A stretch of 62,643 nucleotides of DNA, filler included, from Deltaproteobacteria bacterium (GTDB lineage Bacteria; JAUYMQ01): assembly GCA_030698575.1 (NCBI GenBank). It is 11 parts of 11 records of this genome, joined end to end, with 100 filler letters (N's around TTAATTAATTAA, not from the genome) between each part and the next. Parts side by side here need not be neighbours in the genome. Positions count along the whole stretch, not along the records: positions 56,968 to 59,982 come from JAUYMQ010000522.1; 10 more parts are not named here. One strand, given 5' to 3'. The notes beneath the pieces were generated by a model. That model was given only the letters and a program-made list of their open reading frames with translations, searched no databases and was not told the DNA's origin. The translations under genes were made by a program, and so were the position numbers. Positions 1 to 62,643 of the stretch are shown here, in pieces; position 1 is the stretch's first letter, and the number at the start of each line of letters is the position of its first letter.

Positions 1-462
1 GCGCGCGCCGCCGGGGTCGACGGCTTCATCGTGCCCGACCTGCCGGTGGACGAAGGGGGCGCCTTCTACGACAGGGCCGCAGCCGCCGGCCTGGACGCCG
101 TGCAGCTGGTGGCGCCGACAAGCCCCGACGATCGCGTGCGCATGATCGGTGAGCGCTCCCGCGGATTTCTCTACTACGTTTCGCTCACGGGGGTCACGGG
201 CTCGCGCCAGAAGCTCGCCGCCGACTTGCCCCGCCGGCTGAGCCAGATCCGGAAGCTCACCGACAAGCCGCTCTGCGTGGGTTTCGGCGTCTCGACGCCG
301 GCGCATGCCGCGGAACTCGGCCGCGCGGCCGATGGCGTGATTGTCGGGTCGGCGCTCATCGACTGCTGGGAGAAGGCCGGCCCCGGCCCTGCGGGCCTTG
401 CCGCCGCGGGAAAGTTCATCGCATCACTTCGGAAAGGGCTCGACGCCCTCAAGGGCGGCTGA
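1..462 (+). CDS. trpA: Tryptophan synthase alpha chain, 5'-partial
   Basis: Frame is open from base 1 (ARAAGVDGFIVPDLP). Has LVAPTS, YYVSLTGVTG, VGFGVS and DGVIVGSA motifs. Confidence 0.95.
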   Translation, partial: ARAAGVDGFIVPDLPVDEGGAFYDRAAAAGLDAVQLVAPTSPDDRVRMIGERSRGFLYYVSLTGVTGSRQKLAADLPRRLSQIRKLTDKPLCVGFGVSTPAHAAELGRAADGVIVGSALIDCWEKAGPGPAGLAAAGKFIASLRKGLDALKGG

Positions 463-468
463 GGCTCG

Positions 469-2198
469 ATGACTGATCGGATCCGCGCGCTCATGGATTC
501 AGTGCATCCGCGAACCGCGCGGCAGCGAACGGCCGCCATCGCGGTCGCCATCCTCCTTTTCAGCGCCGTCTCCATCTTCAGCACGAACGGCTACTACTAC
601 GGCGTCTCGGATCACTCCATCACGGTGCCGTTCCTGAAAGCCTCGATCAACCCCGAGCTCTACCCGGGCGACTATCTTCTGGCGCAGAAAGCCTTTAACT
701 ACACGTTCTTCTGGGAGCTTCTCGCGCTGCTGGTCGATGCGACCGGGGTTTCCATCCAGGTGCTGTTCTTTCTCTTTTACCTCGCCGCCCTCTACGCCAC
801 TTTCCTGGCGGTGTACCTCGTCGCGATGGCGCTCTTCGGCCGCGTAGACGTGGCTTTTCTTTCGATGTTCTTTTTTCTCTTCAGCGCCCCGACGCTGGGT
901 GGTGTGAAGACCATCGATCCCTTGCTGAACACGCGCCTCGTCGCCACACCCGTTCTGCTCTTCGCCCTCTACTACTTTCTGAAAGAACGCTACCGGACGT
1001 CATACTTCCTGCAGGGCTTCTCCTTTCTCATTCACCCGCTCTCGGCGCTCTACACCTTCGTGATGCTGCTCGCGGCAACGATTCCCGCGCTGCGCACCAT
1101 CGGCTTCAGGCGCTTTCTGGGCTGCATCGGGATCTTCACCCTGGCCGCGGCGCCCGTGCTGGCATGGCGGTTGCTGTATGTTCCGGACGGCGCGAGCTTC
1201 TTCGAGATCGATCAGGAGTGGCTCGCCCTCATGCAGGTGCGCAACTCCGATCACGCCTTTCCGTTCTGGTTCAACGGATGGCTCTTCCTGCGCGCGGCCA
1301 TCGTCATGGGGCTGTTCTTCCTGAGCTGGCGGCGCCCGCCGAGCTTCGGAAAGCACCGCGTCGTTCGCTCTGCCACCGCCGCCGTTCTCGTCATGTTCCT
1401 GCTGGGAACTCTCTTTACCGAGCTTTATCCGACCTACGGGGTGATCCAGCTTCAGCTCTTCCGGAGCTTCAAGTTCCTCGTCTTCCTGGCGGCGATCTAC
1501 GCGGCGAACTTCATCCTGGCGGAACTGCGTGAGAACCGGGGGCTCGCGGCCCAGCTCGTGGCGGGGCTCATCCCCTTCGGGATCCTCTCTACCGGGCCGT
1601 CGAGGCGCGCCAGGCGTACTTCGGCGCGGCGGCGCTGGCCATCGTCCTCCTGGGTCACGTGGCAGTGCGCCGCAAGGGGCCCGGCGCCGCCTACTGCGTG
1701 GGGGCGTTCGTCACGGTGGCCCTGGCGATGCTGCTCTGGAACATCGACGGGCTGGATCTGAAGGACGTGCAGGACCGCCACTGGAGAGACGTGCAGTACT
1801 GGGCGAGGGGCAACACCGACCGGCGGGACGTGTTCATCGTGCCGCCGGATCTCTCCGGCTTCAGGGTTGAGTCCGAACGCGCGAGTTACGGCGACTGGAA
1901 GGACGGCACGCAGATGTTCTTCGATCCGGCGTTCCGGCGCGAATGGATCCGCCGGATGCGGAAGCTTGGGTATGACGGCGACGCGCGCCGCCTGGGCGCG
2001 AACTACGCCGCGCTTCCGCCGGAACGCTTCATCGAGATCGCGGCGGAGTTCGAGGGAGAGGGGCGGCGGATCTACGCGGTCGTCCCGCACGGTTCGCCTG
2101 ACGGCGCCCCCGTCGACACCGCCAGTTTCGACGCGCTCGACCGCTTCCCGGTGGCCTTCGGGAACGAGGCGTACGTCGTCCGCGCCATCGCGCCCTGA
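469..2198 (+). pseudogene. Polytopic membrane protein (GT-C-like), split by a frameshift near 1581-1595; may be an assembly error
   Basis: ORF 469-1761 is hydrophobic until 'PFGIL' and then degenerates. The alternative frame continues LYRAVEARQAYFGAAALAIVLLG into ORF 1659-2198. Confidence 0.6.
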
Positions 2199-2315
2199 GG
2201 CACTCCGATTGTCCTACCGCCCGGCTGCCGGCTCGATTGACAATCCAGTCAACACTCGTAGACTGTTGCCCGTCTTGCCCTTTCAACCGCCTGCCGCCGC
2301 CGGTGGACAACGCCC

Positions 2316-2918
2316 ATGGCCCAGTCGCAACCCATCGACAAGCGCACGCTCATCCTCGACGCGGCGATCAAGGTCTTTGCGAAGAACGGCTACCACCGAT
2401 CCCGCGTTTCGGATATCGCCGAAGAGGCGGGCATCGCCTACGGCCTCGTCTATCACTACTTCAAGAACAAGGAAGAGGTGCTGAGCAGCATCTTCCGCGA
2501 GCGTTGGAGCGCGTTTCTCGACGTCATCCGCCTCTACCGCGAGGCGCCGATCACCACCCGGGAGAAGTTCACCAGCATCTGTTTCTATCTGCTCAACTCC
2601 TACAACCTGAGACCGGAGCTGATGGAGGTGCTGATCCTCGAGATCGCGCGCTCGAGCAAGTTCCTCCAGGATTCCCATATCGAGGAGTTCAATGAGGCCT
2701 TCCGGCTGCTCGAGGGAATGATCAGGGACGGGCAGGCGTGCGGTGATCTGCGGGCTGACGTCGATCCCAGTCTGTCGGCCTACAGCTTCCTCGGGGCAAT
2801 CGAGCTGATACTGACGGGATATGTCCTGAACACGCTGAAGGCGCGCGACGTGAAGACCTACCAGAAGGTGGCGGAAACGGTTGTCGACGTCTTCATCGAC
2901 GGGCTCGGCAAGCGCTGA
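2316..2918 (+). CDS. TetR/AcrR family transcriptional regulator
   Basis: N-terminal HTH ILDAAIKVFAKNGYHRSRVSDIAEEAGIAYGLVYHYFKNKEE. Confidence 0.92.
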   Translation: MAQSQPIDKRTLILDAAIKVFAKNGYHRSRVSDIAEEAGIAYGLVYHYFKNKEEVLSSIFRERWSAFLDVIRLYREAPITTREKFTSICFYLLNSYNLRPELMEVLILEIARSSKFLQDSHIEEFNEAFRLLEGMIRDGQACGDLRADVDPSLSAYSFLGAIELILTGYVLNTLKARDVKTYQKVAETVVDVFIDGLGKR

Positions 2919-2932
2919 GCAGCAGGCCCAGC

Positions 2933-3745
2933 CTACTTGAGAATCACCTCGGCCACCCCCTCGGCCATCACGAGCCCGCCGTCCTCTCCCAGTATCTCGA
3001 ATCCCATGAAAGTGGTCGCCCGCCTGGTCTCTATGATCCAGCCCGCGACTGTGAGCGGCTCGCCGGCCTCGACGGGCCGCACGGGGCGGACCCTGATGCG
3101 CTTGAGCTGCGAGGGATCGCGCTTGAGGCTCGTGTCGATGACGGTCCGGGCCGCGTGGGCGAGCCCGAGGAAGGGGGAGAGCAGGGCATCGGGCGGGATG
3201 GATGGCGCTGCGCCGCCGGCCTCGCCCATGCATGACGGCGCGATGGCCGTGTAGCGGGCGCGGAAGGCGAGGGGCGGGCGGAGGAAGTGAGTAGCGGGGG
3301 GCGGCGGCGCGGGCGCGCCGGATGCGCGGGGGTGCAGGAGGCGCAGCTCGTAGAGAAAAACGAGAACGCCGAGACGACGCGTCCCCTGGAGCCTGAGCGA
3401 GATGACCTCGCCGCGTTCGTCCTGCTCGATATCGCCGAAACCGGCCGAGAGAACAACGTCGCGCCCCGGCCGCACGGGCCGCGCCAGATTCAATTCGCAG
3501 GCGACGGGGATCAGTTCCTCCGCCGGTACACCAAGCTCGGGGTCGGCGACAGCGCGGGCGAGGGCGGGAATGGCCAGGCGGGCTGCGTAGAGCGGGGGCG
3601 CGATGACGCCGCCGCGGCGCTTCGGATCGACAAAGTAGGGGTTGTTTTCTCCGAGCGCCCGGATGAACTGCTCGATCGATTCCCCCTGGACCCGAACGGT
3701 ATTCGACGGGTAGCTCTTTCCGGCGGAGGCGGGGTTGAAGGGCAT
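2933..3745 (-). CDS. MaoC/FAS1-like double hot-dog dehydratase family protein
   Basis: N-terminal 'IEQFIRALGENNPYF...IAPPLY' and C-terminal 'VRPVRPVEAGEPLTV'. Catalytic motif not clearly seen. Confidence 0.6.
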   Translation of the reverse strand: MPFNPASAGKSYPSNTVRVQGESIEQFIRALGENNPYFVDPKRRGGVIAPPLYAARLAIPALARAVADPELGVPAEELIPVACELNLARPVRPGRDVVLSAGFGDIEQDERGEVISLRLQGTRRLGVLVFLYELRLLHPRASGAPAPPPPATHFLRPPLAFRARYTAIAPSCMGEAGGAAPSIPPDALLSPFLGLAHAARTVIDTSLKRDPSQLKRIRVRPVRPVEAGEPLTVAGWIIETRRATTFMGFEILGEDGGLVMAEGVAEVILK

Positions 3746-3746
3746 T

Positions 3747-4403
3747 CTACCGGCTCCCGCCCTGCTGCCCCTCCAGTGCCTTCTCGTCGCCGTCGCCGCC
3801 TGTCACCCGCTCCCAGACTGATCGCGCCTGCCGCGCCGTCTCCCCGGGCTCACCTGAATTGTCGATCACGTAATCAGCCATCCCGGCCTTCTCGTCGAGC
3901 GGCAGCTGGGCCTCGATCCGCGCCAGCGCCTCCGGGCGCGACAGGTCGTCGCGCGCCATGAGCCGGCGGAGCTGGGTTTCCGGGTCGACGTGCACTACCA
4001 GGATGGCGTCGGCTGGGAGCGGGGCGCCGCTGCCCCGCTCCAGGTTCTCGAGATAGAGGGGAATGTCCAGCACAACGGCCTGCGCGCCCCCGGCGGCGTG
4101 CTCTGCGACCCGCTCGGCAATGCGGACGCCGATGCGAGGGTGGGTGATGCGCTCGAGGAGGGCGCGGCGTTCGGGATCGGAGAAGATGATCTTCCCGAGC
4201 TTCTCGCGATCGACCTGGCCGTCGGGCCGCAGGACGGCCTCGCCGAAGGCCTCCACGATTTCACGATGCGCATCCCGGCCCGGCTCCACGACCTCGCGGG
4301 CGATGCGGTCCGCGTCGATGATGGGCACCCCCATCTCCGCGAGCGTGGCGCACACGGCCGACTTGCCGGACGCGATGCCGCCGGTAAGCACAACAAGCTT
4401 CAT
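3747..4403 (-). CDS. coaE: Dephospho-CoA kinase
   Basis: LTGGIASGKS P-loop, IIDADRIAREVV and ADYVIDNSG. Start taken at MKLVVLTGG. Confidence 0.95.
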   Translation of the reverse strand: MKLVVLTGGIASGKSAVCATLAEMGVPIIDADRIAREVVEPGRDAHREIVEAFGEAVLRPDGQVDREKLGKIIFSDPERRALLERITHPRIGVRIAERVAEHAAGGAQAVVLDIPLYLENLERGSGAPLPADAILVVHVDPETQLRRLMARDDLSRPEALARIEAQLPLDEKAGMADYVIDNSGEPGETARQARSVWERVTGGDGDEKALEGQQGGSR

Positions 4404-4673
4404 GGCCTGGAGGTTCCTCGAGAAGTTCGGGCGAGAGGCCCGGGGCAATTCTTGTAGGCGCGTCTGGGCGGGCGCGTCCAGCGTCAATTGAGTTCCGGGT
4501 ACCATGCACCCTGTGACCTGTCAAACCAACGGGCGATCGTCGGGCGCGAGGGGCTACACGCTTGCGCGTGGGGCGGCGGGCGCTCCCTTCCACAGCCCGG
4601 AGGGCCGCGTGCCCACAGCCCGGACATCTCCTAAGGTATTGGAATAACTTGACTTTAAAAGGACTTCGGCGCG

Positions 4674-4682
4674 TTATCCACA
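4674..4682 (+). promoter_or_regulatory. Consensus DnaA box (TTATCCACA), with two degenerate boxes at about 4587-4618
   Basis: Perfect 9-mer, with CTTCCACAG and GCCCACAG just upstream. Confidence 0.45.
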
Positions 4683-4709
4683 GGACATTCCAATGCTGCC
4701 GGAATCTGC

Positions 4710-4739
4710 TTGACAGCGCCAGCGGCACGGACCTAGGAT
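4710..4739 (+). promoter_or_regulatory. Sigma70-type promoter TTGACA-N18-TAGGAT
   Basis: Perfect -35 and near-consensus -10, directly upstream of a structured non-coding region. Confidence 0.6.
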
Positions 4740-4745
4740 GTTGTG

Positions 4746-4946
4746 AAATCACTACACGCTCGCACCGCGGGCTGGCGCGTGTCGCTGCCCGCCGCGGGCG
4801 AAGTAGTCAACGCTTGATTGTCGGGTGGAGGGCCAGGGGCCGGCGATTCCGTGGAGGAGCACCCGGGTCAAGGCTTCCGGTCTTTCCATCCGGCATCGAG
4901 GGTGAGCCTGTGCCAACCTCCCCCCCAGCAGGCTCACCCTTTTTTT
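4746..4946 (+). ncRNA. Candidate small RNA with three stem-loops
   Basis: Hairpins at 4751-4807, 4820-4894 and 4899-4940, lying between a promoter and a T-tract. No credible ORF. Confidence 0.55.
4899..4946 (+). terminator. Rho-independent terminator with a C-rich loop
   Basis: 12-bp stem AGGGTGAGCCTG/CAGGCTCACCCT, loop TGCCAACCTCCCCCCCAG, then a T-run. Confidence 0.75.
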
Positions 4947-4963
4947 GTCTCCGCCCCTTAAGT

Positions 4964-4974
4964 GGGACAGTCCC
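4964..4974. repeat. Short REP-like palindrome GGGACAGTCCC
   Basis: Same motif recurs four times at 50711-50763 and 51177-51227. Confidence 0.55.
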
Positions 4975-5169
4975 TCTTATCAGCCCGTAAGCTCTTGAAA
5001 AATAAAAATTAATTTGATTTTCGGAGGACTCTGGGGTAGGTTCCCCGGCTGTCACCGAGTCGGCCGCCGCCGACGCCTGGCGATCCCTCGAGCATGCTCG
5101 AAAACCAAAGGATCCCGGGCACTTCCCTGCGCCATCGCCGGGTCGGGAGGTTGGAAGACCGAACTGCCT

Positions 5170-6279
5170 GTGAACCCCAAAGGCTCCGGAAAGAACTCCC
5201 GGACGGACAACCAGGAAATTCAGGGCCTTCGCGAACGCATCGACGACGTCGATCTGAAGGTCCTGAAGCTTCTCAACGCCCGCGCCAAGCTCGCCGCCGA
5301 GATCGGGAAGGTCAAGTCCCGCTCTCGCCGCACCGTCTACATCCCCAGCCGCGAACGCGAGATTTTCAAGCGCCTCACCGCCGCCAATGAGGGGCCCTTT
5401 CCCAACGAGGGGGTCCGGGCGGTCTTCCGCGAGATCGTCAGCGCCTCGCGATCCCTCGAGCGCCCGCTCAAGGTCGCCTACTTCGGCCCTGAAGCCACCT
5501 TCACGCACCTGGCCTCGCTCCGGCAATTCGGCGGATCGGCCCAGCACGTCCCGCGCGCCGGCATCGCCGACGTCTTCGACGCCGTCGAGCGGCGCCAGGC
5601 CGAGTACGGCGTGGTCCCCGTCGAGAACTCCACCGAGGGAGTCGTGAGCCACACGCTCGATCTCTTCGTGACGAGCGATCTCACCATCTTCGCCGAGATC
5701 GTGCTTCCCATCAGCCACGACCTCCTCTCGCAATCGGGCAAGCTGGAAGACGTCGCCCGGGTCGTCTCGCACCCCCAGGCGCTCGCGCAGTGCCGCAAGT
5801 GGCTCGACCGCAATCTCCCGAACGTTCCCCGGCTCGAGGTTCACTCGACCTCCGCGGCGGCGCAGGCGGCGAAGGAAGATCCCACGACTGCCGCGATCTC
5901 CAGTGAGTTCGCCGGCGACTACTACGGACTCAAGGTCGTGCAGAGCAAGGTCGAGGACAACGTGAACAACGTCACCCGCTTCCTGGTCATCGGCCACGAG
6001 ACGCCGCCCCGGAGCAAGCACGACGTGACCTCGCTCATGTTCTCGATCAAGAAGGACGAAGTGGGCGCCCTCTACAACGTGCTCGAGGTGTTCGCGCGCA
6101 ACCGGGTGAACCTTTCGAAGATCGAGAGCCGCCCGATGAAAAACCAGGCCTGGGAGTACATCTTCTTCCTCGATCTGCAGGGGCACCTCGCCGAACCGGC
6201 GGTGAAGAAGGCGCTCAAGGAAGTCGAGAAACGCTGCTTCTTTTTGAAGGTCCTCGGAAGCTACCCGAGGGCGGGCTAG
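5170..6279 (+). CDS. pheA: Bifunctional chorismate mutase/prephenate dehydratase (P-protein)
   Basis: CM motif LRERIDDVD, PDT motifs VPVENSTEG, SHPQALAQC and NVTRF, ACT motif LSKIESRP. GTG start is approximate. Confidence 0.95.
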   Translation: MNPKGSGKNSRTDNQEIQGLRERIDDVDLKVLKLLNARAKLAAEIGKVKSRSRRTVYIPSREREIFKRLTAANEGPFPNEGVRAVFREIVSASRSLERPLKVAYFGPEATFTHLASLRQFGGSAQHVPRAGIADVFDAVERRQAEYGVVPVENSTEGVVSHTLDLFVTSDLTIFAEIVLPISHDLLSQSGKLEDVARVVSHPQALAQCRKWLDRNLPNVPRLEVHSTSAAAQAAKEDPTTAAISSEFAGDYYGLKVVQSKVEDNVNNVTRFLVIGHETPPRSKHDVTSLMFSIKKDEVGALYNVLEVFARNRVNLSKIESRPMKNQAWEYIFFLDLQGHLAEPAVKKALKEVEKRCFFLKVLGSYPRAG

Positions 6280-6284
6280 GGATT

Positions 6285-7418
6285 ATGAAGAGCGACTACA
6301 AGAACGGCGACGCAATCGCCCGGAAGGTCGATGCCCTCGTCAACGAGGCGCTGAAGACGCTGGTTCCCTACGCGCCCGGCAAGCCCATGGAGGAGCTGGA
6401 GCGCGAGCTGGGAATCAGCGACTCGATCAAGCTCGCCTCCAACGAGAGCTCCATGGGCCCGTCGCCCAGGGCCGTCGCAGCCATCGCCGAGGCGCTCCGC
6501 GGGCTTCACCGCTATCCCGACGGCAGCGCCTACAGGCTCGTGCACAAGATCGCCGCGCGGCTCGGCGTCGGCGCCAACGGCATCGTGCTCGGCAACGGCT
6601 CGAACGAGATCATCGAACTGGTGGTGCGTGGCTTCATGCTCCCGGGCGACGAAGCTGTATTCGCCCACCCCTCCTTCGCCATCTACCCGCTGGTGGTCCA
6701 GGCGGCGGGCGGGTTGGGTGTGCCGGTGCCACTGAAAGACCTCACGCACGATCTCCCGGCGATGGCGCGGGCCGTCACGCCGCGCACGAAGATCGTCTTC
6801 GTCTGCAATCCGAACAATCCGACGGGCACCGCGGTGCGGAAGGACGCCTTCGAGGCCTTCCTGAGGGACCTCCCCGACGGCGTGCTCGTCGCCGTGGACG
6901 AGGCCTACTTCGAGTACATGGACGATCCCCAGCGGGTCGACTCGCTCCAGTACCACGACTCGGGGAAGATCCTGCTCACGCTCAGGACCTTCTCGAAGTG
7001 CTACGGGCTGGCTGGGCTGCGCATCGGTTACGGGGTCGGGCACCCGCGGCTCATCGATTACCTGCACCGGGTCCGTCAGCCGTTCAACGTGAACTGGCTG
7101 GCCCAGGTCGGCGCCCTGGCGGCGCTCGATGACGACGCGCACCTGCGGGTTTCGGTGGAGAACAACCGCGAGCAGCTCGCCCGGATCTACAAGGCGCTCG
7201 ACGCGATGGGCGTGCGCTACACCCGCAGCCAGGCGAACTTCCTGCTGCTGCACCTTCCCGGGGGAGACGGCAAGGCGGTCTACGATCGCCTGCTGCGCCG
7301 GGGCGTCATCGTGCGCCCGATGGACAGCTACGATCTCCCTGGCACCATCCGGGTGACCGTGGGGACACCGGAGGAGAACACGCGCTTCCTGGCCGAGCTC
7401 GGCGAGGTGATCCAGTGA
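6285..7418 (+). CDS. hisC: Histidinol-phosphate aminotransferase
   Basis: KLASNE, NPNNPTG, DEAY and RTFSKCYGLAGLRIGY. Confidence 0.95.
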   Translation: MKSDYKNGDAIARKVDALVNEALKTLVPYAPGKPMEELERELGISDSIKLASNESSMGPSPRAVAAIAEALRGLHRYPDGSAYRLVHKIAARLGVGANGIVLGNGSNEIIELVVRGFMLPGDEAVFAHPSFAIYPLVVQAAGGLGVPVPLKDLTHDLPAMARAVTPRTKIVFVCNPNNPTGTAVRKDAFEAFLRDLPDGVLVAVDEAYFEYMDDPQRVDSLQYHDSGKILLTLRTFSKCYGLAGLRIGYGVGHPRLIDYLHRVRQPFNVNWLAQVGALAALDDDAHLRVSVENNREQLARIYKALDAMGVRYTRSQANFLLLHLPGGDGKAVYDRLLRRGVIVRPMDSYDLPGTIRVTVGTPEENTRFLAELGEVIQ

Positions 7419-8389
7419 GGCGTGGTTCGAAGGCGGCCTCCGGGCCGCTCTTCCCGCGGATGACGATCATCGGCGTCGGGCTCATCGGCGGATCGCTCGC
7501 GATGGCCCTGCGGCGAGCGCAGCTCGTGGGCGAGATTGTGGGCGTCGGTCGCGGCGCCGCCAACCTCGCGCTGGCGCGTCGGCGCGGGATCGTCGATCGG
7601 GTCACGCGCGATCCCGGCAAGGGAGTGCGCGACGCGAATCTCGTCGTGCTGGCCACCCCGGTGGGGGCGCTGGCCGAAGTGGGCGAAGCGATCGCGCCCG
7701 AGCTCATGCCGGGCGCCATCGTGACCGACGTGGGCTCGACCAAGGCGAGTGTGCTTCGCGACCTCGAGCCGCTCATCCCGGCGCATGCCCACCTCGTCGC
7801 GGGCCATCCGATCGCGGGAACGGAAGACTCGGGCGCGGCCGCGGCTGCTGCCGATCTCTTCGAGGGTTCGCGCTGCATCCTGACGCCCACGCCTCGCACC
7901 AGCGCCGGGGCGCTGGCGAAGGTCCGGCGCCTGTGGCGCGCGACGGGCGCGCGGGTGATCGAAATGGACGCCGGAGAGCACGATCGCATTCTCGGCGCCG
8001 TCAGCCACCTGCCGCACGTGGTGGCCTACGCGCTCGTGAACGCGGTCACGGCAACGCGCAAGGATGCCCTCGATTACGCGGGAGGCGGGTTCCGGGACTT
8101 CACGCGAATAGCGGCGAGCCATCCGGACATGTGGCGCGACATTGTGCTCGCCAACCGCGAGTCCGTCCTGGCGGGAATCGACGCGGTGCTCATAGAGCTC
8201 GAATCGATCCGGGAGGCCGTCGACAAGCAGGACGGACGCCGCCTCGCCGCGGCTTTCACGCTGGCGCGCGAGCGCAGGCGCGCGCTCGACAAGCGCACGA
8301 TTAAAAGGCCGACTATCAAAAGGCAAACGATTAAAGGGCAAACGACGGCGAAGAGCCGGCCAGGCGCGGGGCGCAAAAGGAAACGATGA
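7415..8389 (+). CDS. tyrA: Prephenate/arogenate dehydrogenase
   Basis: GVGLIGGS, DVGSTK, GHPIAG, SHLPH and GGFRDFTRIA. Confidence 0.93.
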   Translation: MRRGSKAASGPLFPRMTIIGVGLIGGSLAMALRRAQLVGEIVGVGRGAANLALARRRGIVDRVTRDPGKGVRDANLVVLATPVGALAEVGEAIAPELMPGAIVTDVGSTKASVLRDLEPLIPAHAHLVAGHPIAGTEDSGAAAAAADLFEGSRCILTPTPRTSAGALAKVRRLWRATGARVIEMDAGEHDRILGAVSHLPHVVAYALVNAVTATRKDALDYAGGGFRDFTRIAASHPDMWRDIVLANRESVLAGIDAVLIELESIREAVDKQDGRRLAAAFTLARERRRALDKRTIKRPTIKRQTIKGQTTAKSRPGAGRKRKR

Positions 8390-9735
8390 CCGGCGCGAAG
8401 ACGGCCGATCTGCTCCGCGTGAAGGGCGGAGCCGCCATCCGGGGCGAGGTATCCGTTCCCGGCGACAAGTCGATCTCGCACCGGGCGATCATCCTGGGAG
8501 CGCTGGCCGAGGGGGAAACGCGCGTCACGAACCTCTCCCCCGGCGAGGACAACCGCCGCACCGTCGACGCCTTTCGCGCGATGGGCGTGGCGATCATCGA
8601 GGAAGAGAGCGCGCAGGGATCCCGCGTGGTCAGGGTCACCGGCGCCGGGCTCCGCGGGCTGCGCGCCCCGGCCGCGCCCATCGACTGCGGCAACTCGGGC
8701 ACGGCCATGCGCCTTCTGGCCGGCGTGCTCGCGGGCCAGCCCTTCGAATCGACGCTCATCGGCGATGCGTCGCTATCGCGCCGCCCCATGCGGCGGGTGG
8801 CCGAGCCGCTCCGGCGCATGGGCGCGCATGTGGAGGGGGACGGCGGCGAGGCGGGCGAGGTTCTGCCGCCGCTTCGCATACGGGGCCCGGCCGGGGGTGA
8901 AGCGCTCCGCGCCATCGATCACGTTTCGCCCGTGGCGAGCGCACAGGTGAAGTCGGCGGTTCTCCTCGCGGGCCTCTACGCGGGCGGGGTGACAACGGTT
9001 TCCGAGCCCGCTCCCTCGCGGGATCACACCGAGCGCATGCTCGCGGCTTTCGGCGCCGAATTGCGGGTGGAGGGGCCGCGGGTGTCGCTTCGCGGCGGGC
9101 CCCGGCTGCACGGGCGCACGGTGGAAGTTCCGGGAGACCTTTCGTCCGCGGCTTTCTGGCTTGTCGCCGCGCTCGTGACTCCCGGAGGGGAAGTCCGGGT
9201 GAACCGGGTCGGCGTGAACCCGACCCGCACCGGTGTGCTGGACATCCTTCGGCGCATGGGCGCGCAGATAGAGGTAGTCGCCGCCGGCGAAGCCGGCGGG
9301 GAGCCCGTCGCGGATCTGATCGCGCGCGGGAGCGATCTCTCGGCGGTCGAGATCACCGACCCCGAACTCGTGGTCCGGGCGATCGACGAGTTTCCGATAC
9401 TCTGTGTCGCGGCGGCCCGCGCGAAGGGCGTGACACGCATCCGGAACGCCGCGGAGCTTCGCGCGAAGGAATCTGATCGCATCGCGGTGATGGCCGCGGA
9501 GCTGGGAAAGCTGGGGGTGCGTGTCCACGCGCTCCCGGATGGTGTGGACATCGAGGGGGGAGGCCCCCTCGCGGGAGCGCGCTGCCGTTCTCACGGCGAC
9601 CATCGCGTGGCCATGTCACTGGCGGTGGCTGCCCTGGCAGCGGAAGGCGAAACCGTGATAGAGGATTCGGCCATGGTGGCCACCTCCTATCCGGGCTTCG
9701 CCGCGACGCTCGAGCGTTTGATTGCGCCGCGCTAG
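8386..9735 (+). CDS. aroA: 3-phosphoshikimate 1-carboxyvinyltransferase
   Basis: PGDKSISHRA, DCGNSGT, SAQVKS, RDHTE, KESDRI and DHRVAM. Confidence 0.97.
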   Translation: MTGAKTADLLRVKGGAAIRGEVSVPGDKSISHRAIILGALAEGETRVTNLSPGEDNRRTVDAFRAMGVAIIEEESAQGSRVVRVTGAGLRGLRAPAAPIDCGNSGTAMRLLAGVLAGQPFESTLIGDASLSRRPMRRVAEPLRRMGAHVEGDGGEAGEVLPPLRIRGPAGGEALRAIDHVSPVASAQVKSAVLLAGLYAGGVTTVSEPAPSRDHTERMLAAFGAELRVEGPRVSLRGGPRLHGRTVEVPGDLSSAAFWLVAALVTPGGEVRVNRVGVNPTRTGVLDILRRMGAQIEVVAAGEAGGEPVADLIARGSDLSAVEITDPELVVRAIDEFPILCVAAARAKGVTRIRNAAELRAKESDRIAVMAAELGKLGVRVHALPDGVDIEGGGPLAGARCRSHGDHRVAMSLAVAALAAEGETVIEDSAMVATSYPGFAATLERLIAPR

Positions 9736-9808
9736 CAGAGCGCCGGTGAAGGGAAGAATGAAAGCGGCCCCGGGCCGCCAAATCCTAATGAAAGGGGTAC
9801 CCAGAGGC

Positions 9809-11637
<1,829 letters not shown>

Positions 11638-11641
<4 letters not shown>

Positions 11642-12543
11642 AAAAGCGATCCACCTTTCTGGCCATCGTCGCCACGCTCCTGATCGTCGGCGCCTTCGCG
11701 GCGGCGGGGCTGGCGCTGGTGCGGCGGGCATCGTCACCCATGCCGCGGCTCATGGTCGGCCGTGACAAGGTCGGGGTCGTCCCCATCGAGGGGATCATCG
11801 GCCTCGATGTCGAGTCCGACAAAATCATCGAGCAGCTCGAGGCCTTCAAGGACAACCCGTCCGTGAAGGCGGTCGTGGTGCGGATCTCGAGCCCCGGGGG
11901 GAGCGTCGGCCCCTCCCAGGAGATCTACGACAAGATCCTCGAGGTTTCGGAAGAGAAGCACGTGGTGGCGTCGCTTGCCGACGTGGCGGCCTCGGGCGGA
12001 TACTACGTCGCGGCCGCGGCCGACAAGATCGTCGCCAATCCGGGGACCATCACCGGAAGCATCGGCGTCATCGCCGAGTTTCCCAACTTCGCCCAGCTTC
12101 TCGACAAGATCGGCGTGAAGCAGGCGGTCGTGAAGAGCGGCGAGTTCAAGGACATCGGCAGCCCGGTTCGGGACCTCACCGAGAAGGAAAAGCAGCTGAT
12201 GCAAGGGCTCATCGATAATGTCTACGATCAGTTCGTGATGGCCATTGTCGAGGGGCGCGAGATGGAGCGTGACGCCATACTTCCCTACGCCGACGGCCGT
12301 GTCTTTTCGGGTGAGCAGGCGCTCGCCTACGGATTCGTCGACGATCTCGGCGGGCTCGAGGCGGCGGTGAAGATGGCTGGTGAACTCGGCGGGATCGAGG
12401 GCGAGCCCGCGGTCCTCTATCCGGAGCGGCGCTTCGATTCGTTCGTTGACATGTTCTTCGGCCAGCAGGTGGATGGGCTTCTGAAGCGGGCGCAGTTGCC
12501 GTCGTTTCATCTAAGCTATCTGTTTGTTCCGCCCACACACTAG
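11638..12543 (+). CDS. sppA: Signal peptide peptidase SppA (short form)
   Basis: RISSPGG, AASGGYY and GSIGV, with an N-terminal TM anchor. Confidence 0.93.
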
Positions 12544-12571
12544 CCGGGCCAATCGGGACAAGGAGACCAAC

Positions 12572-12868
12572 ATGACCAAGAGCGATCTGGTATCCAAAGT
12601 CGCGGAACGGATGTCACACGTTTCCAAGAAGGATACCGAGATGATCGTGAATTCGGTCTTCGAGAGCATGTCCGAGGCGCTCAAGCGCGGAGACCGGATC
12701 GAAATTCGTGGTTTCGGGAGCTTCCAGGTGAAGCTTCGGGAGTCCCGGGAAGGGCGCAATCCCAAGACCGGCGATATCGTTTCAATCCCGGCCAAACGCA
12801 CTCCCTTCTTCAAGGTGGGAAAGGAGTTGAAGGAGCGCGTGAACTACAAGCCCGGGGACGGCAAGTAA
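12572..12868 (+). CDS. ihfB: Integration host factor beta subunit
   Basis: MTKSDL, RIEIRGFGSF, GRNPKTG and GKELKERVN. AGGAG RBS. Confidence 0.93.
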   Translation: MTKSDLVSKVAERMSHVSKKDTEMIVNSVFESMSEALKRGDRIEIRGFGSFQVKLRESREGRNPKTGDIVSIPAKRTPFFKVGKELKERVNYKPGDGK

Positions 12869-12909
12869 CCGACTCGAGAACAGCGCGGGATGCGCAGCGG
12901 AGGAGCCAG

Positions 12910-13302
12910 ATGAGACTCGTGAAGGGGTTGGTGGGAATTGCACTGTTCTTTTCCGTCCTCTACTTCGGGATCCAGTTTGCGCGGAACAACAACCAGGCAT
13001 TGAGCCTCGAGCTTCCGGGAGGGTGGCAGACGCTGGACGTCGAGCTCTGGGAGCTCGTGCTGATCTCCGCGGCGGTGGGCGCCGCGCTGACCTTCCTCGT
13101 CTTCCTCGGCCAGCTCGTCGCCGGCGGCCTCGCGCGGCGCGGGTTCACCAAGCGCATCAAGGTGCTGGAGCGGGAGCTGAACGATCTGCGCAACATGCCC
13201 CTCTCCGCCGAGAAGGCGCCCGTGACCTCCGTGGCCGCTTTCACGCAAGACGGCGCCGCGGCGGATCCTCCCGCCGGCGCCGGTGACACGCCCGCGGCCT
13301 GA
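12910..13302 (+). CDS. lapA: LapA-family membrane protein
   Basis: Two TM segments plus a coiled tail (LERELNDLRN), between ihfB and a TPR gene as in ihfB-lapA-lapB. Confidence 0.7.
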   Translation: MRLVKGLVGIALFFSVLYFGIQFARNNNQALSLELPGGWQTLDVELWELVLISAAVGAALTFLVFLGQLVAGGLARRGFTKRIKVLERELNDLRNMPLSAEKAPVTSVAAFTQDGAAADPPAGAGDTPAA

Positions 13303-13355
13303 GGGCCGCGACTTTTTCATCTTCCAATTCGTTCACAGCGATCGGGAGGGATCGG

Positions 13356-14534
13356 GTGCTGCAAGGCCTCGATAGCGCAAGCTGGGAGATCTGGGCCCCG
13401 CTGGCGATCTTCCTGCTCCTGGCCGGCCTCGTCGGGGCCGTGCTGGCGGCCCGGCGCCGCGCCGCCAGGTCTCGCGACCTCGAGTTCGACGCCTACCGGA
13501 ACGCCGTGGGCGCGCTTCTCGGGGGCGATCTCGAGGCGGCCTCGAAAGCGCTGCGGGCCGCCGCCGAGCAGAACTCCGCCCGCATCGAAACCTACCTGTC
13601 CCTCGGCCGCATCATCCGCCGCCTCGGTGATCCCGAGCGCGCCCTGCGCGTGCACCGGAGCCTGCTCGTGCGTCAGGGGCTGGCGCCGGGTCTCCGCTTC
13701 GAGGCGCTCCGCGACGCCGCCCTCGACGAGCTGGCGGCCGGCCGCCCGAAGGAAGCCCTGGCGCTTCTCGACGAGGTTCTGGCCAAGCGCCGGAAGGATC
13801 GCGAAGCGCTCACGGCCGCTGTCGAGGCGCATGCTCGGCTCGGCCACTGGGAGGCCGCCTACGAGAACCGGCGGCGGCTCGATCGCCTTGACGGTATTCC
13901 GCAGCCCGCGCTGCTCGCGCGCCTCATGGCCGCGCGCGCGCGGCAGCTCCTGGCCCAGAACGATCCCGGCGGCGCGCGCAAGGCGCTCAAGAAGGCGATC
14001 GGCGCGCATGCCGGGTCCGTTCAGGCCCTCCTGGCGCTGGGCGATACGGCGCTGCTCGAGGGGAAGGGCGAGAAGGCGGTGGAGGCGTGGGAGAAGATCC
14101 TCAAGGCCGATCCGGGGCGCGCCGCGGCGCTGTTTCCGAGGCTGGAGCAGGCTCACTACGCCATCGGCGACGTCGACCGGCTGGAGGTGATCCTGCGGCG
14201 CTTCGCCGGTGAGCACCCGGACGACGCGAATATCCATCTTCTGCTCGGACGCCACGTGGCGAAGAAGCAGCGCGTCGTCGACGCCCTCGGAAGCCTGAAG
14301 CGGGCCATCGATCTGGATCCGGGAAATCTCGCCGCCCACCTCGAGCGATGCCGCCTCCGGCTGGCGCACGGGCCGCAGGCGGATCTCGAGGGTGATATCC
14401 GCGCGCTGCTCGACGCCCTTCAGGCCGCGCCGCCCGTTACGCCCCTCGCGGCCGGCACGGCCTCCCCGCTCGAGGGGATGCTTCAGGCGGACGAGCGGCG
14501 CGCCTGGGAACTGATCCCCGCGCCAAAGCGGTAG
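13356..14534 (+). CDS. lapB: LapB-like TPR membrane-anchored protein
   Basis: N-terminal TM, 'ETYLSLG...GDPERALRVH' and TPRs. The C-terminal rubredoxin Cys pairs are not visible. Confidence 0.65.
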   Translation: MLQGLDSASWEIWAPLAIFLLLAGLVGAVLAARRRAARSRDLEFDAYRNAVGALLGGDLEAASKALRAAAEQNSARIETYLSLGRIIRRLGDPERALRVHRSLLVRQGLAPGLRFEALRDAALDELAAGRPKEALALLDEVLAKRRKDREALTAAVEAHARLGHWEAAYENRRRLDRLDGIPQPALLARLMAARARQLLAQNDPGGARKALKKAIGAHAGSVQALLALGDTALLEGKGEKAVEAWEKILKADPGRAAALFPRLEQAHYAIGDVDRLEVILRRFAGEHPDDANIHLLLGRHVAKKQRVVDALGSLKRAIDLDPGNLAAHLERCRLRLAHGPQADLEGDIRALLDALQAAPPVTPLAAGTASPLEGMLQADERRAWELIPAPKR

Positions 14535-14553
14535 ATTTCAGAATCGAGCCCTG

Positions 14554-17256
14554 ATGATGAAGCAGAACGGCCAGAAGTCGCGCTCAGCCGCCACACCGAT
14601 GCTGCGGCACTACCTGGAGATCAAGGAGCGCTACCCCGAAGAGATCCTTTTCTACCGCGTGGGCGACTTCTTCGAGATGTTCTACGAGGATGCGCTGCGC
14701 GCCTCGAAGCTGCTCGATATCGCCCTCACCTCGCGCGACAAGAACAGCGACAACCCCGTTCCACTCTGCGGTGTTCCCCACCACGCCGTGAACGGCTACA
14801 TCTCCCGCCTCGTTGCGGGCGGCCACAAGGTCGTGGTCTGCGACCAGGTGGAGGACGCCCGTTTCGCCCAGGGGCTCGTACGCCGCGAGGTCACCCGTGT
14901 GATCACGCCCGGCACGCTGCTCGAGGACGAGCACCTGGAGGCGCGGGGGAACAACTACCTGCTGGGACTTTCCGCGGGGGAGGGCCGGGTGGGGCTGGCG
15001 TGCCTCGATCTCTCGACGGGGGAGTTCCGCGCAACCGAAGTCGAGGACGAGCCTGCCGCCATCGAAGAGGTGGCCAGAATCGACCCTCGCGAAGTGCTTC
15101 TCTCGCAGGATCTCGCGTCCGCGGAGGGCTTCAGCGCGCGGTGGCGCGTGCTCGACGGCCGGTGCGTCAACGTGATCGAGAGCGCCGCATTCGATCCGGA
15201 GCGGGCCCGCCTCCTGCTCTGCGAGCAGTTCGCCGTGCAATCGCTCGACGGATTCGGCTGCGAGGGGCTTTCGCCGGCGCTCGGGGCGGCAGGCGCGCTG
15301 GTGGCTTACGCCCGGGAGACCCAGTGCACCGCCGTGGCTCATCTCGGCCGCGTGGTTCCCTACGTGCTGGCCGACTACATGGTGCTCGACGATTCGACGC
15401 GCCGGAATCTCGAGCTGACGCAGACGCTCCGGGAGACGCGACGTGACGGCTCGCTGCTGGCCACCATCGACCGCACGGTGACCGCGATGGGCGCACGCGC
15501 GCTCGGCCGCTGGGTGCTCTACCCGCTCCTCCGGATCGACGAGATCAACCGCCGCCTCGACGCCGTGGAGGAGCTTCTCGGCAAGGCTGCGGTACGCGAG
15601 TCGCTCCGCGACCAGCTCGCCCGCCTGGCGGACCTCGAGCGAATCAACGCGCGCGTGGCCGCGGGGCGTGCCACTCCGAGGGATCTCGGCGCGATGCGCG
15701 CGAGCCTCGAAGCCCTTCCCGCGATTCTCGATACGGTTTCGCAGCTCGATGCAGATTACTTCCGGAAGGACCGCTTCCCTCTCGATCCGCTACCCGACCT
15801 GGCGGCGCTGCTCGCGCAGAGCATCGTCGAGGCGCCGCCCGCCATCGCGCGTGAAGGGGGCGTGATCCGGCCCGGTTACAACGCCCGCCTCGACGAGCTG
15901 CGTGATCTCTCGGGGCACGGCAAGGGGTGGATCGCAGAGCTGGAGGCGCGTGAGCGCGCGCGCACGAAGATCAGCAACCTGAAGATCCGCTACAACAAGG
16001 TCTTCGGCTACTTCATCGAGATCACGAAGTCGAACCTACAGCTGGTGCCGCCGGACTACGAGCGGCGGCAGACGCTCGCGAACGCCGAGCGCTACGTCAC
16101 ACCGGAGCTGAAGGACTGGGAATCGAAGGTGCTCACGGCCGACGAGGAGGCGGTCGCGCTTGAGCGAGATCTCTTCGACGAGATACACGGGCGCCTTCGC
16201 TCCGAATCGGGGCGGGTTCAGGGGACGGCTGCGGCGATCGCGCGGCTCGACGCCCTGGCGGCGCTCGCACAGGTGGCGCATGCGCATCGCTACGTGCGTC
16301 CCCTGGTGGACGCCGGCGGCGTGCTCACGATCATCGAGGGACGTCATCCCGTCATCGAGCGCGCCAACCTCGGCGAGCGCTTCGTTCCGAACGACGTGCA
16401 CATCGACGGCGATAGCCAGCAGTTGCTCATTCTCACCGGCCCTAACATGGCCGGCAAGTCGACCGTGCTCCGCCAGACGGCCCTCATCGCCCTCATGGCG
16501 CAGATGGGGAGCTTCGTGCCCGCGCGGTCGGCACGGATCGGCCTCGTCGATCGAATCTTCACGCGTGTGGGGGCGAGTGACAGCCTCTCCCGCGGCCACA
16601 GCACGTTCATGGTCGAGATGATTGAGGCGGCGAACATCCTTCATCATGCGACCGATCGGAGCCTCGTGATCCTCGACGAGATCGGCCGCGGCACCTCGAC
16701 CTTCGACGGGATCAGCATCGCCTGGGCCATCGCCGAGTTTCTCCACGACCGGCTGGGCGCGCGCCCGCTCTTCCCCACGCACTATCACGAGCTGACCGAT
16801 CTGGCGCGCACGAAGCTGCGCGCGCGGAACTTCCATATCGCGGTGAAGGAGTGGAACGGGCGGGTGATCTTCCTCCGGAAGCTCGTCGAGGGGGGCACCA
16901 GCCGCAGCTACGGCATCGAGGTCGCGCGCCTCGCGGGGCTGCCGGCCGAGGTCGTGGAGCGGGCGCGGGAGGTGCTCGACAATCTCGAGCGCGGCGAGCT
17001 GGATGAATGGGGATCGCCGCGGCTCGCGGCGGGGCACAGCGCTCCCGAGAGCGCACGCGCCGGCCAGCTCGGGCTTTTCACCGGGCCGCCGCCCCCGGGC
17101 GCTTCGTCCGCCGCGGCCGCCGCCGACCGACTGCGCGACGAGATAGCCTCGGCCGACCGCGACACCCTCTCCCCCCTCGAGGCGCTGAATCTGTTGCATC
17201 GCCTGAAGCGAGGGCTTGCCGGAGACGATCCGGAAGAGGGGGGGGGAGGTTCTTGA
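14554..17256 (+). CDS. mutS: DNA mismatch repair protein MutS
   Basis: TPML, GDFFEMF, TGPNMAGKST, STFMVEM and DEIGRGTST. Confidence 0.97.
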   Translation: MMKQNGQKSRSAATPMLRHYLEIKERYPEEILFYRVGDFFEMFYEDALRASKLLDIALTSRDKNSDNPVPLCGVPHHAVNGYISRLVAGGHKVVVCDQVEDARFAQGLVRREVTRVITPGTLLEDEHLEARGNNYLLGLSAGEGRVGLACLDLSTGEFRATEVEDEPAAIEEVARIDPREVLLSQDLASAEGFSARWRVLDGRCVNVIESAAFDPERARLLLCEQFAVQSLDGFGCEGLSPALGAAGALVAYARETQCTAVAHLGRVVPYVLADYMVLDDSTRRNLELTQTLRETRRDGSLLATIDRTVTAMGARALGRWVLYPLLRIDEINRRLDAVEELLGKAAVRESLRDQLARLADLERINARVAAGRATPRDLGAMRASLEALPAILDTVSQLDADYFRKDRFPLDPLPDLAALLAQSIVEAPPAIAREGGVIRPGYNARLDELRDLSGHGKGWIAELEARERARTKISNLKIRYNKVFGYFIEITKSNLQLVPPDYERRQTLANAERYVTPELKDWESKVLTADEEAVALERDLFDEIHGRLRSESGRVQGTAAAIARLDALAALAQVAHAHRYVRPLVDAGGVLTIIEGRHPVIERANLGERFVPNDVHIDGDSQQLLILTGPNMAGKSTVLRQTALIALMAQMGSFVPARSARIGLVDRIFTRVGASDSLSRGHSTFMVEMIEAANILHHATDRSLVILDEIGRGTSTFDGISIAWAIAEFLHDRLGARPLFPTHYHELTDLARTKLRARNFHIAVKEWNGRVIFLRKLVEGGTSRSYGIEVARLAGLPAEVVERAREVLDNLERGELDEWGSPRLAAGHSAPESARAGQLGLFTGPPPPGASSAAAAADRLRDEIASADRDTLSPLEALNLLHRLKRGLAGDDPEEGGGGS

Positions 17257-18134
17257 AAAGGGGTGCCTGCCTGGCCGTTTTCGCCGGCGCCGTCGTTCTG
17301 ACGGCGCCGGTGCTGGTGGTTCAACCCATGGGCGGCGCCGCGCTGGCCGCCGATGGCCGCATCGTTGATCTCTCCGGCGACTACAATCGCACCCGTGTCG
17401 AGTTCGAGTCCTTCCTGCAGAACCCCGATCGCTTCAAGGATACCGGGCGGTGGGACGGTTTCGCGGATCGGTTTCGCAGAATCTATGAAACCGACCGCGG
17501 CGGCCCGCGCGCCGACGAGGCGCTCTACATGGTGGGTGAGGTGAACTACGAGCGGCACCGTGTCTTCCGGCGGCGCGAGTATCTCGACGCGGCGATCAGC
17601 GCCTTCACACGGCTCCTCGACAGCTACCGGTACAGCTCGATGGGGAGCGATGCGCTGGTCGGCCTGGCGGACATTCACTATTATAATCTCGATGATCCGC
17701 GCCGGGCCTATCTGCTCTACCGGCGGGCTGCGCGGGACTACGCGGATACCGAGGCTGCCCGGCGGGCCCGCGTGCGCCTGGTGGCGATCGAGGCGCAGCA
17801 CCCGGAATTCGCGTCGGCCGACGATTCGCAGCTCGAAGGGCTCATTCCTCCGGCCGGTTCCGGGAAGCCGCTCCCCTCGCCGGGGGCCGTTGTCGGCGGA
17901 CGTACTGGAGGCAGGCCAGCGACGGCCGGGCGTACGACGGCTGGGCGAACGACAGTCGAGCAAACGCCGGCTGCCACCGCCGCGCGAACCGTGAGGGATC
18001 CCGCTCCGCCACCACGACCGGTCCGGAGCGACGCCGCGGCTTCCGCGCCCGGAAATCCGCTGCTCCAAAAGGGGCCGAATCCCTTCAAACGCCCCTCTGA
18101 CGATTTGCCGGTGCTGAGTTCGCCCGGTCCCTGA
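17253..18134 (+). CDS. Exported TPR/BamD-like repeat protein with a low-complexity Pro/Ala/Thr tail
   Basis: TTG start overlaps the mutS stop. Signal-like N-terminus, with 'ADEALYMVG' and 'SDALVGLADIHY' TPR motifs. Confidence 0.7.
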   Translation: MKRGACLAVFAGAVVLTAPVLVVQPMGGAALAADGRIVDLSGDYNRTRVEFESFLQNPDRFKDTGRWDGFADRFRRIYETDRGGPRADEALYMVGEVNYERHRVFRRREYLDAAISAFTRLLDSYRYSSMGSDALVGLADIHYYNLDDPRRAYLLYRRAARDYADTEAARRARVRLVAIEAQHPEFASADDSQLEGLIPPAGSGKPLPSPGAVVGGRTGGRPATAGRTTAGRTTVEQTPAATAARTVRDPAPPPRPVRSDAAASAPGNPLLQKGPNPFKRPSDDLPVLSSPGP

Positions 18135-18169
18135 TCCCGCAGGCGGGAGATTCTCCGGAGTCTGCAGCG

Positions 18170-20917
18170 ATGTCCGTTGCTCTCACAGAAGTCGTAAGCC
18201 GCACCGAGGAGGTCGAGATTCTCTCGCCTCTCGCGGAGCTCGAGCAACCACCGCCGGGCGGGTCCTGGGCGCACGAGGAGGTCGTTGCGCGCGCGAAGAT
18301 ATTCCTCGAGCGAAAGGACGCGCTTCTTCGCCGCCTGCACGCCGAGCTTCCCCTGGGCGGCGCGCTCATGAACGCCAACACGCGGCTCATCGACACCCTT
18401 CTCAGAACCCTGATGAACGTCGCCGAGGCCGGCTTCCGGGCGAAGTACACGCACCTCGAGGGGCGGCTGGCGATCATCGCCCAGGGCGGCTACGGGCGCG
18501 GGAAGATGGCGCCGTATTCGGACATCGACGTCCTGTTTCTCTACTCCTACAAGGTCGACAGCTACGTCGAGAGCATCACAGAGCAGGTGCTCCTGATTCT
18601 CTGGGACGTGGGGCTGCAGGTGGGCTCGGCGGTGCGCACGGTGGCCGACTGCGTGCGCATGGGAGAGGCGGACCTCACGATCCGGACCTCGCTGATGGAC
18701 ACGCGATACGTGGCCGGCGATCCGCTCCTGGCCGCTGAGCTCGAGACCCGAATCCGCAAGGACGTCATCGGAAAGAACGTGCAGGATTTCTTCCGCGCCA
18801 AGCTCGCCGAATCGGAGCAGCGGCATAAGCGCTATGGCGGGAGCATCTTCGTGCTGGAACCCAACCTGAAGGAGGGGATGGGCGGCTTGCGCGATTACCA
18901 CACCGCGCTCTGGATCGCGAAGGCGGTCTACAAGGTGAATCACCTCCGCGATCTTCTCGCCAAGGGCGTGATGACCGAGCGCGAGCTCAAGGACTTCGAG
19001 CGATCGATCGAGTTCATGTGGCGGGTCCGAAACGAGCTCCACCTCCTTTCGGGCCGGCGCAACGATCAGATCCAGTTCGAGTATCAGGACCCCATCGCCA
19101 AGGCCTTCCGCTACCGCACGAACGGGCGCCAGCAGCCCGAGGAACGTTTCATGCAGCACTACTACCTGCACGCGCGGAACGTGCTCGAATGCTCGACGCG
19201 CCTGGTGCAGCGGGCGGCGCTGCTGCAGGGCGGGGGCGGCATCGCGCCGATCATGGCGAGGCTCAGGCAGCGGGTTATCGCCCCGGGCTTCAAGATCTAC
19301 GAGGGAGCGCTGGGCCTTACCGAGAACGATCTCTTCGAGAAGCGCCCCGAGGCGATGATGGAGGCCTTCGAGCTGGCCCAGAAGCACGGGATCGACTTCT
19401 CGTCGTCGTTGCTCGATCGCCTGAGAGAGAACCTCCGTCGCATAGACCGGAACTTCCGCCAGGACCCCGAGGTGAGCAGGTGTTTCCTCCGGATACTGGA
19501 CGGCGGCAAGGACATCTACCGCATTCTCACGCTCATGAACAACACACGCCTGCTCGGGCGCTACATCCCCGAGTTCGGCCAGGTGGTCTGCAAGGTGCAG
19601 CGCGATGCGTTCCACGTCTACACGGTGGACGTGCACAGCATCATCGGCATCCTGGAGCTGGAGAAGCTCGAGGAAGGGGGCGCCGGCGATAAGTTCGAGC
19701 ACCTCCGGAGCCTGGTCACATCTCTCGATAGCCGGCACGAACTCTATCTCGCGCTGCTGCTTCACGATATCGGCAAGGGGACCGGGAAGGATCATCACAT
19801 CCGCGGCAAGCTGCGCGCCCACGAGGTCTGCACGCGGATGGGGCTCACGCCGGAGGCGACCGCCCGGATCGAGTTTCTCGTCGAGAATCACCTTCTCATG
19901 GTCCACTACGCGTTCCGGCGCGACGTGAACGACTTCCGGCTGATCGCCGACTTCGCCCGCCGCTGCGGCGATCTCGAAAACCTGAATCTCCTTTACCTCG
20001 TCTCCTTCGCCGACGTGCGGGCCGTTGCTCCGGATATCTGGAACGAGTGGAAACGCAGCCTCCTCGAGCTGGCCTACCAGCGGACCCACGCGATGCTCGA
20101 ACGGGGGCGGGTCGATCTGGACGAAGAGGAGTTGGTGGTGGAGCGCCAGGCCCATACCCGGGAGCTGCTGGCGGGAGAGATTCCGGAGGAGGAGCTCGAT
20201 CGCTTCTTCTCCCAGATGGTCAATCGATTCTTTATCTCGATAGGCCCTCAGCGGATCGCGCGCTGCATCCGGATCTGGCGCGAACTGAACGGCAAGCCGT
20301 TCTCCTACGACCTGAAGCAGCAGCACAAGCGCGGGACCTCGACGCTGATCGTGTGCGCGCCCGACTCGAAGGGGCTCTTCTCGAAGATCGCGGGCGTGAT
20401 GGCGGCGAACAACGCCAACATCGTTTCGGCTTCGGTGTTCACGACGCTGGACGGCACGGCGATCGACATCTATCAGATCACCGATCCCGTCACCTCCGGC
20501 CCGATTCTAACGGAAGCGAAGTGGGAGGCCATCTTCTCCGATCTCGACCGCGTGCTCAGCGGGGAGGAGGCCGTGGCGGCGCTAGTGGCGCGCAAGCGCC
20601 CCCCGTCGAAACTCGCCGAGCGCCAGATTCCGCGCCGCCCCTCGCGCGTCGAGATCGACAATGCCGCGTCGGACTTCTATACCGTCATTGACATCGACGG
20701 CCACGACCGCGTGGGCCTGCTCTACGAGATAACCAACGCCCTCCATGCGCTGGACGTGGGCATCTACGTGAGCCGCATAACGACGCGGCGGGGAAATGTC
20801 GACGACGTGTTCTTCGTGAAGGGGCCCGACGGGAAGAAGATCGATAACGAGGAGTTCCTCGAGAAGATCTGTCATCAGTTGCTCGAGGTCATGGGTCCCT
20901 CAGTATCGGGCCCCTGA
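18170..20917 (+). CDS. glnD: [Protein-PII] uridylyltransferase
   Basis: GGYGRG..PYSDID, LEPNLKEGMGGLRD, HVYTVDVHS, LLHDIGKG and two ACT domains. Confidence 0.96.
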   Translation: MSVALTEVVSRTEEVEILSPLAELEQPPPGGSWAHEEVVARAKIFLERKDALLRRLHAELPLGGALMNANTRLIDTLLRTLMNVAEAGFRAKYTHLEGRLAIIAQGGYGRGKMAPYSDIDVLFLYSYKVDSYVESITEQVLLILWDVGLQVGSAVRTVADCVRMGEADLTIRTSLMDTRYVAGDPLLAAELETRIRKDVIGKNVQDFFRAKLAESEQRHKRYGGSIFVLEPNLKEGMGGLRDYHTALWIAKAVYKVNHLRDLLAKGVMTERELKDFERSIEFMWRVRNELHLLSGRRNDQIQFEYQDPIAKAFRYRTNGRQQPEERFMQHYYLHARNVLECSTRLVQRAALLQGGGGIAPIMARLRQRVIAPGFKIYEGALGLTENDLFEKRPEAMMEAFELAQKHGIDFSSSLLDRLRENLRRIDRNFRQDPEVSRCFLRILDGGKDIYRILTLMNNTRLLGRYIPEFGQVVCKVQRDAFHVYTVDVHSIIGILELEKLEEGGAGDKFEHLRSLVTSLDSRHELYLALLLHDIGKGTGKDHHIRGKLRAHEVCTRMGLTPEATARIEFLVENHLLMVHYAFRRDVNDFRLIADFARRCGDLENLNLLYLVSFADVRAVAPDIWNEWKRSLLELAYQRTHAMLERGRVDLDEEELVVERQAHTRELLAGEIPEEELDRFFSQMVNRFFISIGPQRIARCIRIWRELNGKPFSYDLKQQHKRGTSTLIVCAPDSKGLFSKIAGVMAANNANIVSASVFTTLDGTAIDIYQITDPVTSGPILTEAKWEAIFSDLDRVLSGEEAVAALVARKRPPSKLAERQIPRRPSRVEIDNAASDFYTVIDIDGHDRVGLLYEITNALHALDVGIYVSRITTRRGNVDDVFFVKGPDGKKIDNEEFLEKICHQLLEVMGPSVSGP

Positions 20918-20927
20918 GAGGAGCCAG

Positions 20928-21340
20928 ATGAAGGGGATCGACGCGCAGATCGACGCCTTCATGAACCATGCGGCCATCGAGCAGGGCCTGGCCCGCAACA
21001 CGCTCGAGGCTTACGCCCGCGATCTCGCGCGCTATGGCCGGTTTCTCGCCTCGCGCCGCACCGACCCCGCCCGCGCCACGCCTGATCTCGTTTCGGTCTA
21101 CCTGGCTACGCTCATGCGGGACGGCCTCTCGCCCCGATCGGCCGAGCGCAACCTGGTCTCGGTGCGGCGGCTTCACGCCTACCTGGTGACGGCGGGCGCC
21201 GCGAAATCGAATCCAACCGAGGACATCCCCGCGCCCCGGCGCGGCCGGAACCTGCCGAAGGTGCTCTCCCTCGAGGAGGTCGAGGCCATCCTGGCCGCGC
21301 CCGACCCAGCCACGCCCCGCGGGCTCCGCGATGCCGCGAT
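20928..21340 (+). CDS. xerD: Site-specific tyrosine recombinase XerD, 3'-partial
   Basis: EQGLARNTLEAYARDL, LPKVLS and GLRDAA. Ends at a contig break. Confidence 0.85.
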
Positions 21341-21440
21341 NNNNNNNNNNNNNNNNNNNNNNNNNNNNNNNNNNNNNNNNNNNNTTAATTAATTAANNNN
21401 NNNNNNNNNNNNNNNNNNNNNNNNNNNNNNNNNNNNNNNN
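21341..21440. other. Artificial contig spacer (N-run with TTAATTAATTAA). Identical spacers at 25272, 31755, 36453, 40051, 44372, 49763, 52457, 56868 and 59983, each 100 bp
   Basis: Identical 100-bp N/linker blocks that truncate genes on both sides. Confidence 0.99.
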
Positions 21441-23383
<1,943 letters not shown>

Positions 23384-23468
23384 TCAGGGGGGTGTCAGGG
23401 GGGACAGGGCTGTTCCGGAACGGGCGCTCCGGAGGGCCGGCAGGGAGATGAGACTCGTGCGTCGACGA

Positions 23469-24584
23469 CTAGATGCGCATCGGCATCACGACGGCGACGG
23501 CGTCCTCGTCCGCCGCAGGGTGAAGCTTCATCGGCGACAGCTCGTCGTTGAAGCTCAGGTGTACATCCTTCTCGTCGAAAGCACCTATGGCATCAAGGAG
23601 ATAGCGGGCGTTGAAGCCAATCGACAGCGCGTCGCCGTCGTAATCAACGGCAATCTCTTCCCGCGCCTCGCCGACGTCCGGGTTCGTGGATGAGATGACC
23701 AGGCGGCCGCCCCCGAGTTCCATACGCAGGGAGCGCGACTTGTCCGAGGAGAGCACGCTGACGCGCCTGAGGGAGGCGAGGAGCGGCTCACGCTCGACCT
23801 TGAGCGTGAACTTGAGCTCCTTCGGCAGAACCTGGTTGTAGTCCGGGAAGGCGGCATCGATCAGGCGCGTGACGAGCAGAACGTCCTTCTTCTTGACCAC
23901 CGCGTGCCCCTTCCGGAAGCCGATCTTGACCGGTTCGTCGTCCTCTTCCAGGAGGCGTTTCACTTCCAGGATGCCCTTCTTGGGCACAACCACACCCTGG
24001 TCGAACTTGGTGAGATCAACCCCCTCTACCTTCCGGGTCACCAGCGCGAGCCGGTGCCCGTCGGTGGCGACCAGCTTCATGACGCCCTTCTCCGCGTCGG
24101 TTTCGACGTAGAGCCCGTTCAGGTTGTAGCGCGTCTCGTCCGTCGAAACGGCGTAGAGGGTTTTGCTGATCATGTCGCGAAGGGTCGAGGCCTGAACCTC
24201 GACAAGGTTCTTCTCCTCGCCTTTCGGCAATCCCGGGTATTCCTCCGGCGGGAGGCCGACGAGCTTATAGTCGATCTTCCCGCAGCTGATGCCCACCCGA
24301 TCGTTCTCCTCGGTTCTGAACGTGACGGTTTCGTCCTCGGGCAGCTCCCTCGTGATCTCGTAGAGCTTCCGCGCCGAGACGGTGATGCTCCCCTTGCCGA
24401 CCACGGTCGCCCCGTAAGCTCCGCGGATACCAACGTCGAGATCGGTCGCCGAGATGAAGACCTTATCGCCCTCCGCCTCGATCAACGCGTTGGCGAGGAT
24501 AGGCATCGTGTTGCGCTTCTCCACGATGGCCTGAATTCGCGTCAACGCCCGTAGCAACTCGCTTCGTGTAATCCGAAATTCCAT
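23469..24584 (-). CDS. dnaN: DNA polymerase III beta clamp
   Basis: ATDLD, ATDGHRL, FPDY, GFNARY and VMPMRI. Confidence 0.97.
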   Translation of the reverse strand: MEFRITRSELLRALTRIQAIVEKRNTMPILANALIEAEGDKVFISATDLDVGIRGAYGATVVGKGSITVSARKLYEITRELPEDETVTFRTEENDRVGISCGKIDYKLVGLPPEEYPGLPKGEEKNLVEVQASTLRDMISKTLYAVSTDETRYNLNGLYVETDAEKGVMKLVATDGHRLALVTRKVEGVDLTKFDQGVVVPKKGILEVKRLLEEDDEPVKIGFRKGHAVVKKKDVLLVTRLIDAAFPDYNQVLPKELKFTLKVEREPLLASLRRVSVLSSDKSRSLRMELGGGRLVISSTNPDVGEAREEIAVDYDGDALSIGFNARYLLDAIGAFDEKDVHLSFNDELSPMKLHPAADEDAVAVVMPMRI

Positions 24585-24649
24585 GGCTCTGCTGACCTCT
24601 TCCTCGCCTGGCGTCGAGGGCCGGGAAAGTTTAACTCCGCCGGCCTCCC

Positions 24650-24876
24650 CAGTGTGAATGGTTTTTCTTCTTCTAGTGATCTTTTATAGAATCTATAAGT
24701 GATAGTAGGAGTAGTAAGTGCTGTGAAACTGTGAATGCTTCTACAAGCAGTTGATCTAGCTGGCATTTCTTTTACGCCTTCTTGCCCAGGCGACTCGCCC
24801 CCACCCCGGAGTCCGGGCTTCCTGGCCAGCGCTCCACATCGCCCACCGGGCTTCCCACAGCCGATGCACAGGGTCT
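24650..24876. promoter_or_regulatory. Probable chromosomal replication origin (oriC unwinding module)
   Basis: In the dnaA-dnaN intergenic region. AT-rich stretch at 24661-24700, TAG/trio-like run ATAGTAGGAGTAGTA at 24702-24716, tandem degenerate DnaA boxes TGTGAAAC/TGTGAATG at 24722-24737, and further boxes (TTCCCACAG, ATGCACAG). Confidence 0.75.
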
Positions 24877-25271
24877 TCAGCGCTGCAGTTCCTTCTCGAG
24901 AATATTCAGCGCGTTCTTCAGCGAGATGTCTTCCTTGAGCTTCAGCTTGATGTTCTTGACTGCGTGAATGACCGTCGAATGATCCTTGCCCCCGAACTCC
25001 TGGCCAATGGAAGGGTAGCTTTCGTTCGTGTATTCGCGACAGAGGTACATGGCGATCTGCCGCGGTAGCGTGAGGGTCTTGATCTTCTTCGCCGATTTCA
25101 CCTCCGACACCTTGATGTTGTAGTGCTTGCAGACGAGTTTCTGGATCGAGTCGATGGTAATGTTCCGGGTCTCGTCGCGGAAGAACTTCTGCAGCACCTC
25201 TTCCGCCAGGGCGATCGTGATTTGACCACCCGTGAGGGAGGCGAAAGCCCCGACGCTCGTAAGCGAGCCCT
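24877..25271 (-). CDS. dnaA: Chromosomal replication initiator DnaA, C-terminal part
   Basis: Domain IV: PRQIAMYL and IGQEFGGKDHSTVIHA. Confidence 0.96.
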
Positions 25272-25371
25272 NNNNNNNNNNNNNNNNNNNNNNNNNNNNN
25301 NNNNNNNNNNNNNNNTTAATTAATTAANNNNNNNNNNNNNNNNNNNNNNNNNNNNNNNNNNNNNNNNNNNN

Positions 25372-25741
25372 CGCCGAGCGCGGCGGCAAAATCATTGCCG
25401 GCACGATGAACCTGCGCGACGACGAGGCCCTCTACGGCCGCTACTGGGGCGCCTTCGAGCAGCATCGGTTCCTGCACTTCAACGTCTGCTACTACGCCTC
25501 GATCGAGGCGTGTATCTCGCGCGGGCTCTCGCGCTTCGAGGCGGGCGCGGGCGGCGACTTCAAGCAGCTCCGCGGGCTCGATCCCGAATTCACCACCAGC
25601 ATGCACTTCATCGCCGACGACCGATTCCGCGCCGCCCTCGACACACACCTGGAACGCGAGCGCGCATCGGTGCGCGAATTCCGCGAACGCCTCCGGACCG
25701 ACCGCAGCCAGTTCCGCAGCGTCCGCCGCCCCGGCGGATGA
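25372..25741 (+). CDS. GNAT/FemAB-like protein (COG3146 type), 5'-partial
   Basis: LYGRYWG, LHFNVCYY and FEAGAGG motifs. Confidence 0.8.
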
Positions 25742-25749
25742 GCGCCCCC

Positions 25750-25837
25750 TGTCATTGCGAGGAGCGAAGCGACGAAGCAATCCCCCGTGCGCGCAAGGGA
25801 TTGCTTCGTCGGGCCTGCGGCCCTCCTCGCAATGACA
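25750..25837. repeat. Palindromic extragenic repeat (TGTCATTGCGAGGAGCGAAGCGACGAAGCAATCC...GGATTGCTTCGTCG...CTCCTCGCAATGACA)
   Basis: Long inverted repeat between convergent genes. Near-identical copy at 46461-46557. Confidence 0.85.
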
Positions 25838-25851
25838 TGCGTGACCGGAAG

Positions 25852-28130
<2,279 letters not shown>

Positions 28131-28134
<4 letters not shown>

Positions 28135-28457
28135 GCCTCCTCCAGGGTGCACTTCAAGGGGTAATCGTTCTCTTCCGCCAGCGCGTGGACCTGAGCGACC
28201 TTCGTCTCGGCTATCTCGTGGGTATAGACCCCCGCGATACCGATCCCCCGCTTGTGAATGTGCAGCATGATCTGCACCGCCTCGGCCTGGGGCTTGTCGA
28301 AGACGCTCTGCAGGATCATCACCACGAACTCCATGGTGGTGTAGTCGTCGTTGTGGAGGATCACCTTGTACAGGGGCGGCCGCGCGAGTTTCTTCTTTCG
28401 CTCGGTCACGACCCCGAGGTCATCCTGGCGACTCGGATCTTCGCGCCGCTGGCTCAT
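28131..28457 (-). CDS. clpS: Clp adaptor ClpS
   Basis: PPLYKVILHNDDYTTMEFVV and YPLKC. Confidence 0.96.
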
Positions 28458-28689
28458 GCTTTGAATTCTAGGGCGGTGGCACTTGGGGCGCAACGGGCTT
28501 TTCCTCCAATTCCCTACGGTTCTCCATAGTTTATCGGCCCGCGGGCGGTTCTCCTCAAGGGACGCGCGTTCAACCCCTTTCGACACCGGGTCAAGTATTT
28601 CCCCACTTATCGAACAGGTGGTTCCCGAAGCCCCCTCTGGCGCCAGCGCCACTCCGCTGTTCGGGGTCCGCTCGGAGGCGGGATTTCAC

Positions 28690-29676
28690 ATGAAGTTTCC
28701 CGGCCTGAAAGTCGCGCGGCCCTGCGCGCGCATCGTGTTCCTGCTGTTCGCGGCGCTCATCTCGGCGAACGCCCCTCCCGCTCGCGCAGAAATCACCGCC
28801 CGCGAGGGCGCCCCCGGGCCCAAGGTCATCCACGCGTCATGTGGCGACTGCGCCGGGATCGCAGGGCGCATGGACTCCATCACAGGCTCGCCGCTCACTG
28901 GCTTCACGACCGGAATGCCTGGCCTCGAACCGCGCCGCGCGCTCCTGGACGCGGTCGGCGATCTCGGCTTCGGACCCGACGGGCATCTTTACCTGCTGGT
29001 GAGCTTCGGTTTCGGATTCAACTCGGCGCTGCTGCGCTACGACCCGGCCACCCGGGTCTTCCATCAGGTAGCGGCCTCTCCCGGTCTCCAGGGTGAGGTT
29101 CGCACCGCTCTCCGGCTCGGTGCCGACGGGAACACCTATCTTTCGGGGTCCGTCAACGGCGTGAACGGGCTCATCCGGATCAGGGATCTCGCAACCGGCA
29201 TGCCGCTCTCATCGGCGCCCAGCGTCACCTTCGGGCCGGACCATCGCGGGGCACTCGATTCCCTCGGCGCAGGCGCCGACGGGCTGCTAGACCTTCCCTA
29301 CAAAGACGTCTTCTTTCGGTTTGATCGTGAGGCTCGCCTCTGGCTGACGCCCGTGAGCACGGCGCCGGCGGGACCGGCGATGAAGAACTGGACCTTCGCC
29401 CTGGGGCCCGACGGGGCTCTTTACGCGGAGTTCCGGGGCGAGAGCGGCGTCTTTCGCTTCGACGCGGAAACCGGCGAATTTCTTGGCCGCTTCGATCTCG
29501 ATGAAGCCGCCGCGAGCAACATCGGCGTCGCAAGCCGTGGCGCCGTCGCCATCCCGGAACCCGCTACTTTTCTCCTGCTGGCAGCCGGATGGACAGGGCT
29601 GCTGTTTCGCCGGTCCCACGACGCACGTTCCGCGTGGCATCGCCGGCACGCCTGCCCTCCGACCCCGGTGGGTTAG
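28690..29676 (+). CDS. PEP-CTERM sorting domain protein, beta-propeller-like
   Basis: Signal peptide, FGPDG repeats, and C-terminal IPEPATFLLLAAGWTGLLFRR. Confidence 0.8.
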   Translation: MKFPGLKVARPCARIVFLLFAALISANAPPARAEITAREGAPGPKVIHASCGDCAGIAGRMDSITGSPLTGFTTGMPGLEPRRALLDAVGDLGFGPDGHLYLLVSFGFGFNSALLRYDPATRVFHQVAASPGLQGEVRTALRLGADGNTYLSGSVNGVNGLIRIRDLATGMPLSSAPSVTFGPDHRGALDSLGAGADGLLDLPYKDVFFRFDREARLWLTPVSTAPAGPAMKNWTFALGPDGALYAEFRGESGVFRFDAETGEFLGRFDLDEAAASNIGVASRGAVAIPEPATFLLLAAGWTGLLFRRSHDARSAWHRRHACPPTPVG

Positions 29677-29762
29677 CCGGCCCCAACATGAAAGCCCCGG
29701 CGTTCGGCCGGGGCCCTTTCCGTCACGAATCGATCGATCGGGCGATCCCGCGGGCAATCCCC

Positions 29763-30884
29763 TCAGCGATCCACGCCCCGCCCCTCGGGCCGGCGGATCG
29801 ACGGCTTCAGGATCTCGTCGCCCCCCTCCAGGCGGAACTGCACGAGTTCCGCATCCTTTCCTCCACCGCCCTCTTCCAGAAATGCCCGGCCGTCGTGATC
29901 GCTGTTGCCGTCGACCTCGAAGCCGGCGTCGCGGATCATGCGGTAGGTGTCGCGGATCGAGTCGCCGCGCGTCGTGAGATAGCCCTCGACGAAGAGCGAG
30001 TTTGCCGGATAGAGCGCCATCACGCCAAGCGAGCGCAGATGCCCTTCCCGGCCGCCCGCGGCGCGGATCTCGGCGCCCGGATTCACGAGGCGCATCATGC
30101 AGAGCGTTCTGAGGCAGCGCTCCGGGGTCAGTGAATCGTCGCGCTGGACGGGGTTCCCCTCGATCGGGATGAGAAAGTTCACGGGGATTGAGGGCACCCG
30201 CAGCTCGCGCAGCTTGAAGGCCACTTCGACGAGATCGTCGCTCTTCTCTCCCATCCCCATGATGAGGCCGCTGCAACTTCCGATGCCGTGCCGCGCGGCG
30301 GCCTCGAGGGTGGCCACCCGTTCAGCGTAGGTATGCGTCGAGCAGATGGCCGGGTAGTGCGATTCGCTCGTGTTGAGATTGTGATTGAGTCGGTCGAGTC
30401 CCGCCTCGGCGAGGATGCCCGCCTGCTCGTCGCCCATGATCCCTACCGACAGGCAGGTGCGCAGGTTGTAGCGCGACTTTACCGTGCTGATGATGCCGGC
30501 CAGCTTGCGCGCGTGCTCCACCGTCGGGCCGCGGCCGGAGAGCACCATGCAGTAGCGTGAGGCCCCCGCTTTCCAGGCGGCCTCGGCCTCGGCCAGGATC
30601 TCGTCGTCGGACTTCATCGGGTATTTGCGGATCGACGCGGTGGAGTTCTTCGACTGCGAGCAGTAACCGCAGTCCTCGGGGCAGAGCCCGTTCTGCACGT
30701 TGTTAAGGATGTGAACCATGACCTTCCGCCCGAAGTGCTTCTGCCGGGGCTGGAAGGCGGCGTGCAGGAGCGGGAGGAGCGCGACCTCGTCGCCCTCGAG
30801 GAGCCAGCGCGCCTCGTCGAGCGTGGGGGGGATATCGTCGAGCGCGCGCTCGGCAAGCTTCTCGTAGAGGGCGAGGCGGTCCAT
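29763..30884 (-). CDS. bioB: Biotin synthase
   Basis: CPEDCGYCSQ radical SAM motif, NHNLNTS and ANSLF. Confidence 0.95.
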   Translation of the reverse strand: MDRLALYEKLAERALDDIPPTLDEARWLLEGDEVALLPLLHAAFQPRQKHFGRKVMVHILNNVQNGLCPEDCGYCSQSKNSTASIRKYPMKSDDEILAEAEAAWKAGASRYCMVLSGRGPTVEHARKLAGIISTVKSRYNLRTCLSVGIMGDEQAGILAEAGLDRLNHNLNTSESHYPAICSTHTYAERVATLEAAARHGIGSCSGLIMGMGEKSDDLVEVAFKLRELRVPSIPVNFLIPIEGNPVQRDDSLTPERCLRTLCMMRLVNPGAEIRAAGGREGHLRSLGVMALYPANSLFVEGYLTTRGDSIRDTYRMIRDAGFEVDGNSDHDGRAFLEEGGGGKDAELVQFRLEGGDEILKPSIRRPEGRGVDR

Positions 30885-30911
30885 GGCCGGCAGGATAAGC
30901 GGCGGCCGGGC

Positions 30912-30947
30912 GGTTGTCAATCATTCAACTCGCAAGGGTTGACAACC
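30912..30947. promoter_or_regulatory. BirA operator upstream of bioB
   Basis: Palindrome GGTTGTCAA-N18-TTGACAACC, i.e. TTGTCAATC-N14-GGTTGACAA, which matches BirA-site geometry. Confidence 0.85.
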
Positions 30948-30949
30948 TT

Positions 30950-31754
30950 TCACTTCCGCTTGGGCGGCCCGGCGAGCGACAGCACCTCGGCGAAAGCGTC
31001 CGAGAGGTGCAGCCGGAACTTGTCGTGATCGGGGATCGCCTCGGGGTCCAACGCGATGCCGACCTCGAGGTGGTCGCGGTAGGAGAGGAGCGCCACCGAG
31101 ATGGGACACCGCTCCATGATCGGCGCATAAGGAATGATGCGCTCGACCGGCTGGCCCGAGTAGTAGCGGAGATCGGGCGTGCCGGGGATGTTCGTGCAGA
31201 TGAGGTTCACCTTGGTGGTCATCTGCCGGACGAACTCGCGGAACACGAAGCCCGGCGACAGCACCATGGCCCGCATCAGGAACGGGTAGAGCGCGCCGCG
31301 CCGGTCCCGCTTCGCGGCGCCTGTTCGCCCCTGGATGAGTTCGAGGCGGCGGAGGGGATCGGATTCGGCGATGGGAAGCTTGATGTTCAGCATGCCGACG
31401 CGATTGCCGAGCGTGCTCCGCTCATCATTCGTACGAAGGCTCATGGGCACCATCGCCCGCAGCTCCTCGGTGTGATGGCCCCGGTGAACGTGGTACCGCC
31501 CCACCGCCCCTGAAACGGCGGTCAGCACGAGGTCGTTAATAGTCGCGTCAAGTTCCTTTCGCGCGTGACGGAGTGCCTGCATCGGCACCGAGCAGTGATC
31601 GAGCCGGCGCGAGAGGCCCGAGGCCATCGCGGCGATGGGATCGATGATCTGCTCGGCGTTGATGTCCTCGAGCATTCCCGCCGCGCCACGGGCGGTTGCC
31701 ATCGCGCGCCGGAAGGTTTCACCCGGCTTCAGGACGGCGTCGGCGGCGAGCCCG
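30950..31754 (-). CDS. Wax ester synthase/diacylglycerol acyltransferase family, 5'-partial
   Basis: ATINDLVL, MVPMSLR, LGNRV and NLICTNIPG. Confidence 0.85.
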
Positions 31755-31854
31755 NNNNNNNNNNNNNNNNNNNNNNNNNNNNNNNNNNNNNNNNNNNNTT
31801 AATTAATTAANNNNNNNNNNNNNNNNNNNNNNNNNNNNNNNNNNNNNNNNNNNN

Positions 31855-32576
31855 TCGTCCTTCCGGCCATGCGCTACTGGCGACCCCGTACGGACGACGC
31901 GATCCGGACGGCCCTCGAGGCCGACGTTGAGCGCTTCGTCCTGCTCCCCCTCTACCCGCACTACTCCAGCACCACGACGGAGTCCTCGATTCGAGATTTC
32001 CGCCGCGCCGCGGCGGAGGCCGGGGCCGGCGCTCTTCCGGTCCACGTTGTTCGGAGCTACCACGCGCATCCGGGGTTCATCGACGTCGTCGCGCAAACAA
32101 TCGCCGGAGAGCTCGAGAAACTCGAGGAGCAGGACCGGCGCAGTGCCACCCTGCTCTTCTCGGCCCACGGCCTGCCGCAGCGGATTGTCGATCGGGGTGA
32201 TCCCTACCAGCGCGAGGTCGAGGAATCCGTGCGCCTCGTGGTCGAGCGCCTGGGCTTCGAGGGGCCCGTGCGGCTGAGCTACCAGAGCAAGGTGGGACCC
32301 GTGCGATGGCTCGAGCCCACGACCGAGACGATCATCGCCGAGCTGGCGGAGCGCCGCGAGGGGCCGCTCCTGGTCTACCCAATCGCCTTCGTGAGCGAGC
32401 ATCAGGAAACGCTCTACGAGCTGGACATTCTCTACGGCGATCCGGCGCGGGCGGCGGGACTCGACTACCGGCGGCTCCCGGCGGCGGGGTGCCGGCCGGA
32501 CTTCGTGCGGACGCTCCGCGATCTCACGCTGGAAGCACTCGCGCGACCGCCCGAGCGGAACGGCGCGGCCTCCTGA
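31855..32576 (+). CDS. hemH: Ferrochelatase, 5'-partial
   Basis: AMRYWRP, LPLYPHYS, FSAHGLP, YQSKVGP.RWLEP and EHQETLYELD. Confidence 0.94.
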
Positions 32577-32610
32577 GGGCAGGCCGCAGGCAATATCAGT
32601 AGCGGGAGGA

Positions 32611-34071
32611 GTGAAGTTGAGGAAATCCGAATCGCCTGTCGAGTTCGCGATCGTCGGAGGCGGTATCAGCGGTCTGGCCTGCGCTTTCTGGCTCAAGCGG
32701 GCCGGGCGCTCGGTTAAGGTGCTCGAGCGGACGGAGCGCCCCGGCGGATGCATACGTACGCTTCGCCGGGACGGCTGGCTGTTCGAGCTGGGGCCCAACA
32801 CCATCACGACGAGCGGCGGCGCCGTGGATCGGCTCGTCGCCGATGCGGGGCTGGCGGGAGAACGCCTGGCCGCCGGCCAGGCGTCGGGAAAGCGGTACAT
32901 TTATAAAGCCGCCGGCGGGACGGGACGGCTGCTCGCGCTGCCCACCACCCCCCCGGCCTTCATCGGGACGGCGATCCTCCCCCTCCGCGCCAAGCTAAGG
33001 CTTCTCCGGGAGCCCTTCATCCCGCGCCCGCGGCCGGACGCCCCCGAGGAATCGGTGGCGGACTTCGTGCGGCGCCGCCTCGGCCAGGAGTACCTGGACT
33101 ACCTCGTGGGGCCCTTCGTCTCGGGCGTCTACGCGGGCGACCCCGAGAAGCTCTCCCTTCGCTGGGCGGTGCGGGCGATCCACGGGCTCGAGCAGGATCA
33201 TGGAAGCCTTATTCGCGGCGCCCTCGCCCGGCGGAAGGGGCCGGCGCCTCATGGCGCGCTCGTCTCATTCCGCGACGGGCTCGAAACGCTCCCGCGCGCG
33301 CTCGCCGCCACGCTCGACGGCGATCTTCTGCTCGGCACGGAGGTAAGCGCGATCGGTCGCGACGACGGGAACTTCCTGCTGGAGACGCGCGCGAAGGGCG
33401 GCGCCGGCGAAGGACGCCTGCGGGCGGAGCAACTCGTTCTCGCGGCGCCCGCCGACGTCGTCACGACGTTGCTGGCGCCGAGCATGCCGGAGGCCGGCAA
33501 AGGCTTCGCCGCCATCCCCTACGCCCCGGTGGTGAGCGTCGCGCTGGGTTTCCGTGACAAGGCGCTGGCGGGGCGTGTCGACGGTTTCGGTTTTCTCGCG
33601 CCCCGCGTGGAAGGGCTCTGCGTGCTCGGCTGCCTCTTCAGCTCCTCACTCTTCCCGGGGAGGGCCCCCCGGGATTGCGTCGGCTTGACCGCTCTGGCGG
33701 GAGGAGCGACGCAACCGGAGCTGGTCGGGATGCCCGAGGAGCCTCTCATGGAGATGATTCTCGCGGATCTCCGCAAGGCCCTGGGACCGCTGCCGGACCC
33801 GGTTTTCCGGCACGTCACGCGATGGCCGCGGGCGATCCCGCAGTACGAGCTGGGACACGGGCGTTTCGTGAGCCTCGCGCGCGATCTCGAGGACCGTGTT
33901 CCCGGGCTTCACATCGCCGGGAACATCCTGAACGGGATCTCCGTCGCCGACTGCGTCGAGAACGCGGCGCGGCTATGCGAGAGGCTTCTCGGACCGGCGC
34001 TGAAAGCAGCCCCGCACCCGAACGCGCCATCGGCGCACGGTTTCTTTGACAGAGCACCGCCCGTTTGCTAA
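32611..34071 (+). CDS. hemG: HemY-type (proto/copro)porphyrinogen oxidase
   Basis: IVGGGISGL, ELGPN, GVYAGD, GFGFL and WPRAIPQY. Confidence 0.92.
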   Translation: MKLRKSESPVEFAIVGGGISGLACAFWLKRAGRSVKVLERTERPGGCIRTLRRDGWLFELGPNTITTSGGAVDRLVADAGLAGERLAAGQASGKRYIYKAAGGTGRLLALPTTPPAFIGTAILPLRAKLRLLREPFIPRPRPDAPEESVADFVRRRLGQEYLDYLVGPFVSGVYAGDPEKLSLRWAVRAIHGLEQDHGSLIRGALARRKGPAPHGALVSFRDGLETLPRALAATLDGDLLLGTEVSAIGRDDGNFLLETRAKGGAGEGRLRAEQLVLAAPADVVTTLLAPSMPEAGKGFAAIPYAPVVSVALGFRDKALAGRVDGFGFLAPRVEGLCVLGCLFSSSLFPGRAPRDCVGLTALAGGATQPELVGMPEEPLMEMILADLRKALGPLPDPVFRHVTRWPRAIPQYELGHGRFVSLARDLEDRVPGLHIAGNILNGISVADCVENAARLCERLLGPALKAAPHPNAPSAHGFFDRAPPVC

Positions 34072-34138
34072 CTTTTTTCACCACTTTCCACCGCATTACC
34101 GGCATTTTTCCAGTAATCCAGGGGGAGGGACGAAGCTC

Positions 34139-34594
34139 ATGAAACTCGCCGTCGGAATGACCGTCGTGGTCCTGGCCCTGGGCTTCTTCATCTTCACCAC
34201 CTTCCACGATGAAAAGTCGAACGCCTTCATGTACTACTACACCGTGGCGGAAGCCGTCGCCGAGCCGCTGAAGATCGCGGACAAGGGCGTTCGGATCGGC
34301 GGAAAAGTCGTGCCGGGAACGATCAGGAGAAATCCTCAGGCCCACCAGATCCACTTCACCATAGCGGACGACAAGTCGCGGGATCGCCGGATGGAGGTGA
34401 CCTACAACTCCAGCATCGCCCCGGATACCTTCAAGGACGAATCCGAGGTGCTGGTGGAAGGCAAGGTCGGACCCGACGGCGTCTTCATGGCCGACACCCT
34501 GTTCGCCAAGTGCCCTTCCAAATATGAAGCGGGCGGCTATCCGGACGTGGGCGGCGCCGGACCCATGCCCTCCCCTTCGGCGCCGTCGAGTTGA
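34139..34594 (+). CDS. ccmE: Cytochrome c maturation heme chaperone CcmE (CxxxY variant)
   Basis: N-terminal TM, YYYTV, PDTFK and AKCPSKY. Confidence 0.9.
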   Translation: MKLAVGMTVVVLALGFFIFTTFHDEKSNAFMYYYTVAEAVAEPLKIADKGVRIGGKVVPGTIRRNPQAHQIHFTIADDKSRDRRMEVTYNSSIAPDTFKDESEVLVEGKVGPDGVFMADTLFAKCPSKYEAGGYPDVGGAGPMPSPSAPSS

Positions 34595-34628
34595 CCGCGC
34601 CGAGCGGGCGGCCGAAACCCGGGCAGCC

Positions 34629-36452
34629 ATGAGCGAACTCGGCTTCAGTGCGCTGGTCATCTGCTTCGTGCTCGCGGGGTACAGCGTCTTCGCGTCGGTC
34701 CTGGGCCATCGCCTGGACAACGGTGCGCTCGTCGAAAGCGGAAGGCGCAGCGCCTATGCAGTCACCGGCTTACTGACCCTCTCCATCCTCCTCCTCTTCT
34801 ACGCCTTCGTGATGCACGACTTCTCGCTCAAGTTCGTCGCCGACCATTCCAACAAGGCTCTCTCCTGGAACTACGCGGCGGCCGCCCTCTGGTCGGGCCA
34901 GCAAGGTTCGCTTCTCCTCTGGGTGTGGATCCTCTCGCTCTACACCGCTGCGGTCGTCTACTGGAACCGAGGCCGGTACCCGGAGCTCATGCCCTACGTC
35001 ACGGCAGTCCTCGCCGTCATCATCATTTTCTTCGTCCTGCTCCTGCTGTTCGTCGCGAACCCCTTCGAGAAGCTGCTGAGCTTCAACGTCCCGCGGGACG
35101 GGCGCGGCCTGAATCCGCTTCTCCAGCATCCGGCCATGATGATCCACCCGCCCTGCCTCTACCTGGGCTTCGTGGGCGTCGCGGTTCCCTTCGCATTCTC
35201 GATGGCCGCGCTTCTCACCCGCAGGCTCGACGACTCCTGGATCCGCGCAACGCGGCGCTGGATGCTCTTTCCCTGGATGTTTCTCGGGCTCGGAATCCTG
35301 CTGGGGGGGCGCTGGGCCTATGTCGAGCTTGGCTGGGGCGGGTACTGGGCCTGGGACCCCGTCGAGAACGCCTCGCTCATGCCGTGGCTCGCCGGGACCG
35401 CCTACCTGCACTCGGTCATGATCCAGGAAAAGCGCGACATCATGAGGTTCTGGAGCCACTTCCTGGTCACCCTGACCTTTTTGCTGGCCATTCTGGGGAC
35501 CTTCATCACCCGGAGCGGCCTGGTGTCGAGCGTTCACTCCTTCGCGCAGTCGCCCATCGGCCCCTTCTTCCTCGGATTCATCATCTTCACCACCCTCGCG
35601 GCCGTCATTGCCTTCTGGGTCCGCCGGCGGGAGCTGCAGAGCAAGTCGAGCTTCGATAGCTACCTGTCGCGGGAGTCGAGCTTCCTGCTGAACAACCTGG
35701 TCCTTCTCGGAGCCTGCTTCGCGGTGCTCTGGGGCACCCTTTTCCCGATGCTCAGCGAGGCGGTCCGCGGCGTGCGGGTGGCTGTGGGCCCTCCCTGGTT
35801 CAATCAGGTGAACGTGCCCATCGCGCTGCTGCTCCTGGCGCTGACCGGCATCGGCCCTCTCGTGGCGTGGCGGCGCGCATCGCCGAGGAATCTGCGGCGT
35901 ATGTTCGCCATCCCGGTTTTCATCGGCGTGGCCGGCGCTCTGCTCCTGAGGGTCCTCGGCATCACGCACTTCTACGCGCTGATCTCTTTCGGTCTCTCGA
36001 TGTTCGTCCTTGCGGGAATCGTCCAGGAGTTCTGGCGGGGCACTCGGGCGCGCCGGCGGCAGTTCGGCGAGAGCACCTTGACGGCGCTCAGCCGGCTGTT
36101 CAGGAAGAATCGGCGGCGTTATGGCGGCTACGTGGTCCACGTGGGAATGGTCGCGATCTTCGTCGGGATCACGGGGACGGCCTTCAACTCCGAGCGGGAA
36201 GCCACACTCAACCAGGGCGAGACGGTCGAGGTGGGAAAGTACACGCTTCGATACCAGGGGGTCGAGAGCGGGCGCGACGCGAATCACGAATGGGCCAAGG
36301 CCCGCTTCGAAATTTTCGAGGGGACCCGGCTCGCGGGCGTGATGGTGCCCGCCAAGAACTTCTACCTGGCCAGCCAGCAGCCTACGACCGAGGTGGCAAT
36401 CCGGTCCTCGCTGCGCGAGGATCTGTACCTGGCCCTGGCCGCGGTCTCGGCC
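34629..36452 (+). CDS. ccmF: Cytochrome c-type biogenesis heme lyase CcmF, 3'-partial
   Basis: GLNPLLQ, HPP, WAYVELGWGGYWAWDPVEN and SVHSF. Confidence 0.96.
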
Positions 36453-36552
36453 NNNNNNNNNNNNNNNNNNNNNNNNNNNNNNNNNNNNNNNNNNNNTTAA
36501 TTAATTAANNNNNNNNNNNNNNNNNNNNNNNNNNNNNNNNNNNNNNNNNNNN

Positions 36553-36986
36553 CGGCCGAGGAAGCCGACGTCGCGAACATCAGCATGATTTTCAGTGCCG
36601 GCACAGTGACGCCCGAGGGCGTGAAGGAACACAGTGTGGAGAGCTTCATGCGTAAGAGAAACATCCTGCGGAGGCACTGCGACGAGATCGGGAGGGACTT
36701 CGCGGAGCTCAAGATCGCGAGCCAGCTCTTCACGATGGTTTCGAAGGACGAGAATCTCGTGAAGTCGGTGAGCGAGATGTCGGCGGCCCAGGTGGGGATC
36801 GACCCCGAGATCGCCCGCGCGCTGCCCAACGTGGCCATCGGCACGCCGAACCAGGTGATCGACGTGCTGGGCGAGCGAATTGAAAAGCTCGGCATCGACG
36901 TCTTCATCTGCAACTTCCTGAGCCCCGAGATCATGCAGGCATTCGCCACCGACGTCATGCCGCACCTGAACCCCGAGAAGCCCTGA
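36553..36986 (+). CDS. LLM-class flavin-dependent oxidoreductase, C-terminal fragment
   Basis: 'LRRHCDEIGRD', 'IGTPNQV' and 'FATDVMPHL' resemble LLM C-termini. Confidence 0.7.
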
Positions 36987-37010
36987 GCGAACGCAAGGGG
37001 GGAGCACGAC

Positions 37011-37880
37011 TTGGCCACGGAACGCCCTTCCGCCGAGCCCCTGCCGGGTGACTGGCTGCCTGTCAGCGGCAAGCGCGTCTATCTCGTCGAGTCGGGCCCG
37101 AAGGATCCGGGCACGCCGGCGATCGTGCTGCTGCACGGCATTCCCACTTCGTCCTACCTTTGGCGCAACGTGCAGCGCCCGCTCTCCGGGAAGTTCCGCG
37201 TGCTGGCGCCCGATCTGCTCGGCCTGGGGAAGAGCGAGCAGGGAGCGGGCCTCGACGTTTCGCTGCGGGCCAACGCGGCGATGGTGAGCGAACTGCTCCG
37301 GCTGAAGGGAATCGAACGCGCCCACGTGGTGGCGCACGACATCGGGGGCGGCGTGGCGCAGATCCTCGCCGCCGATCACCGGGAGAGGGTCGCGAAGCTC
37401 GCGGTCATGGACATCGTCGCCTTCAAGGAAGACTGGCCGGTGCCGGTCATCAAGCTTCTTAGCGCGCCGGTGCTGGGCGACATACTCGCGGTTTTCCCCT
37501 CGGGCCCCAATCTGAAATTCAACATGCGCCGCGCGATCTTCCACAAAGAGCGGCTGGCGGGCGAGGTCTGGCGCAACTACCACGTCTTCTTCAAGACCTA
37601 CGCCGGCCGCGCGGGCTTTGCCCGTTTCATACGCGCCATGGACAACGAGGACGTCGACGACGCGCTCAGGCGCTGGACGGGGCATGCGAAGAGCGATCCG
37701 ATCCCCACGCTCATTCTCTGGGGAAAGCACGACCCGTTCCTTCCGCCGGCGATCGCCGAGAAGCTCCGCGCCATCATTCCCGGCGCGTCGGTCGAGCTCA
37801 TCGAGGACGCGAGCCACTTCATCCAGGAAGACGTGCCCGACGTCATCGCCGATCGCCTGGGCGCCTTCTTCTCCACCTGA
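37011..37880 (+). CDS. Alpha/beta hydrolase (Asp nucleophile, dehalogenase/epoxide hydrolase-like)
   Basis: LLHGIPTSSYLWR, AHDIGG and ASHFIQED. Confidence 0.88.
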   Translation: MATERPSAEPLPGDWLPVSGKRVYLVESGPKDPGTPAIVLLHGIPTSSYLWRNVQRPLSGKFRVLAPDLLGLGKSEQGAGLDVSLRANAAMVSELLRLKGIERAHVVAHDIGGGVAQILAADHRERVAKLAVMDIVAFKEDWPVPVIKLLSAPVLGDILAVFPSGPNLKFNMRRAIFHKERLAGEVWRNYHVFFKTYAGRAGFARFIRAMDNEDVDDALRRWTGHAKSDPIPTLILWGKHDPFLPPAIAEKLRAIIPGASVELIEDASHFIQEDVPDVIADRLGAFFST

Positions 37881-37898
37881 ACCGCGGCAGTTCTTTTC

Positions 37899-38648
37899 AT
37901 GCGCTTCGAGAAACCCCTCTTGCCCGGCACGCTCATCCGGCGCTACAAGCGCTTTCTCGCCGACGTGCGCCTCGGCGATGGGCGCGTGGTTACCGCCCTC
38001 TGCCCCAACACCGGGAGCATGAAGACCTGCGTGCTGCCGGGAAATGAAGTGTTGCTCTCCGAGCACGACGTGCCCACGCGGAAGTACCGCTACACCTGGG
38101 AGATGATCCGCGCCGGGCGCACCTGGGTGGGCATCAACACCGGCAACCCGAACCGTGTCGTGCACGAGGCCATTCTGGCGGGAGGGGTGCCGGAGCTTGC
38201 GGGCTACGACGAGGCGCTGCGCGAGGTGCCCTTCGGGCTCGAGAACAGCCGCGTGGACATCCTGCTGCGCAAGGGCGACCGGCACTGCTACGTCGAGGTG
38301 AAGAACGTGACGCTGGCCGCCGGCGGCGGCGTGGCGGCCTTTCCCGATTCGGTGACCGAGCGTGGAGCGAAGCACCTGCGCGAGCTGGCCGCCATGGTGC
38401 GGCGCGGGCACCGCGCGGTGATCTTCTACTTTCTGGGGCGCGCCGATTGCGCGCGCGTGCGCCCGGCCGATGAGATCGATCCTGTCTACGGCCTGACCCT
38501 GCGCCGTTCGCTCGCGGCCGGGGTCGAGGCGCTGGCCTACCGGGCGGTCATCCGGCCTCATGGGATCACGCTGGGCGCCGCCGTCCCCTTCGAGGTGCCC
38601 GAGAAGCGCCCGCGTTTACCCACGCGGCGGCGCAGGAAGAAGCCATGA
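37899..38648 (+). CDS. sfsA: DNA/RNA nuclease SfsA
   Basis: RRYKRFLADV, CPNTGSM, EVKNVT and FPDSVTERG. Confidence 0.95.
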   Translation: MRFEKPLLPGTLIRRYKRFLADVRLGDGRVVTALCPNTGSMKTCVLPGNEVLLSEHDVPTRKYRYTWEMIRAGRTWVGINTGNPNRVVHEAILAGGVPELAGYDEALREVPFGLENSRVDILLRKGDRHCYVEVKNVTLAAGGGVAAFPDSVTERGAKHLRELAAMVRRGHRAVIFYFLGRADCARVRPADEIDPVYGLTLRRSLAAGVEALAYRAVIRPHGITLGAAVPFEVPEKRPRLPTRRRRKKP

Positions 38649-39577
38649 AGGCGGCGATGATCCTCGGCTGCGGCTACACGGGCAAGCGCCTGGCGCGGCT
38701 GCTCTGCGAGCAAGGGGTTCGCGTGCGCGGCACCACGCGCGATGCATCGCGCGCCGCGGCGATCAGCGAGGCCGGCGCCGAGCCGGTGATCCTCGACACG
38801 ACAAAGGTTGTTTCTCTTATAAGCTTGGCCGAGGGCATGGACGTGGTCTTCGACATGATTCCGCCGCGGCGGATCGCGCAGGGGGCCGGGTCCGGAGGCT
38901 CCGGCAAGCCAGGTGACGAAGAAAGCTTCGAGGACGATACGGCGGCCATCGTCGCGGTCTGTGCCGGCGCACGCCTCGAGAAGTTCGTCTATCTCGGCAG
39001 CACGGGGATCTACGGCGAGGTGGCGGGCGACTGGATCGACGAGCAGACGCCGGTGAACCCCGCCTCGCCCCGCGCCCGCGCGCGGCATGCCGCCGAGGAG
39101 ACGCTGCGAGCGGCCCATGCCCGAGATGGTTTCCCCGCCGTCATCGTGCGCGCCCCGGGCATCTACGGCCCCGACCGATCGCTGGCCCATCGAATCAAGC
39201 GGGGTGCCTACCGCGTGCCGGGAAAGGGTGATAACTACCTGAACCGCATTCACGTCGACGACTTGGCGCAAATACTTGCGGCCGCGGCGCTGCGCGGGAG
39301 TCCGGGCGCCGTCTATCTGGCCACCGACGATCAGCCCGAGCAGGCGCGCGTGCTGGCCGACTTCTGCGCCGGGCTGCTCGGTCTTCCGCCGCCCCCGTCC
39401 GTCGATGAGACCGAGGCGGCGCGGACCATGGGAGAGAGCAACCTGGCGATGCTCCAGGGCGACAAGCGCCTGTCGAACCGGCGCATCAAGGAGGAACTGG
39501 GTGTGACGCTTCGCTATCCGACCTATCGCGAGGGGATCCCGGCGTCGCTCGAACCGGGTGAGAGGAGCCGATCATGA
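38645..39577 (+). CDS. NAD-dependent epimerase/dehydratase (atypical SDR)
   Basis: GCGYTG, STGIYG, GIYGP and NRIHVDDLA. Confidence 0.85.
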   Translation: MKAAMILGCGYTGKRLARLLCEQGVRVRGTTRDASRAAAISEAGAEPVILDTTKVVSLISLAEGMDVVFDMIPPRRIAQGAGSGGSGKPGDEESFEDDTAAIVAVCAGARLEKFVYLGSTGIYGEVAGDWIDEQTPVNPASPRARARHAAEETLRAAHARDGFPAVIVRAPGIYGPDRSLAHRIKRGAYRVPGKGDNYLNRIHVDDLAQILAAAALRGSPGAVYLATDDQPEQARVLADFCAGLLGLPPPPSVDETEAARTMGESNLAMLQGDKRLSNRRIKEELGVTLRYPTYREGIPASLEPGERSRS

Positions 39578-40050
39578 TGTCGATCTTCACCGACCGCGCC
39601 ATCAAGAAGGGGCACCAGGAACGTCACGTGCCCGGCGGCGGGTTTGTCCGCGAAGTGGTGTTCGGCGCGAACGACGGGCTGGTGGCGGCCTTCGCGGTCG
39701 TGGCGGGCGTGCACGGCGCGCAGCTCACGAGCAAGATCATCTTGATCGCCGGCATGGCCGAGGTGGTGGGCGGAATGATCTCGATGGGGCTCGGGGCTTA
39801 TCTCTCGGTGAAGAGCGCCATCGAGTACATCCGGGGCGAACGGCTGCGCGAGGAGTACGAGGTGAGGGAGTTCCCGGAGCGCGAGCGGCGGGAGATTTAC
39901 GACATCTACAAGGAGAAGGGCTTCGAGCCGCCCATTCTCGATTCGATCGTTGATCACATCTGCGCCGACGAGAAGCGCTGGGTGAAAATCATGATGCAGG
40001 AGGAGCTGAACCTGGTCGAGGAAGAGACGCTCTCGCCTTCGAAGTCGGCG
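39574..40050 (+). CDS. VIT1/CCC1 family iron transporter, 3'-partial
   Basis: VFGANDGLV, SMGLGAYLS and MMQEEL. Confidence 0.9.
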
Positions 40051-40150
40051 NNNNNNNNNNNNNNNNNNNNNNNNNNNNNNNNNNNNNNNNNNNNTTAATT
40101 AATTAANNNNNNNNNNNNNNNNNNNNNNNNNNNNNNNNNNNNNNNNNNNN

Positions 40151-40607
40151 CCTCGTGAAAGAACTTCTCCCGCGTGTCGAAGTGCAGGGCGCATTCGATG
40201 GCAAGCACACGATCGAAGGAGCCTGCGTCGAAGTCGAGGGCGGCGGCGTCGCCCAGCCGGAGATTCACGCGCTCCGACACGCCGTTCTCACTGAGATATG
40301 CGCGCGCCTCTTCCAGCCGCACATCCGACACGTCGATCCCGACCACGCTGGCCGGCTCGTGGAGGAGCGTGTAGTGGAGCGTGGCGGCGCCGTAGCCGCA
40401 GCCCACCTCGAGCACCCGATCGCCCCGGGTCATTCCCGCTCTTTCCGCCACCGCCTCGGTCAGCGCGGCGCAGGCGTCGTCGATTTGCATGCCTTTCCGG
40501 GCCCAGAGGCCGTAATTGCCATAGGGCTTGTCACCGAACACGCCGGCGCGCTCGCCGTGCCTGGCGGTGTATTCCTGCCCGATAGCCTGGGTCTTCTCCG
40601 AGAACAT
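40151..40607 (-). CDS. Class I SAM-dependent methyltransferase, 3'-partial
   Basis: NYGLW, VLEVGCGYG and FDRVLAIECALHF. Confidence 0.88.
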
Positions 40608-40616
40608 GGCTGCTTC

Positions 40617-41615
40617 CTAATTCAAGGGATGCTTCATGAAAAATTCCCACATGAGCTGATTGGCCGAAACATCGCGGTTGATATCGCCCAGCATGAACGA
40701 AAGAGGCATGCTCTTCGCGCCCGGCCAGGTGTGACCCCCGCCTTCCAGCCGCCAGAGCACCACCTCCGAGCCGTTACGCCCACCGCCCCAGACGTAGCGC
40801 GTGGCCGATCCCTGCTTCATCTCGGAGGTCGGCGTCGGGGAGGCCCCAATGATTCGCACCCAGGTCATCACCGAATCATCCACCGAGCGGAATACGGTCT
40901 TGTCGCGCTTTCCCGGGAAGGACTTCTCGCCCTTGCCGCCGGCATAGGGTTCGTAGGGATCCTTCGTTCCGTGAAAGTGCATCAGCGAGACCGCTCGGTT
41001 GGGCTTGCAGTCGATGAAGCCGAGGGTGCCCCCCACCGGCGCGATGGCGGCAATCCGGTCCGAGAGCTCGCAGGCCAGCCGATAGCTCATCATGGCCCCG
41101 TTGGAGTAACCCGTGGAGTAAACCCGTCGCGGATCGACGCAGAAAGTCTGTTCGAGTTCGTCGAGCATCTTCACGGTGAACCCCACGTCATCGACGTTCT
41201 TCTTCATGGCCGAGCCGCAGCAGCTCCCCGCGTTGAACCCCAGAAGCCGTCTTTTCATCATCCCCGTGCCGTAGGGGTAGACCAGCAGGAATCCCTTCTG
41301 ATCGGCCATCTCCTCGAGCCCGAGCCATCCGCGGCTCCCCTGCGGGCTGCTCCCGCCGCCGTGCCAGAAAAAGATGACCGGCAACTGCCTGTCGGGGCGG
41401 TACCCCGACGGAACGTGCACGATGTAGCGGCGCTCCCTCCCTCCCTGTTCGGTCTTCCGGAGGTAGGTGCCGGGACCATACTCCGACTGCTTGCAGGACC
41501 CCGGGAGCTTCTTGATGTCCTTCAACGCGACTTCCTTTGCGTAGGCGCAGCCCGACAGGCCCGAGAGGCTCGTCGCCAGGGCGATCGCGCCCAGGGCTGT
41601 AAGCAGGTTCCGCAT
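40617..41615 (-). CDS. PHB-depolymerase/LpqC-family esterase lipoprotein
   Basis: LSGC lipobox, GYSNG nucleophile elbow, HGTKD and GGHTWP. Confidence 0.85.
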   Translation of the reverse strand: MRNLLTALGAIALATSLSGLSGCAYAKEVALKDIKKLPGSCKQSEYGPGTYLRKTEQGGRERRYIVHVPSGYRPDRQLPVIFFWHGGGSSPQGSRGWLGLEEMADQKGFLLVYPYGTGMMKRRLLGFNAGSCCGSAMKKNVDDVGFTVKMLDELEQTFCVDPRRVYSTGYSNGAMMSYRLACELSDRIAAIAPVGGTLGFIDCKPNRAVSLMHFHGTKDPYEPYAGGKGEKSFPGKRDKTVFRSVDDSVMTWVRIIGASPTPTSEMKQGSATRYVWGGGRNGSEVVLWRLEGGGHTWPGAKSMPLSFMLGDINRDVSANQLMWEFFMKHPLN

Positions 41616-41623
41616 GCCGACTC

Positions 41624-42037
41624 CTAGCGTTCAGGTTTTCCCTGGGGCGGTGCTCCGGCCAGGCCGGCGCCGGTCTTTTCGCCCTCGGGCAGATCCACTT
41701 CGAACTGATCCATGGCTTCCAGCTGTGTGAGCGTGTCTTCGAGAAGGGCCTGCATCCAGTCGGCTTTGTACTCGAGCCACTGGCGCTGACGAGCCCGTTC
41801 CTCCTTGTTGGTCGCGATCTCATGGCGCGTGTCGGAACCCTTGGCGTGCGGCGCCAGCTCCTGGAATCCCTGGATCGCCTGAAGCGCCTGCATTTGCTTC
41901 ATGAGCGCCGAGAGCCGCAGGCCCTCGAGGGACTGGCGCTGCTGCACGTGGCGTTCGTGCTCCGACTTTTCGCGCCGCTTGATGAGGCGCTGAAAAACGG
42001 ATCGGCGGTCGCTGGAGTCGGGTTTTCCGTTGTTCAT
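41624..42037 (-). CDS. Hypothetical helical/coiled-coil protein (137 aa)
   Basis: ATG preceded by GGAGAAGAG, co-oriented and tightly packed in the operon. Confidence 0.65.
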   Translation of the reverse strand: MNNGKPDSSDRRSVFQRLIKRREKSEHERHVQQRQSLEGLRLSALMKQMQALQAIQGFQELAPHAKGSDTRHEIATNKEERARQRQWLEYKADWMQALLEDTLTQLEAMDQFEVDLPEGEKTGAGLAGAPPQGKPER

Positions 42038-42047
42038 CTCTTCTCCG

Positions 42048-43157
42048 TCAGTGGAACCAGCTCGCAGAGCCGTTGCTGGTCCCGCTCCCTTCGGGGGATC
42101 CGGGCGTGATCGCCAGGGCGCGCCCGAAGGAGGCCAGGGCTTCCTCCTCGCTTCCGTCCTCCGCCTGGAGATGGCCGAGCGCGGTGTGCGCCTCGCCGAG
42201 GAGCGGATCCATGCGCAAGGCCTCTCTGTAATTCGTTTCCGCTTCGAGCTTCTGGCCGAGCCGGTGGTAGGCGCGGCCGAGCTGGTACCGTATCCGCGCA
42301 CTGCCGGGCGCGTGCTTCAGCGCCTGCTGGAGCGCGTGGATCGCTTCCAGCGGACGGTTCTTTTCGAGAAGGATCATCCCCCTTAGCGCGACCGCGCCCG
42401 GAAAGCCCGGCTGAATCCGGAGCGCCTCATCGCAACTCACCAGCGCCTCGTCGAGGCGCGATTGCTCGAGCAGGTTCGCCGATCGCGCGAGGGGAGCGAC
42501 GATCTCGACCGGATTCAGCGCGACCGCCTGGTCGAAGGCCTTCCCCGCCTCCTCGAAAAGCTCCATGGCCATCAGGCAGCTTCCGATCAGGTAGTGGCCG
42601 CGTGGAAGGTGCGGGTTCAGCGCGCTGGCCTTGCGGGCGGACTCGAGGGCGGCCTCCGTATCCCCCTGGCCCAGATCGATCTCCGCAATGAGAAGATGGC
42701 CTGCGAGAAGGTCGGGCTTCTCCTCGAGCGCCTTCGCAAGTTCGTCGCGCGCTTCTTCCATTCGGCCGAGTTCCTTGTAGATCTGCGCCAGGCTGATCCG
42801 CGCCTCGGTGTAGGTCGGGCGCAGAGCCAGAGCCTCCCGGTAGCCGGTGATAGCCTGCGCGGGGAGCCCCTTCCGGTGATAGATGTGCGCCCGGAGGAAA
42901 CGCGTGTCGGCGTGTCGTGGATTAGATTCCGTCGCCTTGTTGCATTCCTCCAGCGCCTCGTCGAAGTTCCCCTGAACAATGCATATGCGGGCCAGCATGC
43001 TATGGCCGATCGGCGAGCGCGGGTCCATCTCGAGCACCTTTCGCGCTTCGACCGCAGCCTCGTCGTAGCGCCGGTTCTCGAACAGCACCTGGCTTGTCCT
43101 CACGCGGGCGGAAACCCCGTCGCTCACTCCCGTGCTTTGGGGCACCCATCGGTTCAT
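42048..43157 (-). CDS. Tetratricopeptide repeat protein
   Basis: Multiple 34-aa TPR-like units. Confidence 0.88.
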   Translation of the reverse strand: MNRWVPQSTGVSDGVSARVRTSQVLFENRRYDEAAVEARKVLEMDPRSPIGHSMLARICIVQGNFDEALEECNKATESNPRHADTRFLRAHIYHRKGLPAQAITGYREALALRPTYTEARISLAQIYKELGRMEEARDELAKALEEKPDLLAGHLLIAEIDLGQGDTEAALESARKASALNPHLPRGHYLIGSCLMAMELFEEAGKAFDQAVALNPVEIVAPLARSANLLEQSRLDEALVSCDEALRIQPGFPGAVALRGMILLEKNRPLEAIHALQQALKHAPGSARIRYQLGRAYHRLGQKLEAETNYREALRMDPLLGEAHTALGHLQAEDGSEEEALASFGRALAITPGSPEGSGTSNGSASWFH

Positions 43158-43966
43158 CTTTTTGCCTCATCCACGCCGTCCTTCGCGTCCACGGCTTTCT
43201 TCTTCCGCCGGCGGGTCTTGAATGGCATGACCACCACGTTCTGGAGGATGGTGTCCGGCGGCAGCGTCAACATGTAGCCGATGAGATTGGCGATGCGTTC
43301 CGGCGGCAGCGCGAACTCGGGAGCGCCGATCGGGCCGTTTTGCTCCCAGAGGTTCGTGGCCACCGCGCCGGGACAGACCACCATCACCTTGATTCCGAAC
43401 GGGCGAACTTCCTCTGCAAGAGATTCAGAGTGACCGATCACGCCGAACTTCGAGGCGCTGTAGGCTGATTCGAACGCCTCCGCCTTCCGCCCCAGGGTGG
43501 AGGAAATGTTGATGATCTGTCCTCCCCGCTGGCGAATCATGGGGTTGACCACGGCGCGGTTCGCGAGAAAGGTCCCGCGGAGATTGGTCTCGATGACCGC
43601 ATCCCATTCTTCGGTTGAAAGCTCGGCCATGACCTTCGGCCTGCCGCCCTTGGGATGGAGAATGCCGGCGCTGTGCACGAGGATGTCGATGCGCCCGAAC
43701 TTCTCCAGCGTCCGGGCGGCCATCGCCTCCATGTCGTCCTCGCGACGGACGTTCAGGGCCAGCGCGAGGCTTTCGCCCCCGTGTTCCGCCTCGATGAGCT
43801 TGGCGGTGTCCTCCGTGCGCTCGGCGTCGACGTCCACGACCGCGACCCTGGCGCCTTCCCCCGCGAGCCAGAGACAGGTGGCGCGGCCGATCCCGCTCCC
43901 GCCGCCCGTCACGATCGCGACGACGTTCTCGAGCCGCCGCTGCCCTGCACCGGTATTCCCCTGCAT
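43154..43966 (-). CDS. Short-chain dehydrogenase/reductase
   Basis: TGGGSGIG and YSASK. Confidence 0.92.
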   Translation of the reverse strand: MQGNTGAGQRRLENVVAIVTGGGSGIGRATCLWLAGEGARVAVVDVDAERTEDTAKLIEAEHGGESLALALNVRREDDMEAMAARTLEKFGRIDILVHSAGILHPKGGRPKVMAELSTEEWDAVIETNLRGTFLANRAVVNPMIRQRGGQIINISSTLGRKAEAFESAYSASKFGVIGHSESLAEEVRPFGIKVMVVCPGAVATNLWEQNGPIGAPEFALPPERIANLIGYMLTLPPDTILQNVVVMPFKTRRRKKKAVDAKDGVDEAKR

Positions 43967-44009
43967 CGCGTCTCCTTCTCGCGCGGCTATGCCGCGCGCA
44001 TTCACGGCT

Positions 44010-44371
44010 TCAGACCGAAAATCCCGTTCCCCGGCCCGGCTTCTCCCAGGTTCCAAAGGGCTCGATCATCGGGTTCACGAGCAGCATGTCTCGCGGGCAG
44101 GCCACCATCTCGACGATGAGGGCGCCCGTTTGCGCGCTCGTCAAAGCCCCGAAGACCGCCAGGTTCGACTTCCGGAGCATGGGCGTGTCGACGGCGTCGG
44201 GAACCATGACTTGCACCCGGATCCCCTGTGGACGCACTTCCTCGGCCAGGGCCTGTGAAAGGCCCATCACGCCGAACTTCGAGGCGCAGTAGACGGAGGC
44301 GAAGGCCCACCCCGTCGTCGTCCCCAGCGAGGACGACACGTTCACGATCTCTCCCTCTCCCTGTCGAATCA
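44010..44371 (-). CDS. Short-chain dehydrogenase/reductase, 5'-partial
   Basis: NVSS and YCASK. Confidence 0.85.
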
Positions 44372-44471
44372 NNNNNNNNNNNNNNNNNNNNNNNNNNNNN
44401 NNNNNNNNNNNNNNNTTAATTAATTAANNNNNNNNNNNNNNNNNNNNNNNNNNNNNNNNNNNNNNNNNNNN

Positions 44472-44998
44472 GCCAGCACGTAGCAGAGCAGCGCGCCTGC
44501 CAGGGCAACCGGGCGCCCTGCGGCTTCCGGTTCGGCGCGCCACTTCCGCCATCGCGCATGGAGGAGAAGCGCCAGGAGCGAGAAGAGGGCGGCAAGGAGA
44601 TCGGTCCGGCCCGAGATGTAGGTCACCGCCTCGGTCTGGATTGGGTGCAGCGCGAAGAGCAGGGCGCCTGCGGTTGCCGGAACGCGGGGGGCGCCCAGCC
44701 GGAGGGCGGCGAGGAGGAGCAAGCAGGCGACCGCCGCGTGAAGGGCGACGTTCGAGAGCCGCATGGCTCCCGTACCACTGCCAAGCCATGCGCGCTCGAT
44801 CGCAAACGTGCCGAAGACGACCGGGCGGTGGTAGCTTCCCGTAGGGCGCGCGCCAATCTCGGCCCAGCGGGCTTCCTCGACAACGGGGTTGTCGAAGATG
44901 TAGATCCGATCGTCCCACACAGGCGCGTGCCCGAGCGCCGAGGCGAAGGCCAGGAAGGTGAGCAACACGATAGCGATGAACGGCGCCGGTCCGCGCAT
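44472..44998 (-). CDS. TMTC-like GT-C membrane glycosyltransferase, 3'-partial
   Basis: WDD..I..N, RP and LFALHPIQTEAVTYISGR. Confidence 0.75.
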
Positions 44999-45058
44999 GG
45001 GGCAGTTATACCAGAGGCTCAAATAAAGGGGTCTGACCCCACTGTTTCAGGAGGCGGG

Positions 45059-46420
45059 ATGGCGGAGGGAGCGGAGGGGAAGCGGCCGCTGCTCGAGCGG
45101 CTGGCGCTGCACAGGCCGGAGCTGCGAGCCTGGGCGATGTACGACTGGGCGAACTCGGCCATGGTCACAACGGTTGTGGCCGCGGTCTTTCCCATCTACT
45201 TCAACAACGTCGCCGCCGCCGGACTGCCCGAGGGCGTACCGACCCAGCGCTTCGCCCTGGCCACGGCGCTGAGCCTCGCGATCGTCGCGATCATCTGCCC
45301 CGTTCTGGGCGCCGTCGCCGACTTCACGGCCGCCAAGAAGCGCTTCCTGGGCGCTTTCCTCGGCGTGGGCGTGCTTGCCACGGCCGCCATGTTCTTCATC
45401 CAGCGCGGCGACTGGCTTCTCGCACTGGCGCTTTTCGTCCTCGCCAACATCGGCGCCTCGGGCTCCTTCGTCTTCTACGACTCGCTCCTGCCCCACGTCG
45501 CGCGGCCGCAGGAAATGGACCGGCTCTCAACTTCCGGATACGCGCTCGGCTACCTCGGCGGCGGCCTGCTTCTCACGCTGAATCTCGCCTGGATCCTTCA
45601 GCCGGGCTGGTTCGGGCTCCCCTCGGGCGAAAACCTCACCGACGCGCAGGCAACGCTCCCGGCACGCCTCGCCCTGCTATCCGTCGCGGCCTGGTGGCTC
45701 CTCTTCTCCATTCCGCTCTTCCGCCGCGTTCCCGAACCGGCGCGGCGGCTCGAATCCGACGAGCAGCCGGACATGCGGAGCGCGCGCGTGGCGTTCACGC
45801 GCGTTGGCGAGACGCTGCGCGAGTTGCGCGGCTACCGCCAGGCCTTCCTGATGCTCCTCGCATTTCTCATCTACAACGACGGCATCGGCACCATAATTCG
45901 GATGGCAACCATCTATGGCGCCGAGATCGGCATCGGGCAGAACGCTCTCATCGCCGCGATCGTCCTGGTGCAGTTCGTCGGCATCCCCTTCGCCATTTTC
46001 TTCGGGTCGCTCGCGGGGCGCATCGGACCGAAGCACGCCATCTTCCTGGCGCTTCTCGTCTACGTGGGGATCAGCGTGCTCGGCTACTTCATGCGAACCG
46101 CGGCGCACTTTTTTCTGCTCGCCTTCCTGGTCGCCATGGTGCAGGGCGGGAGCCAGGCGCTAAGCCGGTCGCTCTTCGCGAGCATGATTCCCAGGCACAA
46201 GTCGGCCGAGTTCTTCTCCTTCTTCGCCATCGCTGAAAAGTTCGCGGGGATGTTCGGCCCGATCATCTTCGCCGCCGTCATCGCGGTGACCGGATCGAGC
46301 CGCAACGCGGTGGCGAGCGTGATCGCGTTCTTTGTCGTCGGCGGGCTGATTCTGCGAAAGGTGAACGTGGAAGAAGGGCGCCGCGCCGCGGAGGCCGCCG
46401 ACGCAGCGACGCACCCCTAG
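45059..46420 (+). CDS. MFS transporter, UMF1/Atg22-like
   Basis: AWAMYDWANS, FYDSLL and GGSQALSRS. Confidence 0.9.
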   Translation: MAEGAEGKRPLLERLALHRPELRAWAMYDWANSAMVTTVVAAVFPIYFNNVAAAGLPEGVPTQRFALATALSLAIVAIICPVLGAVADFTAAKKRFLGAFLGVGVLATAAMFFIQRGDWLLALALFVLANIGASGSFVFYDSLLPHVARPQEMDRLSTSGYALGYLGGGLLLTLNLAWILQPGWFGLPSGENLTDAQATLPARLALLSVAAWWLLFSIPLFRRVPEPARRLESDEQPDMRSARVAFTRVGETLRELRGYRQAFLMLLAFLIYNDGIGTIIRMATIYGAEIGIGQNALIAAIVLVQFVGIPFAIFFGSLAGRIGPKHAIFLALLVYVGISVLGYFMRTAAHFFLLAFLVAMVQGGSQALSRSLFASMIPRHKSAEFFSFFAIAEKFAGMFGPIIFAAVIAVTGSSRNAVASVIAFFVVGGLILRKVNVEEGRRAAEAADAATHP

Positions 46421-46460
46421 GCGGGAGCGGCGCATGTCACGGCGCTCACATGGTGCCGCG

Positions 46461-46575
46461 CATGTCATTGCGAGGAGCGAAGCGACGAAGCAATCCCCTC
46501 CGCAGCTGCCGGGGGATTGCTTCGTCGGGCCTGTGACCCTCCTCGCAATGACATGCGGGCGCAATGACATGCGCG
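46461..46575. repeat. Palindromic extragenic repeat (second copy, plus a duplicated end)
   Basis: Matches 25750-25837, with an extra GCAATGACATGCG at 46561. Confidence 0.85.
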
Positions 46576-46612
46576 TGGCGAAGGGATCACAGAGGCGGCT
46601 GGTCGAACGATT

Positions 46613-47350
46613 TTAGAGCCGAATGATGAGGCCGTCGTCGGCGGTCTCGAAGCTGCACTTGCCGCGGCGGTCGGTCATCTCGGTTCCGAGGTGGGTCAGA
46701 ATGATGCGGTCGCAGTCGAACTCCGGCTTGTGCTTCTCGAGCTGGAGGAGATTCAGGTGATAGGGGAAATTCCCCTCGTACTGCGTGCATTCGGTGATGA
46801 AAAGATCGGCGCCCTTCACGCGGGCAGGCAGCTTCTCGAACCAGCCCGTGTCGCCAGAGTAGGCGATGCGGTGCTCTCCGGTGTCGATCATCACGCCGTG
46901 GGGCTTCGTCTCGACCTGGTGGAAGGCCTCGAAGGCGCGGGCGCCAAAGGGCCCACCCTCGACCTCCTTGCCTGCAGCCAACTCCTCGTAGCGGATCTCG
47001 AAGGGCCACGGACTGTCGTCCATCGGATGGCCGAGCGCCCGCGACGCGGCCTCGATGTGCTCGCGCACGCCCGCGGGCCCGGCGATGACGATGGGCCGCG
47101 TTCGCAAGTCGGCATACTTGGCCGCGAGCAGGAAGAGCGGCACGCCGCCGAAGTGATCGCCGTGATAGTGGGTGATGAAGATGCTGTCGACCTGGTCGCG
47201 TGGAACACCGAGACTGGCCAGCCCGGTGAGAGTCGAAGGACCGCAATCGAGGAGCGCTGCACCTCTGGCAGACCGCACGAGAATGGCGGGCTGTCGCCGG
47301 CCCCCAGCACCGAAGGCGTCGCTGGTTCCGACGAAGATGACCTCGCTCAT
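46613..47350 (-). CDS. MBL-fold metallo-hydrolase (RNase Z-like)
   Basis: THYHGDH, YSGDT and LTH. Confidence 0.88.
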   Translation of the reverse strand: MSEVIFVGTSDAFGAGGRRQPAILVRSARGAALLDCGPSTLTGLASLGVPRDQVDSIFITHYHGDHFGGVPLFLLAAKYADLRTRPIVIAGPAGVREHIEAASRALGHPMDDSPWPFEIRYEELAAGKEVEGGPFGARAFEAFHQVETKPHGVMIDTGEHRIAYSGDTGWFEKLPARVKGADLFITECTQYEGNFPYHLNLLQLEKHKPEFDCDRIILTHLGTEMTDRRGKCSFETADDGLIIRL

Positions 47351-47550
47351 GAATCCTCCGTGCGGCGGCGGGGGGCAAGCGAGCCAGGGGGCAGTTTGCA
47401 GTCTGCGTCGCCCGAGCGCAAGCCCGCACGCGAATCAGGGGAACAAAGGACTTTGTGATTATCGGCGCAATGCGCCACGGCTTGAACAACGGCGCCACGG
47501 GCGGAGCCGTGAAGTCGAAGGGGGCGTGGACGCGAAGCGGGCGGGCTGGG

Positions 47551-48723
47551 TCAGGCGGGCTGGGCGGCGGCGAAGTCGCGCAGACGCACGGGTTGGCGGC
47601 GGGAACCCCAGGCGCCGGGGCTGGCCTCGAAGATGCCGGCGCAGGGCGTGCCGCAGGCGACGCAGCGCCCCGCGGGGTCAATCTTCCAGTCGGTGAGCAC
47701 GTACCAGTCGCGGCCGATGAGCCTCTCGCCGCACTGGTGGCAGTAGGTGCTGCCGCCCTCCTCGTCGTGCACATTTCCGGTGTAGGCGTAGCGCACCCCG
47801 TTCTTCCTGGCAATGCGGCGCGCCATGGTCAGGGTCGAGGGCGGCGTCGCGGACGTGTCGAGCATCCTCCAGTCGGGATGAAAAGCCGTGAAGTGCATCG
47901 GGACGTCGGGCCCGAGGTTCGCGACCACCCACTGCGTCATCTCTTCAAGCTCCTGCTCGGAGTCGTTCTCGCCCGGAATGAGAAGTGTCGTCAGCTCGAA
48001 CCACACGTGCGTCTCGCGCTTCAGATAGACGAGCGTATCGAGAACCGGCTGGAGCGCGCCGGCGCAGACCTGCTTGTAGAACCGCTCCGTGAAGGCCTTC
48101 AGATCGACATTCGCGGCATCCATGTGGCGGTAGAACTCGGCCCGCGGTTCGGGGCAGATCTCGCCCGCCGTGACGGCGACCGTCCGGATGCCTTCCTCGC
48201 GGCACGCCCGGGCCACGTCGATGGCGTACTCCAGAAATATCACCGGATCGTTGTAGGTGAAGGCCACGCTGCGGCAGCCGAGCTCGGTGGCGGGCCGCGC
48301 TATGGTGTCGGGCGAGGCCTCGTCGGCCAGCGTGTCCATTTCGCGCGACTTGGAGATGTCCCAGTTCTGGCAGAACTTGCAGGCAAGGTTGCAGCCGGCG
48401 GTCCCGAAGGAGAGCACCGGCGTGCCCGGCAGGAAGTGGTTCAGCGGCTTCTTTTCGATGGGATCGACGCAGAAGCCGCTCGACCGTCCGTAGGTGGTGA
48501 GCACGATGGCATCGCCCTGCCGCGCCCGCACGAAGCAGAGACCCCGCTGCCCCTCCTGCAGCTGGCAGAAGCGGGGGCAAACGTCGCACTGGATCTTGCC
48601 GTCGCCGAGCTTGTGCCAGTACTTCGTGGGAAAACTATCGGGCGGGGCTTCCCTGCGTTGCGTCTGTCCTGGTTTCTCTTGACCGGATTTCTCTTTAAAT
48701 GTCACGGGCGCGACTCCTGCCAT
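47551..48723 (-). CDS. amrS: AmmeMemoRadiSam system radical SAM enzyme
   Basis: CDVCPRFC, DPIEKKPLNHF, GCNLACKFCQNWDIS and YTGNVHD. Start uncertain. Confidence 0.92.
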   Translation of the reverse strand: MAGVAPVTFKEKSGQEKPGQTQRREAPPDSFPTKYWHKLGDGKIQCDVCPRFCQLQEGQRGLCFVRARQGDAIVLTTYGRSSGFCVDPIEKKPLNHFLPGTPVLSFGTAGCNLACKFCQNWDISKSREMDTLADEASPDTIARPATELGCRSVAFTYNDPVIFLEYAIDVARACREEGIRTVAVTAGEICPEPRAEFYRHMDAANVDLKAFTERFYKQVCAGALQPVLDTLVYLKRETHVWFELTTLLIPGENDSEQELEEMTQWVVANLGPDVPMHFTAFHPDWRMLDTSATPPSTLTMARRIARKNGVRYAYTGNVHDEEGGSTYCHQCGERLIGRDWYVLTDWKIDPAGRCVACGTPCAGIFEASPGAWGSRRQPVRLRDFAAAQPA

Positions 48724-48871
48724 GAATGCCGTCAGTCAAGAGTCTAGGGAGCATCCCGCGGCCCGACAAGGGCTGCGCGAAGCCCGTGCCCCCGGCCCCC
48801 CCTTGCTTGCACGGCATCGGGGCGCCATGCTGTCTATCGACCCCGGTGCGCATGATGAGAGGATCGCCGCC

Positions 48872-49657
48872 ATGCCCACGCCCAGGAAGCCCGCTGTTGC
48901 AGGTCTTTTTTACCCCGCCGACGCAGGCGAGCTGCGCGCGATGATCGGGCGCTATCTGGCGGAGGCCCGTCCCGGCGAGGGGGCCCCCAAGGCCATCATC
49001 GTTCCGCACGCGGGCTACGTTTACTCGGGCCCCATCGCCGCCGCCGCTTACGCGCGCGTGGCTTCTGCCCGCGGCCGGGTTCGCCGGGTGGTGCTGCTCG
49101 GCCCGGCGCATCGCGTGCGCTTCAGCGGCCTGGCCGTGAGCAGCGCCGACGCCTTCCGGACGCCCCTCGGCGAGGTCCCGATCGACGCCGCCGCCGTCGC
49201 CTCGATTATGCCCCTCCCGCAGGTTTCGGTGCTCGACGAGGCTCACGCTGAAGAGCACAGCCTCGAAGTGCAGCTCCCCTTCCTTCAGGAGATCCTCGGA
49301 GACTTTTCGCTGGTGCCCCTCGCGGTGGGTGACGCCGGAGCGGCCGAGGTGGGGGAGGTGATCGAAAAGCTCTGGGGCGGCGACGAGACGCTCATCGTCA
49401 TAAGCTCTGATCTCAGCCACTATCTCGACTACGAGAGCGCCCGGCTTCGCGACGAGGCCACCTCGCGGGCCATCGAAGCGCTTGGCTACGAAGACATCAG
49501 CTACGATGACGCCTGCGGCCGGGACCCCGTGAACGGGCTTCTGTTCGTCGCGCGCAAGCGGGGCATGCAGGCGGAGCGCCTGGATCTCCGGAACTCGGGC
49601 GACACCGCCGGCACCCCCGACCGGGTCGTGGGCTACGGGGCCTATGCTTTTGCCTGA
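48872..49657 (+). CDS. amrB: AmmeMemoRadiSam system protein B (MEMO1 family)
   Basis: PAVAGLFYP, PHAGYVYSG, EHSLEVQLPFLQ, SSDLSHY and VVGY. Confidence 0.93.
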   Translation: MPTPRKPAVAGLFYPADAGELRAMIGRYLAEARPGEGAPKAIIVPHAGYVYSGPIAAAAYARVASARGRVRRVVLLGPAHRVRFSGLAVSSADAFRTPLGEVPIDAAAVASIMPLPQVSVLDEAHAEEHSLEVQLPFLQEILGDFSLVPLAVGDAGAAEVGEVIEKLWGGDETLIVISSDLSHYLDYESARLRDEATSRAIEALGYEDISYDDACGRDPVNGLLFVARKRGMQAERLDLRNSGDTAGTPDRVVGYGAYAFA

Positions 49658-49671
49658 AGCGCGGCGCCCGG

Positions 49672-49762
49672 CGCGCATGTCATTGCGGGGAGCGAGGTTC
49701 CGCGCAAGGCGCGACGCCCGGTGCGCATGTCATTGCGAGGCGGCCCCTCACGGGTGCGCATG
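49672..49762. repeat. Degenerate half-copies of the GCGCATGTCATTGCG palindromic repeat at the contig end
   Basis: Two GCGCATGTCATTGCG starts about 50 bp apart. Confidence 0.65.
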
Positions 49763-49862
49763 NNNNNNNNNNNNNNNNNNNNNNNNNNNNNNNNNNNNNN
49801 NNNNNNTTAATTAATTAANNNNNNNNNNNNNNNNNNNNNNNNNNNNNNNNNNNNNNNNNNNN

Positions 49863-50684
49863 CTCGCGAGGCCCCGCGTAGCGCATGGCGGCCGGGTTCA
49901 CGACCAGCATCGCGCGGTCCTTCGGGTAGTAGCCCTCCAGCAGCACCTCGTAGCAGTGCATCCGAACGTCGGCCGGGATGTCGTCGCCCTTGGTCTCGCC
50001 CACGATGGGGTGCAGCAGCAGGCCGTCGACGATCTCGAGCGCGCACTTCTGGATGTACTCGTGCGCGCGGTGAACGGGGTTACGCGTCTGAAAGCCGACG
50101 ATGCGTCGCCAACCGCGCTCCCGGAAGGCCGCGCGGGTCTGGGCGGGCTCGAGGCGGTAGGGCTTGAATTCGCCGTGCGTCGGGCGGTTCAAAACCGTTA
50201 TCGGCCCGCCCACGAGCGTGTCGCCGCCGCGGTAAAGAGCGGCCACGCCGGGGTGCGCTTCCTCAGTCGTCTTGTAGACCTCCTGCGCCTCCTTCTGCTT
50301 GTCGTTCGGGAAGACGTCCTCGATCTTCATGATCGCAAGCGCTCTCCCGTTGGCGTCCGTCAGCGCCGCCTCCTGCCCCGCCTTGAGCTTCTTCGCCAGG
50401 TCGTCGCCGACCGATAGCGTCACGGGAATGGTCCAGGGAAGCCCGCTCGCCAGTGACATGTCGCTTACCACGCGGCTGTAGTCCGCGCTCGTCATGAAGC
50501 CCGTGAGCGGGCTGAAGCCGCCGATGGCGATCAGTTCCAGGTCGGAGATCTCGCGCGGGCCGAGGGGGATGGCGGTGAGCGTCTTCGCCTTCACGAGCAG
50601 CGCTTCACGCTCGGCCGCGGGCGCGTCGACGTTCACAAGGGTTCCCCCGTGGGGGGCGATTGCGTCCTGGTGCTTGTCTGACAT
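49863..50684 (-). CDS. sat: Sulfate adenylyltransferase, 3'-partial
   Basis: [24 protein letters not shown] and MRYAGPRE. Confidence 0.95.
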
Positions 50685-50710
50685 TCGATAGGCTCCTGTG
50701 GAGGTCGGAA

Positions 50711-50763
50711 AGGGGACAGTCCCTCCCCCGCCTTCAAGCGCGGCGCAGGGGGGACAGTCCCCT
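50711..50763. repeat. REP-like doublet GGGACAGTCCC
   Basis: AGGGGACAGTCCCT...GGGGGGACAGTCCCCT between aprB and sat. Confidence 0.75.
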
Positions 50764-50769
50764 GGCGGT

Positions 50770-51153
50770 TTAGATGTCGGCGCCGGCGCGGGGATCATCC
50801 TCGGACGGTTCCTCGTCGAGCGCCACGGGGATATACTTGGTCGGCATGCGGAAGATCTCGACGTTCCCCTTCGTGTCGACGCACTCCCACTCGATGGTGT
50901 CCGACGAGATGATGTGCGGCTGCACCTTCGCGTTGAAGTAGCCGAGCTGGTAGGAGAGGCGCATCTCGATGGCCTCCTGCGGGCAGGGCTTCACGCAGGC
51001 GTAGCAGTTCCAGCAGTCTTCCTTCGACCGCAGGTACGCTTTGCCGGTGACGAAATCCTTCACGTTCAGGTCGCCGGGGCACATGCGCACGCAGGGTGGC
51101 TCCTTCGAGTTGCCGCAGCCGTTGCACTTGTCCTGGTCGATATAGATGGGCAT
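50770..51153 (-). CDS. aprB: APS reductase beta subunit (2x4Fe-4S ferredoxin)
   Basis: CNGC...CVRMCPGDL and [16 protein letters not shown]. Confidence 0.88.
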
Positions 51154-51176
51154 TTCAGATCTCCGTTCGCGCGGAT

Positions 51177-51227
51177 AGGGACAGTCCCTCCCCCGCAGCC
51201 AAGCTAAACGAAGGGGGGACAGTCCCT
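51177..51227. repeat. REP-like doublet GGGACAGTCCC
   Basis: Same architecture as 50711-50763, between aprA and aprB. Confidence 0.75.
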
Positions 51228-52456
51228 ATCCTTCGTAGCGGCTGCCGGGGATGGTCTGCTCGTAGGGGCGCGTGATCATCTCGATCTTCCCCGTCAGCGG
51301 ATCCTTCCGGCTGTTCACGAACACGCTCCAATTCTCGTCGTCGCGCTCGGGGTAGTCGAGCCGGGTCTGGTAGCCGGGCCAGCGCGTCTCCTTCCGGGCG
51401 ATGAGGTGCTCCACCAGCACCTGCGCCACGTCCACGCGGTCGATGACCGAGTGGGCCAGCATGAGATCGTGGAGATCGTGGGCCTCGATGAAGGGGAACT
51501 GCTCCGGCAGCCGCGCCAGGTGCTTGCGTGCGGTCACCAGCCGCTCCTCATTCATCTCGAAGAACGTGCTCGACCCGCCGGCGTACTCCTCGAGGATCTT
51601 CTGCAGCCGGTGCTCGAAGTCGAAGGGGCGGAGCTTCGCCAGGTTCTTCGAGCGGTAGAAGAGCGGCGCGTACACGCGCTTCACCTCGGCCTCTATTTCG
51701 TCGCGCGGCACCTCGGCGAGCTTCACGTCGTCGATCATCCTCCCGATGGCGCGCGCGGCGATCACCCCCTCGGCCCAGCAGCCCGAGACGAACTTGTAGG
51801 GCGCGCCGCCGGCCACGTCGCCGGCCGCATAGAGGTTCTTCACCGTCGTCTGCCGGTCGTTGTCGATCCAGTAGCCCGACTGGCAGTGCCCGCCCACGAT
51901 GTAGGGCTCGGTCGTTTGCACCTCGACCGGCATCTCGCCCGGATCGTAGTCGTTCGCGAGCCAGTAGAGGACCTGGTCGGGGTACATGTCGAGGAAGGCT
52001 TCCTTGAGCTTCCTGACACCCTCGCGATCGAGGTGCGTCGTGTCGAGGTAAACCGGCCCCCTCCCCTCCTTGATCTCCAGGATGGGGGCGTAGGCGCGGA
52101 TGGGCGTGGGCGCGCGGTCTCCGCCCATGTGCCCCCAGCGCTTCTGCATGAAGCTCTCGCCCTTGCCGTTCAGGAACGGCGCGTTGGCGCCGAGCGCCAC
52201 CGTGCCGGTCGGCGCGATGACGTCCTTCGTGCGCAGCGCGATGTAGCGCATCTCGAAGGAGGTCATCTCGGCCCCCGCGCGGATGCCGATGGCGTAGCCG
52301 GCGCCCGTGTTGAAGGGACAGTACCAGGTCTTGTGCTGGGCGTCGTGCTGGTTGTTCGGGCGGTAGAGCCCCGCAGCACCACCCGTGCAGACCATCACCG
52401 CCTTGGCGCGCACGATGACGAAGTCCTGCTTTCGCACGCTGAAGCCGTAGGCGCCG
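51226..52456 (-). CDS. aprA: FAD-dependent adenylylsulfate reductase alpha subunit, 5'-partial
   Basis: TGGAAGLYRP, WYCPFNTG, EPYIVGGH, KFVSG and ETRWPG. Confidence 0.9.
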
Positions 52457-52567
52457 NNNNNNNNNNNNNNNNNNNNNNNNNNNNNNNNNNNNNNNNNNNN
52501 TTAATTAATTAANNNNNNNNNNNNNNNNNNNNNNNNNNNNNNNNNNNNNNNNNNNNGATAGTCCGGA

Positions 52568-53203
52568 ATGCCCGTCACCCACACGCGCAGCAGCCACCGT
52601 ACGAAGTCGAGTCACGCCTCCACGATCATGATCGTAGTTGCGCTGCACATCGTGATGGGCGCGGTGATTCTCCTGGTCGCGACGACGGAGACAGGCCAGA
52701 AGTTCTACAAGGAGGTGCGGGTCAAGTTCTACCAGCCGCCCGAAGAGACCGCGCCCGAACCGGAGGAGGTGGCCAAGGAAGAACCGCCGCCGCCGGAGCC
52801 CGATACTCAGCCCGAGGAGGTTCCGGATGCGCCCGTCAGCGAGCGTGTGGAGGCGCCGTCGGGCAGCGACGAGGTGTCACTCGCACGTAGCGGTGACCCC
52901 TTCTCGGGCGGCCCGGGGCGGAAGATTGACGCGCACCGCGCCTTCGAGCTTGCGGTGACGGGGGCGCTCCGCAGCTGCTTCCGTGAGCCGGATGGCCTGG
53001 ATGAGGAGGAGTACGCCCCCACGCAGCTCTCGATCACCGTGGATGATTCAGGGAGGATCGCCTCCTTCTCGCTGAAGGGATCCTCGGGCAACAAGGATCT
53101 CGATCGCGCCGCGCTCGACGCCATCAAGTGTGTGAAGAAGATAAGCGTGGCGCGCCCCAAGACGATGGACCAGACGCTGCTGGTCCGCTTCATCCCTCCA
53201 TGA
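52568..53203 (+). CDS. TonB/TolA C-terminal domain protein
   Basis: TM helix, Glu/Pro-rich linker and SSGNKDLDRAALDAI. Confidence 0.8.
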   Translation: MPVTHTRSSHRTKSSHASTIMIVVALHIVMGAVILLVATTETGQKFYKEVRVKFYQPPEETAPEPEEVAKEEPPPPEPDTQPEEVPDAPVSERVEAPSGSDEVSLARSGDPFSGGPGRKIDAHRAFELAVTGALRSCFREPDGLDEEEYAPTQLSITVDDSGRIASFSLKGSSGNKDLDRAALDAIKCVKKISVARPKTMDQTLLVRFIPP

Positions 53204-53291
53204 GGGCGCCGCAGCGCGCCAGGCGCGCGCGGCACGAGCGCACCCTCGGCCCGCCCCCGACCTGTCCCCCCGAAACACGCCCATCGAAACG

Positions 53292-54296
53292 CTAGCGAAG
53301 ACACGACTGGTATTGCCTGCGGTACTGGTTGGGCGAGAGGCTTGTGCTTCTCTTGAAGATGAGATTGAACTGGGAGAGGCTCCGGTAGCCGATGGCCTGC
53401 GCGATTTCGATGAGTTTCTGGTCCGTCGAGACGAGTAACTGCTTGGCCCGCTGAATCCGGATATCCGTTACGTAGTCGGTATAGCTCTTGCCGGTTCGCT
53501 CCCGGAAGAGCCGGGTGAAGTGACGGAGTGAGAGATTCATCCGCTCCGCGAGCGCCTCCGCGCGCATATCGGAAAGATCCAATCCCGCCATCGACTCCGC
53601 CAGCTCCGCCACCGCTTCACGCTTGCCCGAGGCCGACGGCTTTCGATCCAATATCCCGCGGGCACGGGCGCCGTGCGCGAAAAGGGCGCCCAGCAAAGCC
53701 AGAATCTTCGAGTTGATCAGGAGGACATCGGAGCGATCTTGCGGTTGCCCGGGCGACGATAGCTCGCGGAGGAGGCCGGCGGCGACCTGCGCCGTTCGGC
53801 TGAGGGAAGGAAAGTGCGGACCCAGGCCCTCAAGCGGGTCGCCCGGAGCGGCGCCCCGCTCGGCGGACTCGCCGTGCCGAGTGGAATCCTGTCCGAGGAG
53901 CCTCTCGACGAGCGGTCGTGCGCAGCGCAGCGTGAGGAGTCGCGCGGGTTCGCCGCCACTGGATATGAGGCGTTGCTTCCTGCCGGGATGGAGAATGCAA
54001 AGATCTCCTTTGCCGACATGGATGCGATCCTCGCCGCTCAGCAACTCGCACTCGACGTCACGAACGAGCGTCAACTCGTAGTCGTTCGGGGAACGTTCCT
54101 CGCCCGCTTCTTCGGGCAACGCGTTCCGTTCCACGAGAACGACGTCCTCGGTGCGCAAGAGTACTCTCTCGTCGCGTGCACTCTCCCGCAACGGCCCTTC
54201 GGCGGCCCTTCGATTCTGAGTCATCCCGTCGCCATCTGACCGGCCGCGCTCGCGGGTCGCCCCTGAGGGCGGCACCGGCCCTTTCCCCAGGCTCAA
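53292..54296 (-). CDS. AraC family transcriptional regulator
   Basis: Cupin-like N-terminus and HFTRLFRERTG...RIQRAKQLL...IAQAIGY.SLSQF. TTG start overlaps the upstream TGA (alternative ATG at 54224). Confidence 0.9.
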   Translation of the reverse strand: MSLGKGPVPPSGATRERGRSDGDGMTQNRRAAEGPLRESARDERVLLRTEDVVLVERNALPEEAGEERSPNDYELTLVRDVECELLSGEDRIHVGKGDLCILHPGRKQRLISSGGEPARLLTLRCARPLVERLLGQDSTRHGESAERGAAPGDPLEGLGPHFPSLSRTAQVAAGLLRELSSPGQPQDRSDVLLINSKILALLGALFAHGARARGILDRKPSASGKREAVAELAESMAGLDLSDMRAEALAERMNLSLRHFTRLFRERTGKSYTDYVTDIRIQRAKQLLVSTDQKLIEIAQAIGYRSLSQFNLIFKRSTSLSPNQYRRQYQSCLR

Positions 54297-54604
54297 GCCG
54301 TGCGGCGCTGCTCGACCGCCGGCGTGTCGTGGGCAGCCAGCCTTGACTTCGTGATCCGGAAGACCGATCGGAGGACATCTTCGTCAGTCTCGATCTGACG
54401 CAGCGTCATAATCGTCTGCAGCCACACCTCCGAAACGATGATTTCGGCGGACGCCCTGTCAGGACAGCGTCGTGCGACGAAGCCGTAGACCTTCGGGAAG
54501 AGGGCGAGGAAGAGCTTTTCAAGCGCCGTCTCATCACCCCCTCGGACAAGTCGGACCAGCGTCATCAAATCATCCACGGTTTCCTCCTGGCGGTCTTCGA
54601 CCAT
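54293..54604 (-). CDS. Small protein resembling ECF sigma region 2 only (103 aa)
   Basis: 'LVRGGDETALEKLF...PKVYGFVARRC.DRASAEIIVSEVWL...VFRI'. It stops before any region-4 HTH. Confidence 0.65.
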   Translation of the reverse strand: MVEDRQEETVDDLMTLVRLVRGGDETALEKLFLALFPKVYGFVARRCPDRASAEIIVSEVWLQTIMTLRQIETDEDVLRSVFRITKSRLAAHDTPAVEQRRTA

Positions 54605-55276
54605 CCCCCCTGGCACCCGATCAAAGCTAGCCGCGATCGATGGCGGACCGGTGTCGTCGCGGTGAACTTTGGGATCACGACGCCTCCGCCTCACCTGTCG
54701 GTGCAAGAAGCAGGCGCCATCGCTTATGTCCTGAATCAGTTCCGAGTTAGAGACAAATCGAGAGAATTGTCGTCCCCCATGCGGCCCGGCCCCGCGCCAT
54801 TGTGACGGACGCGTGACCGACCTCGCACGTTTCACGAAACCGGCCGCGCGGGTCGACACACGCTTCGGTTGCTCACCACCGATATTACGAAGCCGCGAAT
54901 CGTCCGCGGGGCTCGCTCGGGATCGAGGCCGGCGATCACGTGATGGATCGCGCGACGAGAAATTGAAACTCACATGCGAGGAACCGCCGGCAGTTCTGGA
55001 AGGAGAAATTCCTGGCTGTGCATTCGCTTTGCTTTGAAACCGGAAGAAGGACTCCGGCGATTTCACAACCACAATGTAGACCGCGTGTCCGGATCGACTT
55101 GGTGTGTCCGCAAAGCGGAAACGGTGTTTCCAGATGACCACGGACTTGACACGCGAACGTGAAGTAGATCGATCACGATGCCCCTGTGGTTCTCAGGAAC
55201 CGAAATGAAATCAGGGAATGGGTTTCGAAATGAATTTCGATTCGAAAGGACATCAACTTCAACAGGAGGGATTGAC

Positions 55277-56050
55277 ATGAAACGAAAGTTAAGCTCGCTT
55301 GCTGCGGCCTTTGCGCTTGTTCTGGCGCTGAGTCCCGCGGCGCACGCGATCAGCATCGCCTCGGGCGATGTTATTCAGGTCATTTACAACGGCAGCTTCG
55401 AGTACGTCGCCAACCTGGGGCAGGCCTCGAGCGCCATCACCGCGGCCGACGGCGGCGGCGGGATGGCGGTCATCACGCCCCTCACCGGAACCGGCAACAC
55501 TGCCAGCGGCATCACGCCGACTTCCGTTTTCGGCAGCGATCTCACGGGGCTCAACATCCTCTACTTCTCCTGGCAGCCCACTAACCCGAACCTGACCGAG
55601 TTCTCGCTCGGCGGTGGGAGCATCACCGAGCCCGCGCCGACGACGCGCACGGCGATCCTGGCGGGACTCAACCAGTACCGGGATCTCATCCAGGCGAACG
55701 ACTCAACGAACAATCCCATCGACATCAACACCAGCACAGAGTCGACGGCATCGATCCAGAGCAAGTTCGGCGGCCAGGTCGGCTCGCTAAACGGCCTGCT
55801 CCCCTACAACATCCAAACGACGACGGTGAGTGGCATCACGTCGATGGATTTCTACCGGCTGGACTTCCAGATCGCGGGGAACGCGAGCTTTCCGGACGAT
55901 CCTGAGCTGCTCGGGACCTGGACATTCAACTCCGCCAACGGCGAGACGAAGTTCATGACCCAGGCCGCCGTCGTGCCGGAACCGGCCACGCTGCTGCTCC
56001 TCGGTTCGGGCCTCGTGCCGCTAATCGTCCCGAGGCGGCGGCGGAAGTAG
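55277..56050 (+). CDS. PEP-CTERM sorting domain protein
   Basis: AGGAGG RBS, signal peptide AHA, and C-terminal VPEPATLLLLGSGLVPLIVPRRRRK. Confidence 0.92.
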   Translation: MKRKLSSLAAAFALVLALSPAAHAISIASGDVIQVIYNGSFEYVANLGQASSAITAADGGGGMAVITPLTGTGNTASGITPTSVFGSDLTGLNILYFSWQPTNPNLTEFSLGGGSITEPAPTTRTAILAGLNQYRDLIQANDSTNNPIDINTSTESTASIQSKFGGQVGSLNGLLPYNIQTTTVSGITSMDFYRLDFQIAGNASFPDDPELLGTWTFNSANGETKFMTQAAVVPEPATLLLLGSGLVPLIVPRRRRK

Positions 56051-56126
56051 CCATCGGATGGAAAGGGCGGACAGAACTCTGCGTTTCCCAAACTGTTTTC
56101 TAAAAATATCCTCAAGGAGGGATGTG

Positions 56127-56867
56127 ATGAAGCTCAAGGCCATGATAGTCAGCCTCGGCCTCTTGGCAGTGACGGTCCTGATCGGGATGACGCCGGCGCC
56201 GGCGACCGCTCAGGTGGACGTCACGATGGGGGGCTCGAGCGCCTCGGACAACTTCAACGACAACGCCATCGCGGACATGTGCGGTGGCCTGGGCAATTTC
56301 GTCAGGAAGACCCGCACGGGGTCCTCGGGCAACAACTGCCCGGCGGGCACCAACGCCTCGATCAGAACCTACGAGTGCAACCTCACGTTCTGCGTGGGCG
56401 GAGCGCGCAACGGGCTCGCCTGCTCGAGTCCTCTCGACACCTGCCCGGGTGGAACCTGTACGGACGGTCCCATCGCAGCCACGATCCGCATCTCGGGCTT
56501 CGGCTCGGAGTTCGGCGTTCTGCCGATCAACGGCAACTGCTCCGACCCTTCGGCGGATTTCCTCTGCCAGAACTCGCGGCTTCGCGCGCTCGACCCCGGA
56601 AACTGCAACATCAGCGGCGGTGGAAACAACGACTGCGCCTGCCTCGATCCCCTCGTGGGCAACGCCGTGACGGAGCTTGATCTCGGTGCCTCGGATGTGC
56701 AGGGCGGCTCCTTCCCCACCCCCGTGCCCCAGCCGGGAAACTCCGCCTCGCCCGTGGCCGTTCCCTTCAAGTTCATCGTGAGCAACACCCTCACCGCGGG
56801 CATCTGCAACGCGCCGGGCAACGCGAACAACGCCCGTAACTGCAAGGTCGACGCCGGCTGCGGCGGC
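56127..56867 (+). CDS. Exported Cys-rich protein with possible substrate-binding-protein motifs, 3'-partial
   Basis: AGGAGG RBS and signal peptide. GSSA, GSEFG, LGASDV and VPFKFIV are interspersed with Cys-rich loops. Confidence 0.7.
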
Positions 56868-56967
56868 NNNNNNNNNNNNNNNNNNNNNNNNNNNNNNNNN
56901 NNNNNNNNNNNTTAATTAATTAANNNNNNNNNNNNNNNNNNNNNNNNNNNNNNNNNNNNNNNNNNNN

Positions 56968-57243
56968 CTGAACGACTCCGGCGTCGAGCGCGATGAGCGA
57001 GTTGGCGATCTTGAAGGTCGAAGCTGGAATCCTCAGAGCGGCCGCGAACTCTGGATGCACCGCCTCGTACCGATTTCTTCGGAGATCGTAGACCAAAACG
57101 GTGCCACTCAAGCCAGTTGAATCGAGTGCGCCAGCCAACGACGGCAAGTTCTCGATCATCGGGTGCGCTTGTTGCGCCTCGACGCCGGTCGCGGCGATTA
57201 GCGGCAGGACGGCAAGAGCGCGAATGGCGAACACGCCGAGCAA
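56968..57243 (-). CDS. blaOXA: Class D (OXA-type) beta-lactamase-like protein, 3'-partial, integron cassette
   Basis: Signal peptide and PASTFKIANSLIAL (STFK active-site motif). Starts about 30 bp after an attC. Confidence 0.85.
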
Positions 57244-57273
57244 CCTATTCCTTCTCGTAATCTTGTGTCGGCG

Positions 57274-57367
57274 GCCTAACGGATCGCGCTTAAGCTGCGG
57301 CGCGCTGAAGAAGAAAGATTCATTTCCTTAATCTACGCGCGCCGTCAGCTTCAAGCGCTGGTTAGGC
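57274..57367 (-). mobile_element. attC site 1 (94 bp)
   Basis: GCCTAAC...GTTAGGC ends, L boxes GCGCTTAAGCTG/CAGCTTCAAGCGC, and extrahelical bases. Confidence 0.93.
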
Positions 57368-57379
57368 AGCGCCACCCGT

Positions 57380-57811
57380 CTACCGACGCTCGTAGAGTTC
57401 CACGATGTCTGGGCCGTCGGCCGGGTGGGGGTACCGCAGCGTGATCCTTGCGCCGACGAGTTCAGCCTGTGGGGTCCACACGTGGTCGCCCTCGCGCAGG
57501 GCGAGCTCCAGGACAGACCCCCGAAGACGGAAGCTCCCGGTGGCCGCGAACTCGCGAACCGTACCCTCGGCGGTCATGCGGTACCGCACGCGGCGTTCCG
57601 CCCGCCCCGCGGCCATCAGTGTGATCGTGCCGCTGACGGGCTCGTACACGCCCGGGAGAGGCACGGGACTGTCGTTGACGGTTCGGAGGGCGTAGGTGCC
57701 GGCCACGCGGCCCGGGCCCACCCCATCAGCGCAGGCACCGGCCCCCGCAGCGACGGCGAGGGCGCCAGCGATCAGGTGAAAGTGGCTCATGGTACGCATA
57801 GAATACCCCAT
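57380..57811 (-). CDS. Hypothetical lipoprotein-like cassette gene
   Basis: Fills the space between two attC sites. AGAC lipobox-like motif and 'AGTYALRTVN'. Confidence 0.8.
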   Translation of the reverse strand: MGYSMRTMSHFHLIAGALAVAAGAGACADGVGPGRVAGTYALRTVNDSPVPLPGVYEPVSGTITLMAAGRAERRVRYRMTAEGTVREFAATGSFRLRGSVLELALREGDHVWTPQAELVGARITLRYPHPADGPDIVELYERR

Positions 57812-57839
57812 CTTGAGGACTCAAGTCACTTCTGGCGCT

Positions 57840-57929
57840 GCCTAACGGATCGCGCTTAAGCTGCGGCGCGCTGAAGAAAGATTCATTCCCCAATCTACGC
57901 GCGCCGCCAGCTTCAAGCGCTTGTTAGGC
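57840..57929 (-). mobile_element. attC site 2 (90 bp)
   Basis: Near-identical to attC 1. Confidence 0.93.
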
Positions 57930-58232
57930 GGATGCGGCGCCACCACCACCGAACAGACCCTGGGACCGAGCCTTAAGCCGCGACAAGAAGTCCGGATTAT
58001 CGACGCCGCCAGGGAGTTCCGCGGCGACCTCTTCAACCACGCGCTTCATTTTCTGGAAGAGTGCTTGTCCTTCCGGACTCCTCGCCCTACGCTCCCCGTC
58101 GGCCAATGCCCACTCCACAAAATCCTGGCCCGTGAGCCCAGGAGGCAAAGGGGAGCCCCCCTCGCGCAGGGCAGCCTCCAACTCGGCACCCTTCTGACGA
58201 ACCAGGGCTTCGAGCTCAGGATCGCGTTCCAT
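57924..58232 (-). CDS. Hypothetical 102-aa cassette gene
   Basis: The TAA stop lies inside the R'' box, which is typical of cassettes. ATG is about 10 bp after the attC core. Confidence 0.8.
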   Translation of the reverse strand: MERDPELEALVRQKGAELEAALREGGSPLPPGLTGQDFVEWALADGERRARSPEGQALFQKMKRVVEEVAAELPGGVDNPDFLSRLKARSQGLFGGGGAASA

Positions 58233-58378
58233 GCCGCATTCCGCCTAACGGATCGCGCTTAGTTGGTATGAAGCGGTAGCTGGACCTCCACGGTCTCGTG
58301 GTGGCAAGCTGAGCCCCACACGCTTGTTCACGCGCTCACCGTCTTGCGACGGGGCGCACACCGGGAGGCCAGCTACCA

Positions 58379-59401
58379 ATGGATACGATAGGGCTCGATC
58401 TGCACAAACGCGAGAGTCAGCTGTGCGTGCTGACGGAGGCAGGGGAGATCGTGGAGCGCCGGATCGTCACCAGTCGCGAGCGGTTCACGGTGGTGCTCGG
58501 GGGCCGGCCCCCGGCGCGCATCCTGCTCGAGGCGTCGACCGAGAGCGAGTGGGTGGCCCGGCACCTGGAGACCCTCGGGCACGAGGTGATCATCGCGGAT
58601 CCCAACTTCGCGCCGATGTACGCCACGCGCCGCCGTGGGGTCAAGACGGACCGGCGCGACGCGCGCACGCTGGCCGAGGCCTGCCGGCTCGGGGCGTATC
58701 GGCGCGCCCATCGGGCGTCGGACGAGCAGCGGCATGTCCGCGCCGAGCTCGCGGTGCGGGACGCGCTGATCCGCACCCGCACGCGCACCGTCGCCCTGGC
58801 CAAAGCGCTGATCCGGCGCGACGGGCTGCGGCTGCCGAGCGGGGGGCCGGCCCACACGGAGGCCAAGCTGACGGCGCTGCCGTTGCCCCCCGCGCTGGCC
58901 GCCGAGCTCGCGCCGTTGCGGGCGCTGTGGGCGCCGGTGAACACCCAGATCGCCGCGGCCGACGCGCGGCTGGCGCACGTCGCCGCCGCCGATCCGGTGG
59001 TGGCGCAGCTGATGACGACGCCGGGCATCGGCCCGGTGACGGCCGTCGCGTTTGTGGCCACGCTAGACGTCGTGACGCGGTTCGCCAGCGCGCACCAGGT
59101 CGAGGCCTACCTCGGCCTGACGCCCCGCGAGTACAGCTCGGGCGAGCAGCAGCGGCGCGGGCGGATCAGCAAGACCGGGAATGCCCGCATGCGGTACCTG
59201 CTGGTCGAGGCAGCCTGGCGCGTGCTCCGCACCAAGGACCCGGCGGCCGCCGCGCTGCGGGCGTGGGCGGAAGGAATCGCGCAGCGCCGTGGGCGCTCGA
59301 TCGCGGCCGTCGCGCTCGCCCGGCGGTTGGCCGGCATCCTCTACGCGATGTGGCGCGACGGGAAGGACTACCGCGCGCCGCCGTCGGCCGCGGTGGCGTA
59401 G
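58379..59401 (+). CDS. IS110 family DEDD recombinase/transposase
   Basis: GLDLHK, LEAS, KTDRRDA, PGIG, EYSSG (catalytic Ser region) and ALARRLA. Confidence 0.95.
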   Translation: MDTIGLDLHKRESQLCVLTEAGEIVERRIVTSRERFTVVLGGRPPARILLEASTESEWVARHLETLGHEVIIADPNFAPMYATRRRGVKTDRRDARTLAEACRLGAYRRAHRASDEQRHVRAELAVRDALIRTRTRTVALAKALIRRDGLRLPSGGPAHTEAKLTALPLPPALAAELAPLRALWAPVNTQIAAADARLAHVAAADPVVAQLMTTPGIGPVTAVAFVATLDVVTRFASAHQVEAYLGLTPREYSSGEQQRRGRISKTGNARMRYLLVEAAWRVLRTKDPAAAALRAWAEGIAQRRGRSIAAVALARRLAGILYAMWRDGKDYRAPPSAAVA

Positions 59402-59676
59402 ACGTCAGCCCGCGTGCCCCAAGAGTGTGACCGACAAGAGCGGTGAGCGCGTCGCAGCTTATGACCGCCGCTGAGGTCGTCGCCTAGTGGGCGCCACCGC
59501 TCGTTCGGATCCCCCTTTGCGCCGACGAGCACCGCTCGTCACCCGAGAGCGCGTACAGAAGGCTGAGCGGCACCTCGAGGGCACCGGCTGCAGCGGGCCG
59601 CCCGCGGCCCGACAACAGAAGGACAGCAAAAACCCGACCGCGAGGCCGGGCTTGACGGGGTACGCCGCTTCACAGA
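59402..59676 (+). ncRNA. Candidate bridge RNA/seekRNA in the IS right end
   Basis: Stem-internal loop-stem at 59438-59502 carries CGCAGCTTA (attC target match). ACAGAAG (circle-junction match) occurs at 59555 and 59615. Confidence 0.72.
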
Positions 59677-59763
59677 AAGCTGCGGCGCGAACGTGAAGTG
59701 TTCACAAATAGAAGACTACAGCAGAAAGACGGCGCCGTCAGCTTCAGGCGCTTGTTAGGCAGC

Positions 59764-59982
59764 GCGGATTCATATAGTAAGTGCAACACGGTTTCTCAAA
59801 GAGAAAGGTGACCTGGCGGACGGTAGTCTTCAGTCTCCACCAAGAGAAGGAAGGCTGCCATGACGTACCGCCAGATCACCTTTGCGGAAAGATACACCCT
59901 GGGCCTGCTCCGCCAGAGCGGCCTCTCCCCCGCCGCCATCGCTCGCACGCTCGGCCGCCACCGCAGCACGATCAGTCGCGAG
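59764..59982 (+). mobile_element. IS30-family element, left end, partial
   Basis: AAGTGCAACA-containing end, followed by an HTH transposase ORF. Exact boundary is approximate. Confidence 0.75.
59860..59982 (+). CDS. IS30 family transposase N-terminus
   Basis: MTYRQITFAERYTL...IARTLGRHRSTISRE (HTH_38-like). Not in the ORF track. Confidence 0.85.
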
Positions 59983-60082
59983 NNNNNNNNNNNNNNNNNN
60001 NNNNNNNNNNNNNNNNNNNNNNNNNNTTAATTAATTAANNNNNNNNNNNNNNNNNNNNNNNNNNNNNNNNNNNNNNNNNNNN

Positions 60083-61550
60083 CGCCGACCTCGTCGGGGG
60101 TGAAGGGCGCCCGCTTCACGAGGAGTGTGGCCGTGCGGAAGCCCCGGATGAGCGCCAGGTGCCGCGCGGGCGCGGGGGCGCCCGCGCGCGCGAGCGCGTC
60201 TGCGGCGGTCGCCAGGAGGCGCAGGCTGTCGCGCGGCGGAATCTTGGCCCAGCGGGTGATGCCGAGAATCCCGTTGCCGGAGAGGTGCGCCAGGTAGGCC
60301 TCGAAGGCCTCCACCGTGTAAAGGTAGCTCTCCTGCGAGGCCTGGAGCCCCGCGGACGACGCGCCGAAAGCGTCGAGCAGCGCGATCTGGACAAGATCGT
60401 GGCGCTCTTTCGACGAGGCGACGAAGCCGCGTCCCTCGGCGATGCGCAGCCGGATGCGCGCATCGTCGAAGGGATCGCCCATGCGGGGGGCCTCCCGGCG
60501 AACCATCGCGACGACGCCCGGGTTCAGCTCGACGGCGGTGATGCGGCGCGCGCCGTGCAGCCGCGCCAGCAGCACCTCGGCGCCGGTGCCCGCGCCCAGC
60601 ACGAGCACGGAGGGTTTATCGAGGATCGCGTAGGGCGCCGCCGAGGACTGCCAGTCGAGGTAGGCCAGCGGCTCGAAGCGGCCGTCGAACCGCGTCAGGG
60701 CGCCGAGAAGCTCGCCATCGGAGAAGAGCCCGCGCTGCGCCGGCGGTCCGGCCGGAGCCGCCAGGGAGAGCCCCGGGGCGTGGCGAAGGGGAACCTCCGG
60801 CGAGTCAACGAGCACCAGCGAGCCCAGCGGGCCGGAGGCCCGTTCCAGGACCCGGGCGCCCGCAACGTCGAGCGCCTGCGGGAGCCCCTTGTAGGGCGAG
60901 GGGCGGGGAGCAAGCCAGCCCCCGGGCCAGGCGAGCGGGGTGGCCAGAAGCCCCAGCGCCAGAACGATCGCCGCCGGGCGCGGCCGCGCGGCATCGGCGC
61001 CCCGCCGGTCCATGGCGGCGAGCCCCGCCCCGACCACTCCCATCAGCGCGATCACGCGAAGGCAGCCTTCCGGCGACAGGACGAACAGCCCTCCAATGAC
61101 CACCGCGGCCCCCAGGCCGGCGCCCACAAGATCCTGCCGGTAGACACGGTGCAGCCTTCCGGCCAGCCCCATGAGCGCCAGCGCGACGCAGGCAGCGGCG
61201 AAAAAGAAGGGGACGGCGAGCAAGAGGTAGGTCGCGGCGAGATGGAGCATCTCGCGCGGCTCCCAGGCGAAGGCGAGGAGGTTCAGCGGGACGCGCTGCG
61301 CCAGCGCGAAGCAGCCGGGCGCCGCGATGCTGAAGAGCAGGGCCGATGCGACGAATGCGCTGCGATAGCGCGGGCGGAGACGCTCTTGCGCGAGCGCGAG
61401 AAAGGCGCCGCTCGCGCCGTAGCCGAGGAGCGCCAGGCTGATGATCATCGCGGCGAAGTGGTTCCACTGGACGATGGAGAAGAGACGCATGAGCAGGATC
61501 TCGTAGCCGATGGCGGCGGCCGAGATCACGCTCACGGCATGGAAGATCAT
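60083..61550 (-). CDS. Membrane-fused spermidine synthase-like SAM-dependent protein, 3'-partial
   Basis: N-terminal TMs (YEILLMRLFS...IISLALLGYGASG), VLVLGAGTG, AVELNP and YLYTVEAF. Confidence 0.8.
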
Positions 61551-62293
61551 CAGCGCTTTCTCGTGAGGGGGACGAAGCGTACGGGGAGAATCTGCCGCGC
61601 GTGAACGCGCCCCTCGGCGTCCTTGTCGACGAGGGTCAGGTACTGGGTCATGAAGGGACCGCCGACAGGAATGATCATCCGTCCGCCCGGCTTGAGCTGC
61701 GCGACGAGAGGGGGCGGAACATGATCGGCCGCGGCGGTCACGATGATGGCGTCGAAGGGGCCTGCCTCGGGCCAGCCGTCGTAGCCGTCGCCGACCTTCG
61801 ACTTCACGTTCCTGTAGCCGAGCCCGTCGAGCGTCGCGCGCGAGCGCTTTCCGAGGGGCTCGACTATCTCGATCGTGTAGACTTCCCTTACGAGCCGCGA
61901 AAGCACCGCGGCCTGGTACCCCGAGCCGGTTCCCAGCTCGAACACGACGTCGCCGGGCTCCGGATCCAGAAGCTCGGTCATGATGGCGACGATGTAGGGC
62001 TGCGAGATGGTCTGGCCGTAGCCGATGGGAAGGGGGCGGTTCTCGTAGGCATCCCCGCGCGCGGCGGCGGGAACGAAGGCGTGCCGCGGCACCTCGCGAA
62101 GCGCGGCGGCGACCCGCGGGGCCAGCTCGCCCCAGCCCGTTTCGAAGCGCGTGCCGCGCACCTGGGCGGCCACGGCATCGACCATGCGATCGCGCTCGTC
62201 GGCCCGCGGCGCTTCTGCTGGCGCGGGCGCCGCGACCAGGTAAGCGAGGAGCGCGACAGACAGCGCGCGTGAGGTTTTAGGGGGTCGCGTCAT
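61550..62293 (-). CDS. pcm: Protein-L-isoaspartate O-methyltransferase with a signal-like N-terminus
   Basis: VPRHAF, GQTISQPY, ELGTGSGYQAA and PFDAIIVTAA. Confidence 0.93.
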   Translation of the reverse strand: MTRPPKTSRALSVALLAYLVAAPAPAEAPRADERDRMVDAVAAQVRGTRFETGWGELAPRVAAALREVPRHAFVPAAARGDAYENRPLPIGYGQTISQPYIVAIMTELLDPEPGDVVFELGTGSGYQAAVLSRLVREVYTIEIVEPLGKRSRATLDGLGYRNVKSKVGDGYDGWPEAGPFDAIIVTAAADHVPPPLVAQLKPGGRMIIPVGGPFMTQYLTLVDKDAEGRVHARQILPVRFVPLTRKR

Positions 62294-62353
62294 GTTCCCG
62301 GTTCATATTATCATGCCGGTCGCCGGGGGGCGGCCACGGGGGGGGAGGCAGCG

Positions 62354-62643
62354 GTGACGGACAGGGCGGAGGGTTCGCGGGGAAGGGTATGGCTGGCGGT
62401 CAGGTTCGCGGTGCTCCTGGCGGCGATCTACTTTCTCTTCACGTTCGAGCCGGTGTACGAACGCCTGGTGGCGCCCTTCACCGCGTTCACGGCCAGGCTT
62501 GCCGCCGCGACCGGGAAGCTCCTGCAGCTCTCGGTGGAGGTTCGCGGCGTCACGCTCATTGGGCCCGGCGCCTCCGTGAACGTCGGGCAGGGGTGCGACG
62601 CGATCGACGTGGTGAGCATCATCCTGGCGGCCGGTCTCGCCAC
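62354..62643 (+). CDS. Exosortase/archaeosortase family protein (XrtH-like), 3'-partial
   Basis: GGAGG RBS then GTG. Reads MTDRAEGSRGRVWLAVRFAVLLAAIYFLF...SVNVGQGCDAIDVVSIILAAGLA, with TM helices and the catalytic Cys motif. Not in the ORF track. Confidence 0.75.
   Translation, partial: MTDRAEGSRGRVWLAVRFAVLLAAIYFLFTFEPVYERLVAPFTAFTARLAAATGKLLQLSVEVRGVTLIGPGASVNVGQGCDAIDVVSIILAAGLA

What the first reader, a model, noticed from the sequence alone, without database searches (positions are those of the whole stretch)
58243..59760. IS1111-type element inserted precisely inside an attC, with no target duplication
Seen: removing 58261-59676 restores GCCTAACGGATCGCGCTTAAGCTGCGGCGCG, identical to the starts of attC 1 and 2. 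The subterminal IRs lie 7 and 3 nt from the ends. The transposase is opposite in orientation to the cassettes, and the insertion is in the L' box relative to cassette direction. A TTGACG -35-like hexamer lies inside the right end (59652-59657). Established: an IS1111-attC group is known from proteobacterial integrons. Inference: insertion inactivates this attC, and precise excision could restore it. This may be an independent attC-targeting lineage.
Basis: partly seen in the sequence, partly recalled or inferred. Interest (0 to 1): 0.75.

Follow-up and report, generated by a model that had tools for sequence, protein, structure and literature searches.

The report
RNA-guided insertion sequence splitting an attC
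A 1.4-kb mobile element of the IS1111 family sits precisely inside a gene-cassette recombination site (attC) of an integron. It carries its own guide RNA whose sequence matches that site, and about twenty relatives in related soil bacteria do the same.

Summary
Window 58261-59676 is an intact 1416-bp IS1111-family element. It has a 340-aa DEDD/Ser transposase and 9-bp subterminal inverted repeats 7 and 3 nt from the ends. It makes no target duplication. Removing it rebuilds an attC whose first 31 nt equal two neighbouring attCs.

The 275-nt region downstream of tnp encodes a two-module seekRNA/bridge RNA:
- Module 1 (59438-59502) holds a 9-nt guide complementary to the right flank (9/9). It also holds a 5-6-nt copy of the left flank fused to a copy of the IS left end.
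- Module 2 carries a copy of the circle junction.
- These guides covary with flanks and ends across 53-63 relatives.

All 23 relatives with at least 65% transposase identity lie in attC sites. Nearly all are Gemmatimonadota MAGs. Twenty-one sit at the same L' position and two are retargeted to the attC loop. More distant relatives use unrelated targets.

The transposase is at most 38% identical to any plasmid-borne relative. Its insertion point, at the 3'/L' end, differs from what is described for the classical IS1111-attC group (5' end).

Verdict: a real, probably independent attC-targeting lineage working by a known mechanism. Direct phylogeny against ISPst6/ISKpn4/ISPa21 could not be run.

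The parts
58243..58260 (+). Left piece of the interrupted attC: R-box GCCTAAC (58243-58249), 5-nt spacer, first half of the L' arm (GCGCTT)
   Evidence: (family D3)
58261..59676 (+). IS1111-family insertion sequence, 1416 bp, single copy in the window
   Evidence: blastn of the IS against the window: only itself
58261..58276 (+). Left end: 7-nt extension AGTTGGT (58261-58267) plus subterminal inverted repeat ATGAAGCGG (58268-58276)
58379..59401 (+). Transposase/recombinase gene, 340 aa. DEDD residues D7, E51, D91, D94 and S253/S254 are conserved
   Evidence: PF01548, PF02371; NF033542, 252 bits, cut-off 140; ISCro4 9t56, IS621 8wt6
59438..59502 (+). seekRNA/bridge-RNA module 1 (target-binding): an outer stem, an internal loop that holds the guides, and an inner hairpin
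   Evidence: 98% of cells paired; 30 compensatory cells against 8.1 in shuffles; z -3.43
59453..59461 (+). T guide CGCAGCTTA, complementary 9/9 to the top strand T|AAGCTGCG of the target
59480..59491 (+). B guide TCGCCT (4 of 6 identical to left flank GCGCTT) fused to AGTGGG (5 of 6 identical to the IS left end AGTTGG)
59545..59561 (+). Module 2 (donor-binding): anchor GAGAGCGCGT, then ACAGAAG. ACAGAAG equals the last 5 nt of the right end plus the first 2 nt of the left end (the circle junction). A second ACAGAAG lies at 59615-59621
59652..59657 (+). Conserved -35-like TTGACG in the right end. With a 17-nt spacer the -10 would be GA|AGTT, formed only across the circle junction
   Evidence: one search found no complete sigma-70 promoter in the linear form
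59665..59676 (+). Right end: inverted repeat CCGCTTCAC (59665-59673) plus 3-nt extension AGA
59677..59760 (+). Right piece of the interrupted attC: rest of L', the variable region, the L'' arm with bulged bases, and R-box GTTAGGC
   Evidence: (family D2)
57840..57929 (+). Intact attC (90 nt) carrying the same, unoccupied target
57274..57367 (+). Intact attC (94 nt) carrying the same, unoccupied target
57924..58232 (-). Cassette ORF, 102 aa, no family match. Its stop codon lies in the R box of the next attC
57380..57811 (-). Cassette ORF, 143 aa, no family match

Best explanation
This is an intact IS1111-family insertion sequence, an RNA-guided DEDD/Ser recombinase element, that has integrated by site-specific recombination into the L' arm of an integron attC site.

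Guide RNA (inferred from sequence and covariation)
- The 275-nt non-coding region downstream of tnp is transcribed into a seekRNA/bridge RNA with two modules.
- Module 1 exposes two guides in one internal loop. A 9-nt guide pairs with the top strand just right of the insertion point. A 5-6-nt guide pairs with the bottom strand just left of it, and runs straight on into a 6-nt copy of the element's own left end.
- Module 2 carries a 7-nt copy of the right-end/left-end junction of the excised circle.

Reaction (inferred by analogy)
- The recombinase-RNA complex brings the circle junction and the sequence GCGCTT|AAGCTGCG together and exchanges strands without duplicating any base.
- Excision is the reverse reaction and would restore the attC.
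- In the circle, a conserved -35 in the right end meets a -10 formed across the junction and drives tnp.

Why only one arm is hit
- The target sequence exists only in the attC arm that lacks the bulged base. The element therefore always lands in the same arm and the same orientation, antisense to the cassettes.
- It lands only in attCs of the right sequence.

Lineage
- The element belongs to a clade, so far almost confined to Gemmatimonadota MAGs, that acquired attC targeting separately from the gammaproteobacterial IS1111-attC group.

Shown versus inferred
- Shown: the anatomy, guide-target and guide-end covariation, target survey, RNA structure covariation and catalytic residues.
- Inferred: that the RNA is made and bound, the chemistry, promoter use, loss of attC function, and independence from the classical group.
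For: Family
- Pfam DEDD_Tnp_IS110 (1.4e-14) and Transposase_20 (7.9e-27).
- NCBIfam 'IS110 family RNA-guided transposase', 252 bits against a cut-off of 140.
- PDB matches to the ISCro4 and IS621 recombinases.
- D7, E51, D91, D94, S253 and S254 are conserved in at least 97% of 61 aligned sequences.
- The 7/3-nt extensions and a long 3' NCR match the IS1111 definition given in PMC11187229 (passages).

Precise insertion
-.

T guide
- It lies at a fixed place after the anchor GAGCGCG.
- It matches the element's own right flank at mean 7.2 of 9 in 53 elements; 33 of 53 score at least 8.
- Against other elements' targets the mean is 4.3 of 9 in 2638 pairings.
- It changes with the target: AAGCTGCGG, AAACTGCTT, ATGCTGCAA, AGGAAGTCC, TGTGAACAT and others.

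B guide and ends
- The B guide plus left-end copy follows 26-31 nt later. The left-end copy tracks AGTTGG, AATTGG, AGATGG, AAATGG and GAATGG.
- The junction copy in module 2 tracks the ends: CACAGA gives ACAGAAG in 21 elements, CATAGA gives ATAGAAG in 10, CATACA gives ATACAAG in 2, and CATAAA gives ATAAAAG in 1.

RNA structure
- 12 consensus pairs, 6 with compensatory changes. 98% of cells are paired, against 40-73% when the partners are slid.

Target survey
- All 23 loci with at least 65% identity are in attC sites. Twenty-one are at the L' position and 2 in the loop.
- Cassette ORFs are antisense to tnp in 21 of 25 intervals.
- Within arrays, 9 of 12 occupied sites carry A[AT]GCTGC, against 8 of 32 unoccupied attC-like sites (Fisher p 0.0045).

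Lineage
- All attC-inserted elements fall in one 18-row clade inside a 57-row clade whose other members have other targets.
- The best plasmid match is 38.1% identical. Identity is 29.7% to IS5708 and 27.4-27.6% to IS5075/IS4321.

-35
- It is conserved at a fixed distance from the end.
Against: - No expression or binding data exist. Rfam 15 gave no match in 57000-60000 at E up to 1.
- In the window copy the B guide has a mismatch to its own site (CGCCT against CGCTT). The left-end copy also has one (AGTGGG against AGTTGG), whereas the nearest relatives are perfect. This copy may therefore be less active.
- 20 of 53 elements score 7 of 9 or less for the T guide. Some of these have doubtful ends.
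- The junction -10 of this copy (GAAGTT) matches only 2 of 6 consensus positions. The promoter scan found nothing in the linear element.
- The tree is the quick IQ-TREE run, because the careful search did not finish. The attC clade has SH-aLRT 88, below the 95 mark. It omits elements without defined ends or with an ORF under 300 aa, such as L001, L006, L007, L010, L018 and L022.
- Independence from ISPst6/ISPa21/ISKpn4/ISPa25 rests on indirect evidence only.
- Two perfect targets 0.4 and 1 kb away are unoccupied.
Confidence: 0.85

Rival explanations
1. The element is simply a diverged member, by descent, of the classical IS1111-attC group (ISPst6, ISPa21, ISKpn4, ISUnCu1) or of the ISPa25 line. 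On this view attC targeting was inherited, not acquired anew.
For: It has the same family, the same kind of target and the same antisense orientation (PMC3001079 passage). I could not place the classical members in a tree. ISPa25 shows that transposases only 46% identical can share one attC target (PMC11187229, section read).
Against: - The nearest relatives outside the attC clade (54-64% identical) use unrelated targets.
- No plasmid-borne relative exceeds 38.1% identity.
- The motif TPREYSSGE of this protein occurs in none of the ISfinder IS110-family proteins listed in the source data of PMC11187229.
- The insertion point is in L' at the 3' end, whereas the classical group is reported near the 5' end.
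- The ISKpn4 non-coding region printed in that paper's Supplementary Table 1 ends differently from this element and contains neither CGCAGCTTA nor the anchor GAGCGCG. I compared these by eye.
Confidence: 0.07
2. Target choice is made by the protein recognising the folded attC hairpin or its bulged bases, as the integron integrase does. The matches in the non-coding region would be by-products of the palindromic, G+C-rich sequence.
For: All targets are structured sites. The insertion point lies exactly opposite the first bulged base of the hairpin. The guide and the target are both partly palindromic (GCTTAAGC).
Against: - The guide changes in step with the flank in relatives whose targets are not attC at all.
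- In arrays of attCs, 9 of 12 occupied sites carry the matching sequence against 8 of 32 unoccupied ones.
- L014/L015 have a different guide and sit in a different part of an attC.
- seekRNA dependence was shown experimentally for ISKpn4, ISPst6, ISEc11 and ISPa11 (PMC11187229, abstract and sections 9-10).
Confidence: 0.04
3. The junctions are an assembly artefact: a chimeric 3-kb contig that joins an IS to attC repeats.
For: The piece is short (56968-59982) and comes from a set of contigs joined by linkers. Repeats such as attC and IS elements often misassemble. No reads are available.
Against: The same two junction types recur in 21 independently assembled loci from other MAGs, with different cassettes around them. 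Both flanks fit one attC whose arms pair with each other.
Confidence: 0.02

Closest known systems
IS1111-attC group (ISPst6, ISPa21, ISKpn4, ISUnCu1; Tetu & Holmes 2008, Post & Hall 2009). Neither paper was read: the first is not held and I did not ask for the second. Both are known here through PMC3001079, PMC11187229 and PMC11616780.
   Same: - IS1111 family, with insertion into attC sites of cassette arrays.
- One fixed position and orientation, with the transposase antisense to the cassettes.
- No duplication.
- A seekRNA encoded downstream of tnp, with a top-strand match 5' of a bottom-strand match (PMC11187229, section 9).
   Different: - The classical group is reported near the 5' end of attC (PMC3001079 discussion). 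This clade is in the L' arm, 9-11 nt from the R box at the 3' end.
- The hosts are Gemmatimonadota MAGs, not Pseudomonas or Enterobacterales.
- The subterminal repeats and the guides differ. I compared the ISKpn4 NCR by eye.
- Transposase identity was not computed directly. No plasmid relative exceeds 38.1%.
ISPa25
   Same: It is a second, diverged IS1111 line (46% identical to ISKpn4) that also targets attC (PMC11187229, section 9).
   Different: ISPa25 uses the same site and the same guide stretches as ISKpn4. The present clade uses another site and other guides.
ISEc11 / ISXne4 natural redirection
   Same: These are close relatives that keep the RNA stem but carry different guide sequences and different targets (PMC11187229, section 10). 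L014/L015 against the rest of the attC clade is the same kind of case.
   Different: Here the redirection stays within attC sites, moving from the L' arm to the variable loop. It is accompanied by a change in the left end (AGTTGG to AATTGG) that the RNA copies.
IS621 / ISCro4 bridge recombinases (PDB 8wt6, 9t56)
   Same: A DEDD plus Ser recombinase and a two-loop RNA that reads target and donor (PMC11208160, passages). The C-terminal domain matches at E 5.6e-14 and 1.7e-17.
   Different: - Those belong to the IS110 group, with the RNA in the left end and very short subterminal repeats.
- Here the RNA is in the right end, the repeats are 9 bp, and the left-flank guide is fused to a copy of the left end.
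Group IIC-attC introns
   Same: Another mobile element class that homes into attC sites in the antisense direction (PMC3001079).
   Different: They work by retrohoming of a ribozyme-reverse transcriptase element, not by a recombinase with a guide RNA.

Membership tests
IS1111 family (within IS110) | DEDD (RuvC-like) N-terminal domain and Transposase_20 C-terminal domain with a conserved Ser | tested here: met
   D7, E51, D91, D94 and S253/S254 are conserved in at least 97% of 61 sequences
IS1111 family (within IS110) | Subterminal inverted repeats, with a 7-nt (or 6-nt) extension on the left and 3 nt on the right | tested here: met
   9-bp repeat with 7 and 3 nt extensions. The same layout occurs in 63 elements (62 loci and the window). 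The repeat is shorter than the 'usually 11-13 bp' of PMC11187229 but within the 7-17 bp range of PMC11208160
IS1111 family (within IS110) | No target duplication and a specific target | tested here: met
IS1111 family (within IS110) | Longer non-coding region downstream of tnp that encodes a seekRNA with matches to both target strands, top-strand match first | tested here: met
   3' NCR is 275 nt against 118 nt at the 5' end. Guides and covariation. Expression was not tested
IS1111 family (within IS110) | Circular intermediate with a promoter assembled at the junction | tested here: inconclusive
   The -35 is conserved at a fixed distance in 52 of 63 elements, but the -10 of this copy is weak. 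The circle itself cannot be tested with these tools
IS1111-attC group sensu Tetu & Holmes | Inserted in attC sites of gene cassettes, antisense to the cassettes | tested here: met
IS1111-attC group sensu Tetu & Holmes | Insertion near the 5' end of the attC (PMC3001079 discussion) | tested here: not met
   The insertion is in the L' arm, 11 nt from the R box at the 3' end in cassette orientation. Strand assignment rests on the ORF direction and on the arm that bears the bulged bases
IS1111-attC group sensu Tetu & Holmes | Transposase inside the monophyletic ISPst6/ISPa21 subgroup | not tested
   I obtained no stored sequence of that subgroup (tries). Indirect evidence: at most 38.1% identity to plasmid relatives, and neighbours in the tree have other targets
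Integron attC site (the target) | Inverse core sites RYYYAAC ... GTTRRRY that bound an imperfect palindrome with bulged bases on one arm | tested here: met
   Three copies, 90-102 nt long, dG -25 to -30 kcal/mol as DNA
Integron attC site (the target) | Array of short ORFs, each followed by an attC, next to an integron integrase gene | tested here: inconclusive
   The array and co-oriented ORFs are present. No integrase lies on the 3-kb piece, which ends at 56968 and 59982. The other pieces of the window were not screened

The most novel reading that the evidence does not exclude
This is a third, independently evolved attC-targeting lineage of RNA-guided IS1111 elements. It is native to the chromosomal integrons of Gemmatimonadota.

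- It reads the bulge-free L' arm of attC with a 9-nt guide plus a 5-6-nt guide pair.
- It has been naturally reprogrammed at least once to another part of attC, the loop, in L014/L015.
- Its target loop fuses the left-flank guide to a copy of the element's own left end. One RNA strand therefore spells the future left junction.

If so, integron arrays are a recurrent landing pad for bridge-RNA elements in more than one phylum. The clade would offer about twenty natural guide/target/end triplets for working out IS1111 guide rules.
Probability: 0.6. Interest if true: 0.55.

Novelty: new variant of a known kind. Interest (0 to 1): 0.5.

Why it matters
- attC-targeting IS1111 elements were known from clinical and Pseudomonas integrons, where they freeze cassette arrays.
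- A separate lineage in environmental Gemmatimonadota integrons, at a different position in the site, would show convergent use of attC as a landing pad by guide-RNA elements.
- It would also show that integron arrays outside Proteobacteria are shaped by such elements.
- The relatives give a natural series in which guide, target and element ends change together. Such a series is useful for deducing the pairing rules of the less studied IS1111-type bridge RNAs.
- In this array, the insertion probably blocks recombination at one attC. It also separates the downstream cassettes, including a class D beta-lactamase-like one, from whatever lies upstream.

Tried and rejected
- Rfam scan of 57000-60000 at E up to 1: no match. 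This says only that no curated family fits.
- Patterns for attC with gaps of 30-60 and 45-75 nt found nothing, because the sites are longer. A script later found them.
- A naive longest-inverted-repeat search for IS ends picked spurious repeats in many loci. I replaced it with a motif-anchored search.
- My first anchoring of the guides used a wrong register and the wrong one of two anchors. I corrected this.
- I tried to fetch a classical IS1111-attC element as stored DNA:
  - Six plasmid hits of the window transposase were inspected; none lies in an integron.
  - A second plasmid search used the IS5708 transposase, and two of its hits were inspected; these are another IS.
  - Two accession numbers recalled for one plasmid are not in the collections.
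  - Three E. coli chromosomes said to carry ISUnCu1 (bioRxiv 10.1101/2022.09.12.507718) are held, but I had no way to find the place in 5-Mb records.
  - The supplement of PMC11616780 gives no accession numbers.
No identity to ISKpn4 was therefore computed.
- The sigma-70 promoter and terminator scan of 58200-59800 found nothing.
No reads were available, so circle junctions and empty sites in the source sample stayed unchecked.
Full report
**What is there.** The window is a chain of 11 contig pieces joined by runs of N with a TTAATTAATTAA linker. The finding lies on a 3015-bp piece, 56968-59982.

Read on the minus strand, this piece is a cassette array:
- An attC interrupted by the element (59760 down to 58243).
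- A 102-aa ORF (58232-57924).
- An attC (57929-57840).
- A 143-aa ORF (57811-57380).
- An attC (57367-57274).
- The first 92 codons of a class D beta-lactamase-like gene, cut by the contig end.

The two intact attCs share their first 31 nt exactly. The flanks of the element, once joined, give the same 31 nt. All three sites fold as DNA into the classical attC form: a 7-bp R box, an asymmetric spacer, an L box, and two bulged bases on one arm.

The bulged bases lie on the 3' arm of the + strand, and the ORFs are on the minus strand. The + strand is therefore the bottom strand, and the element sits in L', 11 nt from the R box at the 3' end of the site in cassette direction.

**The element.** It spans 58261-59676 and is 1416 bp long.
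- Left end: AGTTGGT followed by ATGAAGCGG.
- Right end: CCGCTTCAC followed by AGA.
- These are subterminal repeats 7 and 3 nt from the tips, the hallmark of IS1111 elements according to PMC11187229 (passages read).
- Nothing is duplicated. The boundary can be shifted by one A.
- The 340-aa protein has both IS110-family domains.
- It passes the NCBIfam model 'IS110 family RNA-guided transposase' (252 bits against a cut-off of 140).
- It matches the solved ISCro4 and IS621 recombinases.
- It keeps D7, E51, D91, D94 and S253/S254, which are conserved in at least 97% of 61 aligned relatives and references.
- The window holds only this one copy.

**Relatives and their targets.** A scan of one genome per species found 180 stretches encoding relatives, and the best 80 (79 loci) were kept. 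Motif-anchored end-finding gave both ends for 63 elements, namely 62 loci and the window. All have the same 7/3 layout.

Every one of the 23 loci with at least 65% protein identity (L001-L019, L022, L030, L037, L062) lies in an attC-type site. All are labelled Gemmatimonadota, apart from L001 (titled only 'bacterium') and L009 (a 'Chloroflexi' bin).

Twenty-one of these loci have the left flank [C/T]TAAC-like box, then 9-11 nt, then the IS. Of these 21 plus the window, 18 elements were examined with the IS removed:
- 9 show both inverse boxes under a strict pattern.
- 3 more have a right box together with a left box that is degenerate by one base or cut by the contig end (L010, L037, L030).
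- 3 are cut by the contig end on the right (L004, L009, L013).
- L017 and L019 lack a strict right box.
- L003 has lost its right end together with most of the attC.

L006, L007, L018 and L022 were read separately. They show the same left junction, and L006 also shows the right one.

L014 and L015 carry identical transposases and lie 6.3 kb apart on one contig. They sit in the variable loop of another attC type.

The loci are true arrays, with several attC-like sites each. The longest ORF between sites is antisense to tnp in 21 of 25 intervals; 3 further intervals had no ORF of 50 aa.

Relatives at 54-64% identity come from Rokubacteria, Acidobacteriota, Myxococcota and others. They have quite different flanks, such as GAGCGT|AGGCAACATAA.

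**The guide RNA.** The region downstream of tnp is 275 nt long, against 118 nt upstream. An alignment of this region across the family shows a conserved scaffold with variable inserts.

The scaffold runs as follows:
- The anchor GAGCGCG and one further base.
- A 9-nt variable stretch.
- A short hairpin.
- About 27 nt after the start of the 9-nt stretch, a 5-6-nt variable stretch followed by a 6-nt stretch.
- The closing strand of a stem.

The consensus fold has an outer stem, an internal loop that carries both variable stretches, and an inner hairpin. It has 12 pairs, 6 of them with compensatory changes.
- 98% of cells are paired, against 93.4% in shuffles and 40-73% when the partners are slid.
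- 30 cells carry double changes, against 8.1 in shuffles.
- The window's copy (59436-59504) folds with a z-score of -3.43.

The 9-nt stretch is complementary to the top strand at the right of the insertion point:
- In the window CGCAGCTTA pairs with T|AAGCTGCG, 9 of 9.
- Over 53 elements with enough flank, the match to the element's own target averages 7.2 of 9, and 33 of 53 score at least 8.
- Against other elements' targets the mean is 4.3 of 9 over 2638 pairings. Each score is the best of five registers.
- Four elements had no recognisable anchor, and six had flanks too short.

The second stretch repeats the last 5-6 nt of the left flank:
- CGCTT occurs with CGCTT in L001, L002, L004 and L009.
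- CGCCT occurs with CGCCT in L062.
- CGCAT occurs with CGCAT in L010.
- WIN, L005, L008 and L012 each have one mismatch.

The 6 nt after it repeat the element's own left end and change with it: AGTTGG, AATTGG, AGATGG, AAATGG, GAATGG.

About 100 nt further on, a second anchor is followed by a 7-mer equal to the last 5 nt of the right end plus the first 2 nt of the left end. That is the circle junction. It also changes with the ends: 21, 10, 2 and 1 cases for four right-end types, plus the AA and GA left-end variants.

This is the layout of a seekRNA/bridge RNA. It has a target loop with a top-strand match 5' of a bottom-strand match, as described for ISEc11, ISPa11 and ISKpn4 (PMC11187229, section 9). 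It also has a donor module, as proposed for IS1111 elements (PMC11208160, passage). Reading the fused flank/left-end guide as a 'handshake' of the kind described for IS621 is my own recollection, not a call.

**Sequence, not shape, decides.** After removing the IS from 18 loci, 44 attC-like sites were found.
- 9 of the 12 occupied sites carry A[AT]GCTGC at the right place.
- 8 of the 32 unoccupied sites carry it (Fisher p 0.0045).
- Leaving out L030, whose flank is cut, and the loop-type L015 gives p 0.0004.
- Neighbouring attCs of the same architecture but with CATCACCTGC or CTCAGCTGC at this place are empty.
- The target exists only on the arm without the bulged base, which explains the fixed arm and orientation.

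**Promoter.** TTGAC lies in the last 45 nt of 54 of 63 elements, and in 52 the hexamer ends 19-20 nt from the tip.

With a 17-nt spacer, the -10 would be the last two bases of the right end plus the first four of the left end. It would exist only in the circle, as shown for ISEc11 (figure legend in PMC11187229). In relatives it reads GAAGAT, GAGAAT or GAAAAT. In the window it reads GAAGTT, which is weak. No full promoter was found in the linear element.

**Lineage.** In a quick IQ-TREE run of 63 rows, the careful search did not finish. Elements without defined ends or with an ORF under 300 aa were left out.
- All attC-inserted elements form one 18-row clade (SH-aLRT 88). It consists of 14 rows labelled L', 2 loop rows, and L002 and L003, which my pattern had mislabelled.
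- This clade lies inside a 57-row clade (SH-aLRT 100) whose other members have other targets.
- Six Enterobacterales plasmid references lie far outside.

Against 72,556 plasmids the best match is 38.1% identical, in a Rhizobium plasmid. All of the 5000 best records are below 60%. Identity is 29.7% to IS5708 and 27.4-27.6% to IS5075/IS4321.

None of the ISfinder IS110-family proteins in the source data of PMC11187229 contains this protein's TPREYSSGE motif. Searches of the paper library for IS1111-attC, seekRNA with IS1111, bridge RNA with attC, and integron with Gemmatimonadota, attC and IS110 turned up no description of such a clade. Subscription papers are not covered.

The classical group is reported to insert 'near the 5'-end' of attC and antisense (PMC3001079, discussion passage). 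The ISKpn4 non-coding region printed ends differently from this element and contains neither CGCAGCTTA nor the anchor GAGCGCG, by eye. My reading that its guide stretches correspond to the R''-L'' end of class-1-type attCs is from recall. The two founding papers (Tetu & Holmes 2008; Post & Hall 2009) were not read. I could not obtain a stored sequence of any classical member, so a direct tree and a percent identity are missing.

**Consequences (inferred).**
- The insertion puts 1.4 kb between the R'/half-L' piece and the rest of the site. The bottom-strand hairpin that the integrase needs therefore cannot form, and recombination at this attC should be blocked until the element excises.
- Excision without a footprint would restore the site.
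- The cassettes downstream in the array lie beyond a 1.4-kb antisense insert. These are the two ORFs of unknown function and the beta-lactamase-like gene.
- Two perfect unoccupied targets lie within 1 kb.
- This copy has one mismatch in each of its left-flank and left-end guides, so it may be less active than its relatives.

**Verdict.** The thing itself is a member of a known family working by a known mechanism. What is new is the lineage, the host phylum, the position within attC, and a natural series of guide/target/end changes.

Noticed in passing
window 56968-57243 (-): N-terminal 92 codons of a class D (OXA-type) beta-lactamase-like gene, lying as a cassette after the attC at 57274-57367 and cut by the contig end. 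The best NCBIfam matches are the OXA-1206 and OXA-60 families at E 3.6e-13 and 2.6e-11. The score is far below the cut-offs because the gene is only partly present.
   Followed up: partly
window 59860-59982 (+): Start of a second transposase-like ORF with an HTH_38 domain (E 1.1e-13), the type found in IS30-family transposases. It begins 99 nt beyond the R-box end of the interrupted attC and runs into the contig end. Another IS may abut the same attC on its other side.
   Followed up: partly
window, whole: The window is 11 contig pieces (2.6-21.3 kb, G+C 60-71%) joined by N runs around a TTAATTAATTAA linker. Features on different pieces need not be neighbours in the genome.
   Followed up: yes
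L014 2384-3814 and L015 2384-3814 (same contig, 6.3 kb apart): Two copies with identical transposases lie in the variable loop of two attCs, not in L'. Their 9-nt guide (AAGCAGTTT), left-flank guide (CAACC) and left end (AATTGG) have all changed together. This is a natural retargeting within attC sites.
   Followed up: partly
window 59480-59491 and the same place in 49 relatives (alignment A1, columns 51-62): The left-flank guide is directly followed by a copy of the element's own first 6 nt. This RNA stretch therefore equals the left junction of the inserted element.
   Followed up: partly
window 59615-59621: A second copy of the junction 7-mer ACAGAAG lies 60 nt after the first. It is present in only some close relatives (WIN, L001, L002, L021).
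   Followed up: no
L003 552-1963: An 84% identical relative has a normal left junction in an attC but lacks its right end. The sequence runs straight into the last bases of the attC (CTGGTTAGGC). This looks like a deletion that removed the right end and most of the site.
   Followed up: no
L038 2501-3493 and 4827-5819: Two copies of a 59% identical relative lie in tandem 2.3 kb apart on a Sandaracinaceae contig, with a non-attC target.
   Followed up: no
L009: One attC-inserted copy (82% identity) lies on a 6-kb contig of a bin labelled Chloroflexi, while nearly all other clade members are labelled Gemmatimonadota. This could be transfer or mis-binning.
   Followed up: no
window 57274-57304, 57840-57870: Two intact attCs carry the exact 31-nt target region of the element but are unoccupied.
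   Followed up: yes

Follow-up and report, generated by a model that had tools for sequence, protein, structure and literature searches.

An IS1111-type insertion sequence with a putative guide RNA in an integron attC site of an environmental bacterium

The segment at 58262-59677 is, with high probability, an intact-looking insertion sequence (IS) of the IS1111 type whose DEDD/Ser recombinase is guided by a ~190-nt RNA encoded right after the stop codon (59403-59595, + strand). Positions count along the window, that is, the whole stretch of DNA analysed (62,643 nucleotides, joined from 11 parts of a genome assembly labelled Deltaproteobacteria bacterium, GCA_030698575.1), and the features are collected in Table 1. 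This reading is carried by the anatomy of the element, by covariation within the RNA helices, by covariation of the guide strands with both host flanks and element ends, and by conservation of the catalytic motifs. A preliminary description of the same DNA had proposed an RNA-guided recombinase naturally programmed to an integron attC family, and comparison with relatives supports that proposal at the level of sequence. The element is best regarded as a distant and new environmental lineage of a kind that is already known, the attC-targeting IS1111 elements.

Table 1. Features of the element, its predicted guide RNA and the surrounding attC sites (positions along the window; a slash marks the insertion point)
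Feature	Position	Strand	Description
Host contig	56969-59982		3 kb; bounded by linkers (N runs around TTAATTAATTAA spacer)
attC1, empty	57274-57367	+	Target GCGCTTA/AGCTGCG at 57286-57299
attC2, empty	57840-57929	+	Target GCGCTTA/AGCTGCG at 57852-57865
attC3, left piece	58243-58261	+	R box GCCTAAC plus 12 nt; identical 19-mer as in attC1 and attC2
IS1111-type insertion sequence	58262-59677	+	1416 bp; filled attC3 compared with empty attC1 and attC2
Left end	58262-58276	+	7-nt extension GTTGGTA, then subterminal inverted repeat TGAAGCGG (58269-76)
Transposase/recombinase gene	58379-59401	+	340 aa; Pfam, NCBIfam and PDB matches
Guide-RNA domain, whole (predicted)	59403-59595	+	~190 nt; closed by long helix P1 (59403-59434 with 59568-59595)
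Target-binding hairpin (predicted)	59438-59502	+	P2, 59438-45/59495-502; GCGC stem, 59447-50/59491-94; P3, 59462-66/59475-79
Loop strand 1	59451-59461	+	Complement of top strand: core base and right target flank (TAAGCTGCG)
Loop strand 2	59480-59490	+	Same-sense copy of last 6 nt of left flank and first 3-4 nt of element
Donor strand D5, multiloop (predicted)	59503-59518	+	TCCCCC core (59510-15) pairs with left-end positions 6, 5, 4 and 2
Stem P4 with hairpin P5 inside	59519-59552	+	P4 invariant GCGC/GCGC, 99.1% paired; P5 variable (59524-40)
Donor strand D3 (predicted)	59553-59567	+	ACAGAA (59555-60): last 5 nt of right end and shared core base
Right end	59665-59677	+	Subterminal repeat CCGCTTCA (59665-72), then extension CAGAA
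attC3, right piece	59678-59760	+	GTTAGGC at its end

The element, its recombinase and the attC sites

Three sites on the host contig share the 19-mer GCCTAACGGATCGCGCTTA (at 57274, 57840 and 58243), and all three terminate in a GTTAGGC-type box. They bear the marks of integron attC sites, namely GCCTAAC...GTTAGGC boxes, an imperfect palindrome with extrahelical bases, and ORFs that end at or beside the sites. For the second site folding gives an imperfect hairpin (-31.8 kcal/mol, z = -5.62, equalled by 0 of 200 shuffles) with two single-base bulges, both in the high-coordinate arm. The cassettes lie on the - strand, where each ORF begins just past one site and stops at or beside the following one. 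The ORF at 56969-57243 (-) encodes an N-terminal fragment of a protein resembling class D beta-lactamases, with E values down to 5e-13 for the NCBIfam class D models and of 4e-6 for PDB 6nhs. With the cassette ORFs on the - strand and its transposase gene on the + strand, the element is antisense to the cassettes.

Comparison of the sites confirmed the earlier statement that empty (attC1, attC2) and filled (attC3) targets are present on the same contig. The limits of the insert carry a 1-nt ambiguity (58261-59676 is equally possible), and target duplication is absent when the empty sequence GCGCTTAAGCTGCG is compared with the filled junctions. The insertion point lies in the 3' (R'-side) arm of the attC, 12 nt past GCCTAAC, reading away from the R box. 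The mirror arm, read on the other strand, is GCGCTT-G-AAGCTG-G-CG, with an extra (extrahelical) base exactly at the insertion point. This base would break the pairing there, which may explain the choice of arm and orientation.

The subterminal inverted repeat is perfect over 8 bp (58269-76 with 59665-72). Those of the relatives are 9-14 bp long, and the length described as usual for IS1111 elements is 11-13 bp (PMC11187229), so that the repeat of this element is shorter. Terminal extensions in the family are given as 7 bp (left end) and 3 bp (right end) in PMC11187229; here they are 7 and 5 bp, or 8 and 4 bp if the ambiguous base is assigned to the left end. The same end repeat is found in most of the best 80 of 177 relatives, with flanks that vary widely. 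The sequence TTGAC at 59651-55 is also conserved. Non-coding sequence extends over 276 nt downstream of the gene (59402-59677), compared with 117 nt upstream of it (58262-58378). The preliminary description had drawn the downstream region as 59402-59676 (275 nt); its placement after the gene stands, and its end moves to 59677 with the insert taken as 58262-59677, subject to the same 1-nt ambiguity. A soil-metagenome contig from another study spans 58243-59689 with 19 differences and holds a 98.7% identical copy inside an attC.

The product of the transposase gene contains the Pfam domains DEDD_Tnp_IS110 (PF01548, E 1.4e-14) and Transposase_20 (PF02371, E 7.9e-27), and it scores 252.3 bits against the NCBIfam model NF033542, 'IS110 family RNA-guided transposase', which has a cutoff of 140. 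The nearest solved structures in the PDB are those of ISCro4 (E 1.7e-17) and IS621 (E 5.6e-14). Residues D7, E51, D91, D94 and S254-G255 align with the catalytic motifs of ISCro4; the equivalents in IS621 are reported as D11, E60, D102, D105 and S241 (PMC11208158). The segment GLTPREYSSG (residues 246-255) corresponds to the GL-P----S(T)G motif, described as a mark of IS1111 members (PMC11187229), and the protein length of 340 aa falls within 330-350 aa. The best identity to any PLSDB transposase is 38.1%, and identity to the transposases of IS5075 and IS4321 is ~27%. On sequence grounds, i.e. DEDD and Ser domains, subterminal repeats, a long downstream non-coding region and absence of a target duplication, the element is assigned to the IS1111 type.

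The guide-RNA domain and the strands that read target and ends

Relatives were sought by scanning one genome per species. This gave 177 confirmed elements, and the best 80 of these, 51-90% identical, were kept. These 80 derive mostly from MAGs of Gemmatimonadota, Rokubacteria/Methylomirabilota, Acidobacteriota and Myxococcota, and the closest relatives are annotated as Gemmatimonadota. A conserved motif downstream of the gene was present in 72 loci of the best 80 (69 distinct sequences). The alignment (A1) consists of 67 rows, two sequences (L043 and L074) having been dropped as their 5' parts were unalignable.

The predicted RNA consists of a long closing helix, P1, and a multiloop that carries the target-binding hairpin and the P4/P5 stem. 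The duplex formed by the two strands of P1 has a mean energy of -29.3 kcal with their own partners and -19.7 kcal with mismatched partners, and 0 of 5000 permutations were as good. In the target-binding hairpin the strands GAGCGGTG-A-GCGC and GCGC-CACCGCTC enclose an internal loop formed by GTCGCAGCTTA (59451-61) and TCGCCTAGTGG (59480-90). Every string of the hairpin and its loops quoted in the preliminary description proved correct at its coordinates. The variable hairpin P5 shows compensatory change at five of its six pairs. Taken together, the four inner helices hold standard pairs in 87.2% of the cells of A1 (67 rows), a share that falls to 34-50% once the 3' partners are shifted by 1-3 columns. 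Change on both sides of the pair is seen at 18 of the 28 pairs, and the observed values were reached by 0 of 500 shuffles. The same helix cores were recovered independently by RNAalifold.

Modelling of the 3' regions of homologs had been suggested as a check on the fold, and the outcome favours it: the helices covary across the 67 relatives, and the RNA of the window is found by a model to which it did not contribute. This leave-out covariance model (R1) consists of 56 rows drawn from L011-L080, with transposases at most 71% identical, and was built without the window and its 10 closest relatives. It matches the window at 59419-59584 (+) over its full length with 103.6 bits (E 2.7e-25), and the next-best match has E 0.47. 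Against five plasmid-borne relatives (IS5075, IS5708, a Rhizobium element 38% identical, and two more) R1 gives no significant match, the best having E 0.1, a result that lends no support to homology with the seekRNAs studied by experiment. A scan of 57000-59990 against Rfam returned only noise at E <=10. The 5' UTR (58330-41) contains a 12-nt complement to the target hairpin's 5' stem, which was considered as a regulatory pairing and rejected, as it shows no covariation over 62 loci (1314 of 5000 permutations were as good).

The correspondence between guide strands and insertion sites was assessed in 50 of the 67 rows, those in which the two ends are canonical and the flanks reach 10 nt or more, which represent 31 target classes. 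Five loci with non-canonical ends (L003, L023, L036, L070 and L071) were left out, and the remainder of the excluded rows had no such flank. For the window, CGCAGCTTA (59453-61) in loop strand 1 is the reverse complement of TAAGCTGCG, a match at nine of nine positions of the target. This target 9-mer occurs three times in the window, at the two empty attC sites and in the loop, where 0.25 occurrences are expected. Across the loci, columns 54 to 47 of loop strand 1 run antiparallel to right-flank positions 1-8, and the agreement at each of these columns was reached by at most 1 of 500 shuffles. A perfect complement of at least 8 nt to the locus's own rebuilt empty target is present in 26 of 50 loci, compared with 3.3% of non-own pairs. 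Among the 31 class representatives, weak matches to the own right flank (4 nt or fewer) are found in L037, L044, L054, L057 and L075. The loop strand 1 of L050 is identical to that of L046 and matches its own right flank over only 2 nt.

Loop strand 2 follows the other side of the insertion site. Its columns 78-84 equal left-flank positions -6 to -1 in 30-49 of the 50 loci (0 of 500 shuffles), and columns 85-86 equal positions 1-2 of the left end of the element in 48 of 50 (0 of 500 shuffles). The agreement becomes weaker at element position 3 (39 of 50; 8 of 500 shuffles) and weaker still at position 4 (31 of 50; 19 of 500 shuffles). In 28 of 50 loci at least 8 nt are identical to the locus's own left junction, compared with 3.3% of non-own pairs. 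In running across the junction this strand resembles a handshake guide. Because host flanks are not inherited with the element, matches between guide and flank are not explicable by common descent. The preliminary description had suggested that loop nucleotides be compared with insertion sites for covariation, and both strands do follow the flanks, over 50 loci and 31 classes.

The ends of the element are matched by two single strands on either side of the invariant GCGC stem. Strand D5, between the target hairpin and that stem, covaries with the left end at four columns: 113 with position 6 (50 of 55 loci), 114 with position 5 (51 of 55), 117 with position 4 (51 of 55) and 119 with position 2 (33 of 55), each value reached by 0 of 500 shuffles. 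Strand D3, 3' of the GCGC stem, covaries with the right end and the base after it at each of its three variable positions, columns 175 (position -4, 54 of 55), 177 (position -2, 55 of 55) and 179 (the next base, 54 of 55), again with 0 of 500 shuffles each. The base that precedes the element equals the base that follows the right-end motif CAYAxA (Y = C/T, x = G/A/C) in 49 of 50 loci, and equal bases at both junctions are what is expected of a single shared core base. Past the core base, D3 also covaries to some extent with the right flank (positions 2 and 4) and the left end (position 1), which may reflect either a handshake or a junction.

The motif ACAGAAG had been noted at 59555-61 and 59615-21 and interpreted as the junction of a circular form. 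Both positions are right, and covariation of D3 largely bears out the junction reading for the copy at 59555-61. That reading does not extend to the copy at 59615-21, which among the aligned relatives is intact only in the closest ones, L001 and L002, and altered in the other rows that cover the site.

By analogy with ISEc11, ISKpn4 and IS621, the RNA would be made, bound by the protein and used to direct strand exchange. In the proposed mechanism the long helix P1 would close a multiloop, one branch of which is the hairpin whose internal loop would read the target. The 5' strand of this loop would pair with the top strand, over the core base and the right flank (TAAGCTGCG), and the 3' strand with the left flank (CGCTTA in relatives) on the bottom strand, continuing into the first bases of the element. 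The two single strands of the multiloop that flank the invariant GCGC stem would read the donor, one complementing the left end and the other copying the right end and core base. The programmed target would then be one arm of the attCs of this cassette array, 12 nt from the R box.

Alternative explanations and the state of this copy

On one alternative reading the 3' region would serve only to end transcription, to stabilise the mRNA or as a DNA end bound by protein, and its match to the attC would be a coincidence. The exact 9-nt match to the insertion point, given in the preliminary description at 59453-59461, is real; as proof on its own it does not suffice, since dinucleotide shuffling of the 275-nt region yields a match of at least 9 nt to either strand of the 24-nt target in 425 of 5000 cases (8.5%). 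ACAGAAG likewise occurs at chance frequency (four in the window, 3.96 expected), and the fold of the whole 275-nt region taken alone has z = -2.35, with 4 of 200 shuffles folding equally well. With the 9-mer alone within chance, the decisive signal comes only from the comparison with relatives. There, however, over 31 target classes the loop strands vary in step with the flanking host sequence, and the helices covary; moreover, no intrinsic terminator is predicted in 58200-59800. Coincidence is strongly disfavoured by these observations and appears most improbable. It is also very hard to credit that the guide sequences act as DNA, whether as a folded single strand or as end homology. That no sigma-70 promoter is predicted in 58200-59800 would suit such a role, and inspection by eye of the joint between right end and left end revealed no convincing -35/-10 pair for a junction promoter. 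However, P3 is closed by a U-G pair in 60 of the 67 rows, which indicates that the + strand is the RNA, as the opposite strand would have A-C there, and G-U variants are also seen in P2. Relatives within the family are reported to use RNA (PMC11187229, PMC11208160). In addition, two metatranscriptome libraries, each from a separate study, yield contigs over 59396-59529 (10 differences) and 59416-59688 (22 differences), and further RNA-library contigs cover 58245-58419, all of them from relatives. These contigs are a weak hint of transcription, and DNA carry-over is possible. Across three RNA libraries contigs were absent over most of the transposase gene, an absence that is uninformative.

The preferred reading, a recombinase guided by an RNA from its downstream region, is compatible with a further possibility, that the family is as described and this resident copy is weakened or dead, its left-target and donor strands having drifted. 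Loop strand 2 is CGCCTAGTGG in the window and CGCTTAGTTG in L001-L004, where it is an exact copy of the left junction. The two mismatches to the left flank noted in the preliminary description are therefore correctly counted, but they are not the loose resemblance that it implied: they are two substitutions (59484 and 59489) from the exact copy of the relatives. The soil contig has T at 59489, as in the relatives, and agrees with the window at 59484. Strand D5 of the window also mismatches position 6 (T) of its own left end, and both remaining attC targets of the contig are empty. On the other side, the ORF is full-length with its catalytic motifs, the RNA matches the full-length model with 103.6 bits, and the right-target strand matches at all nine positions. 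On balance, impairment of this copy seems rather unlikely, though a good deal less so than the two readings weighed above.

Relation to known elements

Programming of an RNA guide to attC sites, as proposed in the preliminary description, is not a novelty, as systems of this kind have been published. Targeting of attC sites guided by a seekRNA was shown in 2024 for the IS1111 members ISKpn4 and ISPst6 by Siddiquee et al. (PMC11187229), who also predicted it for ISPa25. According to that account, the IS1111 seekRNA derives from the downstream non-coding region, co-purifies with the transposase and is required for movement, and within it the match to the top strand lies 5' of the match to the bottom strand. 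The loop order of the RNA predicted here agrees, with the complement of the top strand 5' and the bottom-strand match 3'. Bridge RNAs are described as predicted in 93% of IS1111 elements, with the donor-binding bases in a multi-loop (PMC11208160). The general principle was therefore already established, and the present finding confirms and extends it rather than coming as a surprise.

The element shares with ISKpn4, ISPst6 and ISPa25 the IS1111 layout with a long downstream non-coding region, an attC target, a transposase gene antisense to the cassettes, and a guide hairpin whose 5' strand gives the top-strand match and whose 3' strand gives the bottom-strand match. Its position within the attC is different. 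The targets of ISKpn4 and ISPst6 are given as ...TTGAA/CGAATTGTTAG and ...TTGAA/CGCATTGTTAG, cut 6 nt before GTTAG (PMC13604230, a 2026 review), and ISPa21 and ISPst6 are described as lying near the 5' end of the attC, antisense to the cassettes (PMC3001079). ISKpn4 and ISPst6 insert at AA/CG, 6 nt before the R box and near the attC 5' end, whereas the window element occupies the 3' arm, 12 nt past GCCTAAC, at another sequence. No PLSDB entry exceeds 38.1% identity to its transposase, and its differences from ISKpn4 and ISPst6 are drawn from the published descriptions of those two. Neither this lineage nor targeting of the attC 3' arm was reported in the literature searched.

ISEc11 and ISPa11 are reported to have a long RNA form of 145-172 nt (PMC11187229), compared with ~190 nt for the domain predicted here. 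In these elements, as in the window element, the donor-binding bases lie in a multi-loop and not in a simple internal loop (PMC11208160). The targets differ, being a linear site for ISEc11, REP sequences for ISPa11 and an attC for the window element. Likenesses to IS621 and ISCro4 are the DEDD and Ser motifs, two guide pairs (target and donor), and a guide that crosses the junction in the manner of a handshake guide (PMC11208158). IS621, in contrast, has its RNA upstream of the gene, consecutive internal loops, a reversed guide order and a CT dinucleotide core, whereas the window element has its RNA downstream, donor strands in the multiloop, and one evident shared base (49 of 50 loci). Far less structural and mechanistic work exists for IS1111-type systems than for IS621. 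More than 60 relatives with ~31 targets amount to an unusually rich natural experiment on which positions of the RNA read the target, the ends and the core base.

RNA-guided invasion of integron sites would, on this evidence, not be confined to the clinical ISPst6/ISKpn4 group, and would extend to uncultured environmental bacteria and their chromosomal cassette arrays, where another position within the attC is used. An insertion at this point cuts off the R' box from the remaining hairpin and would be expected to freeze the cassettes next to it.

Among the best 80 of the 177 relatives, attC-like flanks are found only in the clade of at least 65% identity and in L080; sister lineages with transposases 52-64% identical have unrelated insertion sites. 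This distribution suggests that attC specificity arose within the clade. It is conceivable, and is put forward here tentatively, that this clade acquired its attC targeting separately from the IS1111-attC group already described. Members of the clade lie in the R'-proximal arm of the attC, which the extrahelical base of the mirror arm would distinguish. As part of the same tentative reading, the 31 natural target classes would represent a nucleotide-level rule set for IS1111 guides, comprising at least 8 nt of right target, 6 nt of left target plus 2-4 nt of handshake, one core base, and donor strands in the multiloop. If true, this rule set could be used to reprogram a compact system that comes from GC-rich bacteria of soil, sediment and groundwater environments. 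L080, which is 51% identical and has a different guide, may have converged on attC again.

Guides and insertion sites of the relatives

Several of the relatives (numbered from L001 to L080 as the best 80 of 177) stand out by the guide in the target hairpin or by the site occupied. Two copies of one relative, L013 and L014, lie on the same contig ~6.3 kb apart and have a common reprogrammed guide (loop AAGCAGTTT versus flank AAACTGCTT). A GTTAGG box is found 35 nt downstream of both copies. The presence of this box at both sites indicates that a single array was invaded twice. A further relative, L080, comes from a Hyphomicrobiales MAG and is 51% identical. ATCTAAC precedes the insertion by 11 nt and GTTGGGC follows 79 nt downstream. 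The L080 guide and the flanks of that copy match over 10 nt on each side. L080 may represent a second, independent attC insertion.

The relatives L022 and L024 are identical in loop strand 1, the guide strand complementary to the right target flank. In L024 this strand matches its own right flank over 10 nt, while in L022 there are three mismatches. On the basis of this comparison the L022 insertion may be a natural off-target event. L003, an 84% identical copy, lacks the right end, and its non-coding region 3' of the transposase gene (NCR) continues directly into an attC right arm (..CCAGCTTCATGCGCTGGTTAGGC). It is a truncated or rearranged element.

Contig context

Features of the contig and of the NCR
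Feature	Position	Strand	Remarks
Class D (OXA-like) beta-lactamase-type protein, N-terminal 91 aa	56969-57243	-	Partial ORF
Second transposase-like ORF, 5' part	59860-59982	+	Pfam HTH_38, E 1.1e-13; NCBIfam IS630 match, weak
NCR remainder	59596-59664		GC-rich hairpins, variable

The beta-lactamase-type ORF is the first after attC1, an empty site, and is interrupted by the contig end. Its product has an STFK motif and a signal-like start, and the ORF looks like a gene cassette. The second transposase-like ORF lies shortly beyond attC3, the site that holds the element, is likewise interrupted by the contig end, and probably explains the assembly break there. The joints at 56868-56967 and 59983-60082 consist of N runs around a TTAATTAATTAA spacer. 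The window is made up of contigs connected in series by such joints. Adjacency across them carries no meaning.

Other sequence features and occurrence

Positions 58330-58341, in the transposase 5'UTR, are a perfect 12-nt complement of 59441-59452, which belong to the target hairpin's 5' stem. In ~12 relatives, a motif of the CGCGCTC type is again present 24-37 nt upstream of the start codon. No covariation of the 12-nt complement was observed across 62 loci. Within the remainder of the NCR, close relatives retain TTGAC at 59651-55. Retention of the second ACAGAAG (59615-21) is limited to the closest relatives, and the alignment shows it intact in L001 and L002.

Of 7 listed DNA runs that each contain at least half of the sampled words of 58100-59800, one may be the sample of origin and the others are soil, sediment and cave metagenomes.
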